64,000 nt of DNA from Octopus vulgaris. Lineage: Eukaryota. The notes beneath the pieces are model-generated. The model did not search any database. It was not told the DNA's origin and was given only the letters and a program-made list of their open reading frames with translations. The stretch lies in NCBI GenBank assembly GCA_951406725.2, contig OX597819.1, forward strand, positions 57,598,001 to 57,662,000, read 5' to 3'. Position 1 is the first letter of the stretch; each line of letters opens with the position of its first letter. Positions 1 to 64,000 of this stretch are shown piece after piece. The translations under genes and the position numbers were made by a program.

Positions 1-400
1 ATCTTAATACACACATATACAAACACGTGCACATATACACACATACGTATATACATACATACGCACATACATATATATATACACACATATATATATCCAT
101 ATACACATACTTATATATCCATACATATGTACCCCTCTCATACACACACATATATATACATACAAATACACATACATACACATATAGATATATAGATATA
201 CCCCTATATATACATATATATATATATATACCTACAAACGCATATATATATATACATATATATACACATATACATACATACATGCATACCCCTATATATA
301 TATATATATACACACACATACACATGCATACATATATCTATCACCATGTATAAATATTCATACATTCACGTCCATCGATTCATGTATATACACACACACA
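1..400. repeat. Degenerate (TA)/(CA)/(TACA) microsatellite
   Basis: Direct reading. Similar tracts at ~2760-2910, 22145-22480, 22920-23200, 37157-37463, 43145-43420, 43680-43884 and 50735-51170. Confidence 0.95.
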
Positions 401-865
401 TTACATCTTCTAAGTGTATATCTTGTTTTGGGGGATATAATAGTTTTAATTTAATGATTTAATATTTAATATTTAATAAATATTTAATAATTCAATGTAA
501 TTTAAATGCAAAGATAAAAGATAAAGGATAAAAAATTAGAAAATAAAATAAAGTAAGAAAAAGCACAAAGAAACAATTATAACAATCGCAATAATACTAG
601 TGATCATGATATTGTTATAATATTATAATATAAAATTGATTGTAAAATATATATTGGTTGGAGAGATTTCAAGATTATCCACTTATGTAATTTATACTCT
701 TATTTTGATTGTTAGAGAATGTATTAAGTTAAAAGATTCTTGGTAGTTATTTACCCTTTATTACTAGTTTAATATTACTAAAGATATTAATGATGTTATT
801 AGTATTTGTTGGTAGTGATATAGTAAATTCTAGAGACAATGGTTTGATTATTTATCTAAAAAAAA

Positions 866-1190
866 GGGTAAAGACCCCCTTCGGTCATGAATGACCATGG
901 GATTGCACCTAGAAAGTTACCCTCCTAGACACAAGTCCGGGCAAGGTTGTTTATGGAAGACCAGCAGTCGCCCATGCATACCAGCCTCCCTCTCCACGCC
1001 ACCAGTGTTATCCAAGGGAAAGACAAAGGTCGATACAGCTTGGCACCAGTGACGTCGCAACTCATTTCTACAACTGAGTGAACTGGAGCAACGTGAAATA
1101 AAGTGCCTTGCTCAAGAACACAACACGCAGCCCGGTCCGGGATTCGAGCTCACAACCTCACGATCGTAAGCTCGACGCTCTAACCACTGA
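866..1190 (-). mobile_element. tRNA-derived CORE-like SINE (family 1)
   Basis: Minus strand has A box TCAGTGGTTAGAGC, B-box-like GAGCTCGAATCCC, then CORE-like TGTGTTCTTGAGCAAGGCACTTTATTTCACGTTGCTCCAGTTCACTCAG. Other copies at 21897-22137 and ~42715-42990. Confidence 0.75.
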
Positions 1191-1408
1191 TCCGTTCTAT
1201 ATAAATAGGTAAAAGTAAGTATAAATTTTCTAAATTGAATGGTATGTGTATACTATCTGTGGTTAGAATTTATTAAGGTGAGGGTAAACTTAGCAAGTAG
1301 TTGGGGGTAAGACTAGGAGTAGTTAATCCAATGCCTGAGTAGTGGCAGGATGGAGTAGATTATGGAAATTCCAATGTGAGATGATCATGAAGGGATTAAA
1401 ATGGAGAT

Positions 1409-1840
1409 TTAAGGATTATAATATTTAAAGGTTTTAGTTAATTCATGCATGCAAGTTGGTTTGAATTCAGATCTTTTATTAACTAGTTTGTCTTTATCCG
1501 GGAATCTAATGATTTTTGGTAGTTCTAAGGAGCATAGTTGGCAACCAGCTCTATTATTTTTATAAGTCGCTGCCGATCCAACTATGGACCATCTAAGGTT
1601 AAATTTTATATTTTTGTCCTTAAGTTCCCAAATCCTACTTGATAAAGATGTACTGTTAGCCTTATTTTTGAGTCTAAAGGACGACCGGTGGTTATAGAAC
1701 CTAGATTTCCAGGCGGATGAGCACCCAATGTAAATAAGAGTATTTAATTCAGTAATTATTTCACAGGAGTAAACTGGGTTTTTTTTTGCCAGGAAATTTC
1801 CACGTAAGGGACACGCTGCTGCAGTCACACAATTACAGCC
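1409..1840 (-). pseudogene. Penelope-like element GIY-YIG endonuclease relic
   Basis: CNC-x5-CPLRGN...VY...YIG...RFYNHRSSF...STSLSSRIWELK...CQLC; same family as 51898-52545. No RT recognisable upstream, only Asn-rich low-complexity sequence. Confidence 0.8.
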
Positions 1841-2453
1841 GTATTACAATTTTCAAGCCGTCCGTTATTTGTCCTTGGATGGATAATTTCGATATGGTTG
1901 TTATCATGGCTACTACTATGGTAGATCGAGACTATGCCTACATTATCGCTATTATTATTGTTATTATCTTTATTAGTGCTATTCAAGTTTTTCCTACCTA
2001 TAATTCTTCCACCGCTAGTACTGATGTTAGACCTATTATCCACATCCCCATTATTGCTAGTTATATTGGTATTGTGATTAATTTTCGCAATTATTGTTTG
2101 ATGTGGACTGAGTTATTCCATTATTAGTAGTAGTATTATCTTCATTTGACGTGGCAGTATTATATGTTATGCCATTAAACCTTGTTGGGTCTGGGTTTAT
2201 CAGTTCATCTGTTACACTGTGATTCGATATATAAGTATTGTTATTAGGTCTAATATTATCTTCATCCTTATAATGAGTGCTATTACTAGCGTTCTTATCA
2301 TTGCTATCGCTGTCCTGAATATTGTTATAGTAATTAGTATAGCTATTGTTGTTATCAGTGCTAAAGTCGTTGTTTAGGGAACTACTATCAGTTATCTCCA
2401 AGCTATCAGCCTGGCAGTTAGACACCATAGCTGTAGGGATAATAACTTGGTTA

Positions 2454-2750
<297 letters not shown>

Positions 2751-2759
2751 TATATATTT

Positions 2760-2807
<48 letters not shown>

Positions 2808-2833
2808 CATACATATGTATATACATATATAAT

Positions 2834-2890
<57 letters not shown>

Positions 2891-3080
2891 GTATATACAT
2901 ATGCATATACATGAAGTATATTTGCCACTTAAATGTGGCTAACCCCTAAGGGTGGATGCTACTGTAGCTTGTAGCCCCAGTAGGACACCCCCTCCAGTTG
3001 GCTATTGACACACTTTCTGTGTCCTATTATCAGTATTTGCAAAGAGAAGTCATCCTTCCCGTCTTCAACCTGACGTGATA

Positions 3081-3125
3081 CACACGGACCCGGGTTTCTG
3101 GGTATTGACCCGTCATCAGCGTGTG
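3081..3125 (-). ncRNA. Minimal type-I hammerhead ribozyme motif
   Basis: Minus strand: CACACG-CUGAUGA-cGGG ucaaua CCCa-GAAA-CCCGGG-UC-CGUGUG. 6-bp stem I, canonical core, palindromic stem III. Confidence 0.85.
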
Positions 3126-3164
3126 ACAATCACCGGTTGTCGATGAAAAGTAGGCCTTCCTTTG

Positions 3165-3232
<68 letters not shown>

Positions 3233-3274
3233 CTATCTATCTATCTATGTATGTGTGTGTGTGCATATGTTTGT

Positions 3275-3485
3275 ATGTCTGTGCTTGTCTCCCCAACATC
3301 GCTTGACAACCGATGCTGGTGTGTTTACGTCCCCGTAACTTAGCGATTTGGCAAACAGAGACCGATAGAATAAGTACTAGGCTTACAAAGAATAAGTCCT
3401 GGGGTCGATTTTCTCGACTAAAAAAAGGCGGTGCTCCAGCATGGCCACAGTCAAATGACTGAAACCAGTAAAAGAGTAAAAGAGT
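3275..3485 (+). mobile_element. 3' half of CORE-like SINE family 2
   Basis: Reverse complement of 28535-28730; ends in a (AAAAGAGT)n tail. Confidence 0.7.
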
Positions 3486-3506
3486 GTGTGTGAGTGTGTC
3501 TCTGTA

Positions 3507-3815
3507 TGTTGTTGTTTGTTCCTTCTCGAGCCAAGACTGGCTCATAAGGGCCGGTTTCCCGGTTTCTTGGCGTATAGGTTCCCCACCTGGACGGGACGCC
3601 GGTCCGTCGCAGGTGTGCTGCAAGATGTAGGAGGAAAGAGTGAGAGAAAGTTGTGGCGAAAGCATCAGCAGAAATTTCGCCATTACCTTCTGTCGGAGCT
3701 GCGTGGAGCTTAGATGTTTCGCTCATAAACACACACCTCGCCAGGTCTGAGATTCGAACCCACGATCCCTCGACTGTGAGTCCGCTGCTCTAACCACTAG
3801 GCCATGTGCCTCCAC
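3507..3815 (-). mobile_element. tRNA-derived SINE (family 3)
   Basis: A box TGGCCTAGTGGTTAG, B box GGTTCGAATCTC, (CAA)n tail; related partial copy at ~13190-13385. Confidence 0.7.
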
Positions 3816-3852
3816 AGTCTGTGTATGCGCTTGTGTGCATGTGTGTACATAC

Positions 3853-4001
3853 CTTAACGATCGGAAGATTTATCCATGAGTCAAGGATCATATTCCGGTA
3901 GATACTTCTGCCTGCAGCGTATGGTGGTATTTTGTAAAAGCTATTATAAATGGGCGCTTCCGTAGGGATGCTTACTCTATAAACCATCAACGTTGTATCA
4001 G
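3853..4001 (-). CDS. Internal coding exon of host gene: (A)DTTLMVYRVSIPTEAPIYNSFYKIPPYAAGRSIYRNMILDSWINLPIVK
   Basis: Acceptor cttttatatttcag, donor AAG|gtatgt, 149 nt open, phase 1 to phase 0. Its phase-1 start joins in frame to the phase-1 donor at 12308; sequence is non-repetitive. Confidence 0.7.
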
Positions 4002-4029
4002 CTGAAATATAAAAGATATTAGTTTCAAA

Positions 4030-4925
4030 TTTTGAAATTTTGGCCAGTAATTTCGTGGGAAGGGTTTAAGTCGATTACATCGACCCCAATATTCAACTGG
4101 TACTTATTTTACCGACCCCGAAAGGACGAAAGGAAATGTCGACTTCGGCGGAATTTGAACTCAGAACGTAAAGAGACGGACGAAATGCCGCCAAGCATTT
4201 TGCGAATTCTGTGCCTTATGAGATATAGGAAATATTAATGATGATAATATAATTATTAAAAATATAATTATAATTCGGCACAAGGTCAAGAGTTTTGAGG
4301 AAAAGAGTTTAGCCGTTACAATAGATCCCAATACTTCACTTGTACCTTACTTTATCGTACCCAGAGGGACGAAAGGCAAAGTGAACAACGATGGGATTTG
4401 GACTTAGGTCGTAAAGAACAGAGACAACTAACTCAAGGAATTATCAGACATCCTATCGATTCTGCCAGCTCACCACCTGAATAATTTCGGCCCAAGACCA
4501 GCGATTTCCAGGAAGGGGTAATTCGATTAAATCGAACCCAGTTATCAGCTGGTGTTTATTTCATTGAACCAGAAAGGATAAAAGTCAAAGTCAGCTTCGT
4601 CGGTGTTTGAATTCACAACATAAAGACGGAGGGAAAGCTTCTAAGCATTTTGTTCAGCATGCTAACGACTCTGCCACCACGCCGCCTTAATAGTAATAAT
4701 GATAATAATAATAATCCTTTCTACTAAAGGCACAAGGGCTGAAATTTGCAGGTAGGGGACTAGTCGATTACATCGACTTCGGAACTCAGCTGGTACTTAA
4801 TTTATCGACCTGAAAAGGATGAAAAGCAAAGTCGATATCGGTGGCGTTTGAACTCAGAACATGGACGGGAAAAATGCCGCTAAGCATTTTTCCCGGATCG
4901 CTAACGATTCTGCCAGCTTACCATC
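4030..4925 (-). mobile_element. Cluster of ~4 diverged Meta/MESC-type tRNA SINE copies
   Basis: Repeated GAGTTCAAATTCCGCCGAGGTCGACTTTGCCTTTCATCCTTTCGGGGTCGATAAATTAAGTACCAG-like block on the minus strand. Confidence 0.7.
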
Positions 4926-4930
4926 TGAAA

Positions 4931-5001
<71 letters not shown>

Positions 5002-5006
<5 letters not shown>

Positions 5007-5219
5007 GCCCTGATGCTGTACCAGGCAGTGGCTTTCGTGGCTTCTGATCTGCAAGGTCATGTGCTATTTATCTTGATATGAGATCACCATGTCACGCACA
5101 TATGGTTGTGATACATGTTCCTAGTGTACCCTTATCAGACGGGTAGTCATGATGGGTATACTGGGCTTCGTATATTTTACCCCAGTGTCACTTTGATGGC
5201 ATGCAGTGCTCTCTCACTC

Positions 5220-5220
<1 letters not shown>
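5002..5220 (+). mobile_element. Internally deleted copy of ~600-bp (AAT)n-associated non-coding element
   Basis: 5' and 3' ends match 40970-41575 with ~340 bp of the interior missing; (AAT)n on both sides. Confidence 0.75.
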
Positions 5221-5286
<66 letters not shown>

Positions 5287-5319
5287 GTAGTAATAATAAT
5301 AATAATAATAATAATAATC

Positions 5320-5379
<60 letters not shown>

Positions 5380-5430
5380 GTAGTAATAATAATAATAATA
5401 ATAATAATAATCATAATAATCATAATAATG

Positions 5431-5504
<74 letters not shown>

Positions 5505-6513
5505 AAGAAGAAGAAGAAGAAGAAGAAGAAGAAGAACAACAACAACAACAACAACAACAAGGCAGCTGGACGTAATAGAAGCTGGACGCGTTTTTTCGCT
5601 GCGTGACAACTGAAAAAACATCTGTAAAAAAACTGGAAGATCTACTGTTTTCTGTGAGTAATTTGAATTTCCCTCAAAATAAGTTAAGGAACTTACATAT
5701 CTACAGCTTTGGACATACAAAAGGAACACCAAACAAAAAATTTTGAATCATAAATATCTCCAATTTTGTGTGAACATTTTGTCGTCCCTTCTCTGCATTT
5801 TATTGTAACAACACAATTAAATGCACGATAAAAAACTATGGAAGTAAGCACCTGCTAATATATATATATACTGCACAACTACAAAAACTGTAAACCACAG
5901 CATAACTTTTAAAAAGAAAAGAAAAATTTCAAAAGAAAAAGAAATTCAGAAATTCAAAATCCCAACAAGGTGAACCCGCTCTTCCTCCTACTGGAATATT
6001 TACAACTCCCTATAAATATTTTAAATCCCCCGCAGAATAAAATAAGTTAGGAAACTTACATACCTACAGCTATCGAACACACACACGGTCAGCTTAAAAT
6101 ACAAAAAAAAAAAAGAAATCTTTAATATCTACAACTAATGTGCGACAACGTATCCTTTCATCTCCCCATGAGTATTCGAAAATGTAAATACCATCATCCT
6201 CCTTTCTATTCTAAGAACACTATCATTTCTCTCTGTGCATATCTAGTAAATCTTAGAACTTTACTAACCACAACTTGTTTTCTTTTCTGAGCATTCGAAA
6301 ATGTAAACATTCTTCCCATTGCAAGAATCTTATTGTATTTTCCAAATGGACATCTCAAGAATACTTAAAAACTTTAATATATTACCCAAATACGTAAACA
6401 CGTAAACTTTTATTGCAACAACACAATTGAATTCAGAAATTTAAAAAATCATCGACGTGAATATCAGAAAATATGCGTGTGTGAATATACATATACATAT
6501 ACATATGTGTATG

Positions 6514-6554
<41 letters not shown>

Positions 6555-6748
6555 TTTTTCTCCTCCTACCATTAATTACTAATATAACAAGCTGAATTGC
6601 TTTTCAAGATAACGCTAGTACTAGTAAACAGGTTTGACCTTTCCTGACCCGAAATGTCCTTTGTCTCTGGCTGACCATTCCACAATCTGCTGGATCTATT
6701 TATAGACCTATAGAACATAACCTCTTTACTGTGGCGAGGGTGATAATG

Positions 6749-6827
<79 letters not shown>

Positions 6828-7143
6828 GCTACTGCTGTGACTACACATAAAACAATATCATTGATGATGATGATGACGGTGATGATATTGGTGATGATAA
6901 TTTTTTTTTCGTATTTTATTCTCATTTTTTCGAACTAATACAGGCAGAGTGAACCTTTCATAAGTTTTCTTTTTAAAAAAAAGGGAAAATTATGCTCGGA
7001 GATAAATCTATCAACAAAAAAATACAGACGAATACAGATCTGCTAGCCTTAATAAGCTGCGCTACGAACAATGTTTACGTGCAGAGATTCCTAAACTGAC
7101 AGATCAGTTTCTTAATGTAAGAGTCGAAGCTCGTCATGCTTCA

Positions 7144-10100
7144 ATGTCAACAAAACAAACTACAAACCGCGATGGTCGTCGAGCGGATTACAAAAGACCA
7201 CGCACCCGAAAATTGAACCAAAGTCTGAGTGAAAAATCAGCTACTGGATCAAATCTTCCCGACACACAGGAGCTGGACGTACCCCACAACTGGAATATTC
7301 CAACAGATGGCCATCCATGCTCGTCACCAAACACTCAAAAGAAAAAGAAGGAAAAACGGACTAGGGAAGATAATAAAGAAGTTCTTGCGGCCTTCTACCA
7401 TGCCATATATTTCCCCACAGATAAATCGAACACTATACAAACCTACATAAACTGGAGACAGAAACACCCTGAAGCAAGACCTTACATAGACAGTAACAAA
7501 CTTGCCAACGTCAGAAGAAACATTATAAAAAAAATTACTGACTGAAGTAGAGATTGACCAAATTAGACAAGCAGTAACGGATAGAATGAACGAAGCTGCA
7601 GCTAAAGAAGATAATACAGAGGAAATAATTATAGACCAGCCCAGAGCTGATAAAAACGAAGTTAGGATTGAAAGAGTTAGTATAAGTGATAGGCAAAGTG
7701 AAATACTCCCAGAACCAAACATAAACACTAAGACAGATGAACATCAAATAGATGAAGAAAGCCACACAAATATTGACCCGACAGAACTACATGAGCTACA
7801 AAGTCAAATCATGATTGAATGGCTGAAAATTAAAGAAACCAGTATGGATGAACGTGATACACTCCCTAAAATCCACAACTCTAAACAAAACATGAAAATA
7901 ATTGGTAAAATCCGGCTTGCACTTAAGGATATAGTTTCAGCTAATGATGTTGATATCACAGATCTCAACCACCTATACTATGCATCCGCGAAAATCTCAA
8001 CGATCCTATGTGGTGTAAAGATTAGAAAACGACAACATTTCCACAAAAAGCCTTCTTGGCAAGAGCGTTTGCAACAACAAATTAAAATATTTAGATCTGA
8101 CATTGAATATTTGAAAAATCTTAAGGTTCATATGACTACCAAACCTACAAAAACCCAAAAACTAATGAAAAAATATAATATGAAAACTATACTTGATATT
8201 GATGCCACCATAGAAACCATCAAGCAAAAGGTATCTGCTAAAGCTGCCCGCATAGCGAGGTATGAAAAGCGTGTTAGATTCTTCAGGGACAACAACATGT
8301 TCAAAAATAACCCCAAAAATTTTTACAGGAAGATAGGAAAAACACCAGTTACTGTAAAGTCTGTACCATCAAAAGAAGAAGTGCAGGGATTTTGGAATAA
8401 AATTTGGGCAGAAGAAAAAACACACAGCGAAAAGGCCCCCTGGATTGATAGAATATCTAAAGAACTGGACTCCTTAGAAGAGCAAAAGTGGGGGGGGTGT
8501 CAAGGTAGAAGATATAAGATCTGCTCTCAGGAGATCAAGCAAATGGAAGTCTCCAGGAAAGGATAAAATCCCTAACTTCTGGTAGAATGCCTTCCCAGAG
8601 AGCCATGAACTGCTAACAGAACTTTACAATGATGTTTTGCAACACCCTCCTTGGCTAGTTAATGGGTTAACATTCCTGCTTCCAAAAAGTGAAGAAACAA
8701 ATGAACCAAAAAACTATAGACCCATAACCTGCTTAACAACTATGTACAAAACACTAACATCTGTCCTGACGGAATATACTTATAGTTTTTTGACGGACAG
8801 AAAGGATGTAAACGTGGATCCTACGGTTGTAAAGATCAACTACTCATCAATAAGATGATCTCAGAAGATTGTCACAAACGACACAAAACTTATCAATAGC
8901 CTGGATAGACTATAAAAAGGCTTTTGATAGCCTACCACATAGCTGGATTAAGAAATGCCTAGAAATGTATAAGATAGCACCTACTCTGCGAAACTTTTTA
9001 TCTGTAAGTATGAGATCATGGAGAACCACACTAACTTTGAATAGTGACAATGAATTTCTAAATGCTGGTGATGTAAAAATTTAATGTGGCATTTTCCAGG
9101 GTGAATCACTATCACCACTCCTCTTCTGTTTAACCTTAATACCTCTCTCAAAACTGCTGAATGACGCGCAGTACGGATATAAAATGTTTGATAAAGATAT
9201 AAATCATCTCATTTACATGGATGATTTAAAGCTCTTTGCAAAAAATGACCAACAACTCAAGGACTTACTAGCGATTGTCAAACAATTCAGTGATGACACC
9301 AGAATGCAATTTGGCCTCGATAAATGTGCAAAAGCTACCTTTATCAAAGGAAAAATGACAGAAACATCTAACGTCAACCTTGACCAGCAGAATGTCTTAA
9401 AAGAATTAGACCCAGCGAAGAACTACAAGTATCTAGGGGTAATTGAAGGAAACGGCATAAGGCATTCAGAGATGAAGGAAAGGATCAGGAGGGAATGTTA
9501 TCGCAGAGTAAAAGCAATACTGAAGACAGAGCTGAATGCGAGAAAGAGGATCGAAGCGATCAATGCATTAGCCATGCCAGTCGTGACTTACAGTTTCAAT
9601 ATCGTTAACTGGTCAATTACTGAAATATGTAATCTTAACAGAAAAATATGAAAACTGTTGACAATGCATAGAATGCACCACCCTAAGGCAAATACAGAAC
9701 GACTTTATCTGCCAAGAAACGAGGGAGGCCGTGGACTTTTACAACTGGCAATAACAATGAAGATTGCTACAATTGGCCTAGACACCTACCTGAAGATCTC
9801 TGAGGACTGGATGTTAAAACTTGTCTCAAAACATGAAAACAAGAAAGCATCATGCTCAGTAACAAAACAGGCAAAGGAATATCTAAATGAATTCCGAATA
9901 CTACAAATTTCGGAATTAGAAATAGACATACAAGAAACAGGCACAGAAAAAGCTAAGCGCATGAAAACCCGTGCTAAATCTGCGGCCTTAGATATTCTGA
10001 ATGATAAATGGCAAGAAAAACCTCTCTATGGCAAATACCCAAAGAGAGCGAATAATGCAGATGCTGACAAAGCCCTGACCTATCAATGGCTAATGGCCTC

Positions 10101-10933
10101 TGGCTTAAAATCTGAAACAGGGGTTTATCATAGCAGCTCAAGATCAATGCCTACCAACAAGAAACTACCAGGCCAACATATTAAAGATCGGCAGTAGCCC
10201 AACATGTCGTGTATGTCAGCAACAAAATGAAACCATTGATCATGTGGTCTCCAAGTGCAGTCTTCTAGCGCCTACAGAGTTTCTCAACAGGTATGATAGA
10301 GCTGCACAATATATTCACTGGGTAATCTGCAAAAACCTGGATTTGCCCCATGAAAAAAACTGGTGGGAACACAAACCACCCCAGTGCTTGAAAATGACCA
10401 CATCTCACTCCTCTGGAGCTTCACCATTCAAACTGACAGAAAGATAGATGCAAATAGGCCAGACATCATATTGAAAGACTTCAAACAAAGACCATGCCTC
10501 CTCATTGATATGACTGTCCCAATCGATATAAAGACTGAGCAAATATAAAGATCTTGAAATAGAAATCAGCAAAATGTGGAACCTAAAGACTAAAACAATA
10601 CCTGTTGTCGTAGGTGCCCTGGGAATGATAGCAAAAGGGGCTGATTGCTACCTAACTCAGATACCAGGAAACCCAAAAATGGCAGAAATTCAAAAGATAG
10701 TGCTCATGGGAACTGCTCATATCCTGCGCAAAATACTTTCTATGTAATCTCAAGGTTTAAAACAAACATTTTTTTTAAACATCCACTAACACAACACAAA
10801 AAACAACCAAATATATGGCACACTAGGCATAACAACAACGTGAACTTCCAACCTGTTGTCTCTTGAGGTCTCTGGGTGAGATTGGAGCCAACTTGTACAG
10901 ACATAATATACAAATATGAAGCAAAAGTCAAAC

Positions 10934-10935
<2 letters not shown>
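7144..10935 (+). mobile_element. Near full-length R4/Dong-like non-LTR retrotransposon (family A), frameshifted
   Basis: RT motifs NYRPITCL, WIDYKKAFDS, GIFQG-SLSPL, HLIYMDDLKL, YKYLG; CRVC..ETIDH..C zinc knuckle; RPDII..D restriction-like endonuclease; ends GTAHILRK, 3'UTR, then (AAT)n. Several stops and frameshifts. Confidence 0.9.
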
Positions 10936-11009
<74 letters not shown>

Positions 11010-11121
11010 GATGATGATTAGAATAATAATAATGTACTCTACCATCGAAGACGATGTATGAGCGTTCAGCTTTTACCGAATAACCTGCATAAATGATTTG
11101 TTTCTAATAGTTTTGTTTGTT

Positions 11122-11875
11122 ATTTCTTTACTACCCACGAGCGGCTAAACACAGAGAGGACAAACAAGGACAGACAAACAGCTTAAGTCGATTATATCGA
11201 CCCCAGTGCGTAACTGGTACTTATTTAATCGACCCCGAAAGGATGAAAGGCGAAGTCGACCTCGGCGGAATTTGAACTCAGAACGTAACGGCAGACGAAA
11301 TACCGCTAAGCATTTCGCCAGGCGTGCTAACGTTTCTGCCAGCCCGCCGCCTTTCCAAATGGATTAAGTCGATTACATCGACCCTAGTGCGTAACTGGTA
11401 CTTTATTTATCGACTCCCGAAAGGAGGAAAGGCAAAGTCGACCTCGGCGGAATTTGAACTCAGAACGTAGCGGCAGACGAAATACCTATTTCTTTGCTAC
11501 CCACACAGAGAGGACAAACAAGAACAGACAAACGGATTAAGTCGATTATATCGACCCCAGTGTGTAACTGTTACTTATTTAATCGACCCCGAAAGGATGA
11601 AAGCAAAGTCAATCTCGGCGGAATTTGAACTCAGAACGTAACGGCAGACGAAATACCTATTTTTTGCTACCCACAAGGGCTAAACACAGAGAGGACAAAC
11701 AAGAACAGAAAAACAGATTAAGTCGATTATATCGACCCCTGTCGTAACAGGTACTTAATTAATCGATCGAAAGGATGAAAGGCAAAATCACCTCTGCGGA
11801 ATTTGAACTCAGAACGTAACGGCAGACGAAATACCGCTAGGTATTTCGCCCGGTGTGCTAACGATTCTGACAGCC
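11122..11875 (-). repeat. Tandem array of ~4 Meta/MESC SINE-derived units (~180 bp)
   Basis: Repeating unit acccacaaggggctaaacacagagagg...gaactcagaacgtaacggcagacgaaatacc. Further copies at 13672-13900, 17150-17395 and 24570-24795. Confidence 0.85.
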
Positions 11876-12307
11876 TTTGTGTCGCGTATTAGCTCACTCT
11901 CTCCATCAAATCGACATTGACTGAACAGATGTACGTATGTCACATGTCAGGTATCGAAGGTAGAGCTACTCGAGATGAAGTGTTTTGCTCAAGAACACAA
12001 CACACCACCTGGTGTCGGAAGTGAACATACGATCTCGTGATCGTGAATACAACACCCTTACCATTAGACCAATAGCAATAATAATAATAATAATAATACT
12101 TTCTACTATAGACATGAGGCCTGATATTTAGGGGAGAGGACTAGTCCATTACATCGACTCCTGCACTTAACTGGTACTTAATTGGTCGACTCCGAAAGGA
12201 TGAAATGCAAAGTCCACTTCGGCGAAATTTGAACTCAGAACGTAGCGAAACACTGCTAAGTATTTTGTCCTGCGTGCTAACGATTCTAATAACAGTGGGT
12301 TACTTAC

Positions 12308-12647
12308 CTTTATATAAGCACAGTTCGTGGCTGCCATATTGACCGGACGGTATAACCCCAGTACCTGATGCGTAAGTACTACACAACTGATTTGTCTTGT
12401 TATAAGAAAAGAATAGAACATCAGAAGTGACCATTCTGTTTAAAGCCATCAATGCACATTCTGTTACACTTTTAGCCGAGTAAGAGCGTCGTAATGAACT
12501 CCACGAGCTAAGCTCTACAAAGGTATAACCAGGCCTCAGATAATTGAAGCGGACTGACATCTCTTGGGGGGTAACGATCGCGATATTTACAAGGGTTAAA
12601 AGCAACGCCGTAGTCACAGCTGGGCTGGTAAGAGTAAACTGGAACAT
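12308..12647 (-). CDS. Coding exon of host gene: signal-peptide-like N-terminus plus PAN/apple-like domain
   Basis: MFQFTLTSPAVTTALLLTLVNIAIVTPQ...SAKSVTECALMAL...FFSYNKTNQLCSTY...LCLYK. Donor AAAG|gtaagt at 12308 (phase 1); acceptor ttctctatttcag with exon start at 12664. Confidence 0.7.
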
Positions 12648-14325
12648 TCTTGACCTTGGATCTACTGAAATAGAGAAAGAAAGAGAGATATTGGGTGAGC
12701 AATAAGGGAAGATAGCAATAGCTGATGGTAGAGAGGGTGGGGTAGATAGATGCAATGAGGAAGAAGAGAGAGAGAGAGAGGGAGAGAGAGAGAAGAAGGT
12801 TGAGAGGAAATGAGGGTCAGTAAACAAGTAGTGTTAGAGGTCTCCGTCTTTTTCTTCTTCTTCTTCCTCTTCTTCTACTTCTTCCTCCTCCTCCTCCTCT
12901 TCCTCCAATCAAGACTCACGCCATTAGCCACAAAGAATAATCTCTAATTCGAGCCTACCCTAAACTACTAGAATGCGTGTGGCAACTTGAAGATCCACCC
13001 ACCACTCGCGATAGACTGGCGGTTGCACGGACGCGAAAGCTACGTTGTTATCCTCATTCCGTAAACGGTGGCTTTTAATGGGTGGAGAGCTGAACCATCC
13101 TGGGGTACAGAGGATTCGCAATCAAGACTAGGGTTTGAAAGTTTACCACACCATAGTGGGTTACACCATGGTCCTTCTGCTTTGTGGCAGAAGTAGGAAG
13201 AAAGATTGAGAGAAAGTTGTGGGGAAAGAGTACAGCGGGGTTCACCCCCTACCCCAGCCGGAGCCTCGTGGAGCTTAGGTGTTTTTACTCAATAAGCACT
13301 CACGATGCCCGGTCTGGGAATCGAAACCGCGTTCTTATGACCGCGAGTCCGCTGCCCTAACTACTAGGCCATTGCACTTCCACACGGTCTCCGTTGCCCG
13401 GTTTACGCACCACCACTTGGCATTTTGGGAATCTTTAGCGGAAAACACTCTATTGCACGTACTGAGAACAGTGTCCCAGTGTGAACACACCATTCTCTTT
13501 CCCTCCTACAAGTCTTAGACGCCCTGCAGATAGTCATAGGTTTTGATATCCACCTGTTCTCATTTTCATAGCCCAGATCCTGCTCCCTTGATTGATTATC
13601 ATCGATATTTTTCCATAAATGATCGAAATGTCTATCACGTAACAGATAATCTCGTTCCTATCCTCCATATATTTCTTTATTACCCACAAGGGACTAAATA
13701 TATAGGGGACAAACAAGGACAGACATAGGTATTTAGTCGATTACATTGACCCCAGTGCGTAACCGGTACTTAATTTATCGACCCCGAAAGAATGAAAGGC
13801 AAAGTCGACCTCGGCGGAATTTGAACTCAGAACGTAACGGCAGACGAAATACGGCTACGCATTTCGCCCGGCGTGCTAACGTCATTGCCAGCTCGACGCC
13901 TCCATAGTTGTTGTGTCGACGCCCCCAGACGATTTAGTAGGCTAGCCCATTTGACCTTGGATGGTATGGCGGAGTTAACACATGCTTCGTCTACCAGTAA
14001 TTGGAGGTAGGCCTCTGACAAATCCAACTTGAAAAGAACTTCTCTACGAATTCTCTACCAATCACCAACACAAATTCCACGCAAACTGAGAACAATGGCC
14101 CAATGGTTAGGGCAGCGTACTCGCGGTCAGATCATCGCGGTTTCGATTCCCAGACCGGCGTGCTAACGTTTCTTATTTTTTTATTGCCCACAAGGGGCTA
14201 AACATCGAGGGGAAAGCGTGAGAGAGACGCCTTGTTTGAATGGTTTGTGGATGTTAGAAGATCGTTGCATGCGTGATAATTAGAGGCTCATTTCTTATTA
14301 AAGGCTGAGAAATTTTATGAGTGGA

Positions 14326-14714
14326 CTAGCAGTATCGCCCGGCGTTGCTCAGGTTTGTTTCGACCCTTTAGAATTAGAATTTTTGAAAATTAAAATGTTT
14401 GCATTATGTAGCTTGTTATTCTCTTTACGTGAACATTTTTTCTGGTTGAAATACACCGAAAAATGGCGATACAGCAGTCAAAAACTCGTAAAAAATAGGG
14501 ATTTTCATAGAAAAAAAGCACCTTTTTGAAGTTAATAATGTTTGATGTTAACATGGTCCGATTTGAATTTTGTCTTCCACGGAAAGAAGAGCAAGCCTTC
14601 TTCTATCATTCTCTCAATTTTGGTCAACTTGCGCCGCAGAGTCTCGAAGGAGATAGTGTTAGTTGAAGGCTACCAAACCTGCCATACACAGACAACTTCA
14701 GCTTTATATAGAGA
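14326..14714 (-). mobile_element. Non-autonomous Helitron-like element
   Basis: Minus strand 5' TC(TC)TATATAAAG; 3' CCTGAGCAACGCCGGGCGATACTGCTAG (hairpin plus CTAG). Shares termini with 19367-19761 and 39826-40493. Confidence 0.7.
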
Positions 14715-14719
14715 GAAAT

Positions 14720-16535
14720 TAATCCTCCTATTATCAAAGGAAATCAAATGCCCTTGCACCGGAATGAAAGTAGTGGACAAGCTACCTTATCAGTTAGAAA
14801 TCAAGATAAACGTCCGTCAAAGAAAACCACCATTTGTCGAGGGAATGTATCACAATGTTCAGCCAGGTTAGCAATGATACCGAAATAAAGCTTATCTCAG
14901 AGTCTGTATTTAAAGGAACTGGAAAAGACCACCACTACTGAATGCCCTGCCTACAATGAAACATCAACGGTCTCCTAAAGGTTCTTATAGATTAGAATAG
15001 CTGCTCTGTGCTATTGAAAACCTTTCAAACCGATTCAATATCTTTTCACACGCAAACTTTGCCATTTATGTGCTCAATGATTGCATGGTGCATTTGATGC
15101 CGGAGGTGAGAAACGCCCTCTGGAAAAGGAGGTGTGTGCTAGTCATCATCAGCGGTAGTATCACTGGATTTGTTCAGGTTAACAACACGTATTTGCACCA
15201 ACAACTGAGAGCAAAATATCGCGAAATAGAGAAAGCAAAGATACTAGAAAAGTTAGTTCAAACTCCGAATAAAATACCCACGCCCAATCGATCTGAGATG
15301 ATGTAGATGCTACATCGAGCATATGCAGATTATAAGATTGATGTTAAAGCTGCTTTCAAGTCAACGTGGGCCACAAAAGCTTTCGATGGCTCTGAAGGTT
15401 ATAAGGTATCAGACTGAATCATGCCCCTCGTCGGTCCGTTGATGCGAGGGTTTCGTCTTGAGATGATCTCAAAACCCTGACCAAATACTATTCAGAGAAT
15501 CATTAAGGACTTAATTCCACCGAAAGGGGTCAAGCGTGCAAAACAATATTGAAGGCTCAGGATATTTGATTTTGATGGCATTGAAGAAAAAGCTGCTGAA
15601 AGTGATTCGGAAGATGAAAGAGAGCCATCTGGGAATCTTTTGGAAGTGAGTGACCCATCTGGAGAAATCCCTATGGAAGTTTCGCATGAGCCAAAGCACG
15701 GCCGGCCAAACATGACAGGAAGCTCTGTCTCTCTTGTAGGAATCAACAGTGATGATCATGTTAGTAAAGATGCCCTGTTCCTTGAAAAAAGACAGGTGTT
15801 GGATGAAAACGAAACCTCTACACTTTTGTTGCCGTATCAAAGGAAACTCATGTCAACTGTCACTGAAGCTCGGCGATCCGTAAAGAAGCGAGTACCGAAA
15901 CGGAGAAACCTTCAGAAGGACAGTGATGAAAAATCATGAGTTTACTATTTTATACTTATTTTTGTGTTGTATTTTACTTTCTTTTTAAGACTTGTTGCTT
16001 GTATCAATATCTGGTTAGTCCACAGCATTAAATCCCATAATCATCATAATTAATAAATGTCTTATGTTTATTATCCAAATGTATATCTTAACTAAAGTGA
16101 ACGTTCGAAGTACACGTACGTGCTAATTTCACTTGGCTCTTGTTAATTTCTTTCCCTCGTTGTGTCGTTTTAAGTGCTTTAAGATGCATTTCTCCTAATT
16201 TTCGTACATACACCATCCAGTTAATGACTCCCACCAACCTTCGTTCATTCCAACCCACCTTCTTATATTATATTTTAAACAAATGTCTAACCCACCCGCT
16301 TATTCCAACCTCCTCCCTACGCCCCCATTATTTAGGACCCGAGAGTAAATAACTGGTTTTAAAAATTCATATGAGACAACCTAGAAAATTTTAAAATTAG
16401 TTACCACTATACAATTAACGATTTTCCAACTCCCCCACCCCGTTTATTCCAACCTACCCGCTTATATGAATTTAAGCAAATGTCCAACCCGCCAGCTTAT
16501 TCCAACCCCACTCCTATTATTTGGGACCCGAGAGC
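14720..16535 (+). pseudogene. Degenerate pogo-like (DDE_1) transposase with duplicated 3' terminal region
   Basis: LNDCMVHLMPEVR...VIISGSITGFVQVNNT resembles pogo DDE motifs. Two related terminal blocks (~16225-16347 and ~16425-16533) both end in GGACCCGAGAG. Confidence 0.55.
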
Positions 16536-18452
16536 GGTAGAATATAAGGAAACACGACTTACGTTTAGTAGAGATGCGGGTAACAACTGTATTTGAGAAG
16601 GTTAAGGATTTTCCACTGTTCTCCACAGTATCAGCTACTTTCAGAATTATCACTGAATGTCCAAAAATGTCTGAATAATTCACTGCAGCCGACAGTGTCT
16701 AATGACTGTTAATTTCTGTCGCTATCCGGACTGTCCCCTTCAGTCAATATCGCTCATTTAATGACAAGCTTTTGTTTGCAGTCATGCTTCACTGACCAAA
16801 CAAAAGATACTCGTATCTGAATTAACGGGTTTTTTGAAATAGTGTAGGAGTTGTCATTAAGGTTATCGATGAATTCAGCGATAGTCTTGTTTGTAGTTTG
16901 GATTTAAGGGTGTTATGGTTACGACAGTGATACGGCAATGATGATACTAATGGCGTTAATGTTGCAATGATGGATTTAGAGGCGGTGGTGAGGGTTACGT
17001 TGTGGTGGAGTGATTGTGGTATCAGCGTGTTGCTCGTGATGGTGATGTCGTAGGGAGGTAAAACTGGTGCTGGTTATGGCGGTGATTGTTGGAGTAGCAG
17101 TTGTTGTGGCGGTGTAGAGAGATATTAATGAATGATTTTGTCGCTGCGGATATAATCGACTTAATCCGTTTGTCTGTCCTTGTTTGTACTCTCTGTGTTT
17201 AGCTCCTTGTGGGTAGTAAAGAAATAGGTATTTCGTCTGCCGGTACGCCGAGGTCGACTTTGCCTTTCATCCTTTCGGGGTCGATAAATTAAGCACCAGT
17301 TACGCACTGGGGTCGATTTAATCGACTTAATACCTATACCTGTCCTTGTTTGCCCCCTCTGTATTTAGCCCCTTGTGGGTAGTAAAGAAATAGGTCGTCG
17401 ACAGACAGACTTCCGCCTATTTTATAATAAAAATATCAAGAAAATATTTTCAAGCATTTTAATTGCAGCAAATTTCAAGCCTTCTTCCAATAGTAGAAAG
17501 GAATACTTCATATACGATTTTTATTTACCCATCCTTATTAACATATCCCCTACAGTTACACAATAGTTTAAAATGAAATATTATGTGTGAATATATCGAG
17601 AGTGAAGTATCGTTTCTGGTTGGAACCTCCAGGTTTTCTGTCCTGAAATTGTCTGGCTAAGAGTTCATACGGTTAAAGGAACAATACCGGACACCTTGTA
17701 ACTATGTTATGGTACCAACCAGCATGTTACAGAGGGTGTTTAAGAACTCAAAGGTGCATAAAACGGCAGACCCACACAGTTGTGTACCCTACAATTTTTC
17801 CTGAAAATGGCTTTATTTCACATGGAATTTTCTACAAATACCTCTCAGACTTTGTACATTACGACATCGGAATATAATATGAAAAAGAAAAATTCGCAAA
17901 AGTCACACATATATACTGACACATGTAACAAATATATCCACAAAATGGAACTTGGAATTTGAGTAAAAATTTGGATGTATGTTAGTATATACATGTGCGC
18001 AACCTCTATTCTTTTCACATTAAATTCCGATATATTCGTAATGTGCGCTATCTGAGAGATTGGCACATGCATCACATGTGCGCGACATGGTGATCTCATA
18101 TCAAGATAAACAGCATATGACCTTGCAAGTGGGGGCCCAGTTAGAATGTTCTTCTGGTCGAGTAACCCATCCCGCTCAAAAGCTCCCTTAATAAGGGTTG
18201 TTTAAGGATGCTGAACGAACCAACCATGTTTCCAGAGGTGAATTATTCAAACCCCAAAAGAATCCCTCTCAACACATGGCTATGATGCTCCCCAACTACT
18301 TCTGCTCGTGATCAGAGATGCACATATCGTCGGCCACTAAGGGACATGCTCAACTGGTTATGGTCAAACAACAGACAAACAAATCTGTGGTATTGAGCAG
18401 AATATTTGCTGTAGCCCATACCGAGACAAAACAACGTACATGATAACACTTC

Positions 18453-19856
18453 TGTAGCAATATTGTTTACTTCATTGCTATCTTCAGTGTTTGAGAAAAA
18501 TATTAAGAATGATCTCGTTTGAGATTACAAACATCTTTGGCTAGTTTAACCGTGTTGTGTCCACTATTTTGATTGGTTAGCATCTAAGCGTGGTCTGTCT
18601 CTTTACTTACTTCGCGCCAATGTGTAAACTGACCAATCACGGATTTCGGATAGCAATTTTCATTTGAGCCATCTTAACTCTTTAAATAGGCTGATCACAT
18701 CACGATTCACGTCGTTTGGCTTAAGACCTTCTAAGGTCTTGGTCGGAGACCACACAACACAGAGCTTACTCAACCATGTTCCAGTTCGAAAGGCAGACGA
18801 CAGCCAAGCCAAACCTAATATGAATACGCTATTGTAAACTAAGCGACAGACATAACGTCATCACCAACATCGTCTCTATCTACGAAGATTCAACTTGTAC
18901 AGAAGATAAATACAGATTCAACTCATGCTGTTAGTGAGAAAATCTCACCACGGAAAGACAGTTGCAGTATATATATCTGAAAGAATATCTATATCAAGAG
19001 AAAAATATGCGCAACAAGTAACTTAACTAACTCGAATCTTGTATAGAACTCATTATCGTGTACTACATGAACTAGTGAGATAACTCTAAAGTAACTTCAT
19101 TTAAACTCAAAATGTTGAGACTTCTCTCATGCTCTGTTGTATTTGCATAAACCTTATTTCTGTACTTTTGTCGAACACACGAACACACAGACACAAATAT
19201 TAAAAGCATGCATTCATGACACAGCACTACGCTAATAATAACAAATCATTTTGTACACTGTGAAATAAATATATCTTCTCTTTATAAAAGTAGAACGGTT
19301 TTTGGCGTTCCTTTATACATTTACTTTGGCACTGTATATTAAACATGTATTATGGATTATATAACACTAGCAGTAACGCCCGGCGTTGCTCGGGTTTGTA
19401 AGGGAAATAACTATATAAGCATTTTTAGAGAGTTATAGCCAAAAAATAGCAAAAAAATGCATTAAAAATGGAAAAAAAATTATGGTAATTTTTTTAAATC
19501 GTTGACTCATCGTAAACATTTTTAGAGAGTTACTTCCCCTTATATAATAGCGAAAAAATGCATTAAAATGGAAAAAAATGATGGTAATTTTTTTTTAAAT
19601 CGTAGACTCATCGTAGACGCGCGCTAATACCCAGAAGGGCTCGATATGAATCACGACTATAAGATACCCGGTTTTGGTTAAACTGCACCGCAAAATGTGG
19701 GAGTAGTTTGGAATCTAAATCGTAGGAGACAGACACACAACCTTACTTTTATATATAAAGATTACGTTATGTTATGTTGGGATGCGGCCGGACGCTGCTG
19801 AACAAGAGGAGAAATATGTCACCGCAACTCCCTCTCGTGCGGTCGTATTCTAAACA
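18453..19856. mobile_element. Probable solo LTR (~1 kb once the nested Helitron is removed)
   Basis: Starts TGT and ends ACA; flanked by a 4-bp duplication CTTC (18449-18452 and 19857-19860) that interrupts a recognisable repeat; AATAAA at ~19264. Confidence 0.6.
19367..19761 (-). mobile_element. Non-autonomous Helitron-like element
   Basis: Minus strand A^TCTTTATATATAAAAG...CCCGAGCAACGCCGGGCGTTACTGCTAG^T; inserted between A and T with no TSD. Confidence 0.8.
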
Positions 19857-19962
19857 CTTCCAATCAGTTAAGATCAGAAGCCACGAGAGCCACTGCCTAG
19901 TACTGCATCAGGGCATTTACCTGGTACTGCATCAGGGCATCTGCCTGGTACTGCATCAGGGC

Positions 19963-20063
<101 letters not shown>

Positions 20064-20105
20064 GTGTTGTTGTTGTTGCTGTTGTTGTTGTTGTTGTTGC
20101 TGTTG

Positions 20106-20137
<32 letters not shown>

Positions 20138-20139
20138 CT

Positions 20140-20875
20140 ATGTTTGACTTTTGCTTTATATTTGTACAAGTTGGCTCCAAGTCTCACCCAGAGATCTCAA
20201 GAGACAACAGGTTGGAAGTTCATGTTGCTGTTATGCCTAGTGTGCCATATATTGGGGGGGGAGGGGAGTTTTTGGTGTTGTACTAATGAATGTCTAAAAA
20301 AAAAAATTTTTTTTTTTTTTTTAAACTGAAAATTATGTTTGTTTTAAACCTTGAGATTACATAGAAAGTATTTTGCGCAGGATATGAGCAGTTCCCATGA
20401 GCACTATCTTTTGAATTTCTGCCATTTTTGGGTTTCCTGGTATCTGAGTTAGGTAGCTATCAGCTCCTTTTGCTATCATTCCCAGGGCACCTATGACAAC
20501 AGGTATTGTTTTAGTCTTCAGGTTCCACATTTTGCTGATTTCTATTTCAAGATCTTTATATTTGCTCAGTTTTTGGTAGGTCTTGACAGATACGTTTATA
20601 TTGATTGGGATAGTCATATCAATGAGGAGGCATGTTCTTTGTTTGAAGTCTTTCAATATGATGTCTGGCATATTTGCATCTATCTTTCTGTCAGTTTGAA
20701 TGGTGAAGTTCCAGAGGAGTGAGATGTGGTCATTTTCAAGCACTGGGGGTGGTTTGTGTTCCCACCAGTTTTTTTTCATGGGGCAAATCCAGGTTTTTGC
20801 AGATTACCCAGTGAATATATTGTGCAGCTCTATCGTGTCTGTTGAGATACTCTGTAGGCGCTAGAAGACTGCACT
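20140..20875 (-). mobile_element. 5'-truncated 3' end of R4/Dong-like family A
   Basis: ORF 20357-20779 (PDIILKD...VSVKTYQKLSKYKDL...GTAHILRKILSM) is nearly identical to 10255-10935; (AAT)n on both sides. Confidence 0.9.
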
Positions 20876-20886
20876 TATTATTATTA

Positions 20887-20951
<65 letters not shown>

Positions 20952-20954
<3 letters not shown>

Positions 20955-21594
20955 TAGTTTTATTTTTATAGCGTGCTTTCACTTCACTGTGTGCCTTGGG
21001 TATGTGCTGTGATTTGTTGTGATGCTCTGATGGTTATTGTATGGAAAGTGTTCTACGTAGGATGTGTGCAGTGCCTAGTAGTGCAATTTTCTGTATGTTA
21101 TATGTGTTTGTAAGTCCTGATGTTTTTGTTATGTATTTGTCTGAATATTTTTTTTATCATGCCTAATGCACCTACTATGATAGGAATTGTTACTGTTTTC
21201 AGATTCCACATTCTAGTTACCTCTATTTCCAGGTCTTTGTATTTTGAGAGTTTCTCCATTTCTTTTAGAGACACGTTGTCATCTGCCGGTACTGATACAT
21301 CAATTAGAAAGCATTTTTTTCTTCATGGTCTCTGACAACTATATCTGGTCTGTTGGCCTTAATTTCTCTATCTGTGTGTATCGGCATATCCCAGAGTATG
21401 GTTGCTTTCTCGTTTTCTGTGACCTTTTCTGGTGTGTGCCTATACCATCTTTTTTCTGTTGTTATTCCATAATGTTGGCATAGCTTCCAATGTATGTAAG
21501 TTCCAACTCTGTCATGTCTGTGAATATATTCCTTCTTAGCCAGGACTGGGCAGCTAGAGATAATATGATTTATTGTTTCTTCTCCTTATTGTTT

Positions 21595-21689
<95 letters not shown>

Positions 21690-21811
21690 CATTATTATCA
21701 TTATTATTATCATTATTATTATTCAGTAGTTTTATTTTTATAGCGTGCTTTCACTTCACTACCGAGCGCAGCTCTGTGTGCCTTGGGTATGTGCTGTGAT
21801 TTGTTGTGATG

Positions 21812-21814
<3 letters not shown>
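20952..21814 (-). mobile_element. Two stacked 3' fragments of R4/Dong-like family B
   Basis: 20952-21590 (endonuclease region plus tail) and 21722-21814 (tail only), each bounded by (AAT)n; match 61752 onward. Confidence 0.8.
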
Positions 21815-21880
<66 letters not shown>

Positions 21881-21896
21881 GTTATTATTATTAAGT

Positions 21897-22137
21897 TTGT
21901 TGTGTTGCGTTCTTGAGCAAGACACATTATTTCACGTTGCTCCAGTTCACTCAGGTGCCAAGCTGCATCGGCCCATTTGCCTTTCCCTTGGATAACACTA
22001 GTGGCGTGGAGAGGGGAGGCTGGTATGCATGGGCGACTGCTGGTCTTTCATAAACAACCTTGCCCGGACCTGTGCCTGGGAAGGTAACTTTCTAAAAGTA
22101 ATCCCATGGTTTGTATCGTGACCGAAGGGGGTCTCAG
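21897..22137 (+). mobile_element. CORE-like SINE family 1, 5'-truncated
   Basis: Reverse complement of 870-1130. Confidence 0.75.
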
Positions 22138-22190
22138 AGTTAGACATATATATATATACCTATATATATATATGTATGCATATATACATG

Positions 22191-22240
<50 letters not shown>

Positions 22241-22482
22241 TATATACATATATATATACATATATATACACACATATATACACATATATATACACGTATA
22301 TATACATATACATTTATATATACATATCCATATACACATCTATAACTATACACACACTCACACACACACACACATATATATATATACACATATAAATATA
22401 TACATATACACATATACATACACATATATATATACAAATACATACACACATATATATATACATACACACACACATATACATA

Positions 22483-22777
22483 TAGCTGAAGGATTAAAAT
22501 TAATCAAAGGACATACCAACTATGTCGACCTGCTGGAAATAACAGTCAAAACTCTTATTTTAATCGCCAAAATATACTGATGATAACTACAGAAGTCAAC
22601 CGATGGCAAAACAGGCTAAGACAATCACCCAACATTTCGAGTATATATACTTGAATGTATGTTGGGAGATTATATCAGCCCGTTTTGCCTTGGCGATTTA
22701 AATAAGAGTTTTGACTGTTATTTCTAGCAGATAGCCATACTTAGTATGTCCTTTGATTAATTGTTATCCTTCAACTA
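22483..22777. repeat. ~295-bp imperfect foldback palindrome (MITE-like)
   Basis: Outer arms of ~85 bp (e.g. aaataacagtcaaaactcttatttt / taaataagagttttgactgttattt); inner arms ggcaaaac/gttttgcc and cccaacat/atgttggg; centre ttcgagtatatatacttgaa. Confidence 0.8.
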
Positions 22778-23019
22778 TTTAATGCTTTTTGGGGAGCCTA
22801 TATTATTGATTCTGTTATGATCTATTCTAAATTGCTACACTAGGTAGTCGTAAAACCAATATTATCTTATCAAATTACTTTTCCATGAATTATTTTTACG
22901 GTGAATTATTTGCTCCATACACACACACACACACATACATATATACATACATATACATACACACATAAAACACACATATATATACATACACATATATACA
23001 CACACACATATATATACAT

Positions 23020-23086
<67 letters not shown>

Positions 23087-23087
23087 C

Positions 23088-23190
<103 letters not shown>

Positions 23191-23470
23191 TATACATATA
23201 CAATGGTTGAAAAAACATACATCAGTATTGAGCAAGCAACTTTATATCATCCCCATATATACACACCGTTGAACATAAATAAATATTAAAATGCCAGGAC
23301 ATTCAGCACACAAAGCAATGGCGTAGGAATATACATATTTACATAGATATAAAACAAAACGTGTGAAAACCTGTAAAGATCGATGCGTTTGAAAGCGTAT
23401 GAAGAAAATCCATGGAGAAAATACATGAAACAAAATAGAAGATATTCAGAACCTTTTCGGTTTGAACGGT

Positions 23471-24075
23471 ACGTTCTGAGTTCAAATTCTGCCGAGGTCG
23501 ACTTAGCCCTTCATCTTTTCGGAGTCGATTAAATAAGTACCAGTTACGCACGGGGGTCGATATAATCGACTTAATCCGTTTGTCTGTCCTTGTTTGTCCT
23601 CTCTGTGTTTAGCCCCTTGTGGGTAGTAAAGAAATAGGTATTTCATCTGTCGCTACGTTCTGAGTTCAAATTCTGCCGAGGTCGACTTAGCCTTTCATCT
23701 TTTCGGAGTCGATTAAATAAGTACCAGTTACGCACTGGTGTCGATATAATCGACTTAATCCGTTTGTCTGTCCTTGTTTGTCCCCTCTATGTTTAGCCCC
23801 TTGTGGCTAGTAAAGAAATAGGTATTTCGTCTGTTGCTACGTTCTGAGTTCAAATTCTGCCGAGGTCGATTTGCCCTTCATCATTTCGGAGTCGATTAAA
23901 TAAATACCAGTTACGCACTGGGATCGATATAATCGACTTAATCCGTTTGTCTGTCCTTGTTTGTCTTCTCTGTGTTTAGCCCCTTGTGGGTAGTAAAGAA
24001 ATAGGTATTTCGTCTGCCGTTACGTTCTGAGTTCAAATTTTGCTGCGGTCGACTTTACCCTTCATCTTTTCGGAG
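23471..24075 (+). repeat. Tandem array of ~3.3 Meta/MESC SINE-derived units
   Basis: ~182-bp units joined at AAAGAAATA|GGTATTTC. Confidence 0.85.
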
Positions 24076-25162
24076 TCGACAAATTAAGCCCACTTGGGGC
24101 TCAATTTCTGATTGTTTTTGTCGTAAACTCAAATGTTTTTGATAGTGTTTTTTTTTGTTACTTGCACACACACACACACATATATATAGATATTTCTTTG
24201 AGTTGTTTATTTGCCAGCGGCCATGTTGGAGCACCACCTTGGAGAGGTCTTTAGTCGAACGAGTCGACCCCCAGATAATATCATTTTTAAGCCTACGACT
24301 TATTCTATCGGTCTCTTTTTGTCGAACCGTTATTTTACAAGGACATAAACACACCAACATCGGTTGTCATACGGTGATGGGACAAACGCAAAGACACACC
24401 TCTCTCTCTCTCTCTTATATACATTATGCCACCGGCTTCTTTGTTTCCGCTTGCTAAACCCGCTCACAAGGCCTTTTAGTCGGCCTACAGCTATAGTTGG
24501 AGACACTTGCCCAAAGTACCACGCAGTGAGACTGAACCCGGAAGCATGTGGTTGGGAAGCTAGCTTATTTGTTTATTGCCCACAAGGGGCTAAACATAGA
24601 ATGGACAAACCAGGACAGACAAACGGATTAAGTCGATTACATTGACCCAGTGTGTAACTGGTACTTAAATTATCGACCCCGACAGGATGAAAGGCAAAGT
24701 AAACCTCGGCGGAATTTGAACTCAGAACATTAGCGGCAAGCGAAATACCGCTAAGCATATCGCCCGGCGTGCTACCGTTTCAGCCAGCTCGTTGCCTTAC
24801 CACACAGCCATTGATTTCAAACTTTGGCAGAAGGTCAGTTTCGGAGAAGGCACCAAGTTGATTACATCGAGCCTGAATATTCTACTGGTACTCATTGTGT
24901 TGACCTGGGCGGAATTTGATTTCAGAACGTAAAGACGGACGAAATACCGCTAAACATTTTCCTGGTGTGATAACAATTCTGACACCTCGTCACCTTGAAT
25001 ACTTACTTGTATAATAATCAGTCCCTTTGTAAGCGAAGTCCAGATTCTCTTCATCGTTAATAATACAAGATAAAATGATGTTGGTAGCGTTCGTTCTTCG
25101 TGGATTTTTTTCCGTGTGTGTGTAATGGCCGTAGCCTAAAGATTGAAACAAAATATTAAATA

Positions 25163-25669
25163 CCGTAAATCCTCGAGTATAATCTGCATTTTTTCCCCAA
25201 AATTAAAAGGTCAAAATCCCTAGTGCGTACTATATACGAGGTTAGAAATGAAAAATATTTTCTAAGCAATGTCCGAGTCTCTATTTGCTGTTCGGCAATG
25301 TTTATTCAGACGCATTTTGTGATGTCGGGCGGGAAAATATCTTAAGCTAAGCCTGAAAGCAATGAAGTCATAAAAGAATCATCCATAACTTTCAGTAAGC
25401 AGCATTTATTAAACGTTATTACTGTTATTTCTTTATTTTCTGCAAACTAAATGCACAAAAACGCTACACGTTTGCATTATGTTATACAATATTAATAAAG
25501 GACGTTACCGTATACATTTTTACAAACCAAGGACGTTATATAGACCACTTGACTCAAATTAGAGAAGGGGTGCGTATTATACACAAGGTTTAGGTTTTTC
25601 AGAGGTACAGGCCCCTAAAAGTTCCCTGCGTATTATACTCAAGGGCGAACTATACTCGAGGATTTACGG
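25163..25669. mobile_element. Tc1/mariner-pogo-type MITE
   Basis: TIRs CCGTAAATCCTCGAGTATA / TATACTCGAGGATTTACGG flanked by TA; subterminal TGCGTA(C/T)TATA repeats. Confidence 0.85.
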
Positions 25670-25838
25670 TATGTATTTACCTTAACTGTCTATAATTTTG
25701 TGTTGTACTGCATTACAGAATTTCTGTAAATTTGTTTTTAACCACTGTAAAAGACTGATGCGAACTATTTGTCAGGGTACCTTAGCAAAACTGTTAATAT
25801 ATTTTAAAATTTATTATATTATTATATATACACCTCTG

Positions 25839-26255
25839 GGACCTTTTCGGTTTGAACGGCAGTTTTTAATATAATTTCTAGTTAACTAAAAAATTTTAAA
25901 CTTCGTATACTGGTAGAATGTGTTTCTAAAACATCTTTTTCTCTTGGCTTTATTGAGAAAATTCTATAGTTTGTAAGATATTTGTTGTTGTTTTTTCTCC
26001 AATTTCTGCAATTTCAACCAATCAAATATGTCTATTGAGGTAAAAATCATTCTGTGCCGTATGAATATGTACCTCGTTTAAGAAACAGATTGGGTTTATT
26101 TACATTTGTGAAGAAAAAAAGATACCCTTCCCCCCACCCCTAACCCTAAAAGAGATTGAAATGCAATAGATCAATACTAGGGTCATAATTATGGGTGACA
26201 ATTTCATATGACACCGCCAGAAAAAAAAAAACTACCGTTCAAACCGAAAAGATCC
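25839..26255. mobile_element. Merlin-like MITE
   Basis: TIRs GGACCTTTTCGGTTTGAACGG / CCGTTCAAACCGAAAAGATCC with an 8-bp TSD CACCTCTG. GG termini and an 8-bp TSD fit Merlin. Confidence 0.7.
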
Positions 26256-26719
26256 CACCTCTGTATTGCAGTTGACGTTTTCATTGTTGCTGATGTAAAT
26301 ATAATTTCGATTTGAATAGTCACGATGTGTTAGCTGGACATGTATGTACCATTTCTCTTCACCAACCTAATGGCTTCTTCTTACAATAACAGATTCTGCG
26401 GGTCCTTTTCGTTAGTATCGCAGTTTGAATTTTTAAAATTAAGTGAAATTTTTCAAATTTGTAACTTTTCACGTTGCTTTGATTTTAATTGTTTGAGAAT
26501 AATTTTAGAAACGTGTTACAGAGGTTTAAAATTTGATAATTTTTACCCAGTCAGTGCCAGCTCCCACATACTTTTTCTATCGCATTATTTCTTATTAAAC
26601 AAGCTAAATTTTTTGTTATTACATAATCTGTACTCTATAATATTATAGTTCAGTTCATGTAGAGAAAATTCGAAGACCTAAATTTGATAAACTTCAAGAG
26701 TTTCTTAAATTACGATTTT

Positions 26720-27340
26720 CGTATCTCCTGTGGAACATAAACTCGCAAACATACGAGTTGACTATAAAACGGTTGGTCTGACAGCGTCGTCGTTTCTTCC
26801 CTCGTATTTACTCAGGCCCGTGTGTTTTCTATTTGAGTGTGGGTATCCTCTTTCGAGTTAATAAATTCAGCAATGTGGTTCACTGTTCTGTCGAAAATTA
26901 TAACCAATTTAAAGTATGTGAAAGTAGGCATTCTACAACTCACACAGAAAACTGTGCCGCGACTCTGATATGGCATCTCATAAGGAAATACTTGTCTGAT
27001 ATCGCGACACACTCCGCCGAAAAACCACTGCTCAGATAGCGAGCATTCTTCCTCCGTTGTATTTACACCTTGAAAAGACTGAGGGACGAAACCGTCTTCC
27101 TAGGACCGCCTATTTGAACTGGGTTGCAAAACAGATCCTCCGTATATATTTCACGAACACAGCCATTTTCATTCACAAACTGTGCAATGACTCCCCACCC
27201 CAGGTCTTCAACGCAAGCCCGAAATGTTAAATCCGTGGCCCACAAATAAAGGAAAAACAGTACGGCCTGACAGACACACACTCATTGCATCCTTTTTTAG
27301 GGGCACTGCCTGTAAAATTTCCTGCAAAGCGTCTTCATCT
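26720..27340 (-). pseudogene. Merlin/IS1595-family transposase relic
   Basis: Ordered fragments across frames: RQCPKKGCNECVSVR; VREIY...IGGPRKTV; QWFFGGVCRD; TVNHIAEFI...HTQ-IEN; NSYVCEFMFHRR. These match the IS1595/Merlin DDE motifs. Confidence 0.75.
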
Positions 27341-28531
27341 GGCTTTTTGTACATAACTTTTTTTCTTTTAAGGATAATTCCCTTCTCTTACAATAACACA
27401 AAAAAGCGCATCCTCCTGTTTTCAATTTATCCATACTCGAAAGATCGGACGAAAACAAATCATTTAAACTTTCTCTTTTTAATTTTAGGTTGCCGCCAAC
27501 ATCTCTACATTAGACCTTCTGTATTGAGTACACATCTACTATCTTTAGAAAATGGAGCTTTTGTGGATTCGTTCTGCCTTCAGTGACCTTAAGACGGTGG
27601 CAGATCGTTTTCAAAAGCAGTGTCATCGCTTAATTTTCGAATGTTCGTGAAAAATTAAAATCCTTGTTGGGGATAGTGTAACGTTCTCAAAATTCGATGA
27701 TGGCGAGCACACTGCGACCTGTGTACGGACCAACGTGGCATGCTGGTATAGAAGAATGTGCTACCATCACAAAAACCGTTAACTGCAATTACTGATGCCA
27801 CAGTCGTTATTGAACTGGAAATCTCTAATCCTCGCCGTTTGCTTGGCGTTGCACTCGATGTAAATACGATATGTCTATATCGCAAATCGGCATTTTGTTT
27901 GTCCGTAAACCGTTTTAGTTTCTGAACGTACAACCCCTGACACAAATGCAACCTAGATACACATAGTGTTGCGGAAATGCATGGGTGTTGAAACCGAAGC
28001 GATAAATCGTGACTGATTCACTTTATCACTTAGTTTGGTCTTGTGTTGGTTTGGATATTCAAACCAACACTTAAGTTATCGGTTATAGTACATGAATACA
28101 CATACAATGTGTATATGTGCTTCTCTATACCTTGTGTAAAATGCTGCATTTTACGGTTTTAATCTTTTACGTAAAGGTAAATTAAAAGAACTTGTACAAT
28201 ATTTCGAGTAATAGTATTTTTTTTCTCTTAGTCGTCTGAGACAACAGTCCAGATTGGTTTTGAAAAATCTTATCCACATTTTGTATTCTCTTTTTTTCGT
28301 AGACCATTTTGAAGCTGGTTAAGAATTTTTTTTTTTAATTTTCACTTTGGCAATTATAGTTTTCTTTTACAAACACTGATTTTGATGCTAGATAAAAGAT
28401 TTTAAGCTGAAATGTGAAAAGCATTTTTAAACTGAAATGTCAATAAAACGATCGTCAATTTCTTAAATTTTCTGTTTTTTATATTATGTACATTTTGTGT
28501 ATATTTATATTTGTGCGAATATTGGCGGATA

Positions 28532-28920
28532 TACTCTTTTACTTGTTTCAGTCATTTGAGTGTGGCCATGTTGGAGCACCGCCTTTAGTCGAACAAATCG
28601 ACCCCAGGACTTATTCTTTGTAAGCCTAGTATTTATTCTATCGGTCTCTTTTTGCCGAACTGCTAAGTTACGGGGACGTAAACACACCAGCATCGGTTGT
28701 CAAGCGATGTTGGGGGGACAAACACAGATACACAAGCACACATATATACATATATACGATAGGGTACTTTCAGTTTCCGTCTACCAAATCCACTCACAAG
28801 GCTTTGGTTGGCCCGAGGCTATAGTAGAAGACACTTGCCCAAGGTGCCATGCAGTGGGACTGAACCCGGAACCATGTGGTTGGTGAGCAAACTACTTACC
28901 ACACAGCCACTCCTGCGCCT
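28532..28920 (-). mobile_element. Full-length CORE-like tRNA SINE (family 2)
   Basis: A box TGGCTGTGTGG, B box GGTTCAGTCCC, CORE-like CACCTTGGGCAAGTGTCTTC. Other copies at ~24200-24565, 30610-30760, 42025-42375 and 47770-47895. Confidence 0.8.
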
Positions 28921-29330
28921 ATATATAATTTTTCTTCACTGGTTTTAAGCCATAGGCTGTAGCCATACTGTGACACCATCTTTCAGCGTCATTTGGTTTC
29001 TTTTCCCAATCTTTTTTTGTTTTTTTCTTTGATGAAATAGTTAGATAGAGTCGAAACAGGGGCAGCTGATGAAGGGGAATTTTCCTTGTATTGTTTGTCC
29101 ATGTACTCTGTTTTTTCGTTGTTAAGAAAAGTCCGTTTCCTTGTTTGATTGTATGTTTTCGTTTCTCGTTGTGTTCTACGTTTATTTGTGGTGTCCTGTA
29201 CTCATATATGCATGTATATATACATATAGATGTAAGTATGTACATATATGTATGTATATATGCATGTTTTATTTATTATAGTTATTATATGACCGAACGC
29301 ACGCGTTGTTTTCTCTTCTCCAAGTAAGTT

Positions 29331-29408
<78 letters not shown>

Positions 29409-30127
29409 TGGAGTAAATGAGCTAAGCAGTGTTTACGTATAATCACAATTGAGATTAACTGAAATATGTTTTTAGTTAAATAAACTGCAATTACCGTAGA
29501 GAAAAATTCTCTCTCATGGTAAAAGGTGTGAAAAAACCCCGTTCGTTCAGTGTCGCCCTCTCTTGGGAATCTCAAACATCGATGTTTCGAGCTTGTTGCC
29601 TTTTGTCGATCAGATGTAACTGAGAGAGGCAACCCTGACCTAATAGCTTTATATATAATTCAACCGACACATTGACTGATTTGCGCCAGTAGATCGCCCG
29701 ACCGAGAAAAATATCGGAGCAAATGCGCTCAGCTGTGATTACGTATAATCAGAATTTAGGTTAGTTGAATAATATATAAAACTGAGAATATCTGTTTGTG
29801 TGGATCCCTAAAACTCGAGAACTACCCCACCGATTTCATTCAAATTTTACACATGTCTTACTTACGGTCCATGCAGTGTCATGGCCTAAAACAATTTTCA
29901 ACCTCTTGCCTACTGCGAGTCCAGAACAATGTCTTATCTCTTATATATATCTCAGTATTACGTGTCAAAAGTGAAATAATATCTTTCTATTAATACTGAA
30001 ACTATTAAAGTGAAACTATTATCTGACATATATATCTCATATATATACAAAAATGTGACCGCGTGTGTGTACCGTTGGCGATTTTTTTCCCTTCGTCTTC
30101 CCTTCTCTGGATCTTTCCTTTTCCTAT

Positions 30128-30161
30128 GTTTCTGACGAAGAGCTCCGCTGGAAACGTAAAC
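30128..30161 (+). ncRNA. Hammerhead-like motif in a ~200-bp repeat (30055-30260)
   Basis: GUUU-CUGACGA-A-GAGC ucc GCUg-GAAAC-GUA-AAC; family members at 47251-47285 (+) and ~42590-42622 (-). Confidence 0.6.
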
Positions 30162-30349
30162 CCCTCCTTCTTCCCTTCCTTCATGAGCGTCCAATAATAC
30201 TATATTTGTTCCACGTCCTCGCGTTGTTGTTTTCTCTTTGTGTTTTCTTGTTTAACACATAAATGTGAAACAAGGTGGAAAAAAGTGTACTCAAATACCA
30301 GAGGTAGAGTAATATGCTTTATTTAAAAGCAGCAGAAATATAACAAAAG

Positions 30350-30387
30350 CTGTTACTCGGAGCTTCACGTTCCCGTTCGTCGGACAG
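30350..30387 (-). ncRNA. Variant or degenerate hammerhead motif
   Basis: CUGU-CCGACGA-ACG ggaa CGU-GAAG-CUCcGAG-UA-ACAG: all three stems present, with two core substitutions. Confidence 0.5.
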
Positions 30388-30390
30388 TTT

Positions 30391-30542
<152 letters not shown>

Positions 30543-30767
30543 TTAAACCAGCCGAAATCGCAAAGATAATCTGGAACTCTTAAGTATCGTATGAATTAGT
30601 TATATTTCTTTCATTTTGCTACTTGCTTCAGTCATTTGACAGCGGTCATACTGGAGCACCGTCTTTGGTCGAACCGCTAGATTTAGGAGACGTAAACACA
30701 CCAGCATCGCTTGTCATGCAATGGTGGGTGGGCAAACTCAGACACACAAACATACACACATACATGC

Positions 30768-30825
<58 letters not shown>

Positions 30826-30835
30826 GCATATATAT

Positions 30836-32296
30836 ATTGACAAGTGCATTCAACGTGCCCTTCAACTTAACATCAAGGAACTGAGACATCCCAAATCAAA
30901 GAAAAACTTACAACCAAAAGCCTTACCATACATCTCCACACACAACCCTCTCCATAACGAAGCCTTCGGCACAACATACCTCCACAACATACCCCTCCTA
31001 AAAAAAGACCACAGAATGAACACAATCCTCCAAACACACACGATCATAAAAAGCAAAAGACAGCCTAGATCCATGAAAAGTCTCCTAACACAAGCCCGAA
31101 TTCACTCTTCAACACAGAAGCCGACAGTAAAAAAATGTGTAAGACCCAATTGTGGGATATGCGACTATCTAATTGAGGGATCAGAGTTCTCCTTCAAACA
31201 GGGACAACGGTTTACAGTGAAAAGCAACTTCACATGCGCTTCGGAGAACCTAATATACTCACTAACCTGCTCCGAGTGTCAAAAGCAGTACATAGGCCAA
31301 ACAAAAAATGGTTGCGTAAACGAATGGCCCTGCACAGATCCCAGATAAAAATTCCCCAAAACAGAAAAATAGCTTTTAGCCAACACATAGATACTTGCGC
31401 CAACAAAAAAACACCAAACTTCAGGATTTTCCCCCTCTACCAATTTAGGGACGATACAACCTCGAGACAACGAACAAGTGAAGAAAATCTCTTTATTACA
31501 AAATACAAGCCACTTCTTACCGGGTCTACGACAAACAATCAATATACCTCAACTTTAGAATAAAAGAAATATATACACACACAAATATTACACTCCATAG
31601 AATCCATTACTAATCAGCCCCAATCACAGCTATACTTTCACCCATTCATATTCTCCCTTCTCTGTTTTTTTCTTCTTCTTCTTCCTCTTCTTCTTCATCA
31701 TCATCATTATCATCATCATCGTCGTCATCATCATCACCACCATCATCACCATCATCTTCTTCTTCTTCTTCTTCTTCTTCTTCTTCTTCTTCTTCTTCTT
31801 CTTCTTCTTCTTCTTCTTCATCATCATCATCATCATCAACATCGTCAACTTCTTCTTCTTCTTCTACTTCTCCACCTTCCACCCCTTAACCTTGTCACTA
31901 ATGTCTTTCAGTATAACGCCTACGCAAATTCCATAAACAATTCCTGAATTGAACTGCGACTGCTGTCAGCCACTGACCATTCAAAATACGACCATCAAGG
32001 CATTCCCAGATTTCCCCACCCCCTCTCCACATCAGCCTCCTTATTCTTCACCTACCCTACCAAGAACTCACAACGACCTCGAACACACAAGTGCAAACAA
32101 GGGAGTCAGAGAAAAGCAGAATGCTACTTATATCTGAAAACTACTATAGAAATATTCTTTTAAAAAAACTTTTCTTCTAATTTTTCTAAATTTAATTATT
32201 AAATCGTTACAGTTGAAAAGGTCCCAAAATGACCGAAACCGGTACTGAAAGATTCACTATAAAATTATCTTAGCATTTTCTATTTTTGACTTGTTT

Positions 32297-32301
<5 letters not shown>
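30836..32301 (+). mobile_element. 5'-truncated Penelope-like element: GIY-YIG end, 3'UTR and HHR-bearing terminus
   Basis: KCVRPNCGIC...FTCASENLIYSLTCSECQKQYIGQT, frameshift, RKRMALHRSQI...E; HHR at 32210-32247; (TA)n on both sides. Confidence 0.8.
32210..32247 (+). ncRNA. Minimal hammerhead, U3-A8 core variant
   Basis: CAG-UUGAAAA-GGUC ccaaaau GACC-GAAA-CCGG-UA-CUG. Confidence 0.7.
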
Positions 32302-32358
<57 letters not shown>

Positions 32359-35300
32359 GATATGTCGTTGATTGTTGAAGTATAAAGACGTATTTTTACT
32401 CCTCTCAGCGCTGGTCAGCAGCAAGCTTCACAGCTACAAACGAAATTGACCGTCACTTATATTCTTATACATTCGAAACCACGCATTTCCCGACTCGTGA
32501 GTAGACTTTTCTTTAACTACAAATTATTTTCATAAATTTCACACGACCAAATTAAGCAAAACCACACACTCTTATGAGAGAGCATTTATTTATATATGCA
32601 CCCCGTCAACACCTTCTGATAACTAAAAGATCACCCACACAATAAAAATTAGAAAAAGGGGGAAAAAGAGAAGAAAAGAAAGATAAACTTACTGCAAGCT
32701 CATAATTCAAATACAATCACATATTTCTCAGTATTACAGCAAATATTCTGTACAATCTATTCTATTATACATACAAAGAATAAATAAATAAAAAAAATCA
32801 ACAAAACAAACGAATAAAATAAAACTTAGTAAAATTTATCCACCGGAATGGCTAGCCATCAAAAGTCAAAAAAAAATTGGTCTGATAATGAAATCGACGT
32901 TCTTATAAATACATGGCATTGCCTTACCCAAACGGAAAACATAGGTGCTTCGTGTCTGAACGAAATTGCTGAACGGACAGTTCATATTTTGCTAACTCGA
33001 TCAGAACAGCAGATTCAAAATAAATTAAAGCAAATCGAAGTTGCTTTTAAATTAATCGATAAACACTTCGATAAACTGAGATGTGTTTTCTCTTCGAACA
33101 CATCGCCGGCGCAACAACAACAACAACTTCCGCAGCATGAACAGCAACAACCTCAGCGGCAACAAGAACAACAACAACAACAACCTCAGCGGCAGCAACA
33201 ACAACAACAGAATGAACCACTCCTTGATTCATCTACAATCGACAATTTGTTAAACGAAACGATTGACCCCCCCAGTCACCAGGGTCTCACAGCAGGAAGC
33301 ACCATCCCTTCCTTTCACTGCCCCAGTAGCTCAATCATCATCACTGTCAACATCATGTCTTCTGCCTACTACTACTATTACTACAAACACTATCAAACCA
33401 AAAACATCTTTGTTTACCGCTATCTCATGGAATCAATCATCATCACTGTCAACATCTCTTCTGCCCTACTACTACTACTACTGCTGCCGCTACCTCAAGG
33501 AATCTACCTCCTACTATTTCCACCGGTCACTAAGGTCGCCAAAACCTCAACAAACTATCATCCACACCTCTCACAACTCACACACGCACCTACACACCCA
33601 CTCGAAGCCCCATCATTTGCCGTTATTCTCTCCGCCATACATTGTGCACTGATAGAGACTGCAAATTCACCCAATTACTTGGGACAAAACGCATTATCCC
33701 CACAAACTACAAAAGCCACAACCATAATACATACTCTATTACAACACCACCACAACCACCAATATCTCAAACAAGGAATCCCCAAATCTGCCGCTATTCC
33801 CAGCGAGACAGATTGTGTTTGCACAGGGATTGTCCTTTTACCCATCTCCCGGGGACTCGTCGGACAAATGATAATAAAAACAAAAATAAAAACCCAAAAA
33901 CCTACGACTCATATAGAAATAGCAACCACAGTCACCTACAATTCCCTAGACAGGAAACTTCTTCCTCTTTTTTTTAGCTATAATGAATCAAGCAAAAGAA
34001 CTGGAAAAAAACATCCGAGCTATCACCCACCACCATCCACCACTATCACCCCACTGCACATGCCATTAAAAAGCAATCAAATAAACAAAACACCAAAACA
34101 ATTAAAACCATCCACTCTCGCCTCAACATTTTTGCTTAATGCCCAATGCATCAGCCCTTCCACCAATACTCAAAAATGGAAGATAAAATTCCTGGAGGAC
34201 CGGGTCCATGCCCATCCAAACCACATCCCTTTCTTCGTCCTCACTGAAACCCATCTTAGTAACCTCCACTTGGAAGCCGAGGTGAAAGTTAAAAATTTCA
34301 AAGCCATTCGTGCTGATCGTGCTGGCAGAAGAAAGGGTGGGACTGCCATTTATGTTCATGATTCATTCTCAACAGAAGCTATGAACATATTTTCCAATTG
34401 ATACTGCGAAGCAGTCGCTGTATTCAGTCAAACCAACAACTTAACAGTAGTTGGGCTCTACAGACCACCCGAAACGCCCCTGCCATGCTTCAAGGAATGC
34501 CTCAACAACATAAGGTGTTTCATTCAGCAGTGTCAACCTGACAACATTTTAATGATGGGAGACTTCAACCTTCCCGGGGTTGACTGGTCTACAAACAGTC
34601 TGCCGCCAGGTTCTTCTCTCTCAACCCCTGACAGGGAGGCAGTGGAATCGCTTCTTGACTTCATGGATGATTTCTTACTGTCCCAACTGGTGCTCGAACC
34701 AACGAGATGTCACAAAAACGTGTTATACTTAATTTTCAGCAATCACACTGATACTATCCACAATATTGCAGTGGAGAAAATTCTACTCTCTGATCATGAC
34801 ATGGTTCTTGTGATCTGAGATTTCACCGGCCAAAATGCAAAACAAATGTCATCCCTCCTGTTCATCCATTTGACACAAGGGATTTCCACAATGCAAACTG
34901 GGAAGCGATCAATAATGATCTTGCACAAGTCGATTGGTCCTTCACGCACACATACACACCCACTAACATCAAAAACATCAAAAAGTCCTGGCAGTCATTT
35001 GTAGACACCATTACGAACATATGTGCAAAACACACCCCATTAAGATCTGCAAACAAATCTAAGTGTCGAATCCCTAGAAATAGAAAATCTCTCATTAGGA
35101 AAATTAAAAGAATTAACAAAAAAATCAACAAGCTGAAATACTGTAAAGAGCAACACACCAGCCTGACTGCCATCTCGTCGCTAGAGATTAAAAAGCATAA
35201 ACTCCAAAACAACATGATGTCTATCATCAATAGTCAGCGAAGAGCTGAAGAGGCCTGGGCCATTGAGAAGATCAAACTCAATCCCAAAGTGTTCTTTTCA

Positions 35301-37156
35301 TTTGCAAAAAAACACAGTCACTGGTTCTACTGTTGGCCCTCTGATTGATGAAAATGGTACTCTTCAAAACAATGCCAAAATCATGGGAGAGATATTGCAG
35401 AAACAATATTGCTCTGTTTTCAGCAATCCTGATATGACTGATCTGGGCTGTATCAGTGATGTTACTCCCCAATAGACTTTATCGGACATAACATTTGGCG
35501 CTCCTGATATCTTAGCAGCAATAAAGGAAATGAAGCATAATTCAGCAGTAGGTCCCGATAGGTTCCCTGCTTGTGTCTTGAAGATGTGTCAACACCAACT
35601 TGCACCCCGTCTAGCCAATCTGTGGCGGAACTCACTGGATGCTGGATATATACCAGAAGACCTTCTATCCCAGTCTGTTGTCCCAGTTTTCAAAAAAGGA
35701 AACAAATCGCTTGCCGTGAATTACCGCCCAGTCTCACTCACCTCTCATATCATTAAGGTATTTGAGAGAGTGCTGAGATCGCGTATGACTCACTTCCTTG
35801 AGAGTCATAATATGCTGAACTCCAGCCAGCATGGATTCCGTAATGGAAGAGATTGCCTGACGCAGCTACTGCATCATTTTGATGACATTTTGAGAGCCTT
35901 GGGAGAGGGTTCCAACACTGATGTCATCTACCTTGATTTCAGCAAGACCTTTGACAAGGTTGATCATAAGATCCTTTTGAGAAAGCTGTGCAATACTGGT
36001 GTCACTGGAAAGTTGCTGCAGGGGATCAAGTGTTTCCTGTCTAACAGAACCCAACATGTTGTAGTCGAAGGAGTCAAATCCAGCCCAGCCAAAGTCAGCA
36101 GTGGTGTCCCACAAGGCACTGTGTTGGGCCCACTTCTCTTCATCATCTACATTAATCATATTACTGACACCATCAAACACAGTAACATCAGAACCTTCGC
36201 TGATGATTCCAAGATCCAGAAGATCATCAATGGCGTGGATGATCGAATAAGCCTTCCGTCAGACCTACTGGCTGTTGTCCAATGGGCGGAAAAGAACAAC
36301 ATGTTGCTAAACGAAGACAAATTCGAACTGATCCACTTTGGAAGGGAGGACGCTCTGAAACTCCCATACTCCCTTCCTTCTGGAGAAATTCTCATGGCGT
36401 CTAACAACATCAGAGACTTGGGAGTAACAGTGGAAAACAACATAAGCTGGGCTACACGTATAAGCAGCAAAGTTGACATGGCCCGCAGAATGTGTTCCTG
36501 GATTCTCAGAACCTTCCAGTCGAGAGATTCCCACACCATTATCCTTCTCTTCTCCACTTTTGCCCGATCCCACCTTGAATACTGCTGTCCACTGTGGTCT
36601 CCCTACACAAAACAAAATATTATGAGAATTGAAGCTCCCCAAAGGTCAATCACGAAAAAGATAGATGGCATGTCAAACCTTGACTACTGGGGTAGACTAG
36701 AGAAACTGAAACTGTATTCACTCCAACGACGCCGTGAACGCTACATGATCTGTATGATGTGGAAAATATTCCATCAGCACTGTCCAAATGATGTTGACAT
36801 CACCTTCAAATTACATCCAAGGCTTGGACCACGTTCCATCCGTCCACAACAAAAATCTAAATCGCATCACATAACGACAATACGGCACAATTATTTCACC
36901 TCAGTTGGACCCGCTCTCTTCAACCAGGACACGTCAAAACAGACCACACAAAATTCAAGAAGTCTTTGGACAAATTCCTTCAAACAGTCCCGGACAAACC
37001 ATCCACACCCGGATATGTCTCCGCAAACAATAACTCTCTGCTCGAATGGGCCTCGGTGCCCAAATCCTGAATTGAAAGACTTCGCCAGGTGGTGCTATTA
37101 AGTTAGACATGGCCTGAGCCAATACTGGCCAAAACCTTTCTAAGTTATTCTAAGTT
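32359..37156 (+). mobile_element. Near full-length CR1-like LINE (5'UTR, ORF1, APE-RT ORF2), inactivated
   Basis: APE motifs [31 protein letters not shown]; RT motifs NYRPVSLTS, YLDFSK, SGVPQGTVLGPLLF, FADD; short tandem tail (TTCTAAGTTA)2; embedded in (TA)n. Confidence 0.9.
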
Positions 37157-37286
37157 ATATATATATGTATGTATATATATATATATGTATATATATGTAT
37201 ATATATATATGTATATGTATGTATATATATATATATATATGTATGTATATATATATATATCTGTATGTATATATATATACATGTAT

Positions 37287-37354
<68 letters not shown>

Positions 37355-37413
37355 GTATATATATATATGTATTTATATATATGTATATATATATATATAT
37401 ATATGTATTTATA

Positions 37414-37463
<50 letters not shown>

Positions 37464-37468
<5 letters not shown>

Positions 37469-37672
37469 AAAACAAGTCAAGATAGAAAATGCTAAAATAA
37501 TTTTATAAAGAACATTTCAGTACCGGTTTCGGTAATTTGAGACCTTTTCAACTGTAACTATTAAATTAAGTTTAGAAAAATTAAAAGAAAAGTTTTTTTA
37601 AAAGAATATTTGTATAGTGTTCAAATATAAGTGGCATTTTCCTTGTTACTGCCTTTCTGTGTCTCTCTTGTT
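37464..37672 (-). mobile_element. Inverted copy of the PLE terminus, with hammerhead at 37518-37554
   Basis: Diverged reverse complement of 32096-32301, with the same UUGAAAA...GAAA-CCGG-UA core. Confidence 0.8.
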
Positions 37673-37676
37673 ATAC

Positions 37677-37772
<96 letters not shown>

Positions 37773-39427
37773 ACACAATTTATATCATTCTGCTTGCGAA
37801 CAGAAATCGAAAAGTGGTCTGTGATGAAGGTTTTAGCAAAACTTGACACCAGTTTATCTCTTAAAGGGACAAATAAGTGTCTTTTCCAAGCCAGGCCCAA
37901 TTGTGTTCAGTGAAAGCACATCTGTAACGTCTGCGCTTCGTTTCAAATCATTCTAACAAACCACTTTGAGTCTCCTATAAACTTGTATCCAGTCGTAAAG
38001 GATTGTCCATCTTCGATACGCACCATCGTTACTACATCACCATCATTAATTTCACAATCTCATCAATATCTCACTGTAACCACTCCCACAAAAGTCTCTC
38101 CACTACTCCATCACCACCACTATAACCACCACCACCACTACCACCACCACTACCACCACCACCGCCACCACCACCACCACCACAACAACAACAACAACAA
38201 CAACAACAACCACAACTACCACACCACCACCACCACCACCACCACCACTACCACCACCACTACCACTTTTAATATCATTACCGTAACCATAACACCCCTT
38301 AATCCAACCAAACTATAAAAAAAACACTCCTAAAGTCTATCAATAACAACAACGAAAACACGTACACTATTTCAAAAAACTCGATGATTAAAAATAAGAT
38401 ATATTCAGTGTTTGTTCAGTGAAGTTTGACTGTAGATAATAAAAGCTTGTTATAAATCAAGTGTCGTTCAACTTGAGGTGAGAATGGTTTTTACACTCGG
38501 AAGAAGGGGACACTCCTGACAGCGGTAGAAACTAGCGGTGTCATTAGACACTGTCGACTTCAGTGAATAATTCAGACATTTTTGGACATTCAGTGATAAT
38601 TCTGAAAGTAGTTGGTTTTGTTGAGAACAGTGGACAGTCCGTAATCTTCTGAAATACAGTTGTTACCCTCATCTCTTACCAAACGTAAGTCATGTTTCCT
38701 TGTTTTCTACTACGTGTTAGGAACGTCGTCTCTGTGACTGCTCCACTCTGAATGTGTTCCACTCTTAATGGTGCTCACTCCAGCACTGTGATTGAGACAA
38801 GTTTGATGTAGGTTTTGTATATACAAGTTTACTAATGTGTTTACGCCGGAGGAAGCTGTGATTGTGTTCAAAATATGCCTGGAGTTTAAGGGTAAGAACG
38901 ATTGTGGTTTATGAGGAAGGCGTTGAATGGATGATGTCGTAGCAGTGTTGTAGATTTGTCTGGGTGCTTAAGGTTTATTGCGTGTAATACCAGCAAACGT
39001 TGTAGTTTGCTACCCACACAAACTATACCTCTCTCGTGTTCAGGTCCTTTTTTCATTTATTGCATTTTTACTTCATTACAAAGGAACTCTACAGGTATGG
39101 TTTGCGTGCATAAAGCCGCATTGCATCAGTCACGAACTTGTCCTTTTTTCATTGACTTCAAGACACAAAAAGACAAAGCATTTAATCAAACACCTCTGTA
39201 ATTCATCCACTCCGCCATCGCTTTAATAATATCAATAAAACTTGGTGAGTTCAAATTCTACCGAGATCGACATTGCCTTGCATCCTTTCGAGGTCGATAA
39301 ATTAAGTGCCATTTGCGAAATGGGGTCGATCTAATCGACTGGCCCCATTCCCCCCAAATTTGGGTCCTTGTACCTAGAGTAGTAAAGATTATTAATAATA
39401 CTAGAAGATACGCAATCTTCTAGTGTA

Positions 39428-39620
39428 TGATACCTTGATGAATTCTTTGCCATGAAACCACCTCAATTCTGGGAAGAAGGTATTTTCAAGTTAAAGGAAA
39501 GATGAAGACGCATTGTGCAACAAAATGGTTCGTATTTGGTCGATTAAAAATGTAATGGCAAGTATTTATTGACCTTTTTCTTTCCTTTAAAAATCGGCAC
39601 GAACTTTCCGGACAACCCAA
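39428..39620 (+). mobile_element. Mariner transposon 3' end
   Basis: YLDEFFAMKPPQFWEEGIFKLKER*RRIVQQNGSY (mariner C-terminus), then TIR ...CGGCACGAACTTTCCGGACAACCCAA|TA. Confidence 0.75.
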
Positions 39621-39825
39621 TATTATTGTGAATTGTTTGATAAAAAATTCGATTCTTATCAAACAATAAAAGAACATAAGGTTTCCTGCGCTCCCCTCTA
39701 TCATGCAAAATTAAGACAGACACGAGGCATTTGCAGGTTGAAGTCCTCCTGTGACCTTCATACTGCTGTGACCCGATCTATGGTAGAGTCTCTCCAATCA
39801 TCAGTGGCTATACTCACAAAGCACA

Positions 39826-40493
39826 TCTATATATATAAAACTCAACTTGTGTGTCTGTGTGTGTATCTGTGTGTTTAACTTCCCGGCACATCTCCTCCTA
39901 GCCAACAAATCGAAGAACCGCCAAAAATAGGTCACTTAAAGTTTAGGCAAATGAAAATTGAACTGCGCTATTTCTGTTCCGAAATTTATCTCGCAAGTGC
40001 AAACATCGATAATGTGTTTGTTTAGGCCTTATCTCATGCATTGAATAGTGAACTTTACTCAGTCAGCTGTTTGACGTGAACTGTGTTCACCACGCATGCA
40101 AGCATGAAAAATAAAAAATCAAGATATAAAAACGAATCGCCGTTAACATTATAGAAATTCGGCAAAGAAATGAATTTTCGGGATGTAGCCTGGAGGGTTT
40201 TTTCGTATTACTATATATATATACCATCATATATATATGTAAGTATATAAGGCTATCTCTTCCTTCCGTAGAAGAAAAAATTCAAATTGGACCATCAAAA
40301 ATTATTTACAATAAAAAGGTGCCTTTTTTCTATGAAAATCCCTATTTTTACGATGTTTTGACTGCTGTGTCGCAATTTTTCGGGGTATTTCGCTTAAAGA
40401 GAATAACAAGCTACATACTGCCAAATTTTTACTTTTCAAAAATTCCAATTCTAAAGGGTCTAAACAAACTGCAACGCCGGGCGATACTGCTAG
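39826..40493 (+). mobile_element. Non-autonomous Helitron-like element
   Basis: A^TCTATATATATAAAA...GCAACGCCGGGCGATACTGCTAG^T; 3' part shared with 14326-14714. Confidence 0.8.
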
Positions 40494-40774
40494 TAGCCAA
40501 TAAAATCAACAAGCGACATTTGATAACAACCCACTAACCACGTACTCAACCACCGATCAATATATTAGAAGCAATAGATTTTGATAATCAACAATCGATC
40601 TTATGGTACTTCGTGACTTTTGTATAGTGAACATATGCTACAAAATAACAGTGTGTAACATGATTTTTGTCTTTGACGAGCAACTGTTGTTTACTACTTG
40701 CTTTTCCCTAGAAACCATGAAAAATGGCTAACATTTCCTTGGAATTATTTACATTATTTACATATGCCCACGGG

Positions 40775-40847
40775 AATATGACGTAGTGGTTAAGAGCGCG
40801 GGCTACTTACCCCAAGATTCCGAATTCGATTCCAAGCAGTGACCTGA
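40775..40847 (+). mobile_element. tRNA-like SINE head (not a functional tRNA)
   Basis: TGACGTAGTGGTTAAGAGCGCGGGCTACTTACCCCAAGATTCCGAATTCGATTCC: A and B boxes present, acceptor stem not formed. Confidence 0.6.
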
Positions 40848-40855
40848 ATAATAAC

Positions 40856-40945
<90 letters not shown>

Positions 40946-40969
40946 AAGAAGAAGAAGAAGAAGAAGAAG

Positions 40970-41575
40970 AAATGCCCTGATGCAGTACCAGGCAGATGCC
41001 CTGATGCAGTACCAGGTAAATGCCCTGATGTAGTACCAGGCAGTGGCTCTCATGGCTTCTGATCTTAACTGATTGGAAGTGTTATCATGTACATTGTTTT
41101 GTCTAGGTATAAAAGATGGGCTACAGCAAATATTCTGCTCAATACCACAGATTTGCTTGTCAGTTGTTTGACTTTAACCAGTTGAGCATGTCCCTTAGTG
41201 GCTGACGATATGTGCATCTCTGATCACGAGCAGAAGTAGTGGGGGAGCATCATAGCCATGTGTTGAGAGGGATTCTTTGGGGTTTGAATAATTCACCTCT
41301 GGAAACATGGGTGGTTCTTTCAACATCCTTAAACAACCCTTATTCGGGGACCTTTTGAGCGGGATGGGCAACTCAACCTGAAGAAAATTCTAACTGGGCC
41401 ACACCTGCAAGGTCATGTGCTGTTTATCTTGATATGAGATCACCATGTCGCGCACATATGGTTGTGATGCATGTTCCTGGTGTACCCTTATCAGACGGGT
41501 AGTCATGATGGGTATATTGGGCTTCGTATATTTTACCCCAGTGTCACTTTGATGGCATGAACTGCTCTCTCACTC
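40970..41575 (+). mobile_element. Full-length ~600-bp (AAT)n-associated non-coding element
   Basis: Four copies in the window; three 24-bp repeats at the 5' end; 3' end CTCTCTCACTC(AAT)n. Confidence 0.8.
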
Positions 41576-41614
41576 AATAATAATAATAATAATAATGATG
41601 ATGATAATAATAAC

Positions 41615-41647
<33 letters not shown>

Positions 41648-41657
41648 CATAATAATC

Positions 41658-41711
<54 letters not shown>

Positions 41712-41715
41712 GTAA

Positions 41716-41749
<34 letters not shown>

Positions 41750-41821
41750 GCTAATAATAATAATAATAATAACATTGAAAAATACCATAGGAATGAGAAC
41801 CCAGGTTCGAAATTTCCTCAA

Positions 41822-41867
41822 GACACCTGATGAAGGCTGGAGGGTATATCAGCTGAAACGTTGTGTT
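41822..41867 (+). ncRNA. Minimal hammerhead motif
   Basis: GACAC-CUGAUGA-A-GGCUG gaggguauau CAGCU-GAAAC-GUU-GUGUU. Confidence 0.65.
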
Positions 41868-42380
41868 AACAACAAACAAGGCAATCTGCATGTCTTCACA
41901 TACCACTAAAATCTAAGGAAATAATCTATTTCCTCTTTAGTGACATCAGATCTTATAAATAAGATGGAAACAACATGTTGTCGCTAAAGTGTCAAAAATT
42001 TGATAAAATTGTCCATAGAAGGGATACTCTTTTACTCTTTTACTTGTTTCAGTCATTTGACTGCGACCACGCTGGAGCACCACCTAAAAGTGTTTTCGTC
42101 AAACAAATCCACCCCACAACTTATTCTTTGTAAGCCTAGTACTTACTCTATCGGGGAGGTAAACACACCAGCATCGGTTGTGAAGCGATGTTCCTGGGTG
42201 ACAGACACAGACATAAATACACAAATATACACACATTTACATATATACTACGGGCTTCTTTCAGTTTCCCTCAACCAAATCCACTCGCAACGTTTTAGTC
42301 AGCCCGAGGTGCCGCGCAGTGGGACTATATCCCGAACCTTGTGATTGGGAAGCAAGTTTTTTTACCACACAGCCTAAACC

Positions 42381-42433
<53 letters not shown>

Positions 42434-43036
42434 CATACATACATACATATACATGCTAAATACATACATACATATATATATATTAGTAAATCCTCCCCAA
42501 AAAAACCATGGACAAGCACAATAAAGAACAACGACGGAAGGACGCGGTACATGCAGAGTATTAGCAGATCAGAGAAGGAAAGAAAGGTCATTTTACCTTT
42601 CGAGCAAAGCTCTTCGTCAGAGGGAGGAAAGTTCAAGTGTAAAGGAAGACGAAGAAAAAAATCGCCAACGATTTACATGTGGTTACATTTTTAAATATAT
42701 ACATATATACGAGGTAGTAAATTCGATTCCCGAACCGAGATGAGTGTTATGTTCTTGAGCAATACTCTTAATTCACGTCGCTCCAGTTCACTCAGCTGTA
42801 GAAATGAGCTGCGATGTCACTGGTGCCAAGCAGTATCACCTTTTGCCTTTCTCTTAGATAACATCGGTGGCTTGAAAAAGTGAGACTGGTAGGCATGGAT
42901 AACCATTGGTCTACCAATAAACAACCTTGTCTAAATTTGTGACTCAGAGAGAAACATTGAAGCTCCAACCCCCTGGGCATGCGTGAACGAAATGTTTCTT
43001 CATCTCTCTCTCCCTCTCTGATATATATATATATAT

Positions 43037-43070
<34 letters not shown>

Positions 43071-43736
43071 TGTGTGTGTCTTATTCGCTATTTATGACCG
43101 AAAAACACAAGCATAGAGTCACTGAGGTAGCTGATGGTGTTAGTCATATATATATATATATATATATACAAACATACATACATACATACATACATACATA
43201 CATACAAACATACATACTTTCATACATACATACATACATTCATACATACATGCATACTTGCATACACGCATATATATATACATATATATATATACATACA
43301 TATATATACACGCATATATATATACATACATACATTCAGACATTCATACATACATACATACATACATACATACATACATACATACATACATACATACATA
43401 CATACATACATACATACATAATGTACTGCTCCACTAAATTCTGGAATCAACAAGAAAACCTTCAATGATACCATGGACTCAGAGATAGATAGCATTTAAT
43501 ATGCACAGTATTTAAATACGCGTTGAGATTAGGACGAATACCCTTATATGCATGCAGAATTTTGAGGTTGAATGATTGATTGAAAACACGGGATACGCTA
43601 TACAAGATTACCTAATCACAACTTCTTCAGCGGCATCAAACCAATGATAACATAAATTTAAATCCTTTTGATATTAGATGATGTATATACATATGTGTGT
43701 ACATATATGTTTATATATCCATATAAATACATATAA

Positions 43737-47073
<3,337 letters not shown>

Positions 47074-47128
47074 ATATATATATATATATATATAAATATA
47101 TATATATTTATATACATGTTTATATATA

Positions 47129-47164
<36 letters not shown>

Positions 47165-47250
47165 GATATATTTATATATATGTGACCGGTGTGCATCTTT
47201 GGCGATTTTCTTTCTTAGTCTTTCCTTCGTTGGACCTTTCCTTTTTCTAT

Positions 47251-47285
47251 GTTTCTGACGAAGAGTTCCGCTCGAAACGTTAAAT
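47251..47285 (+). ncRNA. Hammerhead-like motif in a repeat (47180-47345)
   Basis: GUUU-CUGACGA-A-GAGU ucc GCUC-GAAAC-GUU-AAAU. Confidence 0.6.
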
Positions 47286-47694
47286 CCTCCTGCTTTCTTT
47301 CCTTTCCTGAGCATCCAATATCACCATATCTGTTCCACGCCCTCGTAAGTCGATCTGGTCGTATGTCGGATTTGTACTTTTCAACAGTTTTCATTCAAAC
47401 GCAACTGAAGCTTGAAAGCGACTCAGTGAGAGACAATGGCAAACGGGGGATACCTGGGTCTGAGGGAGGGAGGGAGGCCTGCGTTGTCAGATGCTGCCAT
47501 TGTTAACATACGCGCAGTTGCTAACGTCCGAAAATCGATTTTTTAGCTATATTTATTTCCTTATTTTTTTGTCATTGTATGAGTGCGGATATTCGTAAGT
47601 CGAGGAGAAGCTCTCTGTGTGTGTTTATGAGTGTATGTGTGTGTGAGTGTGAGTGTGTGTGTGTGTGTGTTTGTGTGTCTGTGTGTGTGTGTGT

Positions 47695-47773
<79 letters not shown>

Positions 47774-49319
47774 CTTTCAGTTTCCGTCAACTAAATCCAC
47801 TCAGAAGGCTTTAACCATCCCGAGGCTATAGTAACAGAAACTTACCCTAGATGCCGTGTTGTGTGATTGAACCCAGAACCATGTGTTTGGGAAGGAATTG
47901 CTTCATAAAAGAAACAGGAAACACAACTCAATACATGAAAATGCGTAATTTTTAGATTTTCCAGTAGGAAAAATGTTATAAAACAGCCTCAGGAGCCGAT
48001 ATGTTCACACACATCCGTCTGCGTATATATGTGTCTATTCCATATTATACTGATTTCTGATTCTGCTTTTCATTAATATTTGAATTTACTCAAATATCTG
48101 TGAGCTAACGTTGACAATTGTTAACACGTGGCTTATCTTACGTTAATCTATGGAAAATGCAATGTCCGTGTATGCTCAACAGACCACCAGTTACAGTTAA
48201 ATGCTTTCGATCTAATCCACTAACTAAGAACTGAAGCATAGTCGCAATATTTAGGAATAGTTAAAGGAGATGAATAGAACGACAATTTTACCAGAACTAC
48301 CACTGATTTATTCGGTTAACATCTGTAAAAGAAATTGGAATTCAAACAGGGATAAACATTCATTTTCAACTTGGTTACTCATGTCATTATATTTATCTTC
48401 GCCAAGTTTTATACAGTGTTAACATTCACGTCAATGAATGTAGATCCTTTCTAAGAGTTTTTGCATTGATTTATTTCTTGCACAACTTATATACTTTAGT
48501 TCGGATCGAATTAGTAGTGGTGTTTTATCAACCGTGCAAAGGCACCTGCTTTTCGCCATTTCACCAGAATGATACTTTGGAACATGTAATCATGACAATA
48601 TTAACGATATTGATGTATGTTGAAACTTGTCTGATGGGAAATGCCTTCTGCTTGAATACTTACCTCGGTGAATTGTTTTGTTGTTGCCATTTCAAATGAA
48701 GCATGAACATATATATTTAGACTTTACTATAATAATAATCTCCGAAATTCTATATACTTCATCGTGTTTATGGAGATCCAGCTAACTAGCTAAAGTGTTG
48801 ATGGTTCGTATTACGTTAACGATGTTGCAGTGTAGTTATGACAAAATCATTTGACATACGTTAGTCTGAACGATAGAACATTTAAATAATCAATGAATTT
48901 GCTAAAAAAAAACCAGCAATTTAATATCCCTCATCCAATAATTTATTGCGACATGTTTTGAAGAAAATCTAATATGGTCTTTCATACACAAAAGGATGAA
49001 AAAGTAACGACTGGAGCGCTAGCGGACCTGGGGCAAATGAAGACCTTCAGACGCAATGATCAATTTAGATTAAACAAAGTAAACTTAATTCCTCAACTTT
49101 GCATTAATCTTAAGATTAAAATGGTTTCAAAAAAGAACGATGCACTTCGTTCAATTAATTTATAATTATTGACTCTTTATATCAACTTAATAGGCTTAAG
49201 TATGATACTTATTACATGTTTTGAAGTTTTATGATACTACTAATGTATATCATCGTCAATTATAATACTGTAACTATATTATCCGGTTGTATACGTTTTA
49301 GAACACCCGAAAATGTAAA

Positions 49320-49806
49320 TCTAAGACACAACTAGAGACATAGGTGGATCCTCTGTTAAAATGGAATGCACTGATCCTGTGTTTATTTCAACTTCGTGAA
49401 CAATTTTCTGGATTGTTCCATGACGGTCCTCTATGATTATTCACCAAACCTCCTCTATCGGCTCCTCATTTCGGCTTGTGGGTGGCCTACCTGCACGTTT
49501 CTCACGCTCCACTGTGACGTGGCCATGTTTGCCACTCCTTGAACTAAGTGTTGCCCATGACAATATCAGGAAATGCTTACTAAATGTTCTGGACGGTTTG
49601 AGCTTGATTGCCACCAAGCTTTTGGTGAAACTTGATGTAATATCGCCTGTTCTCGATGTGTTCGATAAAAATGAAAATCCGATGAGGACGCACTACACGT
49701 GTAACACACGGAACCTAAAGCGAAAATGTTCATGCACCTGTTTTACCCATGCAGCTTTAGTTTTTGCCGGAAAATTAAAGATGATTTGCTTTTCAACGCA
49801 CCCTGT
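49320..49806 (-). pseudogene. Mariner transposon 5' end and HTH region relic
   Basis: Translates to VEREKRAGRPPTSRNEEPIEEV...EDRHGTIQKIVHEVEINTGSVHSILTED; end TA|CAGGGTGCGTTGAAAAG at ~49806. Confidence 0.7.
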
Positions 49807-49823
49807 ATATATATATATGTATA

Positions 49824-49925
<102 letters not shown>

Positions 49926-49939
49926 TATAATATATATAT

Positions 49940-49984
<45 letters not shown>

Positions 49985-50091
49985 TTAGGGAATATTATTC
50001 CAAACATACAGGGAAAAGTCAATTTAGAAATACTAAATCAAATTTCATAAAATGTAATATAGGTATATGCAAATTAGAAAATATATATATA

Positions 50092-50164
50092 TCTTACTGA
50101 AGAGCCTGCCTGAGTAAATAAATATTATTTTTATTGCTGAAAGGGGCGAAACTGCAGTCTAAGA
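50092..50164 (+). ncRNA. Type-I hammerhead ribozyme, copy 1 (predicted cleavage after C50159)
   Basis: UCUUA-CUGAAGA-GCC(38 nt)GGC-GAAA-CUGCAG-UC-UAAGA. Confidence 0.85.
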
Positions 50165-50491
50165 AGAACCGAGTTAGTAAAAGTTTTTATTTTCATTTCA
50201 CTAAATTTATCAAGCTTCTGTGTATCTAGTACATACTTCGCCTTTAATGTACTTATATATGAATAATATATGGCCTGTGCTAGAAACACCAGCGATAATA
50301 ATTAATTTTATTTTATCGCATTCTGTCTTTGTTTACATATTTCTCGATAAAGTTTGAGCGTTAGACTATATACCAGAAATCCCTAGTTTGTCGGGTACGT
50401 TCTGCGTCTGCGCAGTGATCTGATTAGTTAGAAAGAGCAAATCAGTAGACGCACATGTGTCTATCGAGGTGCGATCTCGAAATAACAGGAA

Positions 50492-50564
50492 TCTTACTGA
50501 AGAGCCTGCCTGAGTAAATAAATATTATTTTTATTGCTGAAAGGGGCGAAACTGCAGTCTAAGA
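50492..50564 (+). ncRNA. Type-I hammerhead ribozyme, copy 2 (predicted cleavage after C50559)
   Basis: Identical to copy 1, offset by exactly 400 nt. Confidence 0.85.
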
Positions 50565-50730
50565 AGAACCGAGTTAGTAAAAGTTTTTATTTTCATTTCA
50601 CTAAATTTATCAAGCTTCTGTGTATCTAGTACATACTTCGCCTTTAATGTACTTATATATGAATAATATATGGCCTGTGCTAGAAACACCAGAGATAATA
50701 ATAAATTTTATTTTATCGCCTTCTGTCTTT

Positions 50731-50781
<51 letters not shown>

Positions 50782-50851
50782 AAATTCAATTTAGAATAAC
50801 TAAAACAAATTTCACAAAATGTGATATATGTATATATAAATTAGAAAATAT

Positions 50852-50930
<79 letters not shown>

Positions 50931-51027
50931 CATACATATATATATATATACATACATATATATATATATACATACATACATATATATACATACATACATA
51001 TATATATATATACATACATACATATAT

Positions 51028-51094
<67 letters not shown>

Positions 51095-51141
51095 ATATAT
51101 ATATATATATAAATATAATATATAAATATATTATAAAATAT

Positions 51142-51173
<32 letters not shown>

Positions 51174-51174
<1 letters not shown>

Positions 51175-52642
51175 ATCTGTAAATATAATATGTGACAATT
51201 ATTCGGTAGCCATGTTAAAACTCCAAGTTTCTGATGTCGGGGCGGAAACCCACGCCGCCATCTCTGCTGTCATCGGGCCATCGAAAAAGATGCTATGAAA
51301 ATGACCGTTAAATGAAAGGGAAATTACTGTGTCATTGACCGTTATTAAGACAAAAGAGTTATTAGGATGACCGCTAAGTAATGGGGTGGGAGTAAATGTA
51401 AGGGAGTAAAAATGTTCATAGTATTCGCGTAAGCGCGCATGTCCATACATACAAATGCGCACCCGCACACCCACGTACATGCGCCTATGTGTATATACTC
51501 ATCCACCCTCACTTGATACACACGCATGCTCACCTACACATTCGCCAAAAAATATATACATAGCCGCATACACGCTCGCACAAAAAGGTTCCTACACACG
51601 TCTATATACGCATATACACAAGGAAACAGGGCTAAAGGCAAAATACAGAAAAATGTGTAAAAAGAAGTGTAAAAAAATAAGCAATACGAGTAAAACACGT
51701 CTATATACGCACATACACGCACACACACTCACGTCTATATACACACATACCCGCACACATGCACACATCCACACGCGCACACAAAATTTCCATATGCACG
51801 TCTATATATGCACATGAAAAGTGCAGGGTAGAATGTAGAATACAGAAAAATTATGTGTAAAAAAATATATGAGCAATAAAACTATAAACCAATATTGCTA
51901 TAAATGCGTAAAACAATATATAAAAAATATATATAAGAAATATAAGTAAAAAGTATAGAGATATAATAAGCTTGTATATGGACACAATATAGAAAGCAAG
52001 TCCTGTATGTAATCTCGGGGGAACCATAAACGTAACAAATATTCAGCTACATATGGACATCTTCCGAAAAGTTCAGTTGTTGAATTCAGACCTGTAGCGG
52101 GGTCTAAGTCGCTTTTCCAGATGAGCCATCTTTCCATATCACAAAAACCGCAGTTTCCACTAGTGTTGGTGTAGGGCTTACACTTGGCTAAGACCTTCCA
52201 ATGGATGTTGTAACTGACACCTTTATCTTTTAAGGACCATATATGACTTGAAAATTTGGTCGTTTCCCTTTTATCCCAGTGCCAGAAGCTCAAGGTGCAT
52301 TTATTGAACCTGAGCTTGTAATTACCCTCTGTAATGTCCACGTATTTCTTCGTCGAAACCGTATCCTTAGTGGATATAGAGTCCACGTTGGCTTCATAAA
52401 TGATGGTCTCGGACATGCAAGCTCCATTTAGCGAGCACACATTTTTTTCCCTGCATGAACAGCTGGTTTCATATTGTGGTTTTTGTGTGTTGCATGCGAT
52501 TATAATTTTAAAGTTAGTAGTTGAGATGAACCTGATATTTAACACACTGAAGAGATGCCGTCGTGGGTTTCCGCCCCGACATTCGAAACTCGGAGTTTTA
52601 TCATGGCTACCGAATAATTGTCACATATTATATATACAGATA
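51174..52642 (-). mobile_element. 5'-truncated Penelope-like element with ~92-bp inverted termini
   Basis: GIY-YIG relic 51898-52545 (CSCREKNVCSLNGACM...KKYVDITEG...RF...IWSLK...CGFC). 51174-51265 and 52551-52642 are inverted copies overlapping an HHR-like motif (CUGAAGA-GAUG..CAUUC-GAAA-CUCGGAG-UU at 52547-52597). Confidence 0.8.
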
Positions 52643-52724
52643 AATTCCTCTATTTACATAATATCGAGGTCTCTTTCATTCTTTTGTTGTCTTGCCATTT
52701 CTATCAATATACATACATACATAC

Positions 52725-52799
<75 letters not shown>

Positions 52800-54756
52800 T
52801 ATATGTGTATATTTGTATGTAGATAGATATGAAGACCAACAAGGCAGAAAGAGGGACATCTTGTGTTCAGTCTCTTTGTAAAACGGAATATGATTTCAGG
52901 AAAATTTGGCTATTATTGCTTACAGATTGAGTGGTGAATAGTTTCTTCGTTGGCTTCCTTCATACGAATATATTCATGGCTGCTGAAGTCTAAGTATTTG
53001 GAAGATGTGATAATAGACAAAGCAGACAGAAAGCCTTCAATTTCCTATTTTGTTGACATTAATTATTGGCAACACAGATAACGGTGAGTGGCAAACGCTT
53101 GACTTCACTTCTACTAGTAATTACTTGCTATATATGAATGACATTTTGGCAGAGTTATTGTGTTTACAGTCACTAAGCAAGTAGAAAAATGAAAACGTCC
53201 AGGTCTGTCCCTCGCGTAAATTCAGTGTCTATATTTAAATCACTTTTCAGTGTCCCCACTTTTAAAGTAGCAAAATAGATATTTTCAATAGTATTTGTTA
53301 CACGTTTGTAACAATGCACGAATGAATCCTCAAATTTGTAGTAAAAAGCAGGAGACACTTATCTTACAACTTTTCAGATAAAGATCGTAAAAGCGTTCTG
53401 TGAAGCCAGAAGGTTTTACTTTGACTTGCGATCAAATCATAGGACATACGGAAGAGTTTTACATTTATAATATAGTGAGATATAAATTGGTATATTGCAT
53501 ATTTGACTCTCGAATTATTGAGAGTTAAAAAGTTGCTCGTAGACAACATCTCTATTCAGTGATTAAAAAAAAAATTGAATACAAATGTGTTGGAGCGAAC
53601 TAAAAAAATATCTACCCTGCAGTTTTACAACAATATCTGAAGTGCATATGACATCCATTTTTTTTTTTTTGTAAGAAACAACTGATGAATATATAGAGTA
53701 TGATTCGGTCTTATCACACATTCTCAGGGAACTCTATTCTACTCGATTGGAAAAACTGACAGTAATCGGTGTATTCTTAAATAGAATGACTATAGTGATG
53801 CAGATAAAGAATATCAACAATATTACTGAGTATACCTCAGGGAATTGGTTGGTTGATGTTTGTGGACTTATACCTGTGCTTGTTGGCATTTTAGATTTTA
53901 GACACGATTAAAGAGAATTTTGTTTCAAGACGTACAAGAATAAAGTCAGATCACCAGTATTTTTCTTCTCACTATATTAAATATACAAGTCCCTAACCGT
54001 ATATTTATACAATATAAAGAATATTGCCCTGAGATATTTGCCCTTGGTCATATTGTTGATAAACTATAGCACAACAGTTCTATCATTTAATTTTACATAT
54101 AGACATGCTCATAATTGCAGGCTTTTATAAACTTAGTCACAATAGCGGGCTCTGTACCAAGCTGGAGCACAAATGCATGTGTGTGTTACTCAACTCTCTG
54201 ATATTAACAACAAAACGAATATGTAAGCGTAAAATAGCGCTGGACTTCTTATACCGATTATACAAATATATCCCAAATATGAAAATAGTTCCCAGTTGAA
54301 ATGTTTTGCAAAGTGCTCAATGAAGATGAAAAAATTCGGATTTACAATAATATGATTATAAGATCGCTACATGTTTGAATTTATCCATTTTCAATGAGCA
54401 CATTACAAGTGCTTTACAGGAAAAATATTCTAAGGCTACATTATATTTTTTGTTAGTGTTTTCTAAGAGAACTTCTTAACAAATTTACAAGCAGAAAGAC
54501 GATATTTGAATTCCCAACATTTCTGCTGTTTACAATATATTTATGTATAAACCCAATAATTTCTCTCTTAGAGGTTTTGTCTGTGATAATCTTTTGTCAG
54601 TGATCCATGGGGAATATTGTATACATGTGCATCCACTAGAAACATTAATCAACACAGAAGAAAAGATATAGCGAACACATATCTAGTTGCTGCAACTTAT
54701 ATAACCTGCTTTTATTATAAAGTGTTTTTTCTCTTAGGGTCAGACATAGAAACGTG

Positions 54757-54795
<39 letters not shown>

Positions 54796-57700
54796 ATGTA
54801 TGTATATATATATATAATTACGTGCATGTACGTACTTATGTATTTCTATGTATGTATTCAGAGGTGAGCTTAGACAACATTAATATATGCATATCGGTAA
54901 AGCAGAAAGGAATTGCACTGAAACCTACATCATTGCTAGCGTACATTAGCAATGCAGTTCACAAAAGAAAACATTAAGAAAAATATCTGTTGATGGTTGA
55001 GAACAATCATTTTCTTACGAAACCCCATCAATGATTCAGTAAAGTAATAGTGAGAGTGTATCAAAGCATTCTTGTGATTTTTTTTTTTGTTTTGTTTTGT
55101 GTTTTTTGTTTTTTGTTCTCTTGCACCTGGGATTGTTAGATATAAAAACAAAATTTGGTATGTAAATAATACCAACTGAAATAAAATAAGATCTCAGGAG
55201 GAGTGGAACGTATGTTGAAATAAGAAAAGAAGAAATGAGAAACTGCCTTCTACTCTTAAGCAATAAGTATAGATTTGTACAATCAATAACAGAAAGTTTT
55301 AGCTATATCTGGGAATGGTTACAAATGTTGAACGTGTAAGGCATTCGAGAAAGGGGAAGACATGAAAATATAAAATATAAGAAATATTTAGATCTTACGA
55401 AATCAAATATAGAGATATAGCATAATGCATATTTATAATGGATTTTTAAGGGAGATGGGGGATGCTTTATACGGTGGTAATGTGTATTACTAATACCAAC
55501 AATAGAAGTGAAGACATTGTTTGGTTCTCAGAGCAAATATTTCGGAGATCAATGTTGGTTAAAGTACGAGTTTAGACTTCCAGTTTAACGTTAGATTTTT
55601 ATTGATTAGTTTTGGTTACCAGACTGTAACACAAATATGTTTATACGAAAACTTAGCTTGTATACTCTAGATGTTAGTGAAATTAAAGATGGGAATAACA
55701 ACAATAATGACAGATATTTCAGAAAATATATTTGCCAAATGACGTTTTAATTGGTAATATATGGCAGCACACAGACATTTTCGTTTTCGTTTTGTTTTGT
55801 TTTGTTTTTAATGTATGTAGTTATTTAAATATATTCTCATTATGATCATCAACTCAACGTGTTTTTACTTTTTCCTCAGATACCACATAGGTATTTTGAA
55901 AATCGTCATAACTACCATCATTATCATTTATTATTTTAGAGATAAAGCAATATATATTCATTTCTTATATTATGAACATTGAAGCATCACCGTAAAATTC
56001 TTGCATACAAATATTCATGTTGAACAAATGGTCTAAAAATAAAAAAGGATGAATTGCCAACATTATATATTCCTGTATGTATATTTACTAGAACGTTATA
56101 GGTAACACGATGTATCATTGTACATAGTGAGAACTAAAATGTGTTTCGACACAAATGCTACCTAAATATTTTCGCATTTTTATTTCCCAGGCCAAGCAAA
56201 CTTTCATATTCGAAATATATATTAATTCGACTTTGGAAGACAGTAAAACAAAAATCCTCCAATTTTACATAATCGAACTGCTTGATTATACCGCTCTAAC
56301 TACATTTATAGGATGTAGTGTACCACATATTTTTCGAATGTGGTGAATTCAATAACATCTTTCTTGTGTGACTTCTATTATATGTATTCTTCTTATCATG
56401 CCCCTAAATGACGATTTAGTTTGTAGAAATTTCTTGTTAGACCTTTTCATACGGAAAAATATATCTGTTGAACTTTTGAAACTCGAAAAATTTGAAATAC
56501 TTTCATGTATCACGCGTAGTCTCATGATGTTTCGTTCATAGACTGGTGGTAGCTGGTTGAGTGAGTCAATGATTGGAAATACGTTTCTTGGCTGCCTGAA
56601 GTAACTGAACACTCTGCGCGAACATTTAACAGAAAAATTTTGATCGCAAATAAAGACAAACTGTGTTGGTTTTACAGTTAACAACAATAATTACAGACTG
56701 GAAGAGAGATATGCTTCTCTGAAATTATTGAGAGTTATGGGTACAGCAACATGCGTTTTGCCAAAGATATCTGAAATCAATTGTGCTACCTTCCTTGCAA
56801 TGGATGTTCTTGGTCATCTATCTGTGCGGTCAGTCTTGGCCATCTCCTTGGGTCGTCCCCCGCTCCGTCGGACTATAAAGATGCACGCCGAAAAGTTTTT
56901 TTTATAGATGACCGGAGCAAAATTCTAGAATATTCGATAAAACCCCTCTCCTCGCCATCGCTTTGCGTCGATTGGTCGGTTAATAGATCAATCACAGGTA
57001 ACTATGATAATTTGCTCGTAATGTCTCACTGCGTATCCAGGGATTCGGTTTCGAATTACCGCTACAACAGTATTATGTTGTTGTTTGTTAACACTAAGCC
57101 AACTTTTAATGAGGAGACCTCTGTTCAAATATTTCCCCGGCATGTACTTCTCAAATTGTTATGTGTATATAGGGCCACGCTTGGCTAATATTTTTAGTCG
57201 ACCGTGGCTGCTCTTGTTTATTTCTAAATCCATGACGTCCATGTTTAAACAAAAAAAATATAGTCAAAGATATCTCAATTATGACCATCATGCAATTCTT
57301 CTGCCATTATGTACTCCAGACTATATTATTTAAGGTTATCTCTAGGTGATTTGATCTGTAGTTTCTAACAGTGTGAGCAACAGCATAGACACTGTCTCGT
57401 TCATTCGTCTTTTAATGATTTAATTTATTCAAAATGGTCATTAAGTTTATTATTTTCTATGTGTAAAATATTATATTTAAACTTAAGCAGTTAAAGACGA
57501 AAAACAATTTATTGTTAGGTTTGCATAGGTCGCTTTGATGGTTCAATTATTAACCCTCTCGTCATTATATTGCTCTGTGACACGGAACATTTTACATGTG
57601 ACTAAGAAACGCTATGCACAAACTTAAGAATTGTTTTATAATGTCTCTTGATACAATGCAGTCAAGTTTTACACACACACGTTCAGAAATATTCAGTAGG

Positions 57701-60443
57701 TGAGGGTCAGATAATTATGTTACACTCTGTGTTATTAATGTTCTATCTATTTCTGTCCTGTTTCACTCCATTATTATAAAGCTATATCCCCAGGCAGCCT
57801 AATACTGCTGATATATTCATGGCATGAATATATTTCGTTTCTTTCTTCTTATTATTATTCGTAGTCTTTTTTCCCTTTTTGTTCTTTCTATTATTAATTC
57901 AGTAGTTTTATTTTTATTGAATGACGTTACTGCACTACTGACCGTAGCTCAGCATGCCTTGGGAACGTGACACTTTCTTTCATTTTTTATGCTTATGTGC
58001 TTTTTGTGATAAAACATTATGTAATATTTGTACAGGGTTTAATCGCGATGCTGTATAGAATCGCACAAAAGTTATTGCGGTATTTATTTACAGCTCTTTA
58101 TGCTGAAAGTTCAAATCTAGCAGAGGTGAACATTATCTGTCACCCTTAGGAGTCGTAAAATGAAGTACAAATCCGCCATAGCCAAGAAGGTCAGAATAAT
58201 CGATTAATTCCTTCTCTAAAATTTCTGAACTTATACCTACACTGGAGTTTAAGTAAAAGTTGGAAAAGCAACAGAATCACTAGAACCTCAGATAAGATGC
58301 ATAGCAATTCTTCAAATCCAGCCGATTTCAGGTTTGCATTTCATCGTTCCGGTGACAATGAAATAAATATTAGTCAAACAACTGGATCGATGGTATGGAG
58401 TAAGCCTTTCTCGCAAGATTTGCTTGGCTTGTTCATAAATTAGAAACTATTTAGATCAGTGGTTTGAGAGAATCTTTAGCGGGTTGGAACGATCCTCTGC
58501 TGTATTTGTTCCGGCATTATACTCTACGATGGAGTTAGTTGTTAAGTTGCCACGCTAAGAAATGATTTGCCTGAAATGGAGAGTGGATGAAGTAAAACCG
58601 TCAAATATATGACCAAATCTAAATCTATGGTAGGTGGCAAAATGTGTGGCTTCGATGATTCCTAGAAACACAAATATTCCGGAAAAAAAAACTGGTTTGG
58701 AATGGAAGTAGGGGTTTCAATTCAGATGAAAGCAAAGCCATGGACAAAATCTCTAACATAATAGAGGCCACAGGAAGGTTTTAAATGCAGGTGACAGTGG
58801 GAAGTAGAAGAACTCGATGATACAAATGTGGAAATACTAATCATTTAAAGCTTTTGGCTCTCAAAAACAACATAAAATGCGAGCTGAAAGTTGACCTACG
58901 CTACTGCCAAATTAATGACGTCAACACCAGCAAATACAGCTGCAACCACAACGCAAATAACCAACTCAACAACCACAATAGCATGAAAGAACAGCAGCAG
59001 TAATTGTAACACCAGATACAAAACTGAACGCAGCACCGATAGAAACAACACGAACAACATCACTAAAAGTAGAAACAGTAGCAACAAAAAGGACAAAAGA
59101 ACTACGGCCTGCAAGTGGTACCCTCAAAATTCCCACAAATGGCACATCAAGAATATCAACAACTAAATTTTCCCGAACAGCAAAAACTGAACAATCACCT
59201 TCAAGACATGCTTCTTCTGCCCTGGGACCTCATTGAGATGTCATTCAGTGACTATGGCGGTGAAAAGCCTATAAAAAAAACAGTCACCAATGCAAAGACA
59301 AAAAAGTAACAAAAACACACCCACATAAAAATGAGCAGATACGGAAAAATAGGGAAGATAACTCTGAGCGACAATGTACCACCACAAGACTAACAACAGC
59401 AACACCACTACTACCAAGACCACCATCCCTATTCCTACACCACCTATTACAAGCACAATCTAATTTGTGCACTCATCATACATCTCAACTAGAGCCCAAA
59501 AAGATCATTAACACCGACTTAAATACACACAGATATGAACCAATAGACGTATATACCACCACAAAATTACCGAACAAATGCATCATAACTATATTACATT
59601 CGCAAATATCATTCCATTGCACATACAAAGTTACTCTAGAAAACTCACATATCCGTAGGAACGCCACACTGTCCTTACATAGGAGTACGGTAACCATTTT
59701 TCGCTTCCCTCTCTCTTGTCTAACTTGGTCGTGCTCAGAATAGACAGTGTAATTGCATGTGATTTGGTGTCAGCTTAGAAACTGACGAGTCAAACAGTTT
59801 GGCAGTGCTTTCTGTATTTTGTAGGGTTGGGTTATAGGAGGGGGAATGTAAAAAAAAATCCCAAACTTACTCAGACATTTGTCTGATAAGTACCGACTGG
59901 AATGCCGAAATGTGCCAATGTGGACATAGGCGAACAGCAGTAGATGAAATGAGTCATCATTAGATAAGACAAACTGTAGGCGCATATATAAGGGTAGCAC
60001 AGGTTGTAAACATGAGAAAATAGTTGGCCTCACAGGTCACAAAGCTGTGGCCTGTAGAGACAAACTACATTGAAAGAGGCCCAGATAGAGGAAGCTGACC
60101 GCGTTTCTTAAGGTGTACATAGGCTACGGAAATTGAATTAGCGAATTATTTTATCGACCACTGACGGAGGTATTCACCATCAACAAAAGGTGACTCACTC
60201 CGTAAAGGGCAATTAGTGTAGAATAGATTAGACTCAATAAGGTTTTAGCAATAGAGAAATCTATAATAAAGGGCGGTCTAGTTAGAAACATAGACGACGT
60301 GCTTAGGAAATTCATTGCAACTGACGCAAGGATGATCCCTGTGCCCGAGTGGAGGAGGAGCAGTGTGGCAACAGAGTCACAGTTCGGTTTGGGCTGAACA
60401 GAATGGCTAGTTTAATGTGACCCCAACCTTGTGCCTACAGTAG

Positions 60444-60482
<39 letters not shown>

Positions 60483-60539
60483 GTAGTAGTAGTAGTAGTA
60501 GTAGTAGTAATAGTAGTAGTAGTAGTAGTAGCAGCAGCA

Positions 60540-61003
60540 TTTAGTGAGAGGGCAGTGCATGTCATCAAAGTGACACTGGGGTAAAATGTACGAAGCCCAG
60601 TATATGTACCTATCATGACTACACGTCTGATATGGGTACACCAGGCACATGCATCCCAACCATATGTGATCGACATGGTGATATCATATCAAGATAAACA
60701 GCGCATGACATTGCAGGTGGGGATCAGTTAGAATTTCCTTTTGTTCGAGTAGCCCATCCCGCTCATTAGGTCCCTGAATAATGATTGTTTAAATATATTG
60801 AACGAACCACCCATGCTTCCAAACGTGAATTATCCAAACCTCTAAGAATCGCTCTCAACACACGGCTATGATGCTCCCCCACTAATTTTGCTCGTGATCA
60901 GAGATGCACATATCGTCAACTACTAAGGGACATGGTCAACTGGTTAAGGTCAAACAACTGACAAGCAAATCTGTGGTATTGAGCAGAATATTTGCTGTAA
61001 CCC
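60540..61003 (-). mobile_element. Diverged, 5'-truncated copy of the (AAT)n-associated element
   Basis: Reverse complement of ~41115-41575, between trinucleotide tracts. Confidence 0.75.
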
Positions 61004-61169
61004 ATTATTATTATTATCATCATTATTATTGTTATTATCATCATCATCATTATTATTATTATTATTATTATTATTGTCATCATCATCATTATTGTTGTTA
61101 ATATTATTATTATCATCATCATCATTATTATTGTTGTTATTATTATTATCATCATCATCATAATTATTG

Positions 61170-61205
<36 letters not shown>

Positions 61206-61439
61206 GCATCATTATCATCATAATCATCATCATATAATCGATCAACATTTTGTAGTTTGCGGCAAATTTCTACTGCATCACCTGCTACAACTTCGTCTTG
61301 CTGCGGGGTGTACAGCATTGTGTGTTCTATTTTTTTTTATTGAGAGTGCGCAAACTCTGCCGGGATTGTATTGTGTTAATTTTTTTTCGCTTGATGTATG
61401 GTGCAGTGTTTTGTTGCGTTACTGCTTGTATTGAGTGTT

Positions 61440-61740
61440 GAATGAGTAACGCGCTGGTTATCTAACTTGCTGATGGAAGTTTATTTCACTGTGTAATTGC
61501 TGTATAGTGTGTGTCTTGTATTTGTGTGCTATTTTGTTTAGGCTATATCATTAAATTGATAGTGTCTTGCGTAGGATGTGGACTATTCCTAGAAGAGCAT
61601 TTGGGCGGGCAGGGACTTTTGTGTAGTGTTGAGGAGCCGGGTATAGCTTCTACATTTTTGTTCATGTTTTCTGTATTGTGCCCAATGCTCCAATTATTAT
61701 TGGTATTGTTTTTACCTTCATGCTCCACATCTTGAATACT
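61440..61740 (-). mobile_element. 3' end of a third R4-like LINE family
   Basis: Encodes LLGIVHILRKTLSI* with a different 3'UTR. Confidence 0.5.
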
Positions 61741-61751
61741 TATAATTATTA

Positions 61752-64000
61752 TTCAGTAGTCTTATTTTTATCACGTGCTTTCACTGCACTACCGAGCGCA
61801 GCTCGGTGTGCCTTGGGTATGTACTGTAGTTTGATTTGATGCTCTTATAGTTATTTTATTGAAAGTGTTTTACGTAGGATGTGTGCGGTGCCTAGCAGTG
61901 CTATTTTCTGTATGTTATATATATTTGTAAGTCCTGGTGTTTTTGTTATGTATTTGTCTGAATATTTTTTTATCATACCTAATGCGCCTACTATGATACG
62001 AATTGTTTCTGGTTTAGACTCCACATTCGAGTTACCGCTATTTCCAGTTTCTTCATTTCTTTTAGAGAAAAGTTGTAATCTGTTGGTATTGATACATCAT
62101 TTAAAATGTATTTTTTTCTTCATGATCTCCACAACTTTAATTTCTCTATCTGTGTGTATTGGCATATCCCATAGTATTGCTGCATTCTCATTTTCTGGCG
62201 TGAGCCTATACCATCTTTTTCTGTTATTCCATATTGTTGGCATAACTTCCAGTGTATGCAGGTCCTAACTGTCGTGTCTGTGAATATGTTCCTTCTTAGG
62301 CAGGACTGAGCAGCCAGAGACATTATGATTTATTGTTTCTTGTTCATCTCCATACATTCTGCAGTTACTTGTTATGTTTCTTTTCATTATATGTTTTTGG
62401 TAATTTCTGGTAGGGAGGCTTTGGTCTTGTGCTGCAATTAAAATTCTTTCAGTTTCTGCTTTGAGTCCTGAGCTTCTCAACCATTGCTGGGATTTTGCTT
62501 TGTCTATTTTTTGCGTTTAGTTTAATGCTATGAAGGGGTTTTTCTTGCTATCGTTTTATCATAATCCGTTGCTGTTCTAGTTTTAGTTTGGATTTCATTT
62601 GTTTTATAGCTTTTGTTGTTTCTTCTTTTTCTTCATTGTTCTTAGGTAGTATGACTTCTTGTTTGTATTTGTCATCTTCCTTAAAGACTGAAAACAGTTT
62701 TTGTTTTGTTCGTGTTTTGTGGCTATTTGCATTAGTTTTCCTTGCTTCTGAAGTAAATATTTTTGTAGTTCTAAAGTGTTTATTTTGTAATAGTTTTCTA
62801 GCTGTATATACGTTGTATATATAGCCTTTCTGTGTCTGATTTTGGGTGATGTATCCTAAATCCTGCCATTATTTTCCTTGTTTTCTGTCTATTTTGATTA
62901 GTTCATTTAATGTCCAGTAAGGATATTGTAGTTGTAACTTATAACTGGAACGGCTAAATTGTTGATACCTATTATCTTGTTTATCGCATTGAGCTCTATT
63001 CTCAGTATTAATCTAACTCGTATATAGTATTCTGTTTTTTCTTTATTTTCTCTTTAATTTGTGCGTGTTGTATCGTATCTAGTTCATTGATTCCTAGATA
63101 TTTGTATGTCTAGCTTTTGTCTAATTCTCATATTTCATTTGCTTTATCTAGTGTGATGTTGCTACTGGTAAATAGTTTTCCTCTTTTCAAGGTTGCTTTG
63201 GCATATTTTTCTAAGCCAAATTTCATATATATTTCTTTGATAAATCCACGTACTGTCTGTAGTAATGTTTCCAGCTGTTTATGATTTGTAGCGTACAGTT
63301 TTAGGTCAGCCACATATATAAGGTGGCGGATTGTTTTGTCGTAACTGTTGTTTCGGCATTCAGTTCTGTTTAGCATGTCAGATAAAGCTGTCAGTGTCAA
63401 GCAAAAAAGGAGTGGAGAGAGCGTGTCTCCCTAGAACATTCCTCTTCTAATGGGAATGGTTTTGGTTTTTATGAGGCCCTCTTTTGTTTGGCGCTGTAGC
63501 ACAGTCTACCATTTATTAATGGAATGTGTTATATATTTTATGGTTATTGGTGCTACCTTGTTCGTGGCTAGTGTTTCTAGGATCCATGTGTGGGAAATAC
63601 TATCAAAAGCCTTTCGATAATCGATCCAGGTCATACTTAGATTCTTCTTTTTGCTTCTGTCTTCAGTTATGGCCTTATTGATCATTAGTTGAACTTTACA
63701 GCCGTATGAGCCCTTGCAACATCACTTCTCCTCTTCTGGAAACGGGTTGTTTTCTTCCAGATCCTTGCTCATTCTCGGCGATATTATTCCAGTAAAGGAT
63801 TTGTGAATTGTAAGGTGTTATTGACAAGTTATTGGTCTGTAATTCTGAGGATAATTTTCCCCTCCGTGAGCCATTCAGGAATTGTATCTGGCTCCGCTTG
63901 TATGTAATTAAATTTCTCAGCCAGCTTTTTATTTGCTCCTGTCAGATATTTTAACCAGAAGTTGGGAAGCTTATCGTGCCCGGGTGCCTTCCAGTTGCTT
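61752..64000 (-). mobile_element. R4/Dong-like LINE family B (RT plus RLE), degenerate, runs off the window
   Basis: WIDYRKAFDSI, GMF*GDTLSPLLF, HLIYVADLKLY, SGLKAETE..LIAAQDQSLPTRNY, CRMY..ETINH, GTAHILRKTL, then the family-B tail. Confidence 0.85.

What the first reader, a model, noticed from the sequence alone, without database searches (positions are those of the whole stretch)
50091..50735. Tandem hammerheads exactly 400 nt apart: candidate retrozyme circular RNA
Seen: two identical canonical HHRs (UCUUA/UAAGA stem I, CUGAAGA...GAAA core, palindromic CUGCAG stem III, GUC site) head two 245-bp direct repeats. The 155-bp spacer has its own hairpins (tgcgtct/agacgca at 50403-50453, tcgag/ctcga at 50464-50480). 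There is no ORF and the unit sits in (TA)n. Known: minimal HHRs with palindromic stem III cleave as dimers, and metazoan non-LTR retrozymes are HHR-delimited tandem units that yield circRNAs and are thought to be mobilised by PLEs. Inference: double cleavage would release a 400-nt monomer (50160-50559) able to circularise. Near-identity of the repeats suggests a young family that may be undescribed in this taxon.
Basis: partly seen in the sequence, partly recalled or inferred. Interest (0 to 1): 0.85.

Follow-up and report, generated by a model that had tools for sequence, protein, structure and literature searches.

The report
Hammerhead retrozyme family copied in circles
This is one of well over a hundred genomic copies of a 400-base non-coding repeat that carries a hammerhead ribozyme motif and sits in TA microsatellites; the copies share one fixed end and run on round the unit, as would be expected if a borrowed retrotransposon enzyme likely copied a small RNA circle into the genome.

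Summary
Observation confirmed: two type I hammerhead (HHR) motifs 400 nt apart head 245-bp repeats inside (TA)n. It is no artefact: exact motifs occur 115, 159 and 116 times genome-wide, in subfamilies 84-99% alike, with invariant core bases and compensatory stem changes. It is a new member of the animal non-LTR retrozymes / non-autonomous Penelope-like elements (PLEs). New evidence on mechanism: copies end at one internal site, TTTGTTTA|(TA)n, 176 nt past the cleavage site; 5' ends vary and continue circularly permuted; 58 of 64 copies reaching the cleavage site pass it; the stop rate triples after one unit; repeats within a copy share variants. Most likely a (TA)n-targeting PLE reverse-transcribes the circle from that site (0.5); linear tandem RNA is the main rival (0.37). 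Corrections: this copy is a 5'-truncated 1.6-mer, and repeat identity dates the insertion, not the family. Cleavage, circles and the partner PLE are not shown. The scan noted a similar TA-inserted permuted unit, without a ribozyme, in another genome (e1-7810660).

The parts
50091..50735 (+). whole insertion, 1.61 units of a 400-bp unit (unit 1-400 + 1-245), 5'-truncated at the first hammerhead
50092..50164 (+). hammerhead motif 1 (type I; 5-bp stem I only, distal arm missing); predicted cleavage 50159/50160
50151..50158 (+). palindrome ACTGCAGT forming helix III; unstable as a hairpin (+2.9 kcal/mol), stable as an intermolecular duplex (-11.1)
50160..50559 (+). predicted 400-nt cleavage-to-cleavage monomer (35% GC), the putative circle
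   Evidence: inference
50292..50319 (+). GCGAT...ATCGC hairpin just upstream of the priming site, kept in the family consensus fold (no covariation)
50328..50340 (+). internal copy of the family's 3'-end site TTTGTTTACATAT (unit 238-250), unpaired in the consensus fold; inferred priming site with microhomology to (TA)n
50336..50490 (+). 155-bp spacer (unit 246-400); continuous with the next unit in all longer copies; possible promoter region (untested)
50484..50574 (+). hammerhead motif 2 with distal stem I arm (AACAGG); predicted cleavage 50559/50560
50728..50777 (+). 3' junction TTTGTTTA|(TA)n, the fixed end of the family, running into the target microsatellite
50080..50091 (.). short (TA)n at the 5' junction

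Best explanation
This is one insertion of a dispersed, non-coding 400-bp hammerhead repeat family that is likely mobilised by the reverse transcriptase and endonuclease of a TA-targeting Penelope-like retrotransposon, most likely from a circular RNA template. Steps: (1) shown: tandem units with a conserved, covarying HHR motif; (2) inferred from known retrozymes: a multi-unit transcript self-cleaves, probably with paired helix III palindromes, and a host ligase closes the 400-nt monomer; (3) inferred from the copies: the PLE endonuclease nicks (TA)n, the nicked end pairs with the internal UUUACAUAU site 176 nt past the ligation point, and the RT copies round the circle, across the junction, for 22 nt to several rounds; (4) shown: the result is copies with one fixed 3' end, variable permuted 5' ends and TA on both sides. 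The window copy is a 1.6-round product.
For: Fixed 3' end: 95 of 101 element chains end at unit 238-256; 29 of 30 loci of sister subfamily D are family members, and their held 3' ends lie at the same site. The end is not the cleavage site (unit 69/70). In a 3'-anchored sample (98 of 116 termini held) lengths run from 22 to 1127 nt; 58 of the 64 that reach 160 nt pass the cleavage site and 32 of 98 exceed one unit; only 2 copies genome-wide match TA joined directly to the cleavage site; 83 of 84 distinct flank-anchored HHRs parse without an indel at the junction. Stop rate 0.24 per 100 nt at 100-400 nt against 0.71 at 400-700 nt (ratio 2.9, p 3e-5; already 0.67 at 400-576), as expected when the RT meets its own cDNA. 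One unit is copied twice: in 57 multi-pass copies 490 variants are shared by both passes against 107 in one pass, 21 locus-private variants are shared by both passes in 16 copies, and only 5 of 98 between-pass differences recur in phase; in D 0 of 20 recur. HHR under selection: G5, A6, A9, G12-A14, U16.1 invariant in 83 of 83, N7 free, H17 only C or A, stem I pair 2 T-A 70 / C-G 13. Candidate helpers exist: two abundant GIY-YIG PLE families with long open frames whose examined copies end in (TA)n; the 781-aa family is itself a partial tandem ending at an internal TTTACAAATAT site. Inverted 5' copies occur (L074, L209). The circle-template model was proposed in PMC4209133 and PMC7229834.
Against: No cleavage, ligation or circle was observed. 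5' ends are enriched just downstream of the cleavage site: 7 of 22 D copies stop at unit 70-84 on the second pass, and the first-pass stop rate at 160-178 nt is about twice the later rate (6 events), which fits linear RNAs with a cleaved 5' end. The rise in stop rate after 400 nt could also come from later recombination between the repeats; the 400-nt break was looked at after seeing binned data. No PLE with homologous pLTR was found; 3'-end likeness to the 781-aa family is weak (10, 24 and 363 of 5000 shuffles). The G10.1-C11.1 pair is lost in subfamilies C and D (56 of 83 paired) and U4 is C in 16 of 83, so cleavage may be slow. The circle is not unusually structured (z -0.7 to -1.7; covariation term -1.6). 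In the 2026 preprint only 1 of 9 predicted Xenopus dimers cleaved in vitro.
Confidence: 0.5

Rival explanations
1. Same family and same PLE helper, but the template is linear: partly cleaved multi-unit transcripts (5' end at one cleavage site, the next HHR uncut), or a linear monomer copied with precise template jumps. Circles, if they form, are a by-product or an occasional source of longer arrays.
For: 7 of 22 D copies and 6 of the 14 A copies that reach 540 nt stop within about 35 nt of the second arrival at the cleavage site; only 9 of 98 exceed 576 nt; weak helix III and lost 10.1-11.1 pair would leave many HHRs uncut; long donor arrays exist (up to about 28 units on C5).
Against: Needs a separate homogenising step: private variants are shared by both repeats and between-unit differences are almost never inherited in phase; the stop rate rises at 400 nt, before the 576-nt ceiling; jumps would be expected to leave a first-pass pile-up or junction indels, which are rare.
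Confidence: 0.37
2. Each insertion was at most one unit long; tandem copies arose afterwards by local DNA duplication or unequal crossover, and the HHR is a passenger from a PLE ancestor.
For: The 2026 preprint suggests local amplification of PLE termini; the 11-kb array on C5 could have grown this way.
Against: Copies are dispersed, keep one exact 3' end and show a continuum of partial permuted lengths flanked by TA; stems covary and the core is invariant across subfamilies.
Confidence: 0.08
3. The repeats are 5'-truncated pLTR remnants of an autonomous PLE.
For: PLE pLTRs in this genome carry palindromic-helix-III HHRs and end in (TA)n. 18 of 116 A-type termini and most D loci were not examined.
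Against: Upstream of the HHR the copies continue into the same 400-bp unit, for up to 6.6 units in held loci, never into an ORF; PLE fragments near copies are set off by TA runs or lie on the other strand.
Confidence: 0.04
4. Local duplication or assembly artefact.
For: None beyond the low-complexity surroundings.
Against: Hundreds of motif hits on many contigs; both HHRs here share two private variants and the repeats differ at three sites.
Confidence: 0.01

Closest known systems
Animal non-LTR retrozymes (Cervera and de la Pena 2020, PMC7229834; mussel 350-390 bp, axolotl 330/350 bp)
   Same: Type I HHR in each unit of a short, low-GC, non-coding tandem repeat; short palindromic helix III as in amphibian HHRs; PLEs in the same genome.
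   Different: Unit 396-404 bp, at the top of the reported range; copies are mostly partial (0.05-1.7 units) with one fixed internal 3' end in (TA)n, a feature I did not find in the sections read; predicted circle not highly self-paired; no RNA evidence here.
Retrozymes as non-autonomous PLE derivatives (Li, Clavereau and Pollet 2026, bioRxiv 10.64898/2026.07.22.740005)
   Same: Two consecutive complete HHR units; PLE co-occurrence.
   Different: There 24 of 57 Xenopus families match known TEs, nearly all PLE termini; here no homologous pLTR was found. Their survey covered vertebrates, three insects and a coral, and starts from Tandem Repeats Finder, which did not report this 1.6-unit copy (other parameters).
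EN+ PLEs that target (TA)n: Neptune, Nematis, Hydra, Naiad (Craig et al. 2021, PMC8557442); non-autonomous Chlamys elements such as MRC1
   Same: 5' truncation, partial tandems, inverted 5' copies, microsatellite targets, HHR near the 3' end.
   Different: No RT or endonuclease; MRC1-type elements resemble their autonomous partners at the 3' end, whereas here the likeness is weak.
PLE HHRs (Cervera and de la Pena 2014, PMC4209133)
   Same: Palindromic helix III suited to dimer cleavage; circle-templated more-than-unit copying proposed there.
   Different: This motif keeps a 4-nt loop III and a long helix II hairpin, so it is not the minimal type.

Membership tests
non-LTR retrozyme | type I HHR in each unit of a 150-450-bp tandem repeat | tested here: met
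   units 395-404 bp
non-LTR retrozyme | non-coding, GC below 45-50%, no LTR architecture | tested here: met
   35% GC; no ORF; repeats are permuted units, not terminal repeats. PBS/PPT not searched separately.
non-LTR retrozyme | dispersed multi-copy mobile family | tested here: met
non-LTR retrozyme | at least two consecutive complete HHRs with folding energy below -5 kcal/mol (2026 preprint's working rule) | tested here: met
   100-nt windows fold at -14.9 and -17.6; HHR2 constrained to the active fold -11.7
non-LTR retrozyme | self-cleavage in vitro | not testable with these tools
   only core conservation and covariation
non-LTR retrozyme | expressed as linear and circular monomers | tested here: inconclusive
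   no listed holder on record as RNA; contigs of two RNA-guess runs cannot show strand, ends or circles; two raw RNA runs of another organism gave no reads
non-LTR retrozyme | highly self-paired circle (descriptive trait) | tested here: inconclusive
   59-66% paired, z -0.7 to -1.7 in four monomers
Rfam Hammerhead_1 (RF00163) | score at or above the gathering threshold of 34 bits | tested here: not met
   28 bits, E 8.4e-4, full model length; the long helix II is an insertion against the model (inference)
autonomous EN+ PLE | RT plus GIY-YIG ORF | tested here: not met
non-autonomous PLE | PLE insertion anatomy: fixed 3' end, 5' truncation, partial tandems, inverted 5' copies, (TA)n target | tested here: met
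non-autonomous PLE | sequence homology to the pLTR or 3' end of an autonomous partner | tested here: inconclusive
   no significant match in 54 PLE-query loci; weak 3'-end likeness; only the best 150 of 6136 and of 15121 candidates were scored

The most novel reading that the evidence does not exclude
The family is a genomic record of rolling-circle, target-primed reverse transcription of a ribozyme-made circRNA: a telomerase-related PLE enzyme primes by pairing nicked (TA)n DNA with a fixed, unpaired internal template site on a circle that has no 3' end, reads through the ligated hammerhead junction, and falls off three times faster once it meets its own cDNA. It names the priming site and predicts the product lengths for the long-proposed but undemonstrated retrozyme and pLTR mechanism.
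Probability: 0.45. Interest if true: 0.72.

Novelty: new member of a known kind. Interest (0 to 1): 0.5.

Why it matters
The class is known, but how retrozymes return to the genome, and how PLEs make their partial tandems, is still a hypothesis in the papers read (PMC4209133, PMC7229834, 2026 preprint). This family supplies a small substrate, a defined priming site 176 nt from the scissile bond, a defined target, two candidate helper PLE families with long open frames and a length distribution to test against. If the circle model holds, it shows a retroelement enzyme priming inside an RNA by base-pairing with target DNA, and suggests a minimal 400-nt cargo for TA-targeted insertion.

Tried and rejected
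RNA evidence: no RNA holder listed. Laying four runs: X21 and X22 (raw poly(A) reads of another organism label) gave 0 reads, no test; X1 and X2 (contigs, RNA only by guess) cover the whole unit with variants of several subfamilies and show the 400-nt go-back joint, but that joint also exists in genomic arrays and contigs show no ends or strand, so this is not used as evidence; no silent control stretch could be laid. Partner search: GIY-YIG family search, 12 longer PLE loci, a second PLE family and six Rfam HHR hits gave no pLTR homologous to the unit; an 18-nt match to unit 240-257 lies antisense inside the PLE ORF (E 0.18) and was rejected as chance. The control set for 3'-end likeness was contaminated with family ends, so only the shuffle control is quoted. 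One search's variant counts were inflated by alignment into TA flanks and were replaced; its length table (HHR-anchored) was replaced by the 3'-anchored one. The 71-bp repeats on both flanks (50014-84, 50781-851, 87%) were considered as a target-site duplication and rejected: too diverged and part of another dispersed repeat. Rfam miRNA hits are TA-repeat noise. Earlier-findings search by sequence found nothing. Literature searches for a description in cephalopods and for internal priming on circles found none in this open-access library; Repbase, Dfam, subscription papers and all supplements (including file S1 of PMC8557442 and the preprint's tables) were not seen and may list the family.

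Full report
Observation. Two identical type I hammerhead motifs begin at 50092 and 50492; each has stem I TCTTA/TAAGA, core CTGAAGA, a long AU-rich helix II, GAAA, the palindrome ACTGCAGT and a GUC site. They head 245-bp repeats 400 nt apart that differ at three positions. Rfam Hammerhead_1 matches both at 28 bits, under its threshold of 34. The element holds no ORF and lies between TA runs. Unit position 1 below is window 50091; the predicted cleavage site is unit 69/70.

Family. The window is G000:C6:57598001-57662000. A search with one unit gave 111 matches from the 40 best of 704 candidates. Exact motifs give 115 hits (HHR 3' half, control 0), 159 hits (variant HHR of a sister subfamily, control 1) and 116 hits (3' junction of A-type copies, control 0). 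The first 100 places fall in about 51 loci, one an array of about 28 units; 29 of the 30 loci fetched there are family members, 22 distinct. Units are 395-404 bp; subfamily D is 84% identical to the window. So well over 150 dispersed insertions exist.

The ribozyme motif is under selection. Among 84 distinct HHR regions picked by their flanks, 83 parsed (allowing three substitutions per half). G5, A6, A9, G12, A13, A14, the helix III C-G pair and U16.1 are invariant; N7 takes all four bases; H17 is C (74) or A (9), never G; stem I pair 2 is T-A in 70 and C-G in 13; stem II pairs 2-4 switch between C-G and T-A (partly a one-base register shift in C and D). Against: pair 10.1-11.1 is intact in only 56 of 83 and U4 is C in 16. 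Helix III is unstable as a hairpin (+2.9 kcal/mol) and stable as a duplex of two palindromes (-11.1), which fits the dimer cleavage described for such motifs in PMC4209133 (parts 1-2 of 4 read). The rest of the unit shows little covariation (-1.6 kcal/mol, 6 of 84 pairs) and circular monomers fold only slightly better than shuffles.

Insertion anatomy. Of 101 element chains in the first 120 loci, 95 end at unit 238-256, at TTTGTTTA followed by (TA)n. Junctions vary by a few bases and sometimes keep the subfamily's own internal letters (ACATAT, ACGTAT), as expected from priming by microhomology. 5' ends are scattered, mostly joined to TA, and upstream of the HHR the sequence continues as unit 400, 399 and so on, for up to 6.6 units. 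The window copy is a 1.61-unit member whose 5' end falls by truncation at HHR1, removing the distal stem I arm. Inverted 5' pieces occur (L074, L209). This is the anatomy given for PLEs in PMC8557442 (passages and section 11 read).

What the template was. The fixed end is 176 nt past the cleavage site, so a cleaved linear monomer cannot simply be primed at its 3' end. In the 3'-anchored sample (98 of 116 termini) 64 copies reach 160 nt, 6 stop at 160-178 and 58 pass the cleavage site; 32 exceed 400 nt and 9 exceed 576. Only two places in the genome match TA joined straight to the cleavage site for the A/B pattern. The stop rate is 0.24 per 100 nt at 100-400 and 0.71 at 400-700 (ratio 2.9, p 3e-5; 2.4-3.9 at matched unit positions); the break is the unit length but was examined after seeing binned data, and later recombination between repeats could mimic it. 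In 57 copies with overlapping passes, 490 variants are shared by both passes and 107 lie in one; 21 private variants are shared by both passes in 16 copies, two of them in the window copy; 5 of 98 between-pass differences recur in phase in a second copy. In D the figures are 58, 20, 4 and 0 of 20. One unit is therefore copied more than once, at or near the time of insertion. Against a pure circle model, 7 of 22 D copies stop at unit 70-84 on the second pass, and A copies show a weaker excess near the same site; linear RNAs with a cleaved 5' end probably also serve.

Helper. The genome holds abundant GIY-YIG PLEs. One family has ORF1 plus a 781-aa RT/EN ORF with a CX4CXXC linker (Neptune or Nematis type by the description in PMC8557442; no tree built), direct pLTRs in four of six copies, (TA)n flanks and an end at an internal TTTACAAATAT site; related copies carry a U3-A8 HHR variant of the kind reported in PMC4209133. 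A second family has at least 150 identical endonuclease stretches, and all 12 copies examined run into (TA)n about 1.1 kb downstream. Neither shows clear homology to the unit; 3'-end likeness to the first is weak. The partner is unidentified.

Expression. Not established (see Tried and rejected).

Comparison. PMC7229834 (passages, sections 14 and 17 read) defines non-LTR retrozymes, shows circles in coral, mussel and axolotl, and proposes target-primed copying of circles by PLEs. The 2026 preprint (parts 1-3 of 5 read) links them to PLE pLTRs in Xenopus and found cleavage in 1 of 9 tested dimers. This family meets every sequence-level criterion tested; cleavage and circles are untested. Other papers were seen only as search listings.

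Verdict. A real, ordinary-class element: a new non-LTR retrozyme / non-autonomous PLE-type family. Its value lies in the copy population, which places the priming site inside the unit and favours, without proving, rolling-circle copying of a circRNA (0.5 against 0.37 for linear templates). Interest 0.5.

Noticed in passing
window 49984-50084 and 50781-50851: The element sits between two fragments of another dispersed repeat (40 of 123 candidates scored, 85-93% alike) whose copies often have inverted arms, like a MITE.
   Followed up: partly
window 30839-31518 (+): Broken PLE fragment, 64% identical to the linker/endonuclease region of the 781-aa family.
   Followed up: partly
window 9085-9651, 35476-37101, 43678-46217: LINE-type RT and endonuclease remnants (Pfam RVT_1, Exo_endo_phos_2).
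   Followed up: no
window 11148-11835 and 23470-24079: Tandem arrays (3.9 and 3.3 copies) of a related 181-184-bp unit on opposite strands; recalled as an octopus SINE; may be another tandem-forming non-autonomous element.
   Followed up: no
window 19896-19967 and 40972-41043: The same 24-bp unit in three copies, next to (AAT)n/(AAG)n runs, on opposite strands.
   Followed up: no
G000:C5:112643750-112654457: About 28 head-to-tail 396-bp units of subfamily D, about 11 kb; one very long copying event or later local amplification.
   Followed up: no
L151-L156 (e.g. G000:C16:20834000-20843000): Young PLE family with ORF1 overlapping a 781-aa RT/GIY-YIG ORF, 99-100% identical pLTRs, tandem CCAAT/TGACGTC-like repeats in the 3' region and a TTGATAA-core hammerhead-like motif.
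   Followed up: partly
L273-L284: Very young, GC-richer PLE family (at least 150 identical endonuclease stretches) ending CTTCCCGT|(TA)n, with a possible minimal hammerhead about 110 nt from the end.
   Followed up: partly
L285:1501-1547 (-) (G000:C5:6546758-6546804): Solitary compact hammerhead, 45.5 bits, no repeat or PLE nearby; possibly a host-gene ribozyme.
   Followed up: no
run X2, loose end at window 50644: Two contigs leave the unit near position 154 and run into (ATC)n; possibly a copy with another end and target.
   Followed up: no
window 50693, 50703, 50720: All three differences between the repeats lie in the last 45 nt of the 3' repeat, next to the inferred start of reverse transcription; initiation errors, later mutation or sequencing error.
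   Followed up: no
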